A DNA stretch of 64,000 bases, from contig CAVVTZ010000002.1 in assembly GCA_963751275.1 (NCBI GenBank), positions 1 to 64,000 on the forward strand, given 5' to 3'. Position numbers and translations under genes: made by a program. Shown here piece after piece: positions 1-64,000 of this stretch. Within the stretch, counting starts at the first letter, position 1; each line of letters opens with the position of its first letter. The notes below the pieces were generated by a model, which saw nothing but the letters and a program-made list of their open reading frames with translations, was not told the DNA's origin and made no database searches. This DNA comes from an uncultured Gemmatimonadaceae bacterium (lineage in GTDB: Bacteria > Gemmatimonadota > Gemmatimonadetes > Gemmatimonadales > Gemmatimonadaceae).

Positions 1-3000
1 CAGACATGGCCGGTGCGGCAGGAGCGGCCGGCGGTTTTACCCCGTGTGGCGATGCGTCGTGGGGCGTAATATTTATTGGTGCGGCGGGAGCTGGTCGCAT
101 GGGTTTGTGGTTGCGGGCCAGGTCGTAATCGATAATTTTGGCCGCGTCCACCATTACCTTGGGCTCGCCGGTGAGGCGGCCTTCGCGGTCGCGGGCCGAG
201 ATCTTGCCGGGCGGCAGATGATATTGTCGGGCTCGTAGACCTGCAGGCGATTTCTCGTAGGCCTTCGGGAAGACGATGAGCTCGGTGGGGCCGGTCTTGT
301 CCTCGAGGCCGACAAAGGCCATCATGGCGCCCGACTTGGTGGTGATCTTGCGCACGGTTGTTACGAGCCCGCCGACCCGGACGAGCTTGCCGTCGGCTTC
401 GGGTGTGACCGCGCCGATGGGCTGGCAGGTGTCGGCCAGGTAGGCGCGCGTAGTCGTCGAGCGGGTGGTGCGACAGGTAGAGGCCGAGCAATTCGCGCTC
501 CCAGGCCAGCTGCTCGCGGTCAGGGGTGGGCTGGGGCGGGGGGTCCAGGCGCAGGCCGGGCTGGTCTTCGTCGGCACCGAGCGAGCCGAAGATGTCGATT
601 TGGCCGGATAGGGCGTTCTTCTGGGCTTTGGCGGCATAGGAGGTGACCAGGTCGAGGTTGTTAAGCAGAGGCGCCACGGTCGCCCTGCAGTGAGCGCATC
701 GAAGGCGCCGATCTTGGCCAGGGATTCCCAGACCTTTCTTGTTGCACTCGCGGGCGCTGACGCGCTTGGCAAAGTCCTCAATGCTCGTGAACGGCCCGCC
801 CTCGTCGCGCGCGGCCAGTGATGGCCTCGATGGCGCCGGTGCCGACGTTCTTGACGGCCGACAGGCCGAAGCGGATCTTGCCGGTTTCCTTTACGACGGC
901 GAATTCGAGGAAGGACTCATTGACGTCGGGCGGCAGCACGTTGATGCCCATGCGCTGAGCATTCGGCCACCTCGATGGCGATGCGGTCGGTGTTGCCGAA
1001 GTCGAGGTGAGCAGCGCGGCCATGAAGGCGGCCGGGAAGTGGGCCTTGAGGTAGGCGGTCTGGTAGGCGATGAGCCCGTAGCAGGCGGCGTGGGACTTGT
1101 TGAAGCAGTAGGCCGCGAAGTCTTCCAGCGATGAGCCAGAACTCTTCCATGACCTTCGGATCGGCGCCCGACTTTGTCGACCGCGCCGTCGATGAACTTG
1201 GTCTTCATCTTTGGCCATCATAGCCACATTCTTCTTGCCGATGGCCTTACGCAGAGGTGTCGGCTTCACCGCCGGTGAACCCACACACCTCTTTGGAGAT
1301 CTGCATCACCTGTTCCTGGTAGACGAGTACGCCATAGGTGTTTTTGAGGGAGTTCTCCATAGCCGGGTCGCACGTAGGTGATCGGGGTGCGGCCGTGCTT
1401 GCGCTCGATGAAGTCCTCAATCCACTGCATGGGGCCCGGCCGGTAGAGCGCCACCATGGCGATGATGTCGTCGAATACGCTCGGCTTCAGCTCGCGCAGG
1501 TAGCGCTTCATGCCGGCGGATTCCAGCTGGAACACGCCGGTGGTGTCGCCGGCGGCCAGTAGCTTGAAGGTGGCCTCGTCGTCTAGTGGAATGGTGGCGA
1601 GATGTCGATACGATTGGCCGTAGACCTTGCGGATGATGCGCAGGGCGTTGTTGATGATGGTGAGGTTGGATAGACCCAAGAAGTCCATCTTTAGCAGCCC
1701 AAGCTCCTCCACGGACTCATCGAGTACTGGGTGGAGATGCCGCCTTTTTGGGCCCGCTGCAGGGGCGTGTAGTCGACTATCGGCGCGGGCGCGATCACCA
1801 CGGCGGCAGCATGGATGCCGTTGCTGCGGATGGTGCCTTCGAGCCGCATGGCCAGGTCGATGAGGTTCTTGGCGCGGGGATTTCCGGTGTACTCTTGGCC
1901 AGTTCGGGGTCGGCCTTGATGTCGCCCTTGCCCTCTTTGAGCCCCACCGACACAGCCAGCGGCATGTGGCGGCCCTGCACCGGCTGGGGCACGAGCTTGG
2001 CGATACGGTCGACTTCGTCGTACGGGTAGCCGAGCACGCGGCCAGTGTCGCGTACGGCGTTGCGCGCGGCCATGGTGCCGAAGGTGATGATTTGCGCCAC
2101 CCGTTCCTGGCCGTATTTTTCGGTGACGTACTCGATCACCTCGCCGCGGCGGGTGTCCTGGATGTCGATGTCGATATCGGGCATGGAGATGCGGTCTGGG
2201 TTGAGGAAGCGCTCGAACAGCAGGTCGTACTTCATCGGGTCGAGGTCGGTGATGTTCATCGCGTAGGCCACGATGGAGCCGGCGGCCGAGCCGCGCCCCG
2301 GACCAAAGATAATGCCCTGGTTCTTGCCCCAGTTGATGAAGTCGGCGGTGATCAGGAAGTAGCCGTCATAGCCCATCTTGCCGATGACACCCAGCTCGTA
2401 GTCGAGCCGCTCATAGGTGGTTGGCTAGCATCTTGCGGGCCTTGGCCTCGGTGATGTGGGCAATGTCTTCCTTGGGAATCCCGCCATAGCGCCAGGCCAT
2501 GCCCTGCCAGCAGAGGTGGTGCAGATAGGCGCGCTCATCTGCGAAACCTTCGGGCACGTCGAAGGTGGGGATGAGGATGCGGCCCAGATCGATCTCGACG
2601 TTGCAGCGCTCGGCGATCTTGACGGTGTTGGCGACGGCTTCGGGGACGCGGGCGAACCGCTCGGCGATTTCTTCCGGCGAGCTGATGTGCCAGTTCCATT
2701 TCCATGCTCATACGATTGGGGTCGCTCAGCTCTTTGCCGGTCTGGACGCACAGCAGAATTTCGTGGGCCTCCCGCTCGTCGGGCCGGGAATAGTGCGAGT
2801 CGGCCGTGACTACCAGCGGAATGCCGGTCTTCTTGGACAGCTCGATCTTGGCCTCGTTAGCTTTTTTTTGCAGCGGGTACTGGTTTTCGTGCGATTGAAG
2901 CTCGAGAAAGTAATTGCCGCGCCCGAAAGTCTCGCCGTACCAGCGTGCTACAGCCTCGGCTTCGGCCATGTTGCCGTTCTCAATGTGCGTGGCCACCTCG

Positions 3001-3476
3001 CCTCCCGGACAAGCCGATAGCGCGATAAGACCTTCGTGGTACTGCGCCAACAACTCGCGGTCGACGCGCGGCTTGTAGTAGTAGCCGTCGAGCTGGGCGA
3101 TGCTCACCAGCTTCATGAGGTTGTGGTAACCGAGGTCATTTTCGGCCAGCAAAATGAGGTGGAACGGGTTGGCGTCCTGGCGGCCGGCCTTGTCCAGGTG
3201 CCCGCGCGGCGCCACATAGGTCTCCACGCCGATGATGGGCTTGATGTCCATTTTTTTGGCGGCTTTATAAAACTCGATGGCGCCCGATAACGTGCCATGG
3301 TCTGTAAGGGCGATGGCGTCCATGCCAAGCTCTTTGACGCGGTCGAGCATGCCTGGGACTTTTTGCAGGCCGTCCAACAGCGAATAATGGCTGTGGTTGT
3401 GCAAATGCACAAATTTTGGCTTGGTAGCTGCTTTTGTGTCCTCTTTTTGGTCTTGGATTTGGCTGGTTTCGGCCAA
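1..3476 (-). CDS. dnaE: DNA polymerase III alpha subunit; split by several frameshifts; runs off the left edge
   Basis: PHP motifs [15 protein letters not shown] and TDHG (ORF 2535..3476); [10 protein letters not shown] and [10 protein letters not shown] (1795..2376); [10 protein letters not shown] and GVFQLES (1266..1712); [14 protein letters not shown] and [12 protein letters not shown] (778..1284); OB-fold segment near 240-480. The pieces are collinear in different frames. Confidence 0.95.
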
Positions 3477-3551
3477 CGGGTTGCCCTCACACGATACATA
3501 TTCATGCTATCACAGTGGCGGCGACAGGACGCCCTATGATGCGACAACCAA

Positions 3552-3580
3552 TTGTAATAAATGTCAATATGTTGTAGAAT
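3552..3580 (+). promoter_or_regulatory. sigma70-type promoter for the 3611 gene
   Basis: TTGTAA (3552-3557), 17-nt spacer, TAGAAT (3575-3580) in an AT-rich intergenic region. Confidence 0.6.
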
Positions 3581-3610
3581 AATACTGTCCAGTCCGACGA
3601 AAGGTGTCAG

Positions 3611-4045
3611 ATGCAGTATCTAGGTATCACACTCGAAGGCGCGCTGTCGCAACGCCCCCGGCCGGCCCAGGACCTCACCGATGAGAGATTCCTGTCCCTG
3701 TACGAGGAGCCCGACATCGATTCCCAGCGGATTGGTGCCTATGCGACATATAATACCGGCCGGACTCAGTCCCCAAGTGGTTTTTTCCTCGTTCATGAGG
3801 ATCTACCGATGCAGCCCTCCTGGTGGATGCAGCGCGACACACTGTTCAGGGGGCTGGTGCAGCCCATGAGCGAAGGAGCCCTGACCGCCGAGCCGGTCCC
3901 GGGTGCGGAGTTCCAATGGGTGTGCCTGACTTTCGCGGGCACCCGCTACTTCATGGTCTGGAGAGAACTGGCGAAATACCTGCTAGAGCTCTATGACTTC
4001 TTTCCACCCAACGCACAACTGCCCAGATACGCATACCTGAGCTAG
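3611..4045 (+). CDS. hypothetical protein, 144 aa
   Basis: ATG preceded by AAGGTG and a promoter; fills the gap; no family recognised. Confidence 0.65.
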   Translation: MQYLGITLEGALSQRPRPAQDLTDERFLSLYEEPDIDSQRIGAYATYNTGRTQSPSGFFLVHEDLPMQPSWWMQRDTLFRGLVQPMSEGALTAEPVPGAEFQWVCLTFAGTRYFMVWRELAKYLLELYDFFPPNAQLPRYAYLS

Positions 4046-4061
4046 CTGCTGCTCGTAGGGA

Positions 4062-4195
4062 CCGGATCCCATTCCCTTCACATGCCACATGCGACTCGCA
4101 TGACGAGGCAGGCCGGGGATCCGGGGCAGGCCTGGACGGACCATCCGCTTTCGCTCACGCGAAGGCCCGACGACGCCCTCCATTAGTGAGGGCGT
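4062..4195. other. structured intergenic region with nested stems and a terminal hairpin
   Basis: CCGGATCCC 4062-4070 / GGGATCCGG 4116-4124 encloses CATGCG 4088-4093 / CGCATG 4097-4102; ACGCCCTC 4173-4180 / GAGGGCGT 4188-4195. Confidence 0.4.
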
Positions 4196-4209
4196 TCCGC
4201 TGCATTAAC

Positions 4210-4524
4210 CTATTTCATTGAATTCGTGCTGCTGTGGCCCTCGATGGACTGGCCGAGTTGGGTAAAGAGGTGACCCACCACCGGCAAGCCCCCGAGCAGG
4301 GCCAGTACGCCTACGAGCACGGCAATCCCGAGGGTGGCGCCGATGACGCCGCCGATGCCGGCAAACAGACCCCGCACAAACGAGCTCCAGATCTGGCGCT
4401 TGGTGCTGTGTAATATGTAAATGTAATCAAGAATGAGGGCGTCTTCTACGGCTTTTCCTAGCTGCTCGTAGTTGACGCCGCTCTTTTTTTTGTCGGGTGT
4501 ATCAGGCCTTTCTTGATGGATCAT
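4210..4524 (-). CDS. small membrane protein, DUF5665-like
   Basis: FVRGLFAGIGGVIGATLGIAVL hydrophobic segment; same strand as the neighbouring cluster. Confidence 0.7.
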   Translation of the reverse strand: MIHQERPDTPDKKKSGVNYEQLGKAVEDALILDYIYILHSTKRQIWSSFVRGLFAGIGGVIGATLGIAVLVGVLALLGGLPVVGHLFTQLGQSIEGHSSTNSMK

Positions 4525-4555
4525 CGTGGTCTGCGTTTACCTGGGTCTTGATTTG

Positions 4556-5062
4556 TTAATTTTCGCCGTTTTCGCCGTCGCCGGTGGTAGCCATCTTTGA
4601 CTTAGCCGAGACTGCCAGGTGCTTGGTGACGCGCTCAAGTTCGCTCATGACGCCGGCGCCTTCGTTGAGCAGTTGCTTCACTTGCTTAATGGCCACGTCC
4701 TTGGTCTGGTTGCCGCTGGCGGCTAGGCTGTTGGCTGAGACGCGCAAGTCCTGTTTGAGCACCTCGGCCCGGCGGATCAGTTCCTGGCTCTCCTCGCGGG
4801 CCTCACCTTTGAGGTCCTTGGCGGCTTCGCGCAGGTCGTTTACACGTCCGGTCATCTCATGGTTCATCTTTTCCAGTTGCTTCATGGCGTCCTGGTACGT
4901 GCCTTTGGCCTTGCGGCCGATGTCGGCCCGGGTCTCTTTGCCGCTCTTGGGCGCCAACAGCACCCCGGCCACCGCACCCAGGATGGCTCCCACTACCGTG
5001 CCTTTCCAAAATGTTGATCGCTTCATAGCCTCGATTCTCCTTTCTTCACTACGTCTACTCAT
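4556..5062 (-). CDS. YtxH-domain protein
   Basis: GAILGAVAGVLLAPKSGKETR signature followed by coiled coil. Confidence 0.85.
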   Translation of the reverse strand: MSRRSEERRIEAMKRSTFWKGTVVGAILGAVAGVLLAPKSGKETRADIGRKAKGTYQDAMKQLEKMNHEMTGRVNDLREAAKDLKGEAREESQELIRRAEVLKQDLRVSANSLAASGNQTKDVAIKQVKQLLNEGAGVMSELERVTKHLAVSAKSKMATTGDGENGEN

Positions 5063-5067
5063 TGCAT

Positions 5068-5316
5068 TTATCCTTTACTTCGCCATCGTCTCATGAGTGC
5101 CGACACTATGCCCGATACGGCCACCGGGGCCACTTTGCGGCCAAGCGAGGCGATCAACTCATTTACATTACTGGTAGCCTCTTCGGCCCGCTCGGAGATT
5201 TTTTGCACGTTCTTCATAATGGCAATCATTATGCTCACCAAAATGATACTTAGCACCAGCAAGGCGGCCATGCCGACGCTTAGGACGATGACGAGAGCGG
5301 TCTCAACTGAATTCAC
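5068..5316 (-). CDS. small membrane protein, DUF948/YoxC-like
   Basis: N-terminal TM helix plus short coiled coil, directly upstream of the YtxH gene. Confidence 0.65.
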   Translation of the reverse strand: MNSVETALVIVLSVGMAALLVLSIILVSIMIAIMKNVQKISERAEEATSNVNELIASLGRKVAPVAVSGIVSALMRRWRSKG

Positions 5317-5387
5317 TGCTTTAGAGTGTCCGTTTCGTTATTTGTTCTAAGTTAACTCATTTATCATACTCAGCGCAATGGCAGGGT

Positions 5388-6041
5388 TTATTGGTCTTTC
5401 TTACGAATGCGGCTGTTTTTGCGCGCTACAGAGGCGCTTTTCTCGGCTGCCGCCACTGCCGCACGGCGGGCCACTTTGGCAGCGCGCTTGAGCGGGGACA
5501 CTTCCGGGCTGCGGCGGATTACCATCCATTCCTTGCGTTCTACCACCGAGTTGGGAATCACGTGCAGCACGCCATTGTCGTCGCGCAGGCGTACCCGGCG
5601 TGAGTCCATGCTTTCGATGACGCCCAAGGTGGGGGTTTCACCGGCGATAATCTCGTCGCCGACGTTAAAGTCTTCGTCGCGGGCCAGAAAGATGCCGGCT
5701 ACCACGTCAGCTACCAGCGTGGAACCGCCCGCGGCCATGGCCAGCCCCAGCGCAGCGATGGAGCCGGTGAAGAAGTAGATGACTCCGCTAAAACCGAGGT
5801 CGTTCATAATAGCAATGCTCAGGAATATCCACAGCCCGGTTTGGATTATGCCGCTCCACACGCCACGCAGGCCCGGGGCCACGTTTAGCAGCCTCATGAT
5901 CAGCCGCGTCAGATGAATTAGGACCTCAATAATAAGAACACCAAGCAGCAAATCAAAGAGCGCCCCGGGCAGCATGTGCGCGATGTCCTGGACCGTCTTG
6001 ACGACGTGGTCGGCGAAGGTGCTATTAAGGGTGAAATTCAT
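5388..6041 (-). CDS. mscS: small-conductance mechanosensitive channel family protein
   Basis: Three TM segments, then ADVVAGIFL..DFNVGDEI and LHVIPNS. Confidence 0.85.
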   Translation of the reverse strand: MNFTLNSTFADHVVKTVQDIAHMLPGALFDLLLGVLIIEVLIHLTRLIMRLLNVAPGLRGVWSGIIQTGLWIFLSIAIMNDLGFSGVIYFFTGSIAALGLAMAAGGSTLVADVVAGIFLARDEDFNVGDEIIAGETPTLGVIESMDSRRVRLRDDNGVLHVIPNSVVERKEWMVIRRSPEVSPLKRAAKVARRAAVAAAEKSASVARKNSRIRKKDQ

Positions 6042-6075
6042 AACGCTTATTGTTATTCTATACTATACTGCAATC

Positions 6076-6624
6076 ATGGAGCATAAGGATTACCCGGTAG
6101 ATATCCTCGATCAGGATGGCCGGGTAGTCGCTCAAAAACCGCGGTACGCAGTCCAGAAGGGGCGCGATATCTATAATGGCGTGCAGGTTTTGATTATCAC
6201 ACCGAGGTCTGAGTTGGTCTTGAGTAATATCCCCGACCGACAGGACCTTCCCAACATCTACCACCGGTTGCTCAGTACTACGGTGGCAGCGATCCGGCGC
6301 AGCAACGAGACGTCTGTGCAGGCAGCCAAACGCGCGTTACGGCGGGAGCTCCTGATAAAGCCGCCCGAGCTGACGCTGCTGGGCGATGAGATGACAAAGC
6401 TGGTGGACGGGCGGCGCGAGCGCGTGTCGGCCTACTATGCAATTGCCGAGCCGCCGACCGAGTTCAGCACTGTCGACATCGAAAAGCTTGCAGGTAATGC
6501 GGGTGCCGAGGTTCCGGGTGATCCTGAAGTCCAACCCGGACCATTTTGCGCCCACGTTACGCAAGATATGGGAACTCTGGGGCAATCAGCTGCCGCTGGA
6601 GTAGGGGCCGGGGCAAAAAGGTAA
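6076..6624 (+). CDS. NUDIX-fold protein with a degenerate Nudix box; probable frameshift near 6490 (true stop probably 6604)
   Basis: VDILDQDGRVV start and NETSVQAAKRALRRELLI; an alternative frame gives NPDHFAPTLRKIWE, a typical IDI-like C-terminus. Confidence 0.65.
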   Translation: MEHKDYPVDILDQDGRVVAQKPRYAVQKGRDIYNGVQVLIITPRSELVLSNIPDRQDLPNIYHRLLSTTVAAIRRSNETSVQAAKRALRRELLIKPPELTLLGDEMTKLVDGRRERVSAYYAIAEPPTEFSTVDIEKLAGNAGAEVPGDPEVQPGPFCAHVTQDMGTLGQSAAAGVGAGAKR

Positions 6625-6635
6625 CCGCTGGCCGG

Positions 6636-7151
6636 TCAAGACAGAAGAGAGTTTTTCCATCTTGTCGCACTGGGTACAAATTTCCCCGGGTTGACTTCTA
6701 GCTCCCGGAGAAGCTCGGTCCTACCGATCCACTGAATTGCTTCAACCTCGTCTTCCTGAATCTTGAACCTCCCGATGGGCCAGTCGACCTTGGCCGTATA
6801 CATCTGGCAAAAATATCGATGGCGGCCGGGGTGATCCATAAACCATTTTTGTCCCAAATCAAACTTGACGCCGGTGAGGCCAATTTCTTCGGCTGCTTCT
6901 TTGTAAATGTTCTGTTCGTAGGTCTCGTTGAATTCATTGGTTCCTGCTACGGCCGGCCCCCATTGACCTGCACCACGGTCTTTATTTCGATGGCGCTGAG
7001 CCAGCAAAACTTGACCTGTCGAATTCGTCAGCCAGAGTGCCGAGACGCGATAGATGCTCTCGTAGGTGCGGTCTTGACGCCACATCGAGCCAATGGGAAC
7101 GTCATGCTCGTCCACAATGATCACTTTTTCTTTGGGGATATTAGCGGTCAA
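6636..7151 (-). CDS. NUDIX hydrolase (IPP-isomerase-like)
   Basis: IIVDEHDVPIG, VLLAQR, AGTNEFNETYEQNIYKEAAEEIGL. Confidence 0.85.
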   Translation of the reverse strand: MTANIPKEKVIIVDEHDVPIGSMWRQDRTYESIYRVSALWLTNSTGQVLLAQRHRNKDRGAGQWGPAVAGTNEFNETYEQNIYKEAAEEIGLTGVKFDLGQKWFMDHPGRHRYFCQMYTAKVDWPIGRFKIQEDEVEAIQWIGRTELLRELEVNPGKFVPSATRWKNSLLS

Positions 7152-8610
7152 GGCGGTCTTTCAGCAGCTTATTAATTAGCGGCGGGTTGCCTTTGCCTTG
7201 GGTGGCTTTCATGCCGGCACCGACCAGGGCGCCGAAGGCCCGGGCATTGCCGGCTTTGTAATCGGCCACGGCTTGCGGGTTGGCTGCGATAACTTCGTCG
7301 ACCACCTTGGCCAGCTCGCCTTCATTGGATTCCTGGATGAGGTTCATGTCGCGTGCAAGTTGATGCGGGTCCCCGGCGCCTCCGTGTACCCACATGTGCC
7401 CGACCAATGTCTTGGCGTTGGTGGAGCTGAGCTTCTCCCAGACGAACCATGGTAGCCACCTCGTCGAGCTCAGCGGCGTCAAAATGCGTTCCCACCTGCG
7501 CCAGGGTTTGGCCGGTTTCTTCTTCCAATTGATGCGCTCTCCGATGAGCCAGTTGAAGACGAAACGCGAGTTTTCCGGCGTGATCTTTCGCGCGTCGTGC
7601 CACCAGGCCGCGGCGTCTGGGTCGCCGATCAAGACCTCGCCTTCCGCCGCCGGCAACTTGGCCTCGGCCACCATGGAACGCAGTTTTGCCGGGTTCAAGT
7701 ACCCTGCCCTGCGCGCCTCCGCCTCGACCATACTCTTGGGGATCACCAGCGGCGGCAGGTCGGGCTCGGGGAAGTAGCGGTACTCGTCGGCGTCTTCTTT
7801 CGATCGCATGGCATAGGTCTTTTGCTTGGCTTCGTTCCAGCCGCGGGTTTCCTGGCGGATCTTCTCCCCTTTTTCGACCGCTTCAACTTGGCGCTTCACC
7901 TCGTACTCAGCGGCGCGCTCGACATTGCGGAAGCTATTGAGGTTTTTGGTCTCGGTGCGGGTGCCGAAGGGCTCGCCGGGCTTGTGGACAGAAACGTTGA
8001 CGTCGAAACGCATGTTGCCGTAGTACAGGTTGGCGTCGGAAGCGCCCGCGTATCGGGCCAGGTTGTAGAGCTCCTGCGCGTAGGCTTTGGCCTCGGCGGC
8101 CGAACGCATGTCGGGCTCGCTCACGATTTCGAGTAACGGGGTCTCAGCGCGGTTGAGGTCCACTAGCGAGTAATCTTTGCCGTCCGGGTGCGTTAATTTG
8201 CCGGCGTCACCTTCGAGATGCGCGCGCGTGATGCCCACGCGCTTGGTCTTACCCTCCACCGGGAACTCGACCCAACCGTTGGGCACGACCGGCTCGTCGA
8301 ATTGCGTAATTTGGTAGCCCTTGGGCAGGTCCGGGTAGAAGTAATTCTTGCGGTCGAACTTGGTATGTAATTTTTCCGGGTAGTCCGCGTTGAGCGCGGC
8401 ACCCAGCCGCAACGCCAGTTCCACGGCATGCTTGTTTAGCACCGGCAGAGCGCCCGGCTGGCCGGTGCAAACTTCGCAGATGTGGGTGTTGGGCGCCGCG
8501 TCGCGCGAATCATTGTCGCAGGCGCAGAACAGCTTGCTCTTGGTGGCCAGCTGCACGTGGGTCTCCAGGCCGATGACGACCTCGTATTTTGCTAACGTTT
8601 CCGGTTTCAT
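7141..8610 (-). CDS. gatB: Asp-tRNA(Asn)/Glu-tRNA(Gln) amidotransferase subunit B
   Basis: YEVVIGLETHVQL, FDRKNYFYPDLPKGYQITQ, RTETKNLNS, YRYFPEPDLPP, C-terminal YqeY-like domain; start MKPETL at 8610. Confidence 0.95.
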   Translation of the reverse strand: MKPETLAKYEVVIGLETHVQLATKSKLFCACDNDSRDAAPNTHICEVCTGQPGALPVLNKHAVELALRLGAALNADYPEKLHTKFDRKNYFYPDLPKGYQITQFDEPVVPNGWVEFPVEGKTKRVGITRAHLEGDAGKLTHPDGKDYSLVDLNRAETPLLEIVSEPDMRSAAEAKAYAQELYNLARYAGASDANLYYGNMRFDVNVSVHKPGEPFGTRTETKNLNSFRNVERAAEYEVKRQVEAVEKGEKIRQETRGWNEAKQKTYAMRSKEDADEYRYFPEPDLPPLVIPKSMVEAEARRAGYLNPAKLRSMVAEAKLPAAEGEVLIGDPDAAAWWHDARKITPENSRFVFNWLIGERINWKKKPAKPWRRWERILTPLSSTRWLPWFVWEKLSSTNAKTLVGHMWVHGGAGDPHQLARDMNLIQESNEGELAKVVDEVIAANPQAVADYKAGNARAFGALVGAGMKATQGKGNPPLINKLLKDRLDR

Positions 8611-9102
8611 GATAGTTCCTTCGCTAGTTTGATCCCTGTGGGCACGGTTTGACGCTTCTCCGCCGAAATGTTTTGTGTCGAAGTAGCCGATTTCGTCCGG
8701 GGTTACCATCACAAATTTCCAAGGAGCAGACGGCCCCAGAAATGCTTCGAGATGGGATGGAATTTCCGGGATTTCCGGTGCCCGCTGATAATAAGTGTGA
8801 TGGACATCCGAGACCTCTTCGTCAGGAAGAATGGCGGCGCGTCCCCTGATTTGCAGCCCCACCACGTTGCCAGCCGGCGTTTGGCCGGTACTAAAAATTG
8901 CTAGCGCTGCCTTTCCGTTGGCCCTGATATTTTGCATGTGCCGGCTCTGAGGCTGGGACATGAAAAGTATGTTCATGTCAGAATCGTAGGCGAAATAGAC
9001 AGCGTGGTTCCACATGCCGTCTTCACCGGTAGTAGCCAGGGCCATAAAAGGTGTGGCCTCGAGGGCGGATTTGAGATTTTTTGGCCAGTCGAAATCACTC
9101 AT
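8607..9102 (-). CDS. pyridoxamine 5'-phosphate oxidase-like FMN-binding protein (fused to gatB in the ORF track, probably by a 1-nt indel)
   Basis: FMALAT..VYFAYD..SRHMQNI..GLQIRGRA; removing one base near 8656 gives ...AKELS* with TGA overlapping the gatB ATG (ATGA). Confidence 0.75.
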
Positions 9103-9119
9103 AGTAGTTCCCTGCTTAG

Positions 9120-10136
9120 TCATCGGTTTTGCATCCAGTCTACCGGCTCGGTGAAGCGGATATAAAAGCCAAATGGATCGACCACGCGGAAGTCGCGTTT
9201 GCCCCAGCGCTTGATTTCGAGCGGTTGGCTGATTTGATCTTTGGGTAGCCGGCTGCCGACACGTTCCCATAGGTCCTCGACATCTTCAACCGGAATTGTC
9301 ACTTCAACGGCATAGCCGCGCGGCGTATCGGCCGGGAACTCGTTGAAGCGAGCGTGCTTGGCTACTGAATCTTTATCGCCGTAAAAGTTGATTTGGGTGC
9401 GGCCGAGCGAGTCTTCCCGTTTAAGCTCAAAGTAACCGAGGTCGCTGACGCCTCCGCCTGAGATCGGGTCGTAATTGATTTCCTCGAATCCGAATTGAGC
9501 GTAGAAGTCTCGTTGCGGACCGAAGCTCGGCACGTGTAATTCCAGCGTGAGGTTATTTCTTACCGGACCCGGGGATTGGAAATAGCTCCACCGAAAGGTC
9601 TTGTAGGGGTCCAATTGCTTGGTGAGCTCATCGCGGGTGCCCTCGGTGAGCGGCTGAGACAGGCTCCTCAGCTCTTCGGGCGTGGTCATTCCTAAGGGCA
9701 AACCATTTTCAGCTGTGTACAGTGACACGTGGACCGGCTGTGCAGGCTGGTGTAAGTTGAGTGCCTTATTTATTTGGCGGAATACCTCACTTATCCCGGT
9801 GACCCGGACCATCACCAGGATTGAGCGCTTGTCTTCGCTTGGCTTGTCTCCTATGCGAACGTCGTTCAAGTACCCCTGGAACTCCGGCTTGACGGTGTTT
9901 ACTGCAGTGAACACCGCGTCAGTCACGACTTTTTGTGCGTCCTCCCCAGAAAGATGGTCGCGCTCAATGATTTGTGGGATCAGTTTCTTGACCGCCACCA
10001 GACTGCAGTTAAATTTCGGCTTAACGATGTATGCGTGCCCATCGATCGATAGCCTGCTCGGAAGCCCTGGTATCATTGGCCGCCATGACAGGACGTAGCC
10101 CTGGGTATATTCGTAGGCAGGATCGAGCTTGGTCAT
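9120..10136 (-). CDS. two-domain protein: N-terminal 2H-phosphoesterase-like domain plus C-terminal VOC/glyoxalase domain
   Basis: FNCSLV and PVHVSLY in the N-half; LELHVP..DFYAQFGFE and WGKRDFRVVDPFGFYIRF in the C-half. Confidence 0.7.
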   Translation of the reverse strand: MTKLDPAYEYTQGYVLSWRPMIPGLPSRLSIDGHAYIVKPKFNCSLVAVKKLIPQIIERDHLSGEDAQKVVTDAVFTAVNTVKPEFQGYLNDVRIGDKPSEDKRSILVMVRVTGISEVFRQINKALNLHQPAQPVHVSLYTAENGLPLGMTTPEELRSLSQPLTEGTRDELTKQLDPYKTFRWSYFQSPGPVRNNLTLELHVPSFGPQRDFYAQFGFEEINYDPISGGGVSDLGYFELKREDSLGRTQINFYGDKDSVAKHARFNEFPADTPRGYAVEVTIPVEDVEDLWERVGSRLPKDQISQPLEIKRWGKRDFRVVDPFGFYIRFTEPVDWMQNR

Positions 10137-10594
10137 AGCGCCCCCAGGTCGCGCAGGCCGCGGCCAAAGTCAGCCACCGCTTGGCGGGCTTGCGAAGCCA
10201 CCAGGTCGAAACCCACCTCGTGGGCCAGGGCATTACGGAGCTTGTGGGCTTTCCAGACCGCGTCATAAATTTCGTAACTGGAGAAGCGCGGCCGGGCGGC
10301 TTTGAGGCGCTCGCCCATGGACGAGCGGGCCAGGCCGGTTTGCAGCAAATAATGGTCGAGTAACTTGTCGGCCTCTGACACGGCATTGCGCAGGTCGTTG
10401 CCGTTGCCTTGGGCCATGGCCTCGATGGTGGCCCAGCGGGCTGCTACCTGGCCGCGGTCCATGTGCCAGGTAGGTCCCTGGTTGTGGCGCGACGGGCGGC
10501 TATGGCGGCGTTTGCGGCGCGGGTCGCCAGCAACCACGGCCATCAGGATTATGGCGGCCACGAGGGCCACGGCGAGAAATACGGCCAGGGTCAA
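10133..10594 (-). CDS. membrane-anchored protein with a HEPN-like RxxxxH motif
   Basis: N-terminal TM helix; AVSEADKLLD...MGERLK...AHKLRNALAHE; overlaps both neighbours by 4 nt. Confidence 0.7.
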   Translation of the reverse strand: MTLAVFLAVALVAAIILMAVVAGDPRRKRRHSRPSRHNQGPTWHMDRGQVAARWATIEAMAQGNGNDLRNAVSEADKLLDHYLLQTGLARSSMGERLKAARPRFSSYEIYDAVWKAHKLRNALAHEVGFDLVASQARQAVADFGRGLRDLGAL

Positions 10595-12030
10595 CGAGCC
10601 CTCCAGTCCCCGATGATGCCCTCGGCGGCGCAGGCGGCGGCAAGCAGGCGCCGCTCCTGTCGTTGCGGGGCCATAAGTTGCAGCCCCACCGGCAGGCCGC
10701 GCACCTGCGCAAACGGGATGGAGACGGCCGGGATGCCCACCAGGTTTACCGCCACGGTCATGACGTCTTCGAGGTAGAGCGCTAGCGGGTCGCCGGTCTT
10801 TTCGCCGAGTTTAAAGGCGGGGCTGGGTGCAGTGGGGCCGAGCAGCAGGTCGTATGTTTTAAAGGCGTCGTTGAATTCGCCAACAAGCTTGGTGCGGACT
10901 TTTTGTGCGCGCTTGTAGTAGGCGTCGTAATAGCCCGAGGACAGCACATAGGTGCCGATAATAATACGGCGCTTGGCTTCGGCGCCGAAACCTTCCTCGC
11001 GGGATTTGAAGTACGTTTCCTCCAGGTTGGTGGCTTTGGCCGAAGCTGTGGCCGTAGCGTACGCCGTCGTAGCGGGCCAGGTTCGAAGACACCTCGGCCG
11101 GCACGAGGACGTAATAGGCGGCCAGAGCCTTTTCGGTGGCGGGGACGCTCACCTCTTCGACGATGGCTCCGTGCTTGGCCAGCTCCTTGGCAGTCGTGAG
11201 CAACTTGGTTTTGACTTCCGGGTCCAGGCCCTGGCCCAGGTATTCCTTGATGAGCCCGATTTTGAGGCCTTTGATGTGGCTGTGGAAAATAGCGTAGCCC
11301 TCTGGGTCGCTTGGGATGGTGGTGGAATCTGACGGGTCGGGGCCGGCAATACGCGTCTAGCACCAGGCCGGCATCGGCCACCGAATTGGTGAGCGGCCCC
11401 ATAACGTCGGTGGAACTGGCCATGGCCACTACCCCGGTGCGGGGAGACAAGCCGTAGGTGGGCTTGAGCCCGACCACGCCGCAGAGTGAGGCCGGCTGCC
11501 GGATGGAGCCTCCGGTATCGGAGCCGATAGCAAAAGCCACCTGCCCCAGCGCCACGGCCGCCGCGCTGCCGCCGGAGCTACCCCCCGGGCACACGAGCGG
11601 GGTCGTGCGGGTTTTTGGTGGGTCCGAAGTCGGAATTCTCGGTGGAGGTGCCGTGCGCGAAGGCGTCTAAATTGGTCTTGGCGACCAGTACGGCGCCGGC
11701 TGCTTTCAAGCGCTGGATCACCGGGCCCTCGTAAGGTGCTTGGAAGGGCTCCAGGATGTGTGACGCGGCGGTGGTGTGGGTGCCGAACGTAAGGTAATTG
11801 TCCTTGGCGGCAAACGGCAGTCCGGCCAGGGGCAGCTTTTCACCGGCTTTGACACGTTCGTCCACTGACCTGGCTTCCTCGAGCGCCTGCGGATTCACCT
11901 CCAGCATAGTGTGGTAGTCCTCGGTTTCCTTGATGCGCGCCAGGCTAGACTGGACCAGTTCGACGGCTGACAGTTTGCCTGCCTGCACCTCGGCAGCGAG
12001 TTCTCGCAAAGGTCGTTTGAGTTCAACCAT
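10591..12030 (-). CDS. gatA: amidotransferase subunit A (frameshifted)
   Basis: [56 protein letters not shown] and [13 protein letters not shown] spread over four ORF pieces. Confidence 0.95.
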
Positions 12031-12316
12031 TGAGCACCCGCTTCACTACGATGTAACCGTCTTTTTGGGCCGGGGCGCCGGCCAAGAGTTGCTCACGGGG
12101 CGGGCCGGGCTTCACCTCGTCCTCACGCCACACGTCCTCGAAACCGGTGACCTGGTCGGTGGGCGGGGTATCAGAGATATCCACTTGCTGTAACTGCTCG
12201 ACAAAGGTGAGGATGTTGCCCAATTCTTCGGACATTTTGGCCGTCTCTTCGTCGCTTAAACCGATGCGCGCCAGTTTGGCGATGCGCTTAACTTCGTCCA
12301 CGCTAATCTTTGACAT
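12023..12316 (-). CDS. gatC: amidotransferase subunit C
   Basis: ISVDEVKRIAKLARI...REDEV...GYIVVKRVL; directly upstream of gatA. Confidence 0.95.
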   Translation of the reverse strand: MSKISVDEVKRIAKLARIGLSDEETAKMSEELGNILTFVEQLQQVDISDTPPTDQVTGFEDVWREDEVKPGPPREQLLAGAPAQKDGYIVVKRVLNG

Positions 12317-12372
12317 GGGCTTAGTATAGGGGGAATTGAGGCTAAATCCAAGCTGGCCGGGATGGCGCTGGC

Positions 12373-12759
12373 CTACGAGCTAATGACGGTTAGCTTGAGC
12401 TGGCGCTCGCGGGGGCCGTCTAATTCGATCAGGACCAAATATTGCCACACACCATGAACGAGCTTGCCTGCCTGCACCGGCAACGCCACCGAGGGGCCGA
12501 TAATCGAGGCCAATAGGTGGTCGGGGGCATGCCGCGGGTTATGGGGGTGCCGCCACGGGCGGTCGGGAACCATGAGGTCGAGTGCGTCCAACAAGTCCAG
12601 GTCTGTGCCGGGGTCTAGGTTGGCAGTTGTAACAGCGCAGCCGCTGTGCAGTACCGTTAGTACTGCCAGCCCGGTCGTGCGGTCGGGTAGCAAGCTTTGT
12701 ACCTGATCGGTGAGATCAATAACTTGGCGTTTGCGTTGGGTTTTGACTCTGAGGTCCAA
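12373..12759 (-). CDS. yjbQ: YjbQ/UPF0047 family protein
   Basis: IDLTDQV, HAPDHLLASIIGPS, GVWQYLVLIELDGPRER. Confidence 0.85.
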   Translation of the reverse strand: MDLRVKTQRKRQVIDLTDQVQSLLPDRTTGLAVLTVLHSGCAVTTANLDPGTDLDLLDALDLMVPDRPWRHPHNPRHAPDHLLASIIGPSVALPVQAGKLVHGVWQYLVLIELDGPRERQLKLTVISS

Positions 12760-12762
12760 GCA

Positions 12763-13158
12763 TTACTCCGTGCATACCATTGGGCACATTATACCCAACG
12801 GGTGCGGTCCGGAGCCAGTACCGCAACCGCCGCAACGCGGAGTGGGCAACGGGCTGAGCGTTGGGGCGGGAGACGGTGCCGGCAACACAGTCGGTGAGGG
12901 CGTGGGCAGCGGTTTAAGCGTGGGAATGGGCTGGACGGTGCCAAACGCGTGAATTTGACCGGCTACGGGGCTGGGTGACGGCGAAACGGACGGCACTGCC
13001 ACCGGCCCCACCGAAGAAACCGGCTCCGGGCCGGCAGTGATTCTGGCCGTGACTTTAGCGTCGGAAAGGTGGCGCGGATTGGACGCGACGCCGGCGGCTG
13101 CGGCCACGCAACCGGACAGCACAACTGCCCCGAGTAGACCGGCAGTGATTTTCTTCAT
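12763..13158 (-). CDS. Pro-rich secreted or lipoprotein-like hypothetical with a Cys-rich C-terminus
   Basis: MKKITAGLLGAVVLSGC signal; PSPT-rich linker; CGGC...CPMVC. Confidence 0.6.
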   Translation of the reverse strand: MKKITAGLLGAVVLSGCVAAAAGVASNPRHLSDAKVTARITAGPEPVSSVGPVAVPSVSPSPSPVAGQIHAFGTVQPIPTLKPLPTPSPTVLPAPSPAPTLSPLPTPRCGGCGTGSGPHPLGIMCPMVCTE

Positions 13159-13226
13159 TTTCTATCCCCCTGGTAGTATTGGCTCTAGCATAGCTCCCGG
13201 TTTGGACTCTTGCCAAGCCACTTTTA

Positions 13227-13628
13227 TTAATGGGCGAGAATGGCGCCGGCCAACACAATGCCTACCAGATGGTAACCCTGGTCGATCAAGAGCAGTTTCT
13301 TGGATGCGCCTTGAAATGCGTTATTGATGAGCGCCGTCGTGACGGCAAATCCGAGCCACAGTTTGGCACCCAGGTAGGCTCCGCGCAGCCACGTGGAGGT
13401 ACCCGTGGCCTGCACGAAATAGGCCTCGATCACTACCAAAATGACAATGGCCGCCAGCGTCACCGTCATGGCGGTCTGCGGCGATTCCAGTTCTGACGGT
13501 TTTTTGCCCAGTTCGTGCAGCCACTGTTTGGCCCACAAGGTTTTTGAATACCACAGCGCGCCCACTCCGAAGTAGGCCGCTACTGCCAAAAATATCCACC
13601 AAACCGATATCCCGAATACCATGTGCAT
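13227..13628 (-). CDS. DUF1761 family membrane protein
   Basis: GALWYS..WAKQW, four TM helices, LLIDQGYHLVG. Confidence 0.8.
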   Translation of the reverse strand: MHMVFGISVWWIFLAVAAYFGVGALWYSKTLWAKQWLHELGKKPSELESPQTAMTVTLAAIVILVVIEAYFVQATGTSTWLRGAYLGAKLWLGFAVTTALINNAFQGASKKLLLIDQGYHLVGIVLAGAILAH

Positions 13629-13656
13629 GTACCCTCTTACTGGGTAAACAATAGCA

Positions 13657-14214
13657 TTATCCTTTCACAGCTTCGAGTTGTTCGCGGCCGGTTTTAAGGG
13701 TGCGCGTCCACCACGCCAGCTCTGTCAGTGTCCGGGTCAGGCTGCGGTCGTTTTCTTCTAGCTCGCCACCGGGTTTAAGGATAGTGACCGCTTCGGGTAC
13801 AATCGCGGCTTTGGCCTCCACCAACACGAGTTTTAACTGCTCGGCGGCCCGGGCGCCTCCGACCGTACCGTACGACACGATGGCCGCCGGCTTTTTGGCC
13901 AGCTGGAAGTCTGTGTAATCAATGGCGTTCTTGAGTGGCCCGGGTATGGAATGATTGTATTCCGGGGTCACAAAGACGTACCCGTCGGCGCGAGAGATGG
14001 TGTCCAGCCAACGCCGGGCTTCGGGATTAGGCCGGCGGTTCTGGTTGAACCTGGGACTTATGGATTCGGCAAATGGCGGCAACTGAAACCCGGCCAAATC
14101 CACCAGCTCAACTTCAAAATCCGGGTCCAAGCGAGCCTGCTTTTCAACCCAGGCGGCTACCCTTTCACCTACCCGGTTTTCCCGTACGCTCCCCAGGATG
14201 ATTTGTATTTTCAC
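13657..14214 (-). CDS. NADPH-dependent FMN reductase
   Basis: IILGSVRENRVG, ADGYVFVTPEYNHSIPGPLKNAID, SYGTVGGARA. Confidence 0.9.
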   Translation of the reverse strand: MKIQIILGSVRENRVGERVAAWVEKQARLDPDFEVELVDLAGFQLPPFAESISPRFNQNRRPNPEARRWLDTISRADGYVFVTPEYNHSIPGPLKNAIDYTDFQLAKKPAAIVSYGTVGGARAAEQLKLVLVEAKAAIVPEAVTILKPGGELEENDRSLTRTLTELAWWTRTLKTGREQLEAVKG

Positions 14215-14235
14215 TGATTGTTTCCCTCATTTAAT

Positions 14236-14276
14236 TACTTTACTTAGTATAGTCATTCACTATAGAAAGTAAAGTA
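14236..14276. promoter_or_regulatory. palindromic operator between the divergent FMN reductase and HxlR genes
   Basis: TACTTTACTT 14236-14245 / AAGTAAAGTA 14267-14276, with inner TATAGT / ACTATA; adjacent TATAAT at 14280-14285. Confidence 0.6.
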
Positions 14277-14291
14277 TTGTATAATATCGCC

Positions 14292-14630
14292 ATGTATTTG
14301 AGCGAGCAGCAACGTACTGAGGAGAAATTGTGCGGGATCACCAAGGCGCTTGAGGTAATTGGCGGCAAATGGACCGTGCTGATCGTGCGCGACCTTCTGG
14401 AAGGACCGCGCCGCTTTAGCGAACTCGAGCACTCACTGGTCGGCATATCTCCGCGCACGCTGGCGTTGAGGCTAAAAGAACTCGAACATGACGGGGTGCT
14501 CACGCGCAACTGCGACGGCGGCGACGCCCACCCGATTTACCTGCTGACTGATAAAGGCCGGTCGCTTCAGCGCATTCTGGACCAGATGCGGACCTGGGGC
14601 GAGTCCGAGGGGCAAGGAGTGCGGGCCTAG
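14292..14630 (+). CDS. HxlR family winged-helix transcriptional regulator
   Basis: CGITKALEVIGGKWTVLIVRDLLEGPRRFSEL..ISPRTLALRLKELE. Confidence 0.9.
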   Translation: MYLSEQQRTEEKLCGITKALEVIGGKWTVLIVRDLLEGPRRFSELEHSLVGISPRTLALRLKELEHDGVLTRNCDGGDAHPIYLLTDKGRSLQRILDQMRTWGESEGQGVRA

Positions 14631-15131
14631 GTGGCAGCTGACCTGCCGGCTCGAATTTCGCGGGCCAAAGAGCTCCTAAGAGACGTGCGGCATGCCGCCA
14701 TGGCCACGGTAAACGAGGACGGGAGCCCACATAATACCCCTTACTTTTTTGTTTACGACCATGGTCTGGAGCACTTGTATTGGGCATCGACCGAGGACGC
14801 GGTGCATTCCCGGAATATTTTGCGTACAGGAAAGCTGTTTGTCGTGCTGTTTGATGCGGCCGGCAAAGGCGGTGGGCTCTATATTGAAGCTGCAAACGGC
14901 CATGTGCTCACGGGAACCGAGCTTGACCAAGGCATGCCCTATCTAAACCGGGCGATTGCGCGAGTAGGTCTCAAACCGCTGACAGCGGCTTTTTACCAGG
15001 ATAACAAGCCCAAGCTGTGGACCGCGCGGACTGTCCGTTTTTGGGTTAACGGGGCCGATGTCGATAAGGACGGCTACGTGCTCAGAGACTACCGGGTCGA
15101 GATCCACCGCCGGGACTTGTTTGAGGGTTAA
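14631..15131 (+). CDS. pyridoxamine 5'-phosphate oxidase-like protein
   Basis: AMATVNEDGSPHNTPYFF..SRNI..GLYIEA. Confidence 0.8.
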   Translation: MAADLPARISRAKELLRDVRHAAMATVNEDGSPHNTPYFFVYDHGLEHLYWASTEDAVHSRNILRTGKLFVVLFDAAGKGGGLYIEAANGHVLTGTELDQGMPYLNRAIARVGLKPLTAAFYQDNKPKLWTARTVRFWVNGADVDKDGYVLRDYRVEIHRRDLFEG

Positions 15132-15204
15132 GGTGTCTAAAGTTGAGACATTTTCGCCTTTTTTGGCTTGGCCACGGGATGGCAGTCTCACGTTAAGACA
15201 CCTT
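15130..15204. repeat. 20-bp imperfect inverted repeat between convergent genes
   Basis: AAGGTGTCTAAAGTTGAGAC 15130-15149 / GTCTCACGTTAAGACACCTT 15185-15204 (17/20 complementary). Confidence 0.6.
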
Positions 15205-15258
15205 GGCATGCGGGTGAAGCCCTAGGCGAAGAGACTGGAGCGGCCAGGACCAGACCAC

Positions 15259-15858
15259 TTACAGGGAAATCTGCTGTAGCGGCGGGTTGCCGAGCGCCTC
15301 GTCGATGCCGGGGAACTGCAGCTTAAACAGCTGGTTGACCTGGCCCGAATCGCCGCCGAAATTGGCGTTGGAATCGCCGCAGGTGCTGGTCCACAGCGAG
15401 GACAGCGTGGTGCCGTCGGAATTGACGGCCTCGTAAATGTAGCGCGTGCCCTGGGGGCAGGAGCTGTCGGGAGAGGAACTGGTCTGGCCTTTAACCGCCT
15501 TGGTAAAGCCGGCGTTCAATTCGGCGTCGAGGAAGGCGTTAAAGGCGTCGGAATTGTTGGCAAGCGTTTGCGAATTCAGGACCTGGTTGGTGTAGGTACT
15601 ATAGGTCGTGAAGGTGCGCTGGCCGGGGTTGGCAACGAGTTTGAGCGACACGTACTGCTCGTTGGCGACAATGGGCCCCTCGGCAGTGAGACGGATCTCG
15701 GCGATCTGGGATTTGGCGATGGGCGTGGGCGTGGGCGCAGGAGTGAGCCCCGGGAGCAGTGAGCGCCGGCTCAACTGGGCCACGAAAAACACCGTCGCCC
15801 CCACTACGACGATGACGACAACGACTATTACCATCAGATTGCGAACTGTCTGGTTCAT
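15259..15858 (-). CDS. membrane-anchored extracytoplasmic hypothetical protein
   Basis: MNQTVRNLMVIVVVVIVVVGATVFF TM anchor, PTPT linker, CPQG..WTSTC cysteine pair. Confidence 0.7.
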   Translation of the reverse strand: MNQTVRNLMVIVVVVIVVVGATVFFVAQLSRRSLLPGLTPAPTPTPIAKSQIAEIRLTAEGPIVANEQYVSLKLVANPGQRTFTTYSTYTNQVLNSQTLANNSDAFNAFLDAELNAGFTKAVKGQTSSSPDSSCPQGTRYIYEAVNSDGTTLSSLWTSTCGDSNANFGGDSGQVNQLFKLQFPGIDEALGNPPLQQISL

Positions 15859-16002
15859 CGGACAAGTATAGCGCAAAGTTGAGGCAGCCATGGCAAACCG
15901 GCTTACGGCAGGGACATTTTGGCTGGCTTTTTTGTGATTTGCCCTGATGGAAGCCGCCGGACAGGGCCCTAAAATCGCTGTAAGTAGCGGAAAGGCCCGG
16001 CC

Positions 16003-17616
16003 ATGACTCCAAAAATGAAGAAGATTATTATTCTGCTGGCTTCGGTGCAGTTCATTTTTACGCTCGACACCACATTCATGAACGTGTCAATCTCGACGCT
16101 GGTGACGGATCTGCATACCACCGTGACGGCGATCCAGGCTTGCATCACTTTTTACACATTGGTGATGGCGGCTTTTATGATCGCGGGGGCAAAGATCGGC
16201 GACATTATCGGACGCAAGCGGGCGTTTGTGATCGGGCTCAGCGTGTATGCAGTGGGGTCGCTCATTACCAGTCTCAGCCCCAATGTTTATTGGCTGGCAT
16301 TTGGTTGGTCGCTGCTGGAGGGGCTGGGGGCGGCACTGGCGATCCCGGCCATGTTTTCGCTGATAACGGGTAATTTTGACGAAGGACCGGCCCGCAACCG
16401 CGCGTATGCGGCGGTGGCAGCGATGGCAGCGATCGGTGCGGCCACGGGGCCCATCGTGGGCGGACTGCTCACCACTTATGCGTCCTGGCGGCTGGGATTT
16501 CTCGGCGAAGTGGTGGTGGCAGGCCTAGTGTTGCTGCAGCGCGGCAAAATCAAGGATGCGATGCTGGAGGGTGCCAAGCCGAAGTTTGATTTTATCGGAT
16601 TTCTGCTGTCGGCGGCTGGGCTAACGATCGTGGTGACGGGGATTCTACTGGCTAATTCGTACGGCATCGTGATCGCTCGTGCGAATTACTACCTGTTTGG
16701 CATCGAGATTGCCCACACGGGCGGAATTTCTCCCACGATCGAGTTTGTGATTGCCGGTTTGATCGTTTTGGCCGGCTTTGTCTGGTGGCAGGCTCGGCAG
16801 GTGGGACGGGGCCGCCCGAGCTTGTTGCACCCAGTATTGTTTAAGAATCGTACCGTTCGGTCCGGCGCGTCGAGCATATTAATGCAACAGTTTTTAATGG
16901 CCGGCGTGATATTTACGCTGGCACTGATTTTGCAGATGTCACTGGGATACAATGCGTTTGAAACCGGCCTCACGATATTGCCACTGTCGGTGGCGGTGCT
17001 GGCGTCGGCCCGGCTGGCTACGAAACTAGCGGGCACATACGCTCCCCGTACGTTAGCGATGGCCGGGTTTGCGATTCTCTTGGTGGGATTGGCCTTCCTC
17101 GGCTTCCGGGCCGACAAGGTGTCAAGCGGGCTCGATTTCTTGTTGCCTCTATTAATTATGGGTACCGGCCTGGGCCTGGTTGCTTCACAGCTTACCAATC
17201 TGGTGCAGTCGTCAGTGAAATCAGATTTGACCAACGAGGCCTCCGGTCTGAGCTCGACGTTCCAGAACCTGGGCAGCTCGCTGGGCACGGCGCTGGCCGG
17301 CTCAATCGCCATCGCGGTGCTTATTTCGGCTACCCAATCATTGATCTCCAGCAACTCCACGCTAAACTCGCAGCAAAAGCAGGAATACTCTCAGGCCGTA
17401 TCGAGCAACGCGGCTATTATGTCCAACCAGCAGATTGAGTCCAAACTGACGGGGCAGTCGCAGAGCGTCACTAACGCGGTGGTATCGATTAACGCCCAGG
17501 CTCGCCAGCAAGCGCTGAGCACGGCCCTGATTGCTTTGGCGGTGATTGGGCTGCTCGGGCTACTGACATCATGGCGGCTGCCCAAACCGTCACCCGCCTC
17601 AGCTAAGGCGGTGTAA
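16003..17616 (+). CDS. MFS transporter (DHA2/EmrB-like)
   Basis: LDTTFMNVSI, GAKIGDIIGRKR motif A, GPIVGGLLT; about 14 TM segments. Confidence 0.9.
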   Translation: MTPKMKKIIILLASVQFIFTLDTTFMNVSISTLVTDLHTTVTAIQACITFYTLVMAAFMIAGAKIGDIIGRKRAFVIGLSVYAVGSLITSLSPNVYWLAFGWSLLEGLGAALAIPAMFSLITGNFDEGPARNRAYAAVAAMAAIGAATGPIVGGLLTTYASWRLGFLGEVVVAGLVLLQRGKIKDAMLEGAKPKFDFIGFLLSAAGLTIVVTGILLANSYGIVIARANYYLFGIEIAHTGGISPTIEFVIAGLIVLAGFVWWQARQVGRGRPSLLHPVLFKNRTVRSGASSILMQQFLMAGVIFTLALILQMSLGYNAFETGLTILPLSVAVLASARLATKLAGTYAPRTLAMAGFAILLVGLAFLGFRADKVSSGLDFLLPLLIMGTGLGLVASQLTNLVQSSVKSDLTNEASGLSSTFQNLGSSLGTALAGSIAIAVLISATQSLISSNSTLNSQQKQEYSQAVSSNAAIMSNQQIESKLTGQSQSVTNAVVSINAQARQQALSTALIALAVIGLLGLLTSWRLPKPSPASAKAV

Positions 17617-17627
17617 ATAATTTCACA
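17612..17627. promoter_or_regulatory. CRP/FNR-type box
   Basis: TGTAA-ATAATT-TCACA, 9/10 match to TGTGA-N6-TCACA, upstream of the 17681 operon. Confidence 0.55.
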
Positions 17628-17680
17628 GCGCAGACCTTGTGCCAGGCTCACAATGCGGTCATGACACTTAGGAGGGAGCC

Positions 17681-17869
17681 ATGGGATTTTACGGACCAAT
17701 GGGACCGGCGGGGTTTCGTCGCCGGGGGAGAAAGCCCGGGATGGCGGCCGGCATGGTGGCAGGTGCTTCGATTGCCAGTCGGCGTCAGCGCCGTGCAGCT
17801 CAAGCCAGCCGCTGGGACGGCCGGCGGTGGCAGGGCGACCCGGAGTATCTAGATCGGGAGGAGCCATGA
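17681..17869 (+). CDS. small Arg/Gly-rich protein, 62 aa
   Basis: AGGAGGGAG RBS; ATGA overlap with the next gene. Confidence 0.6.
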   Translation: MGFYGPMGPAGFRRRGRKPGMAAGMVAGASIASRRQRRAAQASRWDGRRWQGDPEYLDREEP

Positions 17870-18384
17870 CAGCTGCTACTAAATTGGCGCCGTGCCAGCT
17901 GATTTCCATTGCCTTCGATAACCTGCTGTTCGACGGCCGCCTTTGGGGCCCTCTGCGTGATCTCGAGAGCAGCGGAATTATTCGAGTCGTTGACGCTGCC
18001 CTGCTGGCGCGCACGATTGATGACGATATTGTGGCCATTAAATACAATAACCTGCCGCCAGGTCATCCGCCCGCTTACGGCGCCATTGTACGCCGGTTGC
18101 TGGGAGTAGAGTCACTGGTGACGGCGCCGGCGCCGAATGAAGCGGAGCTAGGTGACGCAATGCTGGTGGACAGCGAGTATGAATACGGGATGACGCACGA
18201 AGAATTGCAAACAGTAATGGAGGACATCCCTCGCCGCGGAGGCATGGCGGCCATTCTGGTGGAGCACCGGTGGGCGTTACCCCTCAAAGAAGCGGTGCGC
18301 GACTCAGGGGGTTACTTGTTGGCGCAGGATTTTCTTAGCCCCGAGGCGCTAGTGGGCGTGTCTGACCAGTTGCTACGGAGCTAG
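17866..18384 (+). CDS. DUF6325/DUF1269-like protein
   Basis: GGAGGAG RBS; LRDLESSGIIRVVDA and AILVEHRWALPLKEAVRDSGG. Confidence 0.75.
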   Translation: MTAATKLAPCQLISIAFDNLLFDGRLWGPLRDLESSGIIRVVDAALLARTIDDDIVAIKYNNLPPGHPPAYGAIVRRLLGVESLVTAPAPNEAELGDAMLVDSEYEYGMTHEELQTVMEDIPRRGGMAAILVEHRWALPLKEAVRDSGGYLLAQDFLSPEALVGVSDQLLRS

Positions 18385-18421
18385 CTTATTCGGCGCGGCC
18401 TTTATCTTTACTTCTTTATTT

Positions 18422-19705
18422 TTATTTGTGTCCGTGGGCAGGAGCCGGGGACACCAGGAATTCGAGAACCAACCAAACCACGCCGGCGCCCAGGAGCACG
18501 AGCGCCAGTTCAGTAACGTTGAGGGGAACAAGCAGGAGCAGGACAAGAATGGTGAGTACCAATAGGGCCCAGAGTTCCTGAGAGTGGTGCCGGCGCAGGA
18601 AATGCGACCAACCGGCCTGGTCGGCGGCGGGCAGGAGTGAGGTGCGGCCGCCGGCTAGCACCCGCTGCAACCAGGTACGCCAGGAGGTAGCCACGCGGGC
18701 TGGGCCCATGAGCCAGCCGATGACAGCCGTGACGGCGCCGATAAGGAAAAGGACGACGGTTTGAAGGTACAGTGGCTTGAGCAAGGCCTGCCAGACGCTG
18801 ACTGCGGCCGCGTTGTAAGTGGGGTCGGTGATTTGGCCGAGCAGAATGGCCCGGGCGCTACGCACCACCACTATGCCTACGATCGTCACTATCATCCATC
18901 CAACCCCGATGCGCACGGCCATTTTGCGGCGGTCGGTAGCCGCAGCCAGGGCTAGAATGAGCAGCCCCACGGCCAGTCCCAAGAAGATCCAGCGCAGGTC
19001 ACTCAGCAGCGCAACATAGTGCGGAATGGTAGCCAGGGCCGGGATGGTCACCACGTTAATCTGTCCGATTTTGGGCGGCAGCTGTTTGCCGGCCAAAAAG
19101 GATAGCGACGTGCCTTGCAGTTGCTGAGACACGAAGCTGTAGAGGCGGCTGATGTCTACGTTGGGGTTGCCGTTAGAGTTCTTGGCGATGTACATGAAGC
19201 GCTCTTGGCCGCGGCGGTTGACATTGACCCACAGGTTGGCAAATTGGTCCGAGGCGACAATCTTGGTGATGGTCGAGTTAGTATAATTTTTTACTTGCGT
19301 GGCAATGGGGGCGGCCAGCGGCTGGGCGCGGTCGGGTAAAACGCCGGCGACATAGCCCTGCACGTCCACGTTGTCGAAAATGGCAGTGGAGGCCGATTGG
19401 GTAATGGCCTTTTGCACTGAAGCTTCATGAATAATGGGCGTAATGGTGTTTACATAATTGTCGGTGTTGGTGATGGTGCGGTTGGCCCAAATAAAGATAT
19501 CGGCCGGCAACACCGCAACAAGGCCGAGTATGAGAAGGACCCAGGCGGCGCCGCGCCGCCAACCGCCGCCGGTTTGCCGCTGAGGTTGGCGCTCCAGCTG
19601 TTGCTGCAAGGCCTCGTTTTCGCGGCGCTGCGCTTCCAGTTCCAGCCGCAGGTGCTCGACATTGCTATCGGTAAGCGGCTCGTTGACGTGATCTTTGTGA
19701 TCCAT
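18422..19705 (-). CDS. integral membrane protein with N-terminal coiled coil
   Basis: ELEAQRRENEALQQQL, TM, WANRTITNTDNYVNTITP, several C-terminal TMs. Confidence 0.8.
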   Translation of the reverse strand: MDHKDHVNEPLTDSNVEHLRLELEAQRRENEALQQQLERQPQRQTGGGWRRGAAWVLLILGLVAVLPADIFIWANRTITNTDNYVNTITPIIHEASVQKAITQSASTAIFDNVDVQGYVAGVLPDRAQPLAAPIATQVKNYTNSTITKIVASDQFANLWVNVNRRGQERFMYIAKNSNGNPNVDISRLYSFVSQQLQGTSLSFLAGKQLPPKIGQINVVTIPALATIPHYVALLSDLRWIFLGLAVGLLILALAAATDRRKMAVRIGVGWMIVTIVGIVVVRSARAILLGQITDPTYNAAAVSVWQALLKPLYLQTVVLFLIGAVTAVIGWLMGPARVATSWRTWLQRVLAGGRTSLLPAADQAGWSHFLRRHHSQELWALLVLTILVLLLLVPLNVTELALVLLGAGVVWLVLEFLVSPAPAHGHK

Positions 19706-19759
19706 GCTGCCCCTCCCGTTAATGCTGCTAAAAGTGTAGCCTGGGCGGTGGGTGGATTC

Positions 19760-19775
19760 TGCAAAAAATCTCACA
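19760..19775. promoter_or_regulatory. CRP/FNR-type box (weaker)
   Basis: TGCAA-AAAATC-TCACA, 8/10 match, in a divergent intergenic region. Confidence 0.4.
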
Positions 19776-19841
19776 GACCGGCCTGGAAAGTAGCTTTAGC
19801 ATGGGATTGTCATATTAAAATCATCTTAAGAATGGAGGGTT

Positions 19842-20258
19842 ATGATGGCAAGTCATACTCGCTCTGAGGCTACCGGCTGGGTGGGATGGATCGTCTTTGC
19901 GGGCACTTTATTGCTGCTAGACGGTATATTCCAATTCGTCATCGGTCTCGTCTCAGCCTTTAACCATACGTGGTACGCCATTGTAGGGCAAAGCCACATG
20001 CTGGTCTGGAACTACACCACCTGGGGGTGGATCCAGATGTTGATCGGGGTGATACTGGCCGCGGTCGGATTGTCGCTGTTTAGCGGTAGCATGGTAGGCA
20101 GGGTGTTCGGCGTAATAATTGCCGGCATCAGCGCCATTGCCAACCTGGCGTTCATTGGCGTCTACCCGATCTGGTCGCTGGTCGTGATCGCGGTGGACGT
20201 ACTGGTGATGTACGCCTTAATCGTCCATGGCGGCGAGATGCGCGCAATCGAAGAGTAG
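19842..20258 (+). CDS. four-TM membrane protein, DUF7144-like
   Basis: GWVGWIVFAG..WGWIQMLIG..YPIWSLVVIAVDVLVMYALIVHG. Confidence 0.8.
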   Translation: MMASHTRSEATGWVGWIVFAGTLLLLDGIFQFVIGLVSAFNHTWYAIVGQSHMLVWNYTTWGWIQMLIGVILAAVGLSLFSGSMVGRVFGVIIAGISAIANLAFIGVYPIWSLVVIAVDVLVMYALIVHGGEMRAIEE

Positions 20259-20291
20259 CGGCCTGAAAAAATGCGGGCAGCCCGATAGCGG

Positions 20292-21011
20292 CTAGCCCGC
20301 TTTTTTGTGGCGGGACCGGGGGTGGGGGCTCACCGGGCGCCGCTCGTAAAAGGTGGACGGCCCACCAGGGCTTTCCATCTTACTCACGTCGATATAGGTG
20401 CGGCGCCCGTCTTTCCAAAGCAAGTGCCGGGACTGGGCAGAATTGATTTCGAGCGAAATTGATTCCCGCGTGACGCCGGCGAGCCGCGAGATATCTTCTT
20501 GCGTGATCACAGTATCGATGCCGGCTACCTCGTCGTCTTCGCCAAAGGTACCAAGGCCGGCGGCCAGCATGTACAGCACGAACTCCAGACGCTCATGCAC
20601 GTGGGAACGTTCCAAATTGCGGATGCGCGCGGCCAGGTTCATGTAGGCCTTGGCCAGCGCGTCAACGACCGCGCGCATAATAGCGGGATTGTCGCTGGCA
20701 AAGCCGTATAGCGCATCGCGTTCAGCAATGTAGCAGGAGGTGTCGGTGAAGGCCTCATAGTAGTATAAATGGTCGGTCGGCGGGACCTCCAGTAACCAAA
20801 CGAGCGGAAACACGTTGTCCTGGGCAACGATGGAGAGAGTGCGCTCCGAGCCGTTTTCGTCCAGGTCATAAATCTTGACCATGCCGGAATTAACCATGTA
20901 TACGTAGTCGAATGCCTCGCCTTGGGCGCAGATAAGTTGTCCCTTCGTAAAGCGGCGCACGAAGTTTTGTGCCTGAAAGAATTGCACCAATTGTGGGATT
21001 TCTGCTGCCAT
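20292..21011 (-). CDS. Crp/Fnr family transcriptional regulator
   Basis: cNMP-binding domain (FTKGQLICAQGE..YMVNSGMVKIY) and HTH ITQEDISRLAGVTRESIS. Confidence 0.9.
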   Translation of the reverse strand: MAAEIPQLVQFFQAQNFVRRFTKGQLICAQGEAFDYVYMVNSGMVKIYDLDENGSERTLSIVAQDNVFPLVWLLEVPPTDHLYYYEAFTDTSCYIAERDALYGFASDNPAIMRAVVDALAKAYMNLAARIRNLERSHVHERLEFVLYMLAAGLGTFGEDDEVAGIDTVITQEDISRLAGVTRESISLEINSAQSRHLLWKDGRRTYIDVSKMESPGGPSTFYERRPVSPHPRSRHKKAG

Positions 21012-21111
21012 GGCTTCCTTTTCGCGAATGCTTCGGGTTTAGCTTAGCGTTTTGGGGCCGGGGTAGGGCAACGTTTATTCGTCCAAACAAATTGCGCTTA
21101 GCGGCGACGGC

Positions 21112-21127
21112 TGTGAAGTTTATTACA
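21112..21127. promoter_or_regulatory. CRP/FNR-type box
   Basis: TGTGA-AGTTTA-TTACA, 9/10 match, between the crp-like gene and the DUF1269 gene. Confidence 0.55.
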
Positions 21128-21186
21128 GCCGCAAGGTGGGCCGAAGCCCATAGTTGGACATGGATTTAAACAAGAAAGGATCCGAT

Positions 21187-21381
21187 ATGAGCAACCTGAT
21201 TGTGATGTCGTTCAAAGACGAGCAGGGCGCCGGCCTATTTCTAGGCGAACTGGGTGAACTGCAAAAGCAGGAACTTATCCACCTGGACGACGCAGCCACG
21301 TTGGTGCGTCACGAAGACGGCAAGGCCAAAATTAAGCAGGCCCGTAACCTGGTGGGCGAAGGCGCGCTGGGCGGCGCGTTT
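21187..21381 (+). CDS. DUF1269 family protein, 5' part only (truncated at the junction)
   Basis: MSNLIVMSFKDE..LQKQELIHLDDAATLVRHEDGKAKIKQ..GALGGAF; GAAAGGA RBS. Confidence 0.8.
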
Positions 21382-23142
21382 TCGGCGACGCAAATCCTCG
21401 GGCTCGTCGGGCTCGTGGCGCTCCTGCTCGGCGGGATCGGCGTGGGCAGCGCGATCAGCGCGTACATCGCCGACCGATTGGACAGCGTGGCGGTGCTGCG
21501 CTGTCTCGGCGCCACCGGGCCGCAGGTGACGGCAATGTACGTGCTCGAGGCGTCGCTGCTCGGCGTCATCGGAGCCGTGTTGGGCATCGTGCTCGGCGTC
21601 GCCGCGCAGCTGCTGCTGCCCAAGGTCTTCGGCGATTTCCTGCCGGTGGATGTCGCGCCGCAGCTCGAGCCGGCGGTGCTGCTCATGGGCCTCGCCATCG
21701 GCGTGTGGACCGCGACGCTGTTCGCGCTGCGGCCGGTGCTCGCGGTGCGCGACGTGAGCCCGCTCATGGTGCTGCGGCGCAACACGCCGGGCGCCGAGGG
21801 GAAGAAGCGCCGCGTGGATATGCCGCGGCTCTCCGTGGAATTGCTGCTCGGCGCGACGGTGCTCTATCTCGCGGTGCGCCGCACCGGGAATCTGCGGCAA
21901 GGGATCGGCATGACCATCGGCATCGTCGCGGTGGTGGGCGTGCTGTGGGCGGGTGCGGCCGCGCTCAGCGCGCTGGCGCGGCGGTTGGTGCGCGAGCGGT
22001 GGCCCTTCGTGCTGCGACAGGGCGTCGCGAACCTGTATCGTCCCGCGAACCAGACGCGGGCCGTCGTGCTCTCGCTCGGCTTCGCGACGTTCCTGCTCTG
22101 CTTCGTCTACCTGGTGCAATCGAGCCTGCTGGGCGAATTGCGCGCGGCGAGCAGCGCGGCGCAGGCGAATCTCGCCTTCTTCGACGTGCAGCCGCCGGCG
22201 GTGCCGGCGGTGGATTCGCTGGTGCGCGCGGCGCACGCACCGGTGCTCCAGCAGGTGGCGATCATCCCAATGCGGGTCGCGGAGGTGAACGGCGTGTCCG
22301 TGGCCGACCTCACGAAGAAGCGGCAGAGCTGGGCGTTGCGGCGCGAGTATCGCTCGAGCTACCGCGACACGCTGGTCGCGTCGGAGAAAGTGACCGCCGG
22401 CAAATGGGGGCCGCGCAATGCGGCCGGATTGCCCGGCATCTCGGTGGAGAAGGATCTCGCCGCCGAGCTGCAGGTGGCGCTCGGCGACACCATCGTGTGG
22501 GATGTGCAGGGCGTGCGTATTCCGTCCGTCGTGACGAGCCTGCGCGAAGTGCAGTGGGCGCGCTTCGAGCCGAACTTCTTCGTGGTGTTCGAGCCGCGCG
22601 CGCTGAAGGATGCGCCGGCCAGCTTCGCGATCCTCACGCGCCTCGACGACGCGACGGCGCGCGCGCAGCTGCAGCACGACGTGGTGACGCGGTTCCCGAG
22701 CGCGAGCGCCATCGACCTCTCCACCATCCAGGATGCCGTGCGCAAGATCCTGGACAAGGTGTCGCTCGCGGTGCGGTTCCTTTCGCTGTTCAGTCTCGTG
22801 ACCGGCGTGCTCGTGCTGGTGAGCGCGGTGTCGAGCGCCCGGCGCCAGCGCGTGCGCGAGGCGGTGCTCCTCAAGACGCTCGGCGCGACGCGCGCGCAGA
22901 TCGCGCGGATCATGATGGCGGAGTACGCCTCGCTCGGCGCGTTGGGCAGCCTCACCGGCATGATGCTCTCCGTGGCCGCGGCGTGGGCGGTCATGCATTT
23001 CATCTTCGAGAGCACGTTCACCTTCGCGCCGGCCGGCATGCTGCTGCTCGCGCTCGCCACAATGGCGCTCACCGTGGGGATCGGGCTGTGGAGCGGACGC
23101 GAGGTGTTCCGCGCGACGGTGAGCGAGGAGCTGAGAGACTAA
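21382..23142 (+). CDS. ABC transporter permease (YbbP/FtsX-like), 5'-truncated
   Basis: LGLVGLVALLLGGIGV..AVLRCLGAT, GVANLYRPANQT, REAVLLKTLGATRAQI. Confidence 0.85.
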   Translation, partial: SATQILGLVGLVALLLGGIGVGSAISAYIADRLDSVAVLRCLGATGPQVTAMYVLEASLLGVIGAVLGIVLGVAAQLLLPKVFGDFLPVDVAPQLEPAVLLMGLAIGVWTATLFALRPVLAVRDVSPLMVLRRNTPGAEGKKRRVDMPRLSVELLLGATVLYLAVRRTGNLRQGIGMTIGIVAVVGVLWAGAAALSALARRLVRERWPFVLRQGVANLYRPANQTRAVVLSLGFATFLLCFVYLVQSSLLGELRAASSAAQANLAFFDVQPPAVPAVDSLVRAAHAPVLQQVAIIPMRVAEVNGVSVADLTKKRQSWALRREYRSSYRDTLVASEKVTAGKWGPRNAAGLPGISVEKDLAAELQVALGDTIVWDVQGVRIPSVVTSLREVQWARFEPNFFVVFEPRALKDAPASFAILTRLDDATARAQLQHDVVTRFPSASAIDLSTIQDAVRKILDKVSLAVRFLSLFSLVTGVLVLVSAVSSARRQRVREAVLLKTLGATRAQIARIMMAEYASLGALGSLTGMMLSVAAAWAVMHFIFESTFTFAPAGMLLLALATMALTVGIGLWSGREVFRATVSEELRD

Positions 23143-23143
23143 C

Positions 23144-23322
23144 GGCGCGTGTCGGGCCTGGTACCGCTTGAGGGGCGCGTGTGGGGCCTAGTACCGCTCG
23201 AGAGGCGCGTCTGGGGGGCAGCGTGTGGCACGGCTCTGCGGGAGTGGTACTACTCACGCCGAGCGGTACTAGACGCTGCCTCCCAGACGCGCCTCTCGAG
23301 CGGTACTAGGCCCCACACGCGC
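23144..23322. repeat. palindrome built from 30-nt direct units
   Basis: 50-bp arms 23175-23224 / 23273-23322 with one G-T pair; 30-nt unit GGCGCGTGTSGGGCCTRGTACCGCTYGAGR repeated on the left. Confidence 0.85.
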
Positions 23323-23324
23323 AC

Positions 23325-25880
23325 TTATTGGACCCTTGCGATCGCGAGGCGGATCGGACTCGACGGATCCAGCGCCGCGCCGCCCGTGGTGGTGAGCGCA
23401 ATGACCTGGTTCGAGGTCTGGCCGCCCGTGAGGAGTATCGCGCTCGCGCCGCCGGCCTGGACGAATGCCGTCGTGCTGAACCCTCCGAAATTGACCGGCA
23501 CCGGCACCAGCGGATAGGCGAGCGGGAATCCGTTGGGGGAATCCGTGTGCAGGCCGGCGAAGATGTCGCCCTGGTCCCAGCTCGGGAAGGTGAGCAGCGG
23601 ATCCGCGGGCGTGACCGGATACGCGGCCACCGCGCTCGCCATCGCGAAGCGCGACGTGAGCACGCCCGGCGCCGCGCCGGCGCGCGCCGACAGATTGTCC
23701 ATGCCGAACTGGTGCAGGCTCTGCACGATCGCCTTGAGCATCGTCGCCTCGTCGGAGGCGTACTGGTCCACCGACCAACGGACGAAACTCCAGGCGCCGC
23801 CGTAGAAGACTTCGCCGCCGCTCAATGCGACGGGGGTCTCATTCGGGAAATTGCTCAGGTAGTCGTACAAGTAGCCGAAGTGGTGGGGCATGACATACGG
23901 ATGGTCGCCGCCACAGCTGTTCGTGAAGTCGCAGTGCACCGTCGAGGAGTACTGCGCGTGTCCCTTCCACGTGTTGCCGTCGTACGTGCGGCCGTAGATC
24001 TCCGACGCGGTCTGCGCGGTGGATTCCTCCAGCCAATTCTCCTCGAACCCGTCGCCATTGTTGGCAATGCGCTCGGCGTAGCTCACGATGTGCTTCGTCT
24101 CGTGGGGGAGCACGCTGCGCACGAACGCATGCCAGCCGGTGACGCTCGTCGGTCCCGTTCCGGAGCGCGTGGTCGGCACGTACGCGTAGAAGATCGGCGC
24201 CTCGTTGCTCACCGTGTCGCGCGTGGCGGGATCGCTGCCCACATCATACGGGAAGAAGTCGCAGCTGTTCACGAAGCCGGCAATGCCGCCGCCCTGGAAG
24301 GTGTTCACCTTCTGCGTGAAGAAGATGAACACGTGCCCCTTGTTGCCGAGCGTCGGGTCGAGCGCGAGCGGGTCGCCGAAGTAGCCGGTCTCCACCGGCA
24401 GCGTCACGTTGTCGAACTCGGCGCCCATCGCCTGCATCTCGGCGTTCGTCTGGCCAACGAGCGGATTGCTGAGATCGTCGAACACCACCGTCTTGGCGCT
24501 CACGTACACCACGCGCGCGCGCTGCAGGAAGCCCACGGTGCAGTCGTTGTCGTGGTCAATGTCGTCGATGTGCAGCGAGACCGTGTCGCCGACATGCGGG
24601 TTGAAGCCGCAGCATTCGCTGACGCGCCGGCGGCGCGCGAGCAGCGAGTGCACCCCATGCGGCCCGCCGCGCGCGGCGAAGATGCGTTTGTTCCGGTCGA
24701 GCATCCGGATGTGCGCGGCCTGCTGCGCGCGCGCGAAAGCGGCATCCTGCGCCGCCCAGGGCATCCAGGAATCGTCGCGCGGGAGGCGCGGCGCCGCGCG
24801 CGCCGGCGCCGGCAGCATCTCGGACACGACATTCGCCGCGCTGACGCCGCGCAACTCGAACGACCCCGGCGTAGCCGCGGATTGATCGGAGACGCTGATC
24901 AGGTAGTTGGCCGAGGACTGCATCGGCAGCTTGAGGCAGCTCCCGGAGGCGGGCGACGCGTCGAAGAACTGCGATTGGCCGGCGGTGAGTGAGACGGTCT
25001 TCGCCGGATCGAGCGGCAGCGCCTTCGAACCCGAGAGGCCGGCGACCGTGACGAGGACCGGCACATCGCGGGCGTCCGAGCAGGTGAACGCACCATCGGG
25101 CACGTTGACCGTGATCTGCGTGGCACTCGAGCCCGTGACCACCGCGGCGATGCCGTCGAGGGTCACAGTGTTGTTCGCCGGGGTGGCACTGAAGCCCGTG
25201 CCGTTGATCGCGCCCGAACTGCCGGACACGAGCGGGCTCGGCGTCGTGCTGGTGACCACCGGCAATGTGCCGGCCGCCACGTTGAACGTCGCGACGCCGT
25301 TCACTCCGCCCGCGGTGGCCGTGACCGTGATGCCGCTCGCCAACGCGACGCCGGTGGCCGTGACCGTCGGTCCGCTCGTCGCGGAGAGCGAGACCTTCGT
25401 GTTGTCGCTGGTGACCCACGTGACCGCGCGCACGACCGCGTTGCCGTTGCCGTCGCGCGGGGTGGCGGTGAGCACCACCGTGCCGGCGACGCCGATCGTG
25501 GGCGTGCTCGGAGAGACGTCCACCGTGACGACCGCGACCTCCGCCACCGTCACACCGAGCGTGCCCGCCTTTCCCTGCGCGGCGGCCGTGATCGTCGCGT
25601 TGCCGGCTGCCGCGGCGGTGACGGCGCCGGTGGAGCTCACCTTGGCGACGGCGGTGTCGCCGCTCGTCCAGACGAAGGTCGCGCCGGACACGACGCCGCC
25701 GCTCGCGTTGTGCGCGATGGCCGAGAGCTGGCGCACGTCGCCGACGGTGAAATTGGTGCTCCCCGATACCGTGATCGTCGCGATCCCGTTGGAGGGCCCC
25801 GTGCTTCCGCCGCCTCCGCCGCACGCCGCGATGGCGGCCGGCAGGGCGAGGAGCATGGTGATACGGCTGGCGACGCGCAT
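23325..25880 (-). CDS. lipoprotein with Ig-like (Big_2) and IPT/TIG domains and a C-terminal HExxH metallopeptidase-like domain
   Basis: Lipobox AIAAC; two Ig repeats (WTSGDTAVAKVSSTGAVTA); INGTGFS; LPHETKH...WLEES. Confidence 0.8.
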   Translation of the reverse strand: MRVASRITMLLALPAAIAACGGGGGSTGPSNGIATITVSGSTNFTVGDVRQLSAIAHNASGGVVSGATFVWTSGDTAVAKVSSTGAVTAAAAGNATITAAAQGKAGTLGVTVAEVAVVTVDVSPSTPTIGVAGTVVLTATPRDGNGNAVVRAVTWVTSDNTKVSLSATSGPTVTATGVALASGITVTATAGGVNGVATFNVAAGTLPVVTSTTPSPLVSGSSGAINGTGFSATPANNTVTLDGIAAVVTGSSATQITVNVPDGAFTCSDARDVPVLVTVAGLSGSKALPLDPAKTVSLTAGQSQFFDASPASGSCLKLPMQSSANYLISVSDQSAATPGSFELRGVSAANVVSEMLPAPARAAPRLPRDDSWMPWAAQDAAFARAQQAAHIRMLDRNKRIFAARGGPHGVHSLLARRRRVSECCGFNPHVGDTVSLHIDDIDHDNDCTVGFLQRARVVYVSAKTVVFDDLSNPLVGQTNAEMQAMGAEFDNVTLPVETGYFGDPLALDPTLGNKGHVFIFFTQKVNTFQGGGIAGFVNSCDFFPYDVGSDPATRDTVSNEAPIFYAYVPTTRSGTGPTSVTGWHAFVRSVLPHETKHIVSYAERIANNGDGFEENWLEESTAQTASEIYGRTYDGNTWKGHAQYSSTVHCDFTNSCGGDHPYVMPHHFGYLYDYLSNFPNETPVALSGGEVFYGGAWSFVRWSVDQYASDEATMLKAIVQSLHQFGMDNLSARAGAAPGVLTSRFAMASAVAAYPVTPADPLLTFPSWDQGDIFAGLHTDSPNGFPLAYPLVPVPVNFGGFSTTAFVQAGGASAILLTGGQTSNQVIALTTTGGAALDPSSPIRLAIARVQ

Positions 25881-26010
25881 GGGAGACTCCGTGGGCGATT
25901 GCGTCGGGCGGTGCGGGAACATGAGCGGCAGTGGGTTCGTTGTCTACACCGAAATGGCGCCGTCGGACCGTCCGTTTGCTCCAACAGGGCCCGCTAGGCA
26001 CCTTTCATCG

Positions 26011-26655
26011 ATGGATTTCCTGGCGATCCTGCTGGCGGTCAAGGGCAACCCGCTGCTCCACGCACTCGATTCGGCGTGGGGGTATCTGGCGATCGGCGCA
26101 TCGGTGTTCCTCTTCGAGGAGACCACGCCCGTGCTCGCGGGCTTCACCGCGCACCAGGAGCACCTGCACGTGTGGCGGCTGGGACTCGTGTGCGCCTTCG
26201 GCGGCTGGTTCGCGACGCTCCTGCCCTATGCGATCGGACGCTACGGGGCCGCGCGGCTGCTCGCGCGATTTCCCGCGGCGGAGGCGACGATGCTGCGGCT
26301 CATGGGCGTGGCCGCGCGCCGTCCGTGGCGTGCCGCGCTCGCCTCGCGCTTCGTGTTCGGGGCGCGCACGCTGCTGCCGCTCGCTTGCGGCACCGCGAAG
26401 GTGCGCGTGATCCCCTTCGTCGCCGGCAGCGCGATCAGCTCCGCCGCGTGGGCCGCGCTCTACACGTGGCTCGGCTGGATCTCCGGCGAGACCGTGCTGC
26501 TGCTGCTCGGACGGGCGAAGCGGCACGAACTCTCGGTGTGGCTCGCCTTTGGGCTCATCCTGCTGCTCGTGCTCTGGGTGATCCAGCGGCGCAATCGGTC
26601 CCACGTGGCGGCGGAACTCGAGAAGACGGACGACATACTTCGACTCACCAGGTAA
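26011..26655 (+). CDS. DedA/VTT family membrane protein
   Basis: FLFEETTPVLAG, YAIGRYG, SRFVFGARTLLPLACG. Confidence 0.8.
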   Translation: MDFLAILLAVKGNPLLHALDSAWGYLAIGASVFLFEETTPVLAGFTAHQEHLHVWRLGLVCAFGGWFATLLPYAIGRYGAARLLARFPAAEATMLRLMGVAARRPWRAALASRFVFGARTLLPLACGTAKVRVIPFVAGSAISSAAWAALYTWLGWISGETVLLLLGRAKRHELSVWLAFGLILLLVLWVIQRRNRSHVAAELEKTDDILRLTR

Positions 26656-26664
26656 CTGCAACTG

Positions 26665-26783
26665 CCGGGAACCGATTACCGGGAACCGGTGTGGCATGAC
26701 AATACATGGCATCACGACATCGCCCGACCGTGGTGATGCCATGTGTTGTCATGCATCACCGGTTCCCGGTAATCGGTTCCCGG
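26665..26783. repeat. long palindrome with 7-nt periodic arms
   Basis: CCGGGAA CCGATTA CCGGGAA CCGGTG..GCATGACAATACATGGCATCAC pairs with GTGATGCCATGTGTTGTCATGC..CACCGGTTCCCGGTAATCGGTTCCCGG; lies between convergent genes. Confidence 0.85.
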
Positions 26784-26795
26784 TCGTTTGTAGTA

Positions 26796-29700
26796 TCACC
26801 CTCGCTGCGCCAACGCCGGCTCGATCTCCACCGTCGCCTTCCTCTCCAGATTCCCCCACCCCACCACCCGTCCCTGCAGGGCAGCGACCAGCGAACGGAT
26901 GACGACGACGTACATGACTTGCCGGTACGCGAACCGTTGCAGCAGCACAAGCCACGTGAGCGAACGGTCTTCGTCGGGCTCGAGCAGGAAGGCGAAGATC
27001 GTCGCCGCCCAGTCCACCACGAGGAAGATCGCGTAGAACGTCAGCACGCGCTCCAGCGAGGAGATCGCGAACGTCGTGCCGTGCTCGGCACGCACCCAGT
27101 ACACCGACGCGATGCTCCACAGGAAGAGGAAGTCCGCGATCGGTGAGACGGCCGGATAGAACAGCTGGAAGATCAGCACGTTCGGCAGCGCCACCAAGCC
27201 GAGCGATCCGTACTGCTTCTTGAAGAACACATCGCGGTGCTTCCAGAGGCACTGCAGCGTGCCGAAGCTCCAGCGGAAGCGCTGGCGCGAGAGCATGCGC
27301 AACGTGTCGGGCGCCTCGGTCTAGCCGATCGCCTCGTCGGCGTAGGCGATCGCGTGGCCCGCGCGGCGGATCGACAGCGTGAGGTCCTGGTCCTCGGCGA
27401 GCGTGTCGTCGCTGAATCCGCCGGCCTCGAGCACGAGCGCCTCGCGCCACGCGCCCACCGCGCCGGGCACCACGGTGATGCAGTTGAGCAGCGAGAAGGC
27501 GCGGCGGTCGAGGTTCTGGCTGGTGACGTACTCGATCGCCTGCCAGCGCGTGATGATGTTGATCCGGTTGCCGACCTTGGCGTTCCCGGCCACCGCGCCC
27601 ACGTGGGATCGTGCAGCGGCTCGACGAGCTCGCCCACGGTGTTCGGGACGAAGATCGTGTCGGCGTCGAGACAGATCACGATCTCGCCGGTGGCCATGGT
27701 GAGGCCATGATTGAGTGCGCTCGCCTTGCCGCCGTTCGGCTTGCGGTAGATGCGCACGAGCGGGTGCGTGCCGAAGGCGGCCATCGCGCGGTCGTACGTC
27801 GCGTCGGGCGAGCCGTCGTCGACGACCACCACTTCGAGCGTCCCCGGGTAGTCCTGCGTCACGAGGCTCTCGATGGTCTTCACGATCACGGCCTCCTCGC
27901 GGAACGCCGGCACGATCACGCTGACGCTGGGCGCGTAGGTGACGGGCGCCTCGGGATCCTGGTGGCGGCGCGCATGCTGGATCACCGCGAGCGTCGTGAT
28001 GAAGAGCAAGCGCGCGACGCCGAGCGCGATCGCGATCATGAAGATCCAGTAGAGCGCCCACTCGATGAGCCCGAAGATGCCGAAGGCGGCGAGTTCGCCG
28101 ATGCGCGCGAGGAGCGTGTGCGACGGGAGCCCGGGCATCGCCTCGTCGCGCGTGAGGCCGAGGAGCTCCGAGACGGTGACGAGCGTGTCGCCCTCGGCGC
28201 GGAGGGAATCGATGAGCGGGCCCGAGCGCCGCGACCGTCTGGCTCCGGTCGCCGCCGCCGTCGTGCAGGAGGACCACGTTGCCGCGCGGGCGCTGCGCGA
28301 GCGTGGTGTCGATGATCACCTGCACGCCGGGCGAGCGCCAGTCTTCGCTGTCGAGATGCACGCCGACGGTGAGATAGCCGCGGTCGCTCGCGAGCGCGAC
28401 CGGGATCGAGTTCGTCGTCGGTGGTGGGCTCGGCGTCGCCGAAGTACGGCGGGCGGAAGAAGGCGGTGCGGCGGCTGAGCATCGCCTCGATGAGCCGTTC
28501 GGTGGCGTCGAGCTGCAGCTTGGTCTGCAGCGTGTTGGTGAAGAAGAGGTTCGGGTGCGTGAAGGTGTGATTGCCGATCTCGTGCCCTTCCGCCCACTCG
28601 CGGCGCAGCAGCGGGATGTGCGCCTCCACGTTCTGCCCGATCACGAAGAAGGTGGCGGGCGCGTTGCGCGACTTGAGCGTGTCGAGGATCGCGGCGGTCC
28701 AGCGGCCGTCGGGGCCGTCGTCGAAGGTGAGCGCGACGCGGTGCTCGAATGCCATTGCCGAACCGCTGGTACACGTACGGCGTCGCGTACGAGACGACCT
28801 TCTCGTTCACGACGAGGCGCGACGCAGAGTCGTACGCGATCTCGCGCCGCCCCTCGGTGGGGCGCGAGACGATCCGGAGGATCTCGCCCTTGCCGTCGCG
28901 CGGAAGCGCCTCGGGGTCGTATCCGGGCGGGATCACACCGAGTTCGGATGCGGGCGCATCGATCCCCTTCCGCCCGACCACGCGCCAGATCGCGGGATCC
29001 TCGGAGCCGAGCCGCCAGATCGCGTGGCCGGCGACGCCGAGCTGTTCGCCGGCGACGATCTGGTCGTAGGCGGTGATCGCGTCGAGGTACCACGCGACGT
29101 GGTCGGTGGAGTCCGTATCCGTCCAGCGCGCGTACGGATTGAGCGTGATCGGGTCGAAGTGGAACGACTTGATCGGCGCGTTGCGCATCGCCGACATCAT
29201 CTCCTGGAAGGTGAGCGTCTGCCCGTTGGAGAGCGAGTCGCCGTCGTTCCAGTCGTAGCCGTAGGCGCCCACCGCGAGGATCGCCTTGTCGGCGGGGATG
29301 AAGCGCAGCATGCGCTTCGCCTTCTCGACGTACCAGTTCTGGCTCGCGACCGGACCGGGGTCTCCCTTCCCGTAGTGCTCGTCGTAGAGCATGAGGAAGA
29401 CGTGGTCGTTCGCCTCGGCGTAGCGCTGGAGCTGATCGTCGGTGTCGTTGAAGGACACCGCCTGCGTGACGCGGCGGCCGCGCGGCGCGAGCGAGGCGGT
29501 GAGCGAGCGCGTGAAGGCGACGACGTCGCCGGTGAGCTCGGCCGGTACTTCCTCGAAGTCGATCGTGACACCGGCGAGACCATAGTGCGTCACCGAATCG
29601 GTGAGCTGGCCGATCGCGCGCTGGCGCGCGGCGCGGTCCACGAGCAGGTGGCGGAGCGAGGCCGGGTCCCAGCGGTGCGTGAGCTGGTCGTAGTTGCTGA

Positions 29701-30271
29701 CCATGAGGAACACGGAGGGCCGCTGCGCGGGGTCGGCGACCACCTGGTTGATCGTGTACTGCACGCGCCGGTCGATCTTCATGCGCAGGGAATCGCCGCC
29801 CGGTGCGACGAACGCCCATTCGCACACCACCCAATCGAGGTCGTCGGCGTGGTCGTGCAGCGAGGCGGTGGAGTTGTCGTCCCAGTTCACATAGAAGCCG
29901 GCGATGATCGGGTCGCCGGGCTTGCGCGGCGACTTGATCGGCGGGTGCTTCTCCACCGGCAACTGCGACGGCCGGAGGCTGGGCGGCGCATGCTGCCGCT
30001 CGAGCGCGAACCAGAGCTCGAGCTTCTTCTCCATCTGCGCGCGCTCCGCCTTGCTCGTGGCGATGCGCGGCGTGACGTTGAGCTTCACCGGGTTCGTGAC
30101 GAGCCGCGGGATGAGCGGCGGCACGAGCAGGCTGAGCACCACCATGCCGCCGGCGATCGACGAGACGATGCCGATGCCGAGGCCGGCCGCCCGCACACGG
30201 CGCCAGCGGCGGCCTGACTCATCGAGGAAGACCGGCGCGACCGGCCGGTGCGAGGGCGAGCGGGTACTCAC
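26796..30271 (-). CDS. GH18-like + polysaccharide deacetylase + GT2 fusion protein (several frameshifts, one in-frame TAG at 27321-27323)
   Basis: GFYVNWDD and GVTIDFE (GH18); VALTFDDGPD and HEIGNHTFTH (NodB); VVDDGS, NGGKASALN, LDAD, AEDQD and QRFRW (GT2). Confidence 0.85.
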
Positions 30272-30336
30272 GACGCTAAAAGATAGCGCCGCGCGCTCCA
30301 CCGTGCCGCGAGCGCCGGGTGGCGCGTCTCCACGGC

Positions 30337-30909
30337 ATGGCGGACAATGCGAACCGTCTCACCTGGCGGGACGATGCGATCGACTGGTGCCGCGGCCGCG
30401 ATTGGCGCTGGCGCGCGCCGCTCATGGCCTACCTGGCGTGGACGGCCGCGCAGGGACTCACGGACCCGATGCACTGGAGCTGGTGGAGCGGCATCACGCT
30501 CGGCGTGCACGAAGCGGGGCACATCATTTTCTCCCCGTTCGGCGAATTCCTGATGGTGGCGGGCGGGAGCATCACGCAGATCGCGGCGCCGCTCGCGGTG
30601 ATGTGGATGTTCCGGCGCCAGCGCGACTGGTACGGGGTGTGCGTGGGCGCGATCTGGCTCTCATCCAGCCTCGCGAATCTCGCGACCTACATCGGCGACG
30701 CCCGCGCGCAGGAACTCCCGCTGGTGGGTTTCACCGAGCAGCCCGAGCACGACTGGCACTATCTACTTTCGCACACCGGCCTGCTGAAGCAGGACACGCT
30801 GCTCGCGTCTTTGACTCGCCTGGCCGCCGCGCTCACACTCGCCGGCGCCGTCCTCGGCACGATCTGGTTGTGCAACCAGATGAGGCTTTCGCGGTTGCAG
30901 TCATCCTGA
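30337..30909 (+). CDS. membrane protein with HExxH (peptidase M50B-like)
   Basis: VHEAGH, AGGSITQ, YIGDARAQELPL, HDWHYLL. Confidence 0.75.
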   Translation: MADNANRLTWRDDAIDWCRGRDWRWRAPLMAYLAWTAAQGLTDPMHWSWWSGITLGVHEAGHIIFSPFGEFLMVAGGSITQIAAPLAVMWMFRRQRDWYGVCVGAIWLSSSLANLATYIGDARAQELPLVGFTEQPEHDWHYLLSHTGLLKQDTLLASLTRLAAALTLAGAVLGTIWLCNQMRLSRLQSS

Positions 30910-31010
30910 TCATCGGCTGTTATCCTGTAATCCTGTCAAAGTAGTAAGTAGTACTACGAACTACTTTGACAGGATTACAGGATAACAGCCGATGATCAGG
31001 ATGACTGCAA
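30895..31010. repeat. family A palindrome (CTTTGACAGGAT core, 9-nt periodic arms)
   Basis: Perfect 51-bp arms 30895-30945 / 30960-31010, 14-nt loop. Confidence 0.95.
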
Positions 31011-31040
31011 ACTGCTATTTGTTTGTGAGTAGAAAGTGGG

Positions 31041-33718
31041 TTAACGGGTCTCGATACCGGGGGCGATGGTCACCTTGAGCGTCTGCTTGGCCTTCGTCTT
31101 GCCGAAGGTCATCGTCACGGTGTAGTCGCCGCTCGGGAGGAATTTGTCGCCGCCTTCGCCGCCGTATTCGGTGAGCACATCGCTCGTAGGACGCAGGTTC
31201 CAGACGATGCGGCCGAAGCCGGGCGTACCCGGGGCCGAGAGGTTCGCGACGGTCGTACCCTCGGCGTTCGTAATGCTCACCTTCACGTTGTCACCCGTGT
31301 AGGCCTTCACATAATACTGGAGGATCGCACCCTCCGGCGGATTCGTGCCGCGGAACACCGAGTTGCCGTCACTGTCCACCCAGCCCGGCAACGGATAGCG
31401 GCCGAACGCCGGGCGCGGCGTGAAGAAATGCATCGCCTCGCTCGCGACGCCCGGCGTGAATTCCTCGATCGGCGTGAGATCATCCACGATGAACAGGCTG
31501 CGCCCGTGCGTGGCGATGATCAGGTCGCGGTCGCGCGGGTGGATCAGGATGTCATCCACCGCCACCGTGGGCAGCCCGGCGAACTTCTGCCAGTGCGCGC
31601 CGCGGTCCACGCTCAGCCAGAGCGCGAACTCCGTGCCCGCGAACAGGACGTTCGCGTTCTTGCTGCTCTCGCGGATCACCTGCACCGGCGCATCCGCCGG
31701 CAGGTTGGACGACGATGCTCTGCCACGTCTTCCCGCCATCGCCGGTGCGATAGAGGAACGTCCCGAAATTCCCGGTGCGGTGACCGTCCACCGCCATGTA
31801 CGCGACCATCGGATCGAAATTGCTCGCCTCGATGCGGCTGATCCACAGTCCCTTCACCGCCGCCGGCAGGGACGCGGTGAGATCGGTCCAGGTCGCGCCG
31901 TCGTCGTCGGTGCGCCAGAGCTTCCCGTCGTCGCTCCCCGCCCAGAGCACGCCCGCCTTCTTCGGCGATTCGGCGAACGCGAAGATCACGCCGTAGTCCT
32001 CGGCGCCGCTCCCCACCACCGTCATCTTGTCGTAGTCCTTCGTGGACAGGTCCTTGCTGATCGCCTGCCACTTCATCCCCCGCTCCGTGATCTTGAAGAT
32101 CCGGTTGCCCGCCAGGTACAGCGTGCCCGGCGCGTGCACGCTCTGCACGATGGGCGACACCCAGTGGTAGCGGAACGCGTTGCTCCCTTCGCTCGGCTCG
32201 GGCTGCAGGTCGCGCGTCTCGCCGTTGGTGAGGTTGATGCGGAAGATCGTGCCGCCCTGCGACTCGGCGTATACGATGTTCGGATCGGTCGCGTCGAAGG
32301 CGCAGTAGGCGCCGTCGCCGCCGCTGAGATTGAAGCCGGAACCGTTCGTGATGCCGTCCTTCGACCAGACCGCGCTCGGCGTGATCCAGTTCTCATTGTC
32401 CTGCAGGCCGCCGCAGATCCGGTATGGCGAACCCATGTCCACCTGCACGCGGTAGTACTCGCCCGCCGGCACGTTGCGCACGTGCTGCCACGACGCGGCG
32501 CCGTCGAAGCTCTGGTAGATCCCGCCGTCGGTGCCGAGGATGATGTGTTTCGAATTCCGCGGATCGATGCTGAGCGCGTGGTTGTCCGCGTGCACGTTCT
32601 TGAAGCGGTCCTCGCGCCAGGTCTTCCCGCCGTCCTCGCTCACGTGCACCATGAAACCGAGCACGTAGATGAGCTTGTCGTTCGCGGGATCGACGCGGAT
32701 CTGCGAGAAGTAGAACGGGCGCGGATTGAGCGCGCGACATGCGCGTCCAATGTTCGCCCGCGTCGTCGGAACGGAACACGCCGCCCGACTTGCTGAGCGG
32801 GCCGTCGATGTTCGTGGTGCCACCAAGGTCGGTCTGGACCTCGGCGTACACGATCTTCGGATCCTTGGCGTACACGGAGAGCGCGATGCGCTGCGTGCGC
32901 GTGGCAGCCCCTCGGTGAGCTTCTTCCAGGTGGCGCCGCCGTCCGTGCTCTTGAAGATGCCGCCGACGTCGGCGCCATCGGTGTAGTTCGCGCCGGAGAC
33001 GAAGCTCCATGGCCGGCGCAGCCGCGCGTAGAGCGCGGCGTAGAGGATGTTCGGGTTCGACGGATCGATCGCGATGTCGCCGCCGCCGGCCTTCGTGTCG
33101 TTCGGCTTCGGCGCGCCCAGCACCTTCGTCCAGGTGGCGCCGCCGTCGGTGGTCTTGTAGATCCCCCGCTCGGCGCTCTCGGCCCAGAGGTTCCCGGTCA
33201 CCGCCGCCCACGCCGTCTTGGGGTCCGTGGGGTGCACGATGATCCGCGCGATGCTCTTGCTGTCCTTCAGTCCCGCGAACGCCCACGTGCCGCCGCCGTC
33301 GGTGGAGCGGTAGACGCCGGCGCCCCAGCCCGTGGAATTGCGGTCGTTCGCTTCGCCGGTGGCGACGTAGACGACGTTGGAATCGGAGAGCGAGAGCGCG
33401 ATGTCGCCGATCGAGGCGGCCGGCTCCTTGTCGAAGACGGGCGAGAAGGTCTGCCCGTTGTCGGTGGTGCGCACGACGCCGCCGGTCGCGAGCCCCGCGT
33501 AGTACGTGTACGGATCATGCGGATCGAAGGCGAGCGCGGAGACGCGGCCGCCCATGATGCCGGGGCCGATGCTGCGCGCCTTGAGGCCATTGCCAAAGAT
33601 CAACGAGTCCGGCATCGCGGCGGTTGCCGTGGTCGCGGCGGCGGGCTTCGCGGCCTTCGCCTGCGCATACGAGGGCCGCGGGAATGACGAGCAGCGCGAG
33701 AACGAGCTTTCGGATCAT
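31041..33718 (-). CDS. BNR/VPS10-repeat glycosyl hydrolase-like secreted protein (frameshifted)
   Basis: RSIGPGIMGGRV, repeated S/TxDGGxTW Asp-boxes, GGLQDN, RDLIIATHGR. Confidence 0.85.
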
Positions 33719-33744
33719 GGAAGGATCTCGGAGAGAGGAAGGGG

Positions 33745-35122
33745 CTACAGCAGCGTGCCGTGCAGGATGATCAGTGCCACGGAGAAATAAATGATGAGCC
33801 CCGTGACGTCCACCAGCGTGGCGACGAACGGGCGCCGACGCGCTCGCGGGATCGAAGCCCAGCTTGCGCAGGATGAACGGGAGCATCGAGCCGGTGAGCG
33901 AGCCGAAGGTGACGACGCCCACGAGTGCGGTGCCGACGGTGACGGCGACGAGCAGCCAGTGCTCGCCGTAGTCGTACCAGCCGAGGCGCTGCCAGAGCAC
34001 GATGCGGATGAAGCCGATGACGCCGAGGATCGAGCCGAGCGCGATGCCCGAGGGCAGTTCGCGCATCGCGACGCGCCACCAGTCCCGTAGCGTGAGCTCG
34101 CGCAGCGCCATCGCGCGAATGATCAGCGATGTGGCCTGCGAACCGGAGTTGCCGCCCGAACTGATGATCAGCGGGATGAACAGCGCGAGCACCACCGCCT
34201 TGCTGATCTCCCCTTCGAAATAGCCCATGGCGGTGGCGGTGAGCATCTCGCCCAGGAAGAGCGCGGACAGCCAGCCGGCGCGCTTCTTGATCATCGCGAT
34301 GAAGCCGACCTGCGTGTACGGCTCGTCGAGGGCCTCGACACCTCCGAGCTGTTGGATGTCTTTGGTCTGCTCGCGGATCATCGCGTCGATCACGTCGTCC
34401 ACGGTGACGATCCCGATCACATGGTTCGTGTCGTCCACCACCGGCACGGCGAGCAGGTTGTACTTGGAGATCAGCCGCGCGACATCCTCGCGCGGCATGT
34501 CGGCGTTCACGGTGAGCGGCACGCCGGTGCCGCCGATCTTCCGCACGGCGGCGCTCGGATCCGCGAGCACCAGGTCGCGCAGCGACACGACGTGCACGAG
34601 CCGCTGGTCCGCCGGGTCGAGGACATAGACGGCGTACACGGTCTCCTTGCCGCGCGCGACCTCGCGGATCCGCTCGAGCGCGCGCTGCGCGGTCCAGTCC
34701 GCCGGCACCGCCATGAACTCGGTGGTCATCAGTCCGCCCGCGACGTCCGACGGATACTTGAGCAGCCCCACCAGCGCATCGCGCGTGGGCGCGTTGAGCG
34801 TCGTGAGCAGCCGGTCGCGCTCCGCCGGCTCCAGCTCGCGGAAGAGATCGGCCTGCTGGTCCGCCGCCATCGCTTCGATCACCGGCGCGGCGCGCGCGGC
34901 ATCGAGCCCCTTGAAGAGCACCGCCCGGCTCTCGAGCTCCGGTTCGTCGAAGACGCGAACGATCAGGTCGAAGGGGAGCGCGCAGAGCACCGCGGCCGCG
35001 GCCGGCGCGTCGAGCTGATTCAGCGCGTCCGCGACGTCGGCGCTACGCATGGTGGAGAGCGTCTGCGCGAACTCGGCCGAGTCGCCCGCGAGCAGGTAGA
35101 GCAGTTCGGGAGGTGCGCTCAT
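33745..35122 (-). CDS. mgtE: magnesium transporter MgtE (frameshift near 33830)
   Basis: YPSDVAGGLMTTEF, CBS pair, GIVTVDD, IISSGGNSGSQA, DPASASAP; LVDVTG in the shifted frame. Confidence 0.92.
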
Positions 35123-36351
35123 GTGGTCGCTCCGCGTGCGGGCCCGCGTTCGCCGCGCCATGCGGCGTAGGTCCAAATGATGCCGCCAATCAGGATCGCG
35201 ACGGGAATCAGCTGCGCTGCGACCGCAAGGTTCGTGCGGTCGCTCACTTTGCCTATGATCTCGGCGGCCGGCCCATCGCCGAATGTATGAATCGCGAATG
35301 TTGCGAGGGCCATCGCCGCGGCGCGCTGCATCGGAGGAACAACGCCGACGATGCGTGAGTTGATCGGGCCGGTGCTCATGAAGATCAATATTTCGGCCAC
35401 TAGCAGAGCGTACCAGTAGTTTTCGCCCGGGAGCGAGATGGCGAGCCAGACGAACGGAACCGCCAAGAGCGTCGCTGCGCCCGACACCCACAGATACGCC
35501 TCAGACCGCCAGCGCAGCAGTCGGTCGCCCAGCCAACCACCCAGGAGGGTGCCGCTGAAGCCCGCGATCACCGTGATGTAGCCGAGAAGATCACCCGCCT
35601 CCTTTACCGTCGCTTTGTGCTGACGATGGATGAAGCTCGCCATCCAGTTCGACATCCCGCCGACGGCAAAATTCTGGGCAATGAATCCGAGAATGATGAT
35701 GACCAACTGGCGATTCTTGAGCAGGACCAGATACGTGTCGAACCCCTGAGCAGCGCGCTCGTCACGGCGGGATGGTTCGGGCAAGAACAGAGCGAGAATC
35801 GCCAGTATGAGGCCCGGCGGACCGACGAGCAGGAAGGCGGTATGCCAGGTATACAGCTGCGCGATCAGGCCGCCCAATTTGAACGCGAGGGCCGCACCGA
35901 CCGGCATCGCCGCAAAGAAGATCGCGAACGCCCGCCCGCGAATCGCCTCCGGGAAATACGCGGCGATCAACGCCGGTCCCAGTGTTCCATAAGCGGCTTC
36001 GCCGATCCCGACGACGGCGCGTGACGCGATCAGAGACTCGTAGCTCATAGCGAGTCCACTCGCCACGGTGGCGATGCTCCACACGCCGACACCGAACGCG
36101 ATGAGCCTCGTGACCTTCGCGCGGTCGCCGATCGCGCCATAGATGGGCGTCGCCACCGTATATACGATCAGGAAGGCCGGAAAGAGCCAGCCGATCTGCG
36201 AATCGCTCAGCGAGAAGTCGGCCTTGATCTTCTCCTGCACGGCCGGGACCATGAAGCGGTCCATGTAATTGAACAGATTGATCAGCGTGAGCACGGCAAG
36301 CGCGATCCACGCGCTGCGCGGCGCCTTCGCTCCGGCCGCCTCCGCCGCCAT
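35119..36351 (-). CDS. MFS transporter (spinster-like)
   Basis: LINLFNYMDR, SRAVVGIGEAAY, GGWLGDRL. Confidence 0.9.
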   Translation of the reverse strand: MAAEAAGAKAPRSAWIALAVLTLINLFNYMDRFMVPAVQEKIKADFSLSDSQIGWLFPAFLIVYTVATPIYGAIGDRAKVTRLIAFGVGVWSIATVASGLAMSYESLIASRAVVGIGEAAYGTLGPALIAAYFPEAIRGRAFAIFFAAMPVGAALAFKLGGLIAQLYTWHTAFLLVGPPGLILAILALFLPEPSRRDERAAQGFDTYLVLLKNRQLVIIILGFIAQNFAVGGMSNWMASFIHRQHKATVKEAGDLLGYITVIAGFSGTLLGGWLGDRLLRWRSEAYLWVSGAATLLAVPFVWLAISLPGENYWYALLVAEILIFMSTGPINSRIVGVVPPMQRAAAMALATFAIHTFGDGPAAEIIGKVSDRTNLAVAAQLIPVAILIGGIIWTYAAWRGERGPARGATT

Positions 36352-36363
36352 CGTCACGCCGGC

Positions 36364-37485
36364 CTACTGCCCGTCCAGTGCGCGCTGCACCTCGCGATCG
36401 AACTGCACCGCCAGTCCCTCGCGCGGCGCATACGGGCTCGGGCCGTACACCTTGCTCGCGACGCCGAGCTGGCTCAGCTCGGAGACGTGCCAGTCCTGGC
36501 GGTTCACCTCGTCCCAGAATTTCACCGCGTCATCCGGATCGTACCGGCCGCTCGACAACGTGTCCGGATGGAAATGCCATTCGCACACGAGCTTCGTGCG
36601 CGTGGGCGAGACCGGCCATAGCGTGTGGAACAGTCCGTACTCGGGCAGCAGGCTGAATAGCAGGTTCGGGAAGATCGAGTAGTACCACGCCTGCTGCTTC
36701 GCGCCCGGCGGCGTGTCGGTGAGCGGCACACCGCACATGTTGCCGCTCACGGTGAGACTGCCGCCCGGCTTCGTGATCTCCATGAAACCGCCGAGGAACG
36801 GCCCGTCGAACAGATCGTTCTCGCCGCTGGTGGGGGGCGTGAGCTTCACGAGCTGCGGATGCACGCCGGTGCAGTGATAGCACTCGGAATAATTCTGGTG
36901 GATGAGCTTCCAGTTCGCCGCGATGTCATATTCGATCCGGCGGTGCAGCTTCAGCTCCGGCAGGCCGAATCGCGCGAAGCGGCCGAACATTGGCGCGAAC
37001 GCCTCGGCGAACGGCTCCGGCGTCTTCGCGAGATTGATGAAGACGAATCCCTCCCACTCGGCAACGGCCGCGGCGTGCAGCGGATAGTCCTTCTTGTCGA
37101 AATCCTCCAGTCCGCCCATGTGCGGCGCCGAACGGCACTGGCCATCGAGCGTGTAGCTCCATGCGTGGTACGGGCAGGTGATCGCGCCGCCGAAGTTCCC
37201 GCGCGCCTCTTCGCACATCCGCGTGCCGCGATGACGGCACACGTTGTAGAACGCGCGCAGCGCGCCGGACTCATCGCGCGTGACGATGATGCTCTCGGCG
37301 CCCACCTCGCGCGTGAGGAAATCGCCGGGCATCGCGAGCTCGGCCACGCGGCCGGCGCAGATCCAGCGGCGCTGGAAGATCGCGTCCATCTCGCGCGCGA
37401 AGATGTCGGGCGACGTGTAATTGCGCCCCGGCATCGTCCGCGCGCCGTGGGTGCCGAGCTCGTTCGCTTTGAGGAACGTGGCCAT
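36364..37485 (-). CDS. Rieske non-heme iron oxygenase alpha subunit (GbcA/choline monooxygenase-like)
   Basis: CRHRG..CPYHAW Rieske motif; ANWKLIHQNYSECYHC..HP; VNRQD. Confidence 0.9.
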   Translation of the reverse strand: MATFLKANELGTHGARTMPGRNYTSPDIFAREMDAIFQRRWICAGRVAELAMPGDFLTREVGAESIIVTRDESGALRAFYNVCRHRGTRMCEEARGNFGGAITCPYHAWSYTLDGQCRSAPHMGGLEDFDKKDYPLHAAAVAEWEGFVFINLAKTPEPFAEAFAPMFGRFARFGLPELKLHRRIEYDIAANWKLIHQNYSECYHCTGVHPQLVKLTPPTSGENDLFDGPFLGGFMEITKPGGSLTVSGNMCGVPLTDTPPGAKQQAWYYSIFPNLLFSLLPEYGLFHTLWPVSPTRTKLVCEWHFHPDTLSSGRYDPDDAVKFWDEVNRQDWHVSELSQLGVASKVYGPSPYAPREGLAVQFDREVQRALDGQ

Positions 37486-37577
37486 GCTGATCTCCGGGAG
37501 GTATCCGTGCCCGCCCTAATCTGAACTGCGGATGGCGGTTGGGAAAGCCGGACAGATATGGATCGGGTGACGCCGGA

Positions 37578-37697
37578 GCAGTCATCCGGCAGTTGTCCTG
37601 ACAATCCCGATAATCCTGTCAAAGTAGTTTGTGGTAGTTAGCACGAACTGCTTTGACAGGATTATCGGGATTATCAGGACAATTACAGGATGACTGC
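37578..37697. repeat. family A palindrome (imperfect)
   Basis: GCAGTCATCC...AATCCTGTCAAAG / CTTTGACAGGATT...GGATGACTGC. Confidence 0.9.
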
Positions 37698-37767
37698 CGC
37701 GACGGTGGAGAGCACAGCGGATGAGAGAGATCCGATCTTCTTGGGAACGGCAACTGCTTCCTTCCCG

Positions 37768-39841
37768 TCAGTGATTGATCCCTACGGTGAGGCCGGCGTA
37801 GTAGATCCGCTGCGGGGCGGGTTCGTAGTATTGGCCGCCGGTCGCGTTCACGGCGACTGAACCGACGTAGCGAGTGCCGAACACGTTGCTGACGCCGAGC
37901 ACCGGCTGCAGCCAGGGGCGGCCGAAGAGGGCGGTGCCGCCGGCGCGGAGATTCATCACCACATAGCCGGGCGCGGATGCGGTGTTCGCATCGTTCGCCC
38001 ACACGGAACTCTTGGCGACGACTTCGGCCGTGCCGAAGAGCGTGCGCCAATGGTACGTCCCCTGCACCTGCACCACGTTCTCCGGCACGCCCGGCACGGT
38101 GTTGCCGTTGTAGCGATTCGTGTCCACGATGAATTCCACGAACTGGAATCGCGAAAGGCTGTACGCGAATCCCAGCTCCACAGGGCCGAGATCCGTGTTG
38201 ACGCCGAACTCGACGCCCACGCGGCGCGTCTGGCCGGCGTTGCGGTAATAGACGCGGCCGCCGCCGCCGGTGACCTGGTACGGGATGAGCTCCTGCTGCA
38301 CCTCGGTGTCGAAGAGCGCGAGATCATACGACCAGCGCGCGTCGAGGATGCCCTTCGCACCGATCTCGAAATTCCACGAGCGCTGGGGCTTGAGGTCGGG
38401 ATTGATGCCGGCGCTCCCATCGGGATGGTTCGCGAGCTCCGTCGTGGTGGGGGTCTCGAAGCCGGCGGCGATGTTCGCGTAGAGCGAATGCAGCGGCGTG
38501 AGCCGGTCGACGAACCCGAACATCGGACTGACGGCGCTCATCGTCGTGTGGCCGGAATTGTCCCCGTCGGAGAGGAACTGGTCCTCGACCGTGAACTTGG
38601 TCCAGTCGCCGCGCACGCCGAGCGTGAAGGTGTAACCGGGCGCGACCTCGAGTTCATCGCGCACGTACGGCCCGGCGGTGGACACGATCTCCGTCTGGTC
38701 GAGCGTGAGCGTGCCCTTGGTCTCCGGCAACACCGGACACGCGGCGGTGGGAGCGGTCACGCCGTTGCAGTTGTTCCAGTTCTGCCGGTCATCGTTCTGC
38801 AGCGACGCATCGATGCCCGCGGTGAAGCGGTTGAGCATCGAGCCAATATGCCCGGGCCACAGGCCGCGGAACGAGCCGCCGTACGAATAGCGGTCCACGT
38901 TCACCACCGCGTACGTGAGCGGATTGTACAGATCGCGCGTGCCGCCGTAGAGCTGCGCGGAGATCACGCCATCCCCATCGAGGGCGCGCTGCGCCGAGAC
39001 GCCGGCCTGGATCTGGTGCACGGTCTTGGACGCGTCCTTGAGCACGGACCGCGGATCCGCCATGCGCGGATTGGAATCGAGCTCCGCCTTCGTGAGCGCG
39101 CCGGGATTGAGCGCGCTGGGCATGTCGAGCCCCATGAGCTGCACGCCGAGATCCCATTTGCCTGACGCCAGCGTGGCGTGCCCATAGCCGTTCGTGAGTT
39201 GCACGCTGGAGTGCTCGCGATAGCCGTCGCTGCTCGTGTAGCCGTAATTCGCTTCGTAGCCGCCGGCATCGTAGCTGCCGCCGACCACGCCGGCGATGCG
39301 CTCGGAATTGTAGCCGGCGAACGACGTGCGCAGCTGGCCGGCGACCGGATCCACCGGCGGCGGCGCCGATCGGAAATCGATCACGCCGCCGGACGCGTTC
39401 CCATAGAGCGAAGCTGGCGGCCCCGCGCATCGCTTCGACGCGCCCGATGTCCTCGAGGTCGAGATAGTCGATGGGCGTCTGCCCGTCGGGCAGCGTGAGG
39501 GGCATCCCGTCGCGAAGGATGCGAATACCGCGCACGCCGAACGACGACCGCGCGCCCACGCCGCGGATCGAGATGCGCGGATCCTGCGACGGGTTCGTGC
39601 GGTCCGAGACGACGACGCCATTGAGCGCGAGCGCGGTCTCGCTGAGCTGCACATGCCGCTGGCCGGGACGCTGACTGTCGGGCTGCTGCGTGCTCACTGC
39701 GTACGGCAACTCGAGGGACGACCGTCCTTCGTCGCGTCCCACTGTCACTATCGGTGCGAGCTTATGCACCCCGCTCGAGTCTTGTGCCCCTGCGAGTGCG
39801 GGGACGACGAGCGCGGCGATCATCGCGAAGGCACGAACCAT
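37768..39841 (-). CDS. TonB-dependent receptor (YncD-like; frameshift near 39410)
   Basis: Plug ISIRGVGARSSFGVRGIRILRDGMPLTLPDGQT; barrel FETPTTTEL, LKPQRSWNFEIG; C-terminal YYEPAPQRIYYAGL. Confidence 0.88.
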
Positions 39842-39899
39842 GGGGGGCGAATCTACTGCAACGGCGCGGGGCGCGGGGCTCGGGATGCGCCCCGCGCCG

Positions 39900-42042
39900 T
39901 TAGTTCGTCCTCGATCCCCGCACCACCGTGAGCGAGTACGGCGCCACGATGAGCGCTGCCTTCGCGCGGAGCGTGCCGCGCGCCGGAGGCAGATCGATCG
40001 TCGGCGCGCCGTTCTCGCCGTTCGGGCGCCACACGTACTGCGCCCTCGAGAATCTCACGATGGTCCGCGCGCCGTCGAGCGCGCCGCCATAGCGGCTGCC
40101 GAATTGCAGCGAGACGCGGTAAGAGTGCAGCGGATCCTTGTTCACCAGCAGCGCGCTCCAGCTCCCGTCCGGCCGCCGCACGACGTACGCACTAAGCAGC
40201 TCATTACCAACCGAATCTCGCGCGTCACTCTCCGCGCGGAACATTCTCGTGCGCCCCGCCCGACTCGGCCACCCAGTCGCGCATCAGCATTCGCGCGCCG
40301 TGGTAGGTGGCCGTCTGGAAGCGGATCGTCCGGTCCGCGCCGGCGAGGAAGAGCATGTTGTTCCCCCACGAGTCGCAGTGCGGCGCCCGCTCGAGCCAGC
40401 TGGGCTCCCATCCGTACAAGTAGGCGGCCCGCCCGCCCAGCGAGAGGAATCGACCCACAATGTCCGCATTCAACAGCGCGCCTTCGATGTCCACCTGCGC
40501 GCGCCCCGCGAACGCCGAGTAGCCATATTCCGCGATCACGCGCGGGATCCCCGGAGGCATGCCATCCCGCTCCACCTGCGCGAGCCGGTCGGTGAGCCGC
40601 GCCGACGCCGCGGCGAGCTGCGGCGCGTACGGTCCGCAGATGTCGTCGTACGGATACCACTCGAAGGAGAAGAACGTGAGATCGCCGGGGCGCCCGCGCG
40701 CGCGCAACGTGCGCATGAAGCGCGGGATCCACGGATCGCCCGCGCTGTCGTTCGGCCACGCGAACATCACGCGGCTCTCGAGTCCCTGGAAGCCGGGGCC
40801 GCCCAGCGGCGCGTCGGGCCATACGGCGCGCAGCGCGCGCGCGATCTGGGTGTACAGCTCGCCGTAATCCTCGGGCGCGACGTATTGGCCGTCCGGCTCC
40901 TCACCCATCTCTACACGGCCCACCGCGTAGCCGCGCTGGCGAAGGAAGCGCAACTCGGCGGCGGCGTTCTCCGGCGTGCCATAGAGCACGGGCACGGGGA
41001 CCATCGCCGGGCGGCCGCCGGTGAGGCCGCTCGTGAAGATCCGGTCGAAGCCCGGCTGCTCGAGCTCGAGATCGATGTCCTCGGCGCGGTGCCACGGATC
41101 CGTGGTCGACGCATAGGTGATGGATTGTTTCTCGAGCGCGGCGCCGTGGCGCACTACGTCGCGCAGCGAGACACCATGCATCGTGCCGACCTCGACCTCG
41201 CGGATCGCATAGCCCGCGGAATCGCGCGGGTCCTCGGCGAAGCGCGGCGCACTCGGCGCGCTGCGCGTCATCACGATGCGCACGAAGCGCGTGATCACGC
41301 TGTCCTGCTCCAGGCGCCGTAGCTCGATTCCGCCGTGTCCCTCGCGCTCGTCGCCGGACGTGAAGGTGACCCAGCGTCCCGGCGGATTCTCGTCCACATC
41401 GTTCACGATCACGCCGCGCCAATACTGCACGCGGAACGCCGCGGCGTACGGCACGCCCCAGTGGACGCGGATGGCGTTCACCGCCTGCGCGCGGCCGAGG
41501 TCGATGATCACCCACTGCGGGTAGGTGGAATCCGGCAGACCGGTGAAGCGGTGATCGAGATACGGATTGCTCTTCCAGAACGTGGAGGTATCGCCGTCAT
41601 CGAGGCGGGAGTAGCCGGTGTTGTCGGCTTGATCGATCGAATTCCCGCGGCGCGGGAGGCGATAGCCATGCGCGAGCAGGATCGGCGCGGCGGAGGAATC
41701 GTCGGAGGTCCAATAGCCGCGATGATGTGCGCTGTCGCTCCAGCGCCCGCGCGAATTCCAGTGCCACGCCTCGATGCCGAGCTCGGTGCGCAAGCGCAGG
41801 GTGGCGAGCGAGAAGCCGACATTCGACATCGCGCGGATGCTCGCGGCGGTATAGATCTGCTTGATCGCGCCTTTCGCGTGGCCATCGAGTCCTGCGCCGA
41901 AGGTCTCGCGGGGGTCGAAGGTATTCACCGCGGGGCGGTCGGTGTGGATGGTGATGGTCGCGTCGCGGGGTTTTTCCTGGGCGACGGCGGATCGAGCACA
42001 GAAGATCGCGATGGTGAGGGCGGCGAGGGCGGGGCGAGTCAT
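39900..42042 (-). CDS. secreted protein with a discoidin (F5/8 type C) domain within a clan-A glycoside-hydrolase-like barrel (frameshift near 40240)
   Basis: DDGDTSTFWKS..QWVIIDLG..AIREVEVG; EMGEEPDG and IAEYG candidate catalytic glutamates. Confidence 0.7.
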
Positions 42043-42130
42043 CGAGGGAAAGGAACACTGTTGCTGCGATGGACGGCAAGAGGTGCGGCAATGGAGAACG
42101 GCATCACCAGGATCGGAAGGTTGCAGTCAG

Positions 42131-42316
42131 CAGCAAACAGTCACGAGTGACTGCCAGTCTACAGTCAACAGTCAACAGCTCACAGAAAACGGTTCGATTC
42201 GAGACTTGGCCTCTCGATGCGGATTCACGCTCGCGGTACTGACTCTTTCGTGATCCGATTTCTGTGAGCTGTTGACTGTTGACTGTAGACTGGCGGTCAC
42301 TCGTGACTGTTTGCTG
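42131..42316. repeat. long palindrome with 7-nt periodic arms (ACAGTCA-like)
   Basis: 58-bp arms 42131-42188 / 42259-42316 with one T-G pair; pairing extends imperfectly to about 42097 / 42357. Confidence 0.9.
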
Positions 42317-42391
42317 TTTACTGCAACTTTCCCGCCCTGGTGAGATGTCGCCGTTCACCTGTACGCGCGTGATGATCCCGACTACCGTTCG

Positions 42392-43186
42392 ATGATGCTT
42401 CTCCGCGCCACGATCCTCCTCTCCCTCCTCGCCCCCACCGCCGCCGCGCAGACGGCGTATTACAATCTCGACACCGGCCGCCCCCTTCGCGTCCAAGATG
42501 CCTACGCGATCGAACGCTACGGCTGGGATCTCCAGCTCGGCCCCGCCGTCTCCGGCCCATCCGGCAGCGCCTCGACCTGGGCGCTCGAGACGGCGCTCGC
42601 GTATGGCGCGTTCCCGCGCACGCAGTTCGAGCTCGCGGCTCCGCTCGCATCCGCGCCCGCCGCGGGCGGCGGACACTCGACGGGGATCGATGGACTCGAT
42701 GTCGGCGCGCTCTACGATCTGAATACCGAGACCTCCGCCCTGCCCGCCTTCGCGGCCGCGGCGCATGTCACCTTGCCCGTCGGTTCGCTCGGGCCGCCGA
42801 GCACGCTGCTGTCCCTTGAAGGCATTGCGACGCGCAGCTTCACCGGATTCCGCATCCATCTCGATGCGTCCGCGACGATCGGACCCACCGGCGGCGGCAC
42901 CGGCGCCCTCGAGCGGTCGCGATGGTTCGCCGGCGCCGCGATCGATCATGCGTGGCCGCTGAGCTCCGTGCTCGCGGCCGTCGAGATCGTCGCGCTCCAA
43001 CCGCTCGCCGACACGAGCGCCATTGCATGGAGCGCCGGCACCGGCGCGCGCGTGCAATGGACGCCCACCCTCGTGCTCGACGGCGGCGTGAGCCGCCGCT
43101 TCAGCGGTGCGAACCAGGCGTGGAGCGCCACGCTCGGCATCACGTGGAGCTTCGCCGTACGGAGCTTCATGCCCGTGCCACCATGA
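42392..43186 (+). CDS. probable outer-membrane beta-barrel protein
   Basis: Signal peptide; YYNLDTGRPLRVQDAY; alternating beta-strand pattern ending LGITWSF. Confidence 0.65.
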   Translation: MMLLRATILLSLLAPTAAAQTAYYNLDTGRPLRVQDAYAIERYGWDLQLGPAVSGPSGSASTWALETALAYGAFPRTQFELAAPLASAPAAGGGHSTGIDGLDVGALYDLNTETSALPAFAAAAHVTLPVGSLGPPSTLLSLEGIATRSFTGFRIHLDASATIGPTGGGTGALERSRWFAGAAIDHAWPLSSVLAAVEIVALQPLADTSAIAWSAGTGARVQWTPTLVLDGGVSRRFSGANQAWSATLGITWSFAVRSFMPVPP

Positions 43187-44166
43187 GAGCGCGCACCGCC
43201 CTGCGGCTCGCCCTTGCCCTTCCGCTCGGCGCCACCGCCGCGCGCGCGCAGTGGGCCACGGTGTACGAACAGGCCTATCTCCCCGGCGCATTCAACTGGC
43301 AGTTCCACGCCAATTTCCCGGCGGCCGAGCGTCTCTTCTACGCGTTCGACTATGGGCACGCCGCGCTCTACGAGACCCTCCTCACGCGCCCGGACGCCGG
43401 GCCACAAGCGCTCGACTCCGCGATGTTCGATTTCATCACGGATACCCTGCTTCGCCATCCGCCGCGCCTGCCGCTCGCCGAGCGCGCGATCGATCCGGAG
43501 TACGCGAAGCTGGCGCCCGAGGCGCAGGCGATGTTCGACTGGGCGCACCAGCTCCACCGTCAGATCTACGATGTGTGGAGCGATGACCGTATTCCGGCGG
43601 CGGACAAGGACGCGCGCGTCGCCGAGCTGCTGCGGTATTACCGATCGCGCCGCGACCTCGCGTTCAGCTCGCGTCCGAAGAGCATGACGCTCATGGAAGG
43701 CCAGCCGTACTCCCTCACCTTCCGGCAGCGGAATCCGAGATTCAACGGCCTGATCTGGGCGTACCACTGGCTGCAGGTGGGACTATACGACGCGCTGCTC
43801 GCCGGCGGCACCCGCGCCGAGCGCGAAGCGAACGTGGCCGCCGCGACGGCACACTTCTGGTCGATGCTCGCGTCCCCGCCCGCGCACCTGCCGGAGATGA
43901 TGCCGATGACGCCGGCCGTCGCCCCCCGATTCACCGCGCGCTATCCGGAGGCCGCCATCATCTTCGATAATCTCCATGCGATGCACGACGTGGTGTCGGA
44001 CATCCTCGCCGACTCTCGAATCCTGCGCTCAGCGAAGCGCGCCGCCATCCTCGAAGCCGCGGCGCGCTATCGAGATGATTCGTCCTTCGTGGTCACGGAT
44101 GCCGAGTGGCGCGAGATGGCGACGTCCATGGGCGCCGAGCACATGGGGGGACTCGCGGTGCCGTGA
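43183..44166 (+). CDS. secreted His-rich helical protein, unknown function
   Basis: ATGA overlap; signal peptide; FDYGH, FDWAHQLH, YHWLQ, FDNLHAMHD. Confidence 0.75.
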   Translation: MRARTALRLALALPLGATAARAQWATVYEQAYLPGAFNWQFHANFPAAERLFYAFDYGHAALYETLLTRPDAGPQALDSAMFDFITDTLLRHPPRLPLAERAIDPEYAKLAPEAQAMFDWAHQLHRQIYDVWSDDRIPAADKDARVAELLRYYRSRRDLAFSSRPKSMTLMEGQPYSLTFRQRNPRFNGLIWAYHWLQVGLYDALLAGGTRAEREANVAAATAHFWSMLASPPAHLPEMMPMTPAVAPRFTARYPEAAIIFDNLHAMHDVVSDILADSRILRSAKRAAILEAAARYRDDSSFVVTDAEWREMATSMGAEHMGGLAVP

Positions 44167-44185
44167 GCCGGCGGGCATAGCACAG

Positions 44186-44302
44186 AACTGCTTTGACAGG
44201 ATGACAGGATTTTCAGGATGTACATGATGACTGCCCTGCGCCTCACGCGCAGGGCAGTCATCATGTACATCCTGAAAATCCTGTCATCCTGTCAAAGCAG
44301 TT
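44186..44302. repeat. family A palindrome (core facing outward)
   Basis: Perfect 56-bp arms 44186-44241 / 44247-44302, loop CTCAC. Confidence 0.95.
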
Positions 44303-44304
44303 TG

Positions 44305-45915
44305 TTAACCGACCCGCGCTGGGACCAACGACATCGCATACTCCGCCATCGCGGTGATGGTCAGAGAGGGATTCACCCCGGGATTCCCCGGCAGGATCGA
44401 GCCATCGATCACGTACAATCCGCCGTACCCGTGCACCTGGCAGTCGAGGCCGATCACGCCGTCCTCCGCGGTGGGGCCCATGGGACAGCCGCCCAGGATG
44501 TGCGCGGTCATCGGCACGCCGAAGAGCGATTCATTCACCGATCCCATCGCGATGCCGCCCGTGCGCTTCGCGAATTCCGCGGCCACGGTGTAGCCGATCG
44601 CCGGCGACGCCTGCGGCTCGCGCCCCGGCTGCGGCACCGAGATCAATCCACGCCGGAATCCGGTGAGCGGTCCGCGCCCCAGGCGCAGCCGCACATCCGC
44701 ATCCACCGCCTGCATGATCAAGAGGATCGTCGTGCGCTCCGCCCACCCCGGCAGCACGTGCGTGCGCAGGAAATCGAGCGGCCGCCGCGCGACATCGAAC
44801 AGCGAGCGCCCCAGCCGCGACAGGAATCCGCCCGACGTGATGATCGGGCCCGTGAGGAAGCGCATGCTCCCCGACCCCGCCGGATAGCGCACCGGCTCCG
44901 CGGTGGTCACCGCGTCGAGATGCACGATGGACGTGATCGCGATCCCCTGCGAGTAATCGGGCTCCGCGCTCCGGCTGATCACGCCGAGCAGTCCCTCATT
45001 GTTCGTGCGCACCTGGTCGCCGAGCCGCGGCGAGAGCGCCGTGAGCGACTTGGTGTCGTCGCGGCAGCGCAGCAGCAGCCGCAGCGTGCCGAGCGCGCCC
45101 GCCGAGACGATCACGTTCCGCGCGCGCACGCGCTCGTGCCGCCGCGGGAGGAGCGCCGTGGAGCGCCGCACATCCAATTCATAGCGCGCGCCGTCTGCGC
45201 TGCCGGTGAGCGGCGCGATGTCGCGCACCTCGCGCTCGGCGCGCACCTCCACGCCGCGGTGCTCCGCGAGCCAGAGATAATTCTTGACGAGCGTGTTCTT
45301 CGCGTTGTGCCGGCAGCCCACCATGCACGCGCCGCAATGGATGCAGCCGCTGCGCGCCGGCCCCGCGCCGCCGAAATACGGATCGGGCACTTCCACGCCC
45401 TCCGCTCCCGGCGCGCCGAAGAACGCGCCGACGTTCGTGGCCTCGAACGAATCCGCGGTGCCGAGCTGTGTCGCGATGTCGCGCAGCACTGCGTCGGCGG
45501 GCCCCAGCCGCGGATTGCGCGTGACGCCGAGCATCCGGCGCGCGGTGTCGTAGTGCGCGCGCAGCAGCGTCTTCCAGTCGGCGAAGCGGCGCCACGGCGG
45601 CGAGTCGAGCGCCGCGTCGTCGGGCTGCACGAGCACGTTCGCGTACCCGAGACTGCCGCCGCCCACGCCCGAGCCGTGCAGCACCACCACATCGCGGAAG
45701 GGCGAGATCTGCAGGATCCCGAAGCAGCGCAGCGTGGGCCACCAGAGATAGCGGCGCATGTTCCAGGTGGTCTTCGCGAAATCCTCGTCGCGGAACCGCT
45801 TCCCGCGCTCGAGCACGAGCACCGAATACCCCTTCTCGGCGAGCCGCAGCGCCGAGACGCTCCCGCCGAAGCCGGAGCCGATGATGACGTAGTCGTACGC
45901 GCCGTTGGCGGTCAT
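44305..45915 (-). CDS. GMC oxidoreductase (cholesterol-oxidase-like)
   Basis: IIGSGFGGSVSALRLAEKGY, GVGGGSL, CIHCGACMVGC, TAHILGGC, NPSLTITA. Confidence 0.9.
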   Translation of the reverse strand: MTANGAYDYVIIGSGFGGSVSALRLAEKGYSVLVLERGKRFRDEDFAKTTWNMRRYLWWPTLRCFGILQISPFRDVVVLHGSGVGGGSLGYANVLVQPDDAALDSPPWRRFADWKTLLRAHYDTARRMLGVTRNPRLGPADAVLRDIATQLGTADSFEATNVGAFFGAPGAEGVEVPDPYFGGAGPARSGCIHCGACMVGCRHNAKNTLVKNYLWLAEHRGVEVRAEREVRDIAPLTGSADGARYELDVRRSTALLPRRHERVRARNVIVSAGALGTLRLLLRCRDDTKSLTALSPRLGDQVRTNNEGLLGVISRSAEPDYSQGIAITSIVHLDAVTTAEPVRYPAGSGSMRFLTGPIITSGGFLSRLGRSLFDVARRPLDFLRTHVLPGWAERTTILLIMQAVDADVRLRLGRGPLTGFRRGLISVPQPGREPQASPAIGYTVAAEFAKRTGGIAMGSVNESLFGVPMTAHILGGCPMGPTAEDGVIGLDCQVHGYGGLYVIDGSILPGNPGVNPSLTITAMAEYAMSLVPARVG

Positions 45916-46844
45916 GGCCGGAAGAGCGTGTCCAGCAGCGCGGCCAACCGGTAGCCGGCCACCGCGATGCGGCGCTCGCTCACCGCGGCGGCGTGTTCGA
46001 GATAACTCTCCGGCGCGGAAGCACCGCGCTGGATGCCGCAGCAATACACTTCATGCTGTGCGAGCGCGAGCGATTCGCGCCCCCAGGCGTCGAAGCTCGT
46101 GATGGTGATGAGACTCGCGACGGAATCGCGCGGCACCGCCGTCATCACGATGCCGGCAACGCGATCGATGTACGCGCCCTCGCTCTCTGCCGGCTCGCGC
46201 GGATAGCGCGCCGTGAGGATCCGGTCCCAGTACCAGTGGAGGGACATCTTCGGCTCGAGCGTGAACGTGTTGCCGCCCTTGTCACCGTCGGGCTCATCCG
46301 CCGTGACGCGGCCGCTCGCGTGCAGCGGCTGGTGGATGTCGCCCGCGAGATGCAGCACCCAGGCGAGCGCGATGGCGCGCTCGGCCGCGGGGGCCGCCGT
46401 GTCGCGCACGATCCGCGACTGGCGGTCCAGCTCCGTGAGGATATTCTCGCTGTCGGCGTGGAGCGTGGTGATCTCCACGATCGTCCCGTCGGCGCCCTCA
46501 CTCCAGAACCAATCGTGATAGTGCCACGTGGGACGGTGATATGCGTGGCGGGCCTCCGGTTCGCGGGCGCGGATGATGTCGGCCCACGTGCTCGCCCGCT
46601 CCATGAACAGTTCGTCGGCCGACGAGTCGGAGGCGGGCGGCCGAAGCTGGGCGAGTCCGGCGTCGTCCGGCGCCTGTGCGAGCAACGCGGTCACCTGCGT
46701 GCGCACGCTTGGTGACAGCTGGCTCCATGCGATGCGCGCGACCACCATGTGTCCGGTCTCATCCCACGCGCGCGCCGGACGCGGCGCCAAGAATGTGACC
46801 GTCAGCGCGAGCGCGGTGACGGCGGAAAAGCGGCGGATGTGCAT
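45912..46844 (-). CDS. S1/P1 nuclease
   Basis: WDETGHMVVA, WAD, WHY, HLAGDIHQPLH, GDKGGN, LHWYWD, AGYRLA. Confidence 0.92.
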   Translation of the reverse strand: MHIRRFSAVTALALTVTFLAPRPARAWDETGHMVVARIAWSQLSPSVRTQVTALLAQAPDDAGLAQLRPPASDSSADELFMERASTWADIIRAREPEARHAYHRPTWHYHDWFWSEGADGTIVEITTLHADSENILTELDRQSRIVRDTAAPAAERAIALAWVLHLAGDIHQPLHASGRVTADEPDGDKGGNTFTLEPKMSLHWYWDRILTARYPREPAESEGAYIDRVAGIVMTAVPRDSVASLITITSFDAWGRESLALAQHEVYCCGIQRGASAPESYLEHAAAVSERRIAVAGYRLAALLDTLFRP

Positions 46845-47058
46845 CCCGGATCTCATGCCGAAGGAAGGAACGGTTCGCCTGCGACTCTCCCGAAATGAAG
46901 GGAGACGCCGCGCGGCAGACAAGCTGTCTTCCCCTGTAGTCGATTCCCCGACAGCCTCACGGGGATCGTGCCGCTACGATGGAGAGCGCGGGCGCGGATA
47001 TTCCCGGTGGTCTACGCCGGGCGCTCCGCGCGCCCTTACCCGTTCGGGAGAACGCACC

Positions 47059-47613
47059 ATGAAAGTCATGCGGTCCGTCATCATCGCCGCCCTCGTCGCG
47101 CTCGGCACGCAAGCGGCGGGCGCGCAGGCGCAGTGGACTTGGGACGCCGGCGTCTTCGCCCGCTGGAACCAGTTGGACAACAGCTATCAGACGAACAGCG
47201 GCTTTGGCGGCGGCGCGCGCGTGGGGCTGTTCGTCATCCCGCGTCTGGAGCTCGAGATCGATGCCTCCTACACGTGGAACGCCGGCAAGAGCGGCAGCGC
47301 CCTGGGCGGACTCAACTACGCGCCGATCGCCGTGCGCGCGGAGTATTTCCTCCCGGTCGGCGACCGCTTCGCGGTCATGGCGGGGCTGGGGTACGCGCAA
47401 GAGAAGTTCAGCGCCGGGCTGAACGCCGACGATTGGGCATGGTCCGGCGTGCTCGGTGCGCGCGCGACGTTCAAGCAGAACTGGTACGCGCTGCTCAATT
47501 ACACCACGAACTATTCGCCGACGGCCGCCAATCCGAGTAATGCGGTCACGAGCACCTGGAACAACGGGATTGAGTTGGGCGTCGGTTATCTGTTCCAGAT
47601 CAAGAAGAAATAA
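47059..47613 (+). CDS. OmpA-like outer-membrane beta-barrel protein
   Basis: Signal peptide; eight-strand pattern ending GIELGVGYLF; paralogous to the N-terminus of the next gene. Confidence 0.8.
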   Translation: MKVMRSVIIAALVALGTQAAGAQAQWTWDAGVFARWNQLDNSYQTNSGFGGGARVGLFVIPRLELEIDASYTWNAGKSGSALGGLNYAPIAVRAEYFLPVGDRFAVMAGLGYAQEKFSAGLNADDWAWSGVLGARATFKQNWYALLNYTTNYSPTAANPSNAVTSTWNNGIELGVGYLFQIKKK

Positions 47614-47623
47614 CCGGTGCTAG

Positions 47624-47813
47624 CGACCCGAACTCCGTACTTGGTCCCCCGAACTCCGCCATTGGCGATTGACGTGTAGCAGGAGCGACCGCGTTGCTGG
47701 GATGGTGTTACCGCAACACCAAGGACGCCCTAGCCGTGGCCACACGTCTATGGCCAATGGCGGAGTTCGGGGGACCAATGACGTGTGTCGAGGTTCGCCC
47801 AACAGAGTTCGGG
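47624..47813. repeat. family C palindrome
   Basis: Perfect 26-bp arms 47641-47666 / 47753-47778; right flank closely resembles 59019-59071. Confidence 0.85.
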
Positions 47814-47914
47814 CAGGTATTGCGAAGGTGGCTAGGATAGACAGAGATTCTAGCGGCAGTGATCCGGGACCTAACCGGCCTTCGACGCACCCCACTCGCA
47901 CCGGAGATCAGTCC

Positions 47915-49189
47915 ATGAGGAGCTTTCGTTCCATTGTCGCGCTGGCTGGGCTGATCGCCCTGGCGGCGCAGACCGCGACGTCGCAGAGCGCCGGCACGAT
48001 CGACCTCGGCGTGTTCGCGCGGCTGAATTCGCTCGACGCGGGCTACAACACGAGCACCGGCAGCGGCGGCGGCGCGCGGGCGGGATTCTTCATCTGGAAG
48101 AATCTCGAGCTGAACCTGGATATCTCCCAGAGCACGAACAACTCGAACGTCGACAGCCTGAGCAGCGTGACGTACCAGCCGTGGCATCTGCGCGCCGAGT
48201 ACTTCTTCCCCACAGGGGAGAGCTGGGCGCTGCTGATGGGTGCGGGGTACGGGCACGAGACCTTCCGCCAGAGCGGCACCAACGGATCGGATAACGCGAT
48301 CGGCATCATCCTCGGCATGCGCGCGACGCTCGGGCAGCGCGTGTACGCGATGATCGATTACACGGGCGATTATTCGACCAGCCCGGCCGACAAGAGCGCG
48401 GCGCACTCGAACTCCTTCAACAACGGCCTCGAGCTCGGGCTCGGCTTCTTCCTCGGAGGCAAGTCGGAGGAGAAGGCTCCGCCGCCGGCGCCCGTGCCGG
48501 TGCCGGTGACGCCGCCGCCCGCGGTCGCGGTCGCCGCGCCTGCCGCCGCCGCCGTGCCGGCCGATGACGACAAGGACGGCGTGATGAATGCCGCGGACAA
48601 GTGTCCCAACACGCCCGCCGGCGAGACCGTCGATGCGAACGGCTGCGCGCAAAGCCAGCTCGACGACGACAAGGACGGCGTCATGAACAATCTCGACAAG
48701 TGCCCGAACACGCCCGCCGGCCAGCCGGTGGATGCGAACGGCTGCTCGGCGAGCCAGCGCGACACCGACGGCGATGGCGTGATGGACGACAAGGATGTCT
48801 GCCCGAATACGCCGGCCGGCACGGCGGTCGGTCCCGAGGGCTGCCCGGTGAAGCCGCTGGTGCTCGAGGGCGTGAACTTCGAGACGAACAAGGCCGTCCT
48901 GCTCCCCGGCTCCACGGCGACGCTGGACAGGGTGGCGGAGGGACTCGCGGCGCATCCCGACGTGAAGATCGAGATCGACGGCTACACCGACAACGTGGGC
49001 GACGCGAAGTACAACGTGCAGCTCTCGCAGTCGCGCGCGGATGCGGTGAAGGCGTACCTGGTGTCGAAGGGGATCGCGGCCGACCGCCTCACGGCGAAGG
49101 GTTTCGGCGAGGCCGATCCGCTGGTGCCGAACACGAGCACCGCGAACAAGAAGGAGAACCGGCGCGTGTCGGTGAAGATCGTCCACTAG
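47915..49189 (+). CDS. OmpA family protein with thrombospondin type-3 repeats
   Basis: Barrel domain; three DxDGVxxxxDxCPNTPAG repeats; VNFETNKA, IDGYTDNVG, LSQSRADAV, NRRV. Confidence 0.92.
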   Translation: MRSFRSIVALAGLIALAAQTATSQSAGTIDLGVFARLNSLDAGYNTSTGSGGGARAGFFIWKNLELNLDISQSTNNSNVDSLSSVTYQPWHLRAEYFFPTGESWALLMGAGYGHETFRQSGTNGSDNAIGIILGMRATLGQRVYAMIDYTGDYSTSPADKSAAHSNSFNNGLELGLGFFLGGKSEEKAPPPAPVPVPVTPPPAVAVAAPAAAAVPADDDKDGVMNAADKCPNTPAGETVDANGCAQSQLDDDKDGVMNNLDKCPNTPAGQPVDANGCSASQRDTDGDGVMDDKDVCPNTPAGTAVGPEGCPVKPLVLEGVNFETNKAVLLPGSTATLDRVAEGLAAHPDVKIEIDGYTDNVGDAKYNVQLSQSRADAVKAYLVSKGIAADRLTAKGFGEADPLVPNTSTANKKENRRVSVKIVH

Positions 49190-49215
49190 CCACTCGCGCA
49201 GCAGACCGGATGCAC

Positions 49216-49255
49216 ACCGCCCCGCCGGGTCGATTCCGGCGGGGCGGTTCTTATT
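49216..49255 (+). terminator. intrinsic terminator
   Basis: ACCGCCCCGCCGG / CCGGCGGGGCGGT followed by TCTTATT. Confidence 0.75.
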
Positions 49256-49263
49256 CAAGGGTC

Positions 49264-49369
49264 TCATCCTGAACATCGTGCTGTTATCCCGATAATCCTG
49301 TCAAAGCAGTGAATACTACAAACTACTTTGACAGGATTCTCGGGATAACAGCAGGATGTGTCAGGATGA
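49264..49369. repeat. family A palindrome (imperfect)
   Basis: TCATCCTG...AATCCTGTCAAAG / CTTTGACAGGATT...CAGGATGA. Confidence 0.9.
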
Positions 49370-49440
49370 CAGCTTACTTATTTGAACAGCGACGGCGGTA
49401 TATTGGGAGGACCAGCGCACCCATATCGAGGAGTCGCATC

Positions 49441-51702
49441 GTGATCCATCCGCGCCTGATCGTCACCGCGTTGATCGCGTGCGCCGGAGCGATCCGCGCA
49501 CAGAACAGCGATTCGATCCTGCAATCCGCCGTGGACGCGGATCCGTGGCCGAGGCAGTCGGCGACGTCGTCAGGCGAGCTCACGATCTATCAGCCGCAGC
49601 TGGACGCGTGGACCGGCAACACGCTCACCTTCCACGCGGCGATCTCCTTCCAATCGAATCCGAAGGCCCCGGAGATGTTCGGCGTGATGACCGGCAGTGC
49701 GCGCACGGAGGTGGACAAGGACACGCGCATGGTCACACTCGAGGACATCGCGATCACGGCGGCGAAATTCCCGGCGCATCCCGACAGCGCGGCGTCCTAC
49801 CTGAGAGCGCTGCGCGCCAGCGTGCCGACCGCGGCGCGCACGATCTCGCTCGACCGGCTGCAGGCCTCGCTGCTGATCGTCACCGATCAGAAGAAGATGA
49901 AGACCGTGCCGGTGAAGAACGTGCCACCGGTGGTGTACTTCTCCACCGTGCCGGCGCGGCTGGTGCTCACCGATGGCGCGCCGCGGCTCGTCACGGTGCC
50001 GGGCACGAGTTCGCAGCGCGTGCTGAATACGAGCGTGCTCATCGCCTACACGGGCTACACGTATTATCTGCGCCTGTACGATGGATGGATGCAGGCGGTG
50101 CAAATGGCCGGACCGTGGGTGCCGGCATACGGACCGCCGCCGGTGCTCGACACCGTGCTCGCGTGGGCGAAGACGCAACGGATCGATCTGCTCACCGGCC
50201 GGAGCAATGATCCGTCCGAGCCCGTGCCGTCGCTCTGGTCGGGCACCACGCCGGTGATCTACACGAGCGCCGTGCCCGCCGAGTTGATCGTGACCGATGG
50301 CGCGCCGGACTACGTGCCGCTCGCCGGCACCGATCTCCTGTTCGTGGAGAACACCGGCGCGTACGTGTTCGAATCCATGGACGATCAGCAGGTGTACATC
50401 CTGCTCGCCGGCCGCTGGTTCACCGCCCCGGCGACGATGGGACCTTGGGCCTTCGTACCGGCCGCGCAGTTGCCGAAGGATTTCTGGAAGATCCCGCTCG
50501 ACAGTCCAGCGGAGGCGGTGCTCGTCTCGGTGCCCGGCACGCCGCAGGCGCTGGAGGCGGCGATCGAGAACAGCATTCCGCAGACCGGCGCCGTCGCGCT
50601 GAATACGCCGATGCCGGCGCCCGCGATCGATGGCGCGCCGCAGTTCGTGCCGATCCCCGGCACGAACCTGAGTTACATCGCGAACGCGCCGATCCCGATC
50701 ATCAAGTACGCGCCGGGCGCGTACTACGCCGTGTACAACGCCATCTGGTTCTTCAGTCCGACGCCGGACGGACCATGGTCGGTCGCGACCGTCGTGCCCG
50801 CGGCGATCTACACGATCCCGCCCAGCTCGCCCGTGTACTACGTGACGTACGTGCAGGTGTACGGCGCCACCCCGACCACCGTCTACGTCGGCTATACGAA
50901 CGGATACTACGGCACCGTGATGGTATCGGGCGGTGTGGTGGTCTACGGCACCGGGTACGTGTATCCCGTGCCGGTGGCGGCGTACTACTACCCGCCGCCA
51001 GTGACCTACGGCTACGGCGTCGCGGTGGTGGTCGTGCACCCGTACTATGCGCCGGCGTACTACAACGACGCGTACTACAGTCACGGCTACGTCGCCGGCA
51101 CCACGGGCGACCAGTACAGCCACTACGGCAGCACCAGCGCGATGACGCACACCTCGGCGGCGTACAATCCGTATACCGGCGAGGGCGCCTCGCAGAAGTA
51201 CGGACAGTCGTACAACGCCGCCACCGGCACCGCGGCCGCGGGACAGCGCACGACCACGGGCAACGCCTACACCGGCAATTACCAATCGACCGCCAGCGGA
51301 TCGGCGTACAATACCAAGACCGGCGCGAGCGCCACCGGCTACACGAACACCACAGGCAACGCGTACACCGGACAGCAGACGAAGACCGGGCAGGCGCAGG
51401 TCACCTCGGCGTCTGGGAAGACGACCGATGTCTCCGGCGTGCAGACGAACAACGCGAGCGCCGTGAAGGTGAACAACAACGTGTACGGCGACGTGAACGG
51501 CAACGTGTACAAGCAGAACCCGGACAACAGCTGGTCGCAGTACAATGGCACGAGCAAGAGCAGCGGCAGTTCCTCGTGGGGCAGCTACGGCGGATCGAGC
51601 GCGTCGAAGAGCGGCGCCTCCACGAGCAGCCTGAACAGCCAATCCTGGTCGCGCTCCGCCGGCCAGTCGCGTTCGAGCAGTTACAGCGGATCGCGGCGGT
51701 GA
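49441..51702 (+). CDS. large secreted protein with a Tyr/Gly/Ser-rich C-terminal tail (paralogue 1)
   Basis: GAGGAG RBS then GTG; signal peptide; DPWPR..IYQPQLDAW; ELIVTDG, LLAGRWF, IYTIPPSSPVYYVTYV. Confidence 0.85.
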   Translation: MIHPRLIVTALIACAGAIRAQNSDSILQSAVDADPWPRQSATSSGELTIYQPQLDAWTGNTLTFHAAISFQSNPKAPEMFGVMTGSARTEVDKDTRMVTLEDIAITAAKFPAHPDSAASYLRALRASVPTAARTISLDRLQASLLIVTDQKKMKTVPVKNVPPVVYFSTVPARLVLTDGAPRLVTVPGTSSQRVLNTSVLIAYTGYTYYLRLYDGWMQAVQMAGPWVPAYGPPPVLDTVLAWAKTQRIDLLTGRSNDPSEPVPSLWSGTTPVIYTSAVPAELIVTDGAPDYVPLAGTDLLFVENTGAYVFESMDDQQVYILLAGRWFTAPATMGPWAFVPAAQLPKDFWKIPLDSPAEAVLVSVPGTPQALEAAIENSIPQTGAVALNTPMPAPAIDGAPQFVPIPGTNLSYIANAPIPIIKYAPGAYYAVYNAIWFFSPTPDGPWSVATVVPAAIYTIPPSSPVYYVTYVQVYGATPTTVYVGYTNGYYGTVMVSGGVVVYGTGYVYPVPVAAYYYPPPVTYGYGVAVVVVHPYYAPAYYNDAYYSHGYVAGTTGDQYSHYGSTSAMTHTSAAYNPYTGEGASQKYGQSYNAATGTAAAGQRTTTGNAYTGNYQSTASGSAYNTKTGASATGYTNTTGNAYTGQQTKTGQAQVTSASGKTTDVSGVQTNNASAVKVNNNVYGDVNGNVYKQNPDNSWSQYNGTSKSSGSSSWGSYGGSSASKSGASTSSLNSQSWSRSAGQSRSSSYSGSRR

Positions 51703-51710
51703 GGACACCA

Positions 51711-52257
51711 CAACGACCGCACCAACGGCTTTGACAGGATGAACATGATGGACATGATGACACGACCCGAACGTGTCGGTCGCCGTTCACCTCATGTCCA
51801 TCATGTTCATCCTGTCAAAGTCGTTGTCGTTGCCGTTGGCCACACGCTCAACGACTTGAACGACCACACCAACGGCTTTGACAGGATGAACAGGATGACA
51901 GGACCCGAACGTGTCGGTCGCCGTTCACCTCATGTCCATCATGTTCATCCTGTCAAAGTCGTTGTCGTTGCCGTTGGCCACACGCTCAACGACTTGAACG
52001 ACCACACCAACGGCTTTGACAGGATGAACATGATGGACATGATGACACGACCCGAACGTGCCGGTCGCCGTTCACCTCATGTCCATCATGTTCATCCTGT
52101 CAAAGTCGTTGTCGTTGCCATTGGCCGCACGCTCAACGACTTGAACGACCACACCAACGGCTTTGACAGGATGAACATGATGGACATGATGACACGACCC
52201 GAACGTGCCGGTCGCCGTTCACATCATGCCCATCATGTCCATCCTGTCAAAGTCGTT
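51711..52257. repeat. tandem array of four family A hairpin units
   Basis: CTTTGACAGG at 51729, 51876, 52014 and 52161 (periods 147/138/147); each unit contains its complement CCTGTCAAAG. Confidence 0.95.
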
Positions 52258-52340
52258 CGTTGTCGTCGCGTGACGACGATATATTGAGAAGTCTTCGGCA
52301 GCACACCCCTACGCACTACGCCACATTGAGGATCCGCGTC

Positions 52341-54622
52341 ATGACACTCTCGCGATTCTTGCCCGTTGCGATGGTCGCGCTCGCCACGGCCGCGCATGCG
52401 CAGAACGAGGATTCCCTGCTCCAGGCCGCCGTCGCGAAGGATCCGTGGCCGCGCCACACCACCACAGCGGCGGGGATCGCCACGATCTACCAGCCGCAGG
52501 TGGACACGTGGAAGGGCGACAAGCTCACCTTCCACGCGGCCGTCGCCTTCGCCGCCACCGACTCCGGCACGCCGACGTTCGGCGTCGTCTTCGCGAGCGC
52601 GCGCACCGAGACGGACAAGGAGAACCGCACCGTCACGCTCGAGGACATGAAGCTCACCGGCGCGAAATATCCCTCCGGCCGGACAGCGTGCGGCCGTATC
52701 TCGCGGCGCTCCGCGCGAAGATGCCTACCACCGCGCGCGTCATCTCGCTGGACCAGCTGCAAATGTCGCTGCTCGTCGTCACCGACAAGAGCAAGATCAA
52801 GCAGGTGCCCGTGAAGAACGCGCCGCCCGCGATCTATTTCTCGCCGACGCCGGCGATCCTGGTGCTCATCAACGGGAACCCGGCGCCGCGCGCGGTGCCG
52901 GGCACGAGCGCGCAGCGGATCATCAACACCGGCGTGCTCCTCGCATCCACCGGCGGCGTGTATTACCTGAAGCTCTTCGATGGGTCGATGCAGGCGCCGC
53001 AGCTCTCCGGCCCGTGGACGGTGGCGTACACGCCGCCGCCGGTGCTCGACAGCGTGCTCAGCTGGGCGAAGTCGCAGCGCATCGACCTGCTCACGGGCAC
53101 GAGCCCCGATGCCGATGAACCGGCGCCGTCGATCGTCACCGCCACGCCGCCGCAGATCATCACGAGCACCACGCCCGCCGAGCTGATCGTGACCGATGGC
53201 CCGGCCGACTACGTGCCGGTGGGCACCACCGATCTGCTCTACGTGAGCAACACCAGCGCGCACGTCTTCGAGTACACCGACAACCAGCAGCTCTACGTGC
53301 TGATCTCGGGGCGGTGGTTCACCGCGCCCGCCACGATGGGCCCGTGGACCTTCGTGCCCGCCACGCAGCTCCCCAGGGATTTCTCGCAGATCCCGCTCGA
53401 CAGCCCGGTGGAGCCGGTGCTCGCGTCGGTGCCCGGCACGCCGCAGGCACAGGAAGCGCTCATCGAGAACAGCGTGCCGCAGACCGGCGCCGTGGCCCTC
53501 ACCGCGACGATGCCCGCGCCCGGGATCGATGGCGCGCCGCTCATGGGGCCCATTGCGGGCACGTCGCTGCAGTACGTCACCAACGCGTCGATCCCGATCA
53601 TCCGCGGTCCGTCGGGAACGTTCTTCGCCGTGTATGACGGGATCTGGTTCAAGTCGGCGCGGGCGACGGGGCCGTGGACCGTCGCCACGTCGGTGCCGGC
53701 CGCGATCTACACCATTCCGCCCAGCTCGCCGCTGTACTACGTGACGAACGTGCAGATCTACGGATCCACCGCCAGCGTGGTGTACGTTGGCTACACGCCC
53801 GGCTACTACGGCACGGTGGTCGCACCCGGCGGCGTGGTCGTGTACGGCACCGGCTATGTGTACCCAGCATGGGTGGGGTCCTACTATTACCCGCCACCTA
53901 TGACCTATGGGTTCGGCGCGAGCATCCGCTGGACGCCGTGGACGGGATGGAGCGTGGGCTTTGGATTCGGGTACGCCTACGGCGGCGTCGCGGTGGGCAT
54001 GACGTTCGGCGGCGCCATGTGGGGCGTGCATCCGTATTACGGCCCCGCCTACTACGGCGGCTACTACGGCGCGCACGGCTACGTCGCCTCCGGCTACGGC
54101 GGCTGGGCGGGCACCACCGGCAACATGTACCACCAGTATGGCGCGACGAGCGCGGTGACGCGGCAGTCGGGCGGCTACAACGCGTATACCGGCAACGGGT
54201 GGTCGCACAGCATGGGCGCGTCGTACAATTCCGCCACCGGCGTGGCCGCCGCGGGGCAGCGCACCACCGTGAGCAACGCGTACACGGGCGGCTACCGCAG
54301 TTACGCGAGCGGCACGGTCTACAATCCGAACACGGGGAACGCGACGCACGTCGAGGGCGTCTCGTCGAATTACGGCAGCGCCGTGAAGGTCGGCAACAAT
54401 GTATACGGCGATGCGAGCGGCAACGTGTTCCGCGACAACGGCGATGGCAGCTGGTCGCAGTGGGGCGGCAGCGGCGGCGGACACGGCGGCTGGGGCGGAT
54501 GGGGTGGATCGAGCGGCATGAACAGTCAGGCTTGGTCGCGTGACGCCGGCGCCTCTCGCTTCTCGAGCTTCGGCGGAGGCGGATGGAGCCGCGGCGGCGG
54601 CGGTTTCGGGGGGAGACGCTGA
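52341..54622 (+). CDS. large secreted protein (paralogue 2; frameshift near 52675)
   Basis: DPWPR..IYQPQVDTW in ORF 52260; remainder in ORF 52445 is collinear with paralogue 1; Gly-rich tail. Confidence 0.85.
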
Positions 54623-54633
54623 CGACTCGATCT

Positions 54634-54656
54634 CGGCTGTCGGCTGTCGGCTGTCG
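54634..54656. repeat. heptamer microsatellite (CGGCTGT)x3
   Basis: CGGCTGT CGGCTGT CGGCTGT CG in the intergenic gap. Confidence 0.8.
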
Positions 54657-54672
54657 CCAACGGACCGGGCCA

Positions 54673-57189
54673 ATGCATCACGGGAAGACCAGCACACGCG
54701 TCGCGCTCATCGCCGCAGTGATCTGCTTCAGTGCGCGCAGCGTGGGGGCGCAGGATTCCGTGTCCACCGCGGCCGGCGCGGAGTATCGGATCTCGGGGCC
54801 GCTCGGATGGCTCGATCGCTGGCTCTTCGGGTCGCGCTATCGCGCCCTCTGGACGGACACGGTGCGCGTACAAGTGTTGCACATGCCCACGTCGTTCGGC
54901 GGTCTCGCGCCGGTGAGCGCCGACACAGGGCTTCGCAGCGGCGTGCTGCACCTGCGCGCACCGCGGGATCTGGCCTACACCTTCCGTCTCTCGAACCCGC
55001 CGGTCAGCTCGGCGCTGCCCGATGAGCTCCGGCTCGGCGTCGTCACCGGTCCCGTGCAGGATCTCGTGAGCGCGCTGCATCCGGGGGCGCCGCTGGTCGT
55101 ACCGCTGCTCGCGCGCACCGCCGGAGTCGGCGACCGGCCGGCCGATCTGCGCTTCCTGGCGACTGACTCCGCGCTCGGCGCGCTCACCTCGACCTTCGGC
55201 GACCGGCTCGGGTTCCTCGCGCCCGCACCGGAGCCGGCGCACGCGGTCACGACGCGCGATCTCATCGCCGAGCGGCGGAACGGCGGCGCGCCGGCGATCG
55301 ATGCGCGCGCCTACCTGCGCGAGCGTCTGTTCGATGTGTACGTCGGTGAGACCGAACTCTTCCCCACCGAGGCGCGCTGGCGCCAGCGCGGCGATCCGGA
55401 GCGATGGACTCCCGAGGCGCGCGATCGCGACGCCGCGTTCGCGAACTTCGATGGCCTCATGGCGGCGCTCGCGCGCATTGCGGTGCCGCCCTTCATGAAG
55501 TTCGGAGCGACATACGACGAGTCGCTCGGCGAGACGGCGTACCTGCTCGCCGTGGATCGCACCTTCCTTGCGCCGCTCGACTCCGCCGCGTGGGACAGCG
55601 CCGCGCGCGCGATGCAGGCGGCGATCACGGATTCCGCGATCGACGCCGCCGTCGCCGCGATGCCGCCGGCCTGGCGCGCGGCCGACGCCGCCCCGCTCGC
55701 CGCCACCCTGCGCGCGCGCCGCGACCGATTGCCGGCGGCGGCGCGCGTTTTCTATGGCATGGTGTCCAAGCAGATCGACCTCTATGCCCCGAACGCCGCC
55801 ACGACGGTGCTCGCCTGGCGCGACGCGACCGGCGAGCTGCGCGTCCGGATCGCGGATGTCGACCGCGTGTTCACGGCGAGCCAGACGGCCGAGGTGCGGA
55901 TCTTCCTCGAGGGGCGCGAGCAGACCGTGCTCGTGCGCGGCGCGGCGTACGGCGGTCCGAACCTCCGCGTCGTCACCGGAACGGGCCACGCCACGATCAT
56001 CGATTCGAGCACGGCCGTCGCGCGCACGCTCTTCGTCAACGACAGCGCGGGGAATGCCACCATCGACTACGCCGCCGCGGGCGCACCGCCGAGGGCGACG
56101 CGGAACCCGGTGGCGCCGCCGGATGTGACGCCGCAGGGCACCGGCTCGGCCACGCGTCCGGCCGACGGGGTGCGCTATGGCCCCGTCATCTGGTTCGATC
56201 TCTTCGGCAATCTGGGCGTGCTGCTCGGCGGCGGCGTCGAACGCATCCGCTATGAGCGCGGCTTCGTGCCCTGGAGCTCCCGGCAACGGCTGCGCGCGGC
56301 GTACGCGACCGAGCCGAATGAATACGCCGTGGAGTACGACGGCACGTTCCGCTTCGAGCATGCGCAGTCGGATCTCAATCTCGCGCTCGGCCGGTCGGGG
56401 ATCGGGATCCTTCGGTTCTACGGATACGGCAACGAGACCGTGCGCGACCAATCGGATGCGTTCTACTCGGCGAAGCAGGTGGCGTATACGGTCGCGCCAT
56501 CGGTCCAGTTGCCCACGGCATCGCGCGACACGATCAGCGTGGGCCTCGTGTACAAGGATGTGAACACCAACACCGATGGACAGCGATACATCACCATCAC
56601 GAAACCGCTGGGCTATCCGGAATTCCGCGAAGCCGGTGCGCGGATCATGGTGCGCCACGACAGCCGCGACTCACCGGTCGCCGCGCAGCGCGGCTGGCTG
56701 CTCATCGGCGGCGCTGATTATTTCCCGACCACGCTGGATGTGCGCCGTCCATTCGGCGGCGTGAACGCCGCCGCCTCGACGTACTGGACGCCGGGCCCGG
56801 GCGAGGATCTGACGATCGCCGTGCGCGTCGCCGGCCAGAAGATCTGGGGACCGTTCCCCGTGTTCGAAGCCGCCTACATTGGCGGCGCCACCACCGTGCG
56901 CGGCCTGCCGCCGCAGCGATACGCCGGCAGCGCGAGCCTGTACAGCAATCTCGAAGCGCGCTTGAAGGTGGCCCCGCTCGCGTTCGTGGTGCGATGGGAT
57001 TTCGGCGTGAGCGCGATCATGGACGCGGGGCGCGTGTTCGTGAACGGCGTGGAGTCGAACGAGTGGCACGCGGGGCTGGGCGGCGGGATATGGGCGATGC
57101 TGCCGGACCGGTCGGCTATGATCTATTTGACCGCGGTGCACAACGGCACGACGTGGGGGATCGACGCGGGGACGAAGTTCATCTACTGA
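54673..57189 (+). CDS. Omp85 (BamA/TamA-like) barrel protein with a long N-terminal domain
   Basis: Signal peptide; RFYGYGNET, HDSRDSPV, IGGATTVRG..RYAG, DAGRVF..WHAGLGGG. Confidence 0.8.
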   Translation: MHHGKTSTRVALIAAVICFSARSVGAQDSVSTAAGAEYRISGPLGWLDRWLFGSRYRALWTDTVRVQVLHMPTSFGGLAPVSADTGLRSGVLHLRAPRDLAYTFRLSNPPVSSALPDELRLGVVTGPVQDLVSALHPGAPLVVPLLARTAGVGDRPADLRFLATDSALGALTSTFGDRLGFLAPAPEPAHAVTTRDLIAERRNGGAPAIDARAYLRERLFDVYVGETELFPTEARWRQRGDPERWTPEARDRDAAFANFDGLMAALARIAVPPFMKFGATYDESLGETAYLLAVDRTFLAPLDSAAWDSAARAMQAAITDSAIDAAVAAMPPAWRAADAAPLAATLRARRDRLPAAARVFYGMVSKQIDLYAPNAATTVLAWRDATGELRVRIADVDRVFTASQTAEVRIFLEGREQTVLVRGAAYGGPNLRVVTGTGHATIIDSSTAVARTLFVNDSAGNATIDYAAAGAPPRATRNPVAPPDVTPQGTGSATRPADGVRYGPVIWFDLFGNLGVLLGGGVERIRYERGFVPWSSRQRLRAAYATEPNEYAVEYDGTFRFEHAQSDLNLALGRSGIGILRFYGYGNETVRDQSDAFYSAKQVAYTVAPSVQLPTASRDTISVGLVYKDVNTNTDGQRYITITKPLGYPEFREAGARIMVRHDSRDSPVAAQRGWLLIGGADYFPTTLDVRRPFGGVNAAASTYWTPGPGEDLTIAVRVAGQKIWGPFPVFEAAYIGGATTVRGLPPQRYAGSASLYSNLEARLKVAPLAFVVRWDFGVSAIMDAGRVFVNGVESNEWHAGLGGGIWAMLPDRSAMIYLTAVHNGTTWGIDAGTKFIY

Positions 57190-57198
57190 ACGGCGGGA

Positions 57199-57368
57199 GT
57201 CGAACCCCGAACCACGTACTTGGTACCCCGAACGCCGTGAGGCGTGAGGCGTGCGATGAACTGATTGAACGGCGTGAGGCGCGACCCGAACGCCGTGAGG
57301 CGTGAGGCGTGCGATGAACTGATTGAACGGCGTGAGGCGCGACCCGAACGCCGTGCGGCGTGAGGCGA
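57199..57368. repeat. left array: family C end sequence plus 58-nt tandem units
   Basis: Units start at 57227, 57285 and 57343 (partial); internal GGCGTGA heptamers. Confidence 0.9.
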
Positions 57369-57439
57369 ACGGACTGGACGGCGGGAGGGCGTGATCCAAC
57401 CCGGTGAGGCGGGAGGCGGCGAAGGACTCGGCGTGAGCG

Positions 57440-57840
57440 CTCTCGAGCCGTGAGGCGGAGGAGGATGTGTGAGATCGCGGAGTGGAGAGCGATCCGTCCG
57501 TTGGCGATACCGGGGCCGAGCGGCTCGCGAGGCGCGGTAGATACGCATTCGCGAGATTCGCGCGCTGAGCCGAGGGCAATACTCGTGGAACTCGACTTCT
57601 ATCGCGCCGGCTCAGCCGGCTGTAGCCCGGTCGGCGATGTTCACGCACGATCGAGCCGGTCGAGCGCCTCAGCTGATCGGAGACGTCCAGGAACGCTCGG
57701 TGACCTTGCCGAGTCGTTTCCGAATCGCGCGACCGAAGCGATTCCGCCGCGTACAGCGCCGCACGATAGACTCGCAGGCTCCACAGCGCATCTTCGCGCA
57801 TTGCCGGCGGCACCGACGCCTCCCACTCGTCGTATCTCAC
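57440..57840 (-). CDS. four-helix-bundle protein (23S rRNA IVP / TIGR02436-like), many indels; 3' end approximate
   Basis: GGAGG RBS then GTG; YDEWEASVPPAMREDALWSLRVYRAALY, DQLRRSTGSI, then NIA/GYSR..DR and LGSARESR in shifted frames. Confidence 0.75.
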
Positions 57841-57936
57841 TCCGCGCCTCCGCATCCTCTTGAAGCGCAACGATCGCCCGGGCGCAGCGGAACCGCATCA
57901 TCGCTTCATTCGGCTACGAAGCCAGGTGTGAGCCCC

Positions 57937-58140
57937 CGCCTCACGGTGTCGGGTCGCGCCTCACGCCGTTCAATCAGTTCGTCGCACGCCTCACGCCTCA
58001 CGGTGTCCGGGTCTCGCCTCCCGCCGTTCAGTCAGTTCGTCGCACGCCCCGCCTCACGGTGTTCGGGTCTCGCCTCCCGCCGTTCGTTCAGTTCGTCGCA
58101 CGCCTCACGCCTCACGGCGTCCGGGTCTCGCCTCACGCCT
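57937..58140. repeat. right array: about 3.5 copies of the same 58-nt unit, inverted
   Basis: TCGCGCCTCACGCCGTTCAATCAGTTCGTCGCACGCCTCACGCCTCACGG matches the reverse complement of the left unit with one mismatch. Confidence 0.9.
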
Positions 58141-58145
58141 GTGAA

Positions 58146-58177
58146 AGTGGCCCGAGGATGACTCTCCCCGGGCCACT
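58146..58177 (-). terminator. probable terminator of the 58210 gene
   Basis: AGTGGCCCG / CGGGCCACT stem with a short T run on the minus strand. Confidence 0.5.
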
Positions 58178-58209
58178 CGAACAGCGCCCACCCGCCAGCG
58201 ACTACGACC

Positions 58210-58818
58210 CTAGCGCGTGACCTTCACCGCCAGTGCTTCCGTCGCGCGCAGGACGATCTGATCGCCCACCTTCACTTTCGAGAACGCAGCAACCGAAGGA
58301 TCGACGTGGAACGTCATCATGTTCCCCTGCGACGTCTTCACCGTGAGGATGCGGTCCTTCTCATCCACGGCCGTGACGTTCGCTTCGATCTCCTTCACCG
58401 TGACATTGGTCACCGCCGGCAGCCCCTTGGGCGCGATCGTCACCGTGTTCCCGTGCGCCGTCACCGGCGGATCCGTCGCCTCGCGCAGGAAGATCGCGAT
58501 CGATTCAACGTAGGTCACGGTCACGCTGTCGCCGCTCTTCACCTGCGACAGGTCCACGCCGTCCTTCTTGGCGGTGAACGCGTGCATCGTCCCGTTCGGC
58601 CCCCGCAACACGACGTGGCGCGACTGCTGGTTCACCGCGAGCACGATGCCCTTCCATTCCTGCACGTCGCCCATGAGCGCGCCGGCGATCGGCTGCTTCG
58701 TTGCGGGCGCGGCGGCCGCAGCGGGCGCCGGCGGGGCCGCGGGCTTCTGCGCACTCGCCGTGACCGCGATGGCCGACGCGATGGCGGCGAGACTCAGTAC
58801 ACTCATGCGATGGTTCAT
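58210..58818 (-). CDS. secreted hypothetical protein with two internal OB-like repeats
   Basis: Signal peptide; VLAVNQQSRHVVLRGPNG..QVKSGDSV and VTAVDEKDRILTVKTSQG..KVKVGDQI. Confidence 0.75.
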   Translation of the reverse strand: MNHRMSVLSLAAIASAIAVTASAQKPAAPPAPAAAAAPATKQPIAGALMGDVQEWKGIVLAVNQQSRHVVLRGPNGTMHAFTAKKDGVDLSQVKSGDSVTVTYVESIAIFLREATDPPVTAHGNTVTIAPKGLPAVTNVTVKEIEANVTAVDEKDRILTVKTSQGNMMTFHVDPSVAAFSKVKVGDQIVLRATEALAVKVTR

Positions 58819-58937
58819 TCGATCCTCCATAACCGGTTCATTGGCGCGGCCGGACGTTCTCCGCGCTGGGCAGAATCTCCACCCGGCGCAGAGGGGTCGC
58901 AAGAGGGGAAAGAAGCGGCCTACTATAGTAAGGTCCG

Positions 58938-59072
58938 TCGAACCCCAACCGCGTTATCGGTCCCCCGAACGCCGTGAATCACGAGTAGTTCGTCGTATCA
59001 CGCACCACTCGTGACTCACGGCGTTCGGGGGACCAATGACGCGCTTCGAGGTTCGACGAACGGAGTTCGGGG
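58938..59072. repeat. family C palindrome
   Basis: 28-bp arms 58959-58986 / 59007-59034 with one mismatch; outer GTCGAACC / GGTTCGAC. Confidence 0.85.
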
Positions 59073-59165
59073 TTCCATTACCGGATTTCGGGGTTGCGCA
59101 GTCCATAAATGCGCGACGTGGCCGGCTTGCGCCGGCCACGTGTCTCGAGATCCGCTCCGCTCAGC

Positions 59166-59498
59166 TCACATCACTTCGAGCTGTCCCTCGTATCCCCCGG
59201 GTGTGTCCATCCCCAGTGTGTCGCCGGCGTAGTCAATGTACACGCGCGCCAGTCGCAGCTGGTTGTACACGGTGCCGACCCCCGGGCAGTGCTCGGCCAC
59301 CGTTTGCGCGAGCCGCGCATCTTCCAGGCTGTTCACCACGCCCAGCAGCGTGGCCTCGCCGTTCGCGACGTACACATCCACGTCGCGCGAATCGAGATCG
59401 GCGCAGGCGCGCAGCGCGTCCGTCAGATGCTCGCGAATGAGCGCGTCATTCTGCGGACTCATGTCTGCGTCGAATGGGTAGCGGGCGATGGTGATCAT
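59166..59498 (-). CDS. BON domain protein
   Basis: DALIREHLTDAL..VDVYVANGEATLLGVV..A..CPGVGTVYNQL. Confidence 0.8.
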   Translation of the reverse strand: MITIARYPFDADMSPQNDALIREHLTDALRACADLDSRDVDVYVANGEATLLGVVNSLEDARLAQTVAEHCPGVGTVYNQLRLARVYIDYAGDTLGMDTPGGYEGQLEVM

Positions 59499-59809
59499 CG
59501 GTCGTTCCTCGATCCAGCGGCCCGCTTCGCGCCGTCGCGCATGCCGCCGCTCCGGCCACGGGGCCGTTCGATCTCGCCATCCGCCGCGTACGCGTCGCCG
59601 CTCTCGTCCGGGCTCCCGCTCGAGGCGGAAGCGGGCTCATGCCGGCCGTCGGACGGTTCCTTGATCTGCGGCCCGTCCGGCTCGGCGCCACCTTCATCTT
59701 CCCATGTCTGGATCTCCTCGCGCCCCTCTGCCTTCCGTGTACTCCGCTCCGTGTGACGCAGCGGGACGTGCGACGGCTTGTCGGTGATCTTGGCCTTCTG
59801 CTTCGCCAT
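59495..59809 (-). CDS. hydrophilic low-complexity hypothetical protein
   Basis: GGAGG RBS; IQTWEDEGG motif; ATGA overlap with the BON gene. Confidence 0.65.
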   Translation of the reverse strand: MAKQKAKITDKPSHVPLRHTERSTRKAEGREEIQTWEDEGGAEPDGPQIKEPSDGRHEPASASSGSPDESGDAYAADGEIERPRGRSGGMRDGAKRAAGSRNDR

Positions 59810-59860
59810 GGCACTATCCTCCAATGAGAATGAAAGAAGGGAATTGCTGGGATTCCCGGG

Positions 59861-60634
59861 TCAGCTGCCGCTCGCCGGGGCGAGCGGCGTGATCGCATCC
59901 TCGAACACGACCGTCTCCACCGGCGCGCCCTTGCCGCCGACGATCACGATCGTGTAGGCCTTGCCGGCCTCGAGGTGCAGCGGCTTGAGGATCATCGGCT
60001 TCACGCTCTTCGCGTTCTGCCGCACGTCGAGCGTGATGGTCGAAGGGGCGAGGTCCTTGTAGCCGGCCTCGTCGGTGAAATCGACGCCCTTGAACAGCGC
60101 CGTCTTCTCGCCGAGGATGGCGAAGTCGGCGTTCTTCACGGTGGGCGATGCGTTGATCACGCGCAGCCGGGCCTTGCCCGAATCCGGTTCCACGTCGTCC
60201 CGCACGACCTTGAGCTGCGTGCCCCCCTTGCCGTCGGGCAGCACGAGCGCGGTGTAGCGGATGCCATCGGCCATCATCTCGTGGTCGTCGGCGAGCACGT
60301 TGTTCTGGTCGGCGGTGAGCACGCGCAGCGCGATGAGATTGTCCTTCACCTCCGCGTACGGCGTGACCTGCTTGTACAGCACATCGCTGAACAGTGTGCG
60401 GTCGTCGCCGGTCAGCACGACGTGGTGATCGGACGGCAGCGCATTGACGACGCGCACCATCGACTTGCCGGCGCGCGCGGCGTCGGTGCCGGCCGGCGAG
60501 ACGGAGGCGCCGCCGTTCGCGGTGCTGACCACGGGCTGCGCGGTCTTTGCCTCACGGCACGCGGCGGCGGCCACGACGAACAGGGCGAGCGCCAGCATCC
60601 GGGTGGAATCGATCGTGTTCCGCATGGCGCTCAC
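59861..60634 (-). CDS. DUF4397 domain lipoprotein
   Basis: Lipobox AAAC; VRVVNALP and LRVINASP repeats; LEAGKAYTIVIVG. Confidence 0.85.
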   Translation of the reverse strand: MSAMRNTIDSTRMLALALFVVAAAACREAKTAQPVVSTANGGASVSPAGTDAARAGKSMVRVVNALPSDHHVVLTGDDRTLFSDVLYKQVTPYAEVKDNLIALRVLTADQNNVLADDHEMMADGIRYTALVLPDGKGGTQLKVVRDDVEPDSGKARLRVINASPTVKNADFAILGEKTALFKGVDFTDEAGYKDLAPSTITLDVRQNAKSVKPMILKPLHLEAGKAYTIVIVGGKGAPVETVVFEDAITPLAPASGS

Positions 60635-60840
60635 ATCGTCTTGACGTTGGAGCGCTCGAACTCCGCGACCTGGCGCTCGATCTCGTCGCGGCCCTCGCCG
60701 TACTTCCGCTGGAGGACGCCCACGAGCTGATCGCGTTTTCCGGCAATGCGCTCGAGGTCGTCGTCAGTGAGCTTGCCCCATTTCTCGCGCACCTTGCCCT
60801 GCATCTCCTTCCATGAGCCTTCGATCTGATTCCAATTCAT
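60631..60840 (-). CDS. csbD: CsbD/YjbJ family stress protein
   Basis: MNWNQIEGSWKEMQGKVREKWGKLTDDDL..GKRDQLVGVLQRKYG. Confidence 0.92.
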   Translation of the reverse strand: MNWNQIEGSWKEMQGKVREKWGKLTDDDLERIAGKRDQLVGVLQRKYGEGRDEIERQVAEFERSNVKTM

Positions 60841-60868
60841 ACACGCCTCCATTTGTTTTCGGCGAAGA

Positions 60869-60980
60869 GAAACACAAAAGGCGCGCCTGAGCGCCGCGTG
60901 TGCGGCGTTCTAGCGCGCCTTCGACTGGCAGCCCCACTTCGCTGCCCGGCAAGGCGACCCGGCCACCGACCCCCGGGCCT
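60869..60980 (-). promoter_or_regulatory. conserved structured leader plus terminator, copy A (before csbD)
   Basis: Minus strand: CCTTGCCG GGCAGC GAAGTGGG GCTGCC AGTCG AAGGCGCGC...GCGCGCCTT TTGTGTTT. Confidence 0.7.
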
Positions 60981-61036
60981 CGGTCCTTCCTGAACTTCCT
61001 TCCTACCCTACGCCACACCCCACGGTTCCGTTGCCG

Positions 61037-62140
61037 TCACGAGTCCAGCAAGACCGCCACCGGCTTGAGCCGGTCCACCTGGTCGCAGATCACCTTGATC
61101 ATCACGGTGAGGGGCACCGCGAGGATCGCCCCCGCCACCCCCCACATCCACGCCCAGAAGATCAGACTAACGAATACCGCCACTTTGTTGAGCGGCAACC
61201 CGCGGCCGAGTACCAGCGGCGTAACGATGTTCCCGGTGAAGGTATGGATCGTGAAATAGACCGCGCTCACGATCAAAGTCTTCTCGATCCCATCGAACGT
61301 GATCAGGCACGCGCCGCCGATCAGCACCATGCTAATGAACGCGCCCACGTACGGGATGAAATTCAGCACCGCCGCCACCGCGCCCCAGAGCGCGCCGTTC
61401 GGCAGGCCGGCGATGGCGAGCAGTCCCCACGTCGTGAAGCCAAGACCGAGACTGATCACGGTGGTCAGCCCCAGATAGCGCGCGGTCTGATGCTCCGTCT
61501 CCGCCACGGCGTGCATGATCCGCTCCTGGTCCGCCCGCTCGGCGAGGATCATCGCCACCTTGCGCTTGAAGAGCTGATCGGTGGAGGCGAGGAAGTAGGT
61601 GAGGAAGAGCACCGTGAAGAATCCGGCCAGCGCGTTCATCGTGCCGCTCGTGAAGCGGGACATCAACGCGGGATCCTGCACCGCCACCTTCATCGTCGAT
61701 CCGGTCGTCGAGCTCGCCGCGCTCGACATCTGCTCGGCGGTCTGCTGAATGGTGGTGATCGGCCGCACGAGCTTCCGGATCTTCTTCTGCAGTTCCGGCA
61801 CCGTCTCGGGCGCGCGGCTCAGCCACTCCGACGCGGGGCGCGCGAGCAAGACGCCGGCGGCGCCAAGCAGCGCGGCGCTCCCGAACACGAGCACGGCCGC
61901 GCCGACCACGACCGGCACGCCGAGCCGGCGCAGCCAGCGCACTCCGGGTCCGAAGAGCAGACTCAGGAGCACCGAGATGGCGATCGGCACGAGCAGCGCG
62001 GAGGCCCATTTGAGGATCGCGAGCGAGACGAGTACGAGCAGCGCGATCTGCGGTGAATTGCGGCGGAAGGTCTTCACGACTGGCGCGCTCACGCGATGGA
62101 CGCTCTCCCGCACCTCGAGCACGAGCGGGGCGGCGCTCAT
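61037..62140 (-). CDS. AI-2E family transporter
   Basis: LLVPIAISVLLSLLFGPGV, LNFIPYVG, GNIVTPLVLG, WGVAGAILAVP. Confidence 0.9.
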   Translation of the reverse strand: MSAAPLVLEVRESVHRVSAPVVKTFRRNSPQIALLVLVSLAILKWASALLVPIAISVLLSLLFGPGVRWLRRLGVPVVVGAAVLVFGSAALLGAAGVLLARPASEWLSRAPETVPELQKKIRKLVRPITTIQQTAEQMSSAASSTTGSTMKVAVQDPALMSRFTSGTMNALAGFFTVLFLTYFLASTDQLFKRKVAMILAERADQERIMHAVAETEHQTARYLGLTTVISLGLGFTTWGLLAIAGLPNGALWGAVAAVLNFIPYVGAFISMVLIGGACLITFDGIEKTLIVSAVYFTIHTFTGNIVTPLVLGRGLPLNKVAVFVSLIFWAWMWGVAGAILAVPLTVMIKVICDQVDRLKPVAVLLDS

Positions 62141-62409
62141 GCCGCGGCCCGGTCCTGCGGCACGCGCGCGCTGCGCGACGTGCGCATCCGGCGGAGCACT
62201 TCTCGCGCGCGGCGCACATGGCGCCTCCGCTCGATGAGCACATCCACGGCGAGCGCGAGCACGAGTCCGATGCCCACGAGCGCCATGACGCCGTAGAGCA
62301 TCGCGCGCCCGCTGCCCACCGGCGCCGTGTTGATCCGCGAGATCCCGAGCGCCGCCGCGGCGGCGCCTTGCAGGATGAGTACGACGGCTGAGAATCGCAT
62401 GGCGATCAC
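62137..62409 (-). CDS. small two-TM hypothetical protein
   Basis: Two hydrophobic helices; 4-nt overlaps with both neighbours. Confidence 0.6.
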   Translation of the reverse strand: MIAMRFSAVVLILQGAAAAALGISRINTAPVGSGRAMLYGVMALVGIGLVLALAVDVLIERRRHVRRAREVLRRMRTSRSARVPQDRAAA

Positions 62410-62597
62410 CTCGCGCGTTCAGTGGCGGACTTGTTCACCCAGAGGGGAAGGCCGGCCGGCAGCGCGCGCGCCGCGGCGATGAGCAGGCGCCGCACTTCCG
62501 ACGCCGGGTTCTTCGCTTCGCGCCGGCGCTCGAAGGCCTGCTGGGACATTGATTCGGTTGCCGATCCACCGCATTCGGACTGCTGCTCTTGGTTCAT
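62406..62597 (-). CDS. small hypothetical protein, 63 aa
   Basis: GAGGAG RBS before MNQEQQ; overlaps the next gene. Confidence 0.55.
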   Translation of the reverse strand: MNQEQQSECGGSATESMSQQAFERRREAKNPASEVRRLLIAAARALPAGLPLWVNKSATERAR

Positions 62598-62624
62598 GGC
62601 TCGCTCCTCGCGTGCGGGTGCCGG

Positions 62625-62733
62625 AAGAACGAAGGCGCGTCGGCCGCCACCGCTAGGTTGGCGACCAACGCGCCTTCGACTGACGAAGCCTTCGCTTCGC
62701 CCGACAAGGGGGACCGGCCATTGCACCGGCCCT
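62625..62733 (-). promoter_or_regulatory. conserved structured leader plus terminator, copy B
   Basis: Minus strand: CCTTGTCG GGCGAAGC GAAG GCTTCGTC AGTCG AAGGCGCG...; 20-bp terminator stem with two G-U pairs, then TTCTT. Confidence 0.7.
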
Positions 62734-62775
62734 TCCGTCATCTATGACTGCACCGCCCCGTAGGGCCGAAATTGT

Positions 62776-62925
62776 CTACCGCGACTTCGTGCTGCGCTTG
62801 CGGTTCGACTTGCCTGCCTTCTGAAGGGCGATCGCCACCGCCTGCTTCTGCGGCTTCCCCTCCTTCATCTCGGTCTTGATGTTCTCCGAGACGGTCTCTC
62901 GTGACGATCCTTTCTTGAGCGGCAT
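62776..62925 (-). CDS. small basic protein, 49 aa (below the ORF-track cutoff)
   Basis: [59 protein letters not shown]. Confidence 0.85.
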
Positions 62926-62948
62926 GGTCTCCTCCACCACGATCACGG

Positions 62949-63048
62949 AAAACAAAAAAGGCGCGAGAGATCGTTGTGGCTGATCTCTTCGCGCCTTCGA
63001 CTCGCGAGTCTCTTCACTCGCCCGCCAAGGTGGCCGCGTGAGCGGCCT
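62949..63048 (-). promoter_or_regulatory. conserved structured leader plus terminator, copy C
   Basis: Minus strand: GGCCGC TCAC GCGGCC A CCTTGGCG GGCGAGT GAAGAG ACTCGCG AGTCG AAGGCGCGA...TCGCGCCTT TTTTGTTTT. Confidence 0.7.
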
Positions 63049-63068
63049 ATGTCGTACTACCTGTCACC

Positions 63069-63134
63069 AAGCTACGTGTTCCCGGGATTCGCGCAAGGGG
63101 GGCCCGGGATGGAATCCATGTGACGCATTGCACA
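63069..63134 (-). promoter_or_regulatory. candidate sigma70 promoter with an upstream CRP/FNR-type box
   Basis: Minus strand TTGCGC (63091-63096), 16 nt, TAGCTT (63069-63074); TGTGA-CGCATT-GCACA at 63119-63134. Confidence 0.45.
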
Positions 63135-63173
63135 AACGCGCGGCCCCGGGCACGCGGCGTGTTCATGTCTATA

Positions 63174-63318
63174 GAAGGACAACAAACCGCTTTGACAGGA
63201 TTGACGGGATGAACGGGACAACTGCAGGATGACTGCCCTGCGCCTGGCGCGCAGGGCAGTCATCCTGCAGTTGTCCCGTTCATCCCGTCAATCCTGTCAA
63301 AGCGGTTTGTTGTCCTTC
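63174..63318. repeat. family A palindrome (core facing outward)
   Basis: Perfect 70-bp arms 63174-63243 / 63249-63318, loop CTGGC. Confidence 0.95.
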
Positions 63319-64000
63319 ATACGTGCTCAAGGAGGAGCTCGAGTTTGTGCCGCAGATCCCCCAGCGCCTTCGACTTGAACGCCCCCTTGGTCTCTTCCAG
63401 CACCGTGACCGTCTCCTTCACCGCCATCTGGAATTGCGCGCCGCGAGGGCAGTTCATCAGCTGGCACGGATGCTGGTCTACGGTCTGCTTCGACAGCGCC
63501 TTCCCCAGCTGTTCCAGGTCGGTGAGCGACCCCATCACGTTCCGCAGCGTGAGCGTGAGGAAGAGGTCCACCGGCACGGCGCCCGCGCCGCCGCCGAGCT
63601 TGGAGATGTGCTGGAACTCGTCGCGCCACGAACTGAGCCGCTCCTCCGTCTTCCGCATCGCCTGAAAGGACCGGAAACGCTCGACCGCGCCCCGCACCCG
63701 CTCGAGCAGCTCGGAGAACGCCACCGGCTTCGTGAGATAGGCCACGACGGGCAGATCGATGCACGCGATCGCGCTGCGCACGGATGGGAATCCCGTGAGG
63801 ATGATGATCGGCAAGCCCCCGGCCTGCGCGGCGATCTGCCGCACCAGCGCCAGATCCGAATTCCCGGGCATTCTCGAGATCGGTGATCAGCAGATCGAAA
63901 TCGCCGGCGCCCGCGGCCCGCAGCGCCTCCGCGCCGTCGCGCACCGTCACGCACTCGTAACCCTCGCCGCGCAACAGATCGGCGGTCGCGCTCGCGAACG
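63317..64000 (-). CDS. response regulator receiver protein (frameshift near 63872; start lies beyond the window)
   Basis: GYECVTVRDGAEAL..FDLLITDLE, then MPGNSDL..PIIILTG..YLTKPV. Confidence 0.85.

Follow-up and report, generated by a model that had tools for sequence, protein, structure and literature searches.

We have analysed a 64,000-nt stretch of DNA (the window) from an uncultured Gemmatimonadaceae bacterium. Its last part carries three copies of a leader RNA on the minus strand, each before a different transcription unit, together with a response-regulator gene. The leader is about 105 nt long and keeps the same order in all three copies: P1 hairpin, CCUUGNCGG, P2 hairpin, AGUCG, AAGGCGCG...CGCGCCUU and a U tract. 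It has two alternative folds, a transcription terminator and a competing hairpin. The features are as follows, with leader scores from our covariance model R1 and leader parts from sequence and folds.

63317-64000, minus strand: response-regulator gene (receiver and 125-aa helical domain), cut by the end of the window
63069-63096, minus strand: promoter-like TTGCGC-N16-TAGCTT upstream of leader C, predicted from sequence
62954-63060, minus strand: leader C, before the gene of a 49-aa basic protein, 100.7 bits; P1 63047-63032, CCUUG from 63030, P2 63021-63004, AAGG 62997-62994, terminator 62998-62957, then U tract
62776-62925, minus strand: unit C gene for a 49-aa lysine/arginine-rich protein, with a ribosome-binding site, 28 nt past leader C
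62628-62739, minus strand: leader B, before two small ORFs and an AI-2E transporter gene, 91.8 bits; P1 62732-62711, CCUUG from 62709, P2 62701-62682, AAGG 62676-62673, terminator 62678-62630, U tract interrupted
62406-62597, minus strand: unit B, 63-aa ORF
62137-62409, minus strand: unit B, 90-aa membrane-like ORF
61037-62140, minus strand: unit B, AI-2E family transporter gene (PF01594, E 4.2e-50)
60874-60984, minus strand: leader A, before the csbD-like gene, 87.2 bits; P1 about 60979-60957, CCUUG from 60954, P2 60946-60927, AAGG 60921-60918, terminator about 60922-60877, then U tract
60631-60840, minus strand: csbD-like gene downstream of leader A (PF05532, E 2.3e-20)
59166-60634, minus strand: continuation of unit A, made up of the next three genes
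59861-60634, minus strand: DUF4397 gene (PF14344)
59495-59824, minus strand: 109-aa ORF
59166-59498, minus strand: BON-domain gene (PF04972)

The three leaders lie where the preliminary description had placed them and score 87-101 bits with R1. The genes behind them also agree with it, being CsbD, DUF4397, a 109-aa ORF and BON in unit A, two small ORFs and AI-2E in unit B, and the 49-aa basic protein in unit C. Start codons with a Shine-Dalgarno-like sequence stand 33, 30 and 28 nt past the R1 match in A, B and C, respectively. The 49-aa protein, which matched no Pfam or NCBIfam family, is conserved in a genome of the same genus (G005). At the sequence level, the 13-mer AGTCGAAGGCGCG occurs exactly three times, always on the minus strand and within 2.1 kb (mean of 0.01 occurrences over 100 shuffles, none of which had three), and exact occurrences of CCTTGNCGGGC are found at the three leaders only. 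The distance from CCUU to AAGG is 37 nt in A, B and C alike. The stems that had been proposed to pair do so: GGCAGC/GCUGCC, GGCGAAGC/GCUUCGUC with one G-U pair, and GCGAGU/ACUCGC. Fold z-scores were -7.4 for leader B and -5.9 for leader C.

The leader had not been recognised as a described riboswitch class, and we found no Rfam 15 family on it. When positions 58000-64000 were searched with cmscan on both strands at E <= 10, no family matched the leaders apart from a spurious miRNA model on the terminator palindrome of leader B (24.9 bits, the gathering score being 79). Full-text literature searches and term look-ups in selected 2026 preprints gave no account of either the leader or the output domain of the regulator.

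The structure of R1 was written by hand and comprises only P2 and the terminator base; P1 was therefore judged by folding each leader and not by aligned covariation. An alignment of the three copies with MAFFT and RNAalifold was dropped, as it misaligned P1 and the terminator interiors. When the model built from the copies was run on genomes, as the preliminary description had envisaged, it found homologues that covary and stand before genes. The own genome has eight copies at E < 1e-7, several of them clustered in one 14-kb island, and relatives have up to 12 copies per genome, some in tandem. At E <= 0.01, R1 matched 18 of 151 genomes in the family sample and 20 of 151 in the phylum sample, the latter all in two families of one order (Gemmatimonadales). 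Matches also occurred in a second lineage, with records titled Solibacteraceae. The copies are always upstream of genes in the same orientation, with start codons mostly within 20-60 nt, and on the reverse strand the terminator part alone matches R1, with 17-23 bits. A pattern scan gave at least 120 stretches, 80 of which were rescored; among the non-Gemmatimonadota matches listed, most comprised the terminator half only and were set aside as chance. A fuller match of 45 bits came from L088 (record titled Alcanivoracaceae), in whose genome no regulator was found.

Both the P2 hairpin and the terminator base are preserved by pairing. Together they were 94% paired with both-side changes in 15 of 15 pairs, and none of 500 shuffles was as good, as measured on an alignment fitted to those same pairs; the terminator base pairs covary and were 97.9% paired. 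The extended CCUU:AAGG helix lies outside the R1 structure. It was 88.8% paired, with both-side changes in six of seven pairs (19 cells), while slid controls reached 24-65% and again 0 of 500 shuffles did as well. Compensatory examples from relatives include CCUC:GAGG, CCUG:CAGG, CCAG:AUGG, C5:G32 and U6:A31, and a U7:A30 pair is present in copy H of the own genome. Variants of AAGG are matched by changes in the terminator 3' arm (AUGG/CCAU, CAGG/CCUG and GAGG/CCUC); in some leaders, CCUG faces AAGG uncompensated. P1 is a variable hairpin of unrelated stem sequences; in 72 of 84 leaders, no more than 2 nt (0-2) separate its end from CCUU. The length of the conserved core is tightly constrained, at 34-40 nt with a mode of 37. 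The leader is supported as a real, strand-specific, conserved 5' leader RNA carrying an intrinsic terminator, as first claimed.

Folding of the nascent transcript agrees with the two alternative pairings. As long as the 3' arm of the terminator is missing, A, B and C each have P1 and the hairpin closed by CCUU:AAGG as their minimum-energy fold, and at full length the terminator fold is favoured by 5.7, 10.1 and 5.8 kcal/mol, respectively. Together with the compensatory changes in relatives, this supports the mutually exclusive CCUU:AAGG antiterminator pairing of the preliminary description. When CCUU:AAGG was forced, a shortened terminator hairpin still folded beside the U tract. Considering that just four terminator nucleotides are sequestered and that the shortened hairpin remains, CCUU:AAGG alone may not block termination. 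The terminator itself has a G+C-rich AAGGCGCG...CGCGCCUU stem; behind it come U4-6 in A and C and the interrupted tract UUCGUUCUU in B. A simple terminator scanner flagged copy A only, as B has this interruption and C a loop of 9 nt.

As to promoters, the pattern TTGNNN-N16-18-TANNNT occurs within 130 nt upstream of 38 of 84 leaders of relatives (mean of 1.8 and maximum of 6 in shuffled sequence), and in a stricter subset 25 of 27 sites end 31-42 nt before CCUU. A strict sigma-70 scanner called no promoter in 60700-63350. The leaders stand behind both sigma-70-like and sigma-54-like promoter patterns, which is expected if the control module acts after initiation. A k-mer survey upstream of the leaders gave no operator-like DNA motif besides the -35/-10 hexamers. 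Two other promoter assignments were discarded. The conserved blocks were rejected as -35/-10 elements, as their "spacer" is a covarying hairpin, and GGAAC-N17-GTAG, a possible ECF-type promoter ahead of A, C and D, was dropped since the recurrent signal in relatives is TTGNNN-N16-18-TANNNT.

Across genomes, the genes after the leaders are general-stress genes (CsbD, DUF1328, Ku-LigD, DUF892) and regulators. Among the downstream ORFs submitted to Pfam, 18 of 46 matched at E <= 0.001; these ORF calls are heuristic in G+C-rich DNA and some are probably wrong. The matches included CsbD (four), DUF1328 (two, one under the family cut-off), Ku (one) and DUF892 (two), as well as sensor kinase/HAMP, sigma-54-type regulator and GerE/LuxR proteins (three each). 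Copy E stands before an operon of a PAS kinase and the regulator. From this gene content, the signal may be osmotic or stationary-phase stress.

The regulator gene shows an apparent 1-nt frameshift near 63871-63880 in this assembly; an intact orthologue of 260 aa is found at L031:1705-2487. The only Pfam family in the protein is the receiver (PF00072, E 5.3e-23), whose residues D13, D14, D57, T85 and K107 are invariant among 34 sequences, as expected of a response-regulator receiver. The output domain has 13 consecutive invariant residues, LTLRNVMGSLTDL, and no detectable likeness to any RNA-binding or other known domain in Pfam, PDB sequences, Foldseek or VIA-align. Its 125 aa matched nothing in Pfam at E <= 10 (hmmscan), and a sequence profile search of the PDB gave nothing below E 0.28. 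The full-length model has a pLDDT of 72, with 79-96 in the receiver and only 39-65 in the C-terminal part, and the output domain modelled alone is of low confidence (pLDDT 68, pTM 0.36). This model had no Foldseek match in the PDB at E <= 0.001 and only generic helical hairpins in the wide VIA-align search (Z <= 8.5). The protein Atlas gave one unnamed cluster at 0.90 for it. The stretch RNVMGSL is faintly like the HPt motif HxLKGS, a likeness that no tool supported. The regulator family comprises 688 protein clusters labelled just "response regulator" in databases.

Leader and regulator occur together. In the phylum sample (n = 151), 16 genomes have both, four the RNA only, two a regulator-like gene only and 129 neither; one RNA-only genome is strong (G256) and three are weak (E > 0.002), and the two regulator-like genes are one partial and one at 32% identity. 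In the family sample (n = 151), all ten regulator-positive genomes have both, eight have the RNA only (one strong, G015, and seven weak) and 133 have neither. In the second lineage (n = 101), the counts are 21 with both, five with the regulator only, without an R1 match, two with the RNA only and 73 with neither. The order is also kept: a leader lies 58-260 nt past the end of the regulator gene, on the same strand, in 11 of 16 genomes of the phylum sample and 10 of 10 of the family sample, and 9 of 15 regulator genes examined in the second lineage have an adjoining downstream leader. These counts include related, non-independent genomes, and the co-occurrence may in part be joint inheritance of one stress island.

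The preliminary description had proposed an ON-switch that responds to a ligand or an RNA-binding protein. The evidence leans to the protein, because the regulator co-occurs with the leader in three genome samples, usually directly upstream of one copy, and in our view a strict ligand-binding riboswitch is the less likely of the two. We somewhat favour a regulator-dependent antitermination that would be ANTAR-like in its working without being a member of the ANTAR family, and in which binding of the RNA by the regulator is what we infer. Each unit would open with a leader of about 105 nt that attenuates transcription in cis and is transcribed from an ordinary promoter. The emerging RNA would fold into P1 and a long irregular hairpin, which is P2 extended by C7:G30, N6:N31, G5:C32, a bulged G33 and CCUU:AAGG. 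With synthesis of the 3' arm CGCGCCUU, AAGG would be pulled into the more stable terminator, and transcription would stop about 30 nt before the gene. Under stress, the PAS histidine kinase would phosphorylate the neighbouring response regulator, and the phosphorylated regulator would bind the two-hairpin form and keep AAGG paired within the antiterminator, allowing read-through by RNA polymerase. Considering that the same leader stands before eight units of the own genome, a single two-component system would turn on a general-stress regulon at a step past initiation. Its units would include csbD, DUF1328, Ku-LigD-ferritin, sensors and the kinase-regulator operon itself. Of this scheme, the analysis shows the RNA family, the alternative pairings, the placement ahead of genes and the linkage to the regulator, whereas RNA binding by the regulator, the direction of switching and the signal are predicted.

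A true riboswitch would explain the same RNA in a different way. On the one hand, the irregular extended-P2 core (G5, C7, G8 / A29, G30, C32, G33) could bind a small signal of stress, for example an alarmone, cyclic dinucleotide or ion, and stabilise the antiterminator without protein, the regulator being merely a member of the regulon or island. The anatomy is aptamer-like, with invariant unpaired nucleotides between covarying helices, a core of 34-40 nt and a terminator as the expression platform. Some riboswitch classes likewise show multiple or tandem copies, as does this leader with its many copies per genome and tandem copies in relatives. In addition, two genomes keep strong leaders without a detectable regulator. 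A profile search found none in G256, where an ORF upstream of the leader appears by eye to be HD-domain-like and is not the regulator, and none was found in G015 or between its two divergent leaders. On the other hand, the near-complete co-occurrence and the kept order of regulator gene and leader in two lineages would not be expected if a metabolite were sensed, the core that is conserved is very small, and the genes are regulatory and general-stress genes instead of one pathway or transporter, so that no candidate ligand is suggested. Accordingly, we consider a riboswitch unlikely.

The leader may also be a real attenuator that is operated by another actor, such as another RNA-binding protein, NusA/NusG, cold-shock-type chaperones, Rho, the polymerase itself, temperature or transcription speed, with the regulator controlling the island otherwise, through DNA or a protein partner. 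A precedent is given by the put sites of phage HK022, whose two-hairpin RNA has polymerase as its direct target. The lack of resemblance of the output domain to any known RNA-binding fold would fit such an actor, as would the exceptions to co-occurrence (G256, G015 and the five regulator-only genomes of the second lineage). Against it stand the k-mer survey, which left nothing operator-like beyond the hexamers, and the presence of the same leader behind different promoter types. Moreover, the regulator is the sole gene seen consistently beside the leader in both lineages, although neighbours were inspected unsystematically. Weighing these points, we give this explanation a low probability. That the conserved blocks are DNA signals (promoter or operator) or a duplicated repeat family is hardly credible: the fixed spacing between the two blocks and the several copies within one 14-kb island would suit it, but the stems change sequence and keep pairing with G-U pairs workable on one strand only, the full model matches one strand only, every copy precedes a gene of the same orientation, promoter-like hexamers stand separately further upstream, and the leader is retained in two families of one order as well as in a second lineage.

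Returning to regulator-dependent antitermination, we put forward a broader proposal as a tentative one. The regulator would carry a new RNA-binding output domain (not ANTAR, CAT or HutP), which with its leader would form a third major class of protein-dependent antitermination. This pair, and not an alternative sigma factor, would be the master switch of a general stress, desiccation and DNA-repair regulon in Gemmatimonadales and the second soil lineage, auto-amplified via the leader before its own kinase-regulator operon. Here a short RNA element marks the regulon directly in the genome sequence. Eight units are marked in this genome and up to 12 in relatives, with small stress proteins, Ku-LigD end-joining repair, ferritin-like proteins, sensors and regulators, and the leader points to a specific regulator candidate within a family of 688 protein clusters. 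If the regulator binds the leader, two-component signalling gains a new RNA-binding output domain and antitermination a new class. If it does not, the leader stays a strong candidate for a new riboswitch class. Being small, modular and found behind different promoter types in relatives, the leader would suit reporter assays or use as a genetic part.

Among known systems, the closest in working are the ANTAR response regulators (EutV, AmiR, NasR), which target dual-hairpin leaders as outlined in PMC3369931 and PMC12591593. As there, a two-component response regulator is paired here with 5' leaders, several of which make up a regulon in one genome, two tandem hairpins stand directly before the terminator with AAGG common to P2 and the terminator, and the operon of the regulator is under the same control, here via copy E. 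However, the partner regulator has no ANTAR domain (PF03861); it matches PF00072 only, its C-terminal 125 aa being unmatched at E <= 10 (in the whole-genome search for PF03861, the control matched in 0 of 14 genomes). The ANTAR targets, as described in PMC3369931, have hexanucleotide terminal loops in which positions 1 and 4 are a conserved A and a conserved G, respectively. The loops of our leaders are 3-11 nt long and mostly not hexaloops (6 nt in 9 of 83 leaders for P2 and 13 of 84 for P1), and position 1 of the P1 loop is A in 6 of 84. The conserved nucleotides lie instead inside the second hairpin, in its irregular region, and the targets are general-stress genes, whereas those of ANTAR in these accounts belong to a catabolic pathway.

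The CAT-domain antiterminators (BglG, SacY, LicT) and their RAT RNA, as outlined in the same two papers, share with the proposed mechanism one irregular hairpin that has a few nucleotides in common with the terminator and prevails over it only when a protein is bound. In contrast to these accounts, the present leader has an extra obligatory P1 hairpin, and its putative partner is a phosphorylatable receiver protein, whereas CAT proteins are PTS-regulated. CAT_RBD (PF03123) had no match in the own genome, which is 83% complete (the control matched in 4 of 14 genomes). WRC-39-1, a weak riboswitch candidate called the YjbJ motif, is likewise a two-hairpin candidate leader upstream of a CsbD-family gene with an intrinsic terminator as its second hairpin, and PMC11109978 reports it from Streptococcus only, where its 40 representatives are tied to a single gene family; that a protein factor may be involved is also considered by its authors. 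Compared by that description, our leader differs in that it stands before genes of many families and has its carriers in Gemmatimonadales and a second lineage.

With terminator-type riboswitches, the leader shares a conserved sensor-like fold followed by a mutually exclusive terminator, as well as multiple and tandem copies. It differs in having no Rfam 15 match at E <= 10 and in the dedicated protein gene that travels with it. In the PhyR-NepR-sigma EcfG system of Alphaproteobacteria, a response regulator governs CsbD, DUF1328, Ku, DUF892 and BON-type genes by partner switching, which acts at promoters via an alternative sigma factor. A response regulator and a similar set of stress genes are thus common to both systems, but the shared element here is a transcribed leader with a terminator, standing behind ordinary-looking promoters.

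We have found that three minus-strand leader RNAs in the window, A, B and C, belong to a widespread and previously undescribed leader family, and that the likeliest effector of this family is a response regulator of a new kind. The preliminary description of these leaders, with their common element order and downstream genes, proved right in detail.

60874-60984, minus strand: leader A, heading unit A (CsbD, DUF4397, a 109-aa ORF and BON)
62628-62739, minus strand: leader B, heading unit B (two small ORFs and an AI-2E transporter)
62954-63060, minus strand: leader C, heading unit C (62776-62925, a conserved 49-aa basic protein rich in lysine and arginine, for which no family match was found)

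The order in each leader is a P1 hairpin that varies in sequence, then CCUUGNCGG, a P2 hairpin whose overall length is fixed, N-AGUCG, and AAGGCGCG and CGCGCCUU around a variable interior, with a U-rich tract last. As also described earlier, a Shine-Dalgarno-like sequence and a start codon follow, here 28-33 nt 3' of the leaders. The 13-mer AGTCGAAGGCGCG occurs exactly three times (shuffled mean 0.01; three in 0 of 100 shuffles), exact matches to CCTTGNCGGGC are confined to the three leaders, and each has 37 nt from CCUU to AAGG. Folded alone, B (z -7.4) and C (z -5.9) are far more stable than shuffled sequences, and A less so (z -2.0). Accordingly, the shared order is not a product of chance.

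With all 4227 models of Rfam 15, cmscan at E <= 10 gave no match on the leaders, in line with the preliminary description, in which no described riboswitch class was recognised, and full-text literature searches with look-ups in two recent preprints yielded no description of the element. The nearest published item was the 'YjbJ motif' (PMC11109978), reported from Streptococcus only and rated a weak riboswitch candidate, which precedes a CsbD-family gene. The remaining cmscan matches lay elsewhere in the region, on long palindromes, and were spurious hits to miRNA models. One near-perfect palindrome of about 100 nt (63195-63297; E 2e-8, under the gathering score) lies past the regulator stop codon and ahead of leader C's promoter-like site (TTGCGC-N16-TAGCTT); it is a possible terminator or repeat element. 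Separately, 58-nt tandem repeat arrays lie in inverted orientation on either side of about 600 nt (57187-57393 and 57949-58139), with arms of up to 100 nt that are 93% complementary. A related hairpin with 47-nt arms is found at 58947-59046, and similar words of the GTTCGGGG type are again present 5' of copies G and H, which lie on other contigs.

A strict pattern search found a fourth copy just beyond the window, and same-genus genomes yielded further ones. For the covariance-model genome search proposed in the preliminary description, 15 same-genus sequences were used to build the model R1, in which only P2 and the terminator base are specified as paired. It detected eight copies in the own genome at E < 1e-7 (six in C2:60.8-74.2 kb, the rest on contigs C9 and C1), and matched 18 of 151 genomes in the family sample (E <= 0.01) and 20 of 151 in the phylum sample, with up to 12 matches in some genomes of the latter. 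These 20 fall within two families of one order (4/31 and 15/71, plus the own genome), and the 48 genomes sampled from ten other families gave no match. Among the pattern matches listed, public-record titles placed the family in Gemmatimonadota/Gemmatimonadales; a few full-length matches came from records titled Solibacteraceae or 'uncultured bacterium' and turned out to represent a second lineage, which truly carries the leader-regulator system. The variant of this lineage reads AGUCG(U)AAGGCGCA...UGCGCCUU; in L232, L233 and L235 the core has an extra U (AGUCGUAAGG) and the terminator base is compensated, AAGGCGCA/UGCGCCUU. Tandem leaders precede a single gene in some relatives (L048:1501-1608 with 1644-1756, DUF1328; L060:1501-1606 with 1671-1786, CsbD).

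In a 78-row alignment fitted with R1, which by construction leans toward these pairs, P2 and the terminator base were 94% paired, with 15/15 pairs changed on both sides, a level reached by 0/500 shuffles. The extended helix, the proposed antiterminator, is absent from the R1 pairs. It extends from C1C2U3U4 with A34A35G36G37 to G5:C32, N6:N31 and C7:G30, G33 being bulged, and is 88.8% paired (slid controls 24-65%; 0/500 shuffles), with changes on both sides in 6/7 pairs (19 cells). Compensated cases are CCUC:GAGG, CCUG:CAGG, CCAG:AUGG, CUUU:AAAG, C5:G32, C6:G31 and G6:C31; U6:A31 was seen seven times and U7:A30 in own-genome copy H, while four leaders with CCUG opposite AAGG are counter-examples. 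The 3' arm of the terminator likewise changes in step with AAGG (AUGG/CCAU, CAGG/CCUG, GAGG/CCUC). Therefore, both pairings are selected and mutually exclusive. P1 was assessed leader by leader through folding: in 72/84 leaders, the best hairpin that the upstream 36 nt can form stops 0-2 nt before CCUU, with unrelated stem sequences. Core length is 34-40 nt (mode 37), and terminal loops are conserved in neither length nor sequence. Because G-U pairs and model matches occur on a single strand, the leader strand is fixed.

When the RNAs of A, B and C were cut before the terminator 3' arm, the minimum-energy fold was P1 plus the CCUU:AAGG-closed hairpin, further support for the mutually exclusive antiterminator that had been proposed. 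At full length, the terminator fold is preferred by 5.7 (A), 10.1 (B) and 5.8 (C) kcal/mol; thus termination is the default, and read-through needs the early fold to be stabilised. When CCUU:AAGG was forced, a shortened terminator stem still formed. This pairing alone may be insufficient for read-through, which fits a bound factor.

The motif TTGNNN-N16-18-TANNNT occurs within 130 nt upstream of 38/84 leaders (shuffled mean 1.8, maximum 6), and 25/27 sites of a stricter subset have 31-42 nt between the end of the -10 hexamer and CCUU. Accordingly, the RNA starts a few nucleotides before P1, as a true 5' leader with unremarkable promoters. Three leaders (L050:1501, L051:1501, L139:397) have sigma-54-like -24/-12 boxes (TGGCAC-N5-TTGC) and no sigma-70-like hexamers; three others head sigma-54-type activator genes. 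By heuristic calls, downstream ORFs in relatives include CsbD, DUF1328, Ku, DUF892, PAS/HAMP sensor kinases, and sigma-54-type and LuxR-type regulators. In the own genome, copy F heads Ku, LigD, a ferritin-like gene and an FAD oxidoreductase, and copy D heads DUF1328. Copy E, back to back with D on the opposite strand just beyond the window (G000:C2:66958-67261), heads a 964-aa PAS histidine kinase and then the regulator, which implies autoregulation. Copy H precedes a small conserved cysteine-rich product of 56 aa (G000:C1, downstream of 32978), for which no family match was found.

The regulator gene (63317-64000, minus strand) lies directly 5' of leader C, and the own-genome order is leader E, kinase, regulator, leader C. 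The gene has an apparent 1-nt frameshift at about 63871-63880 (...DLE|MPGNSD...). Of four same-genus genomes, two (G005, G001) have an intact gene and two (G004, G002) carry frameshifts elsewhere in it. These look like assembly indels, although the gene may instead be pseudogenised. The intact regulator is a 260-aa ORF (typically 241 aa in relatives) with a canonical receiver in which D13, D14, D57, T85 and K107 are invariant. Its 125-aa C-terminal domain has four predicted helices and very strongly conserved stretches (LTLRNVMGSLTDL, CQLxNCPRG, VLEETKxAFKSK). No Pfam, NCBIfam or PDB-sequence match covers this domain, and fold searches with it gave no specific match. The family comprises 688 clusters with only generic source names.

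Co-occurrence of leader RNA and regulator; related genomes do not count as independent, and some genomes, G000, G124 and G128 among them, are in both the phylum and the family sample
Phylum sample, 151 genomes: both 16; RNA only 4; regulator only 2; neither 129
Family sample, 151 genomes: both 10; RNA only 8; regulator only 0; neither 133
Second lineage, 101 genomes: both 21; RNA only 2; regulator only 5; neither 73

All ten regulator carriers of the family sample have the RNA. Its RNA-only genomes are one strong case (G015) and seven weak ones resembling false positives; those of the phylum sample are one strong case (G256, regulator absence confirmed with a profile) and three weak ones (E > 0.002). 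The two phylum regulator-only cases are one partial and one at 32% identity. In genera of mixed state the two come or go together: in g60 both occur in three of four genomes and neither in G070, and in g91 each occurs in the same two of five. A same-strand leader lies 58-260 nt past the regulator end in 11/16 (phylum) and 10/10 (family) genomes, and past 9/15 regulator genes examined in the second lineage, where others are 2-8 kb off. One second-lineage genome has two regulator genes, each with its own leader behind. The leader and regulator could travel jointly as parts of one island; the strongest point for linkage is that the pair recurs, in the same gene order, in two lineages.

The preliminary description proposed an ON-switch for a ligand or an RNA-binding protein. 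Considering the co-occurrence, we favor the protein, while a ligand riboswitch remains a real alternative, as does the action of another factor on the leader. We infer regulator-RNA binding, the switch direction and the signal. The phosphorylated regulator would bind the nascent P1 and extended-P2 fold and stop the terminator from capturing AAGG, and read-through would then activate the regulon, to which the regulator's own operon belongs. No CAT domain was found in the own genome, which is 83% complete. Since the regulator lacks an ANTAR domain and the leader lacks A1/G4 hexaloops, the pair is not a member of the ANTAR systems. On the other hand, ANTAR regulators are described as dimerising upon phosphorylation and binding two hairpins that exclude a terminator (PMC3369931), and the proposed mechanism would work alike, with a response regulator, two hairpins and an excluded terminator.
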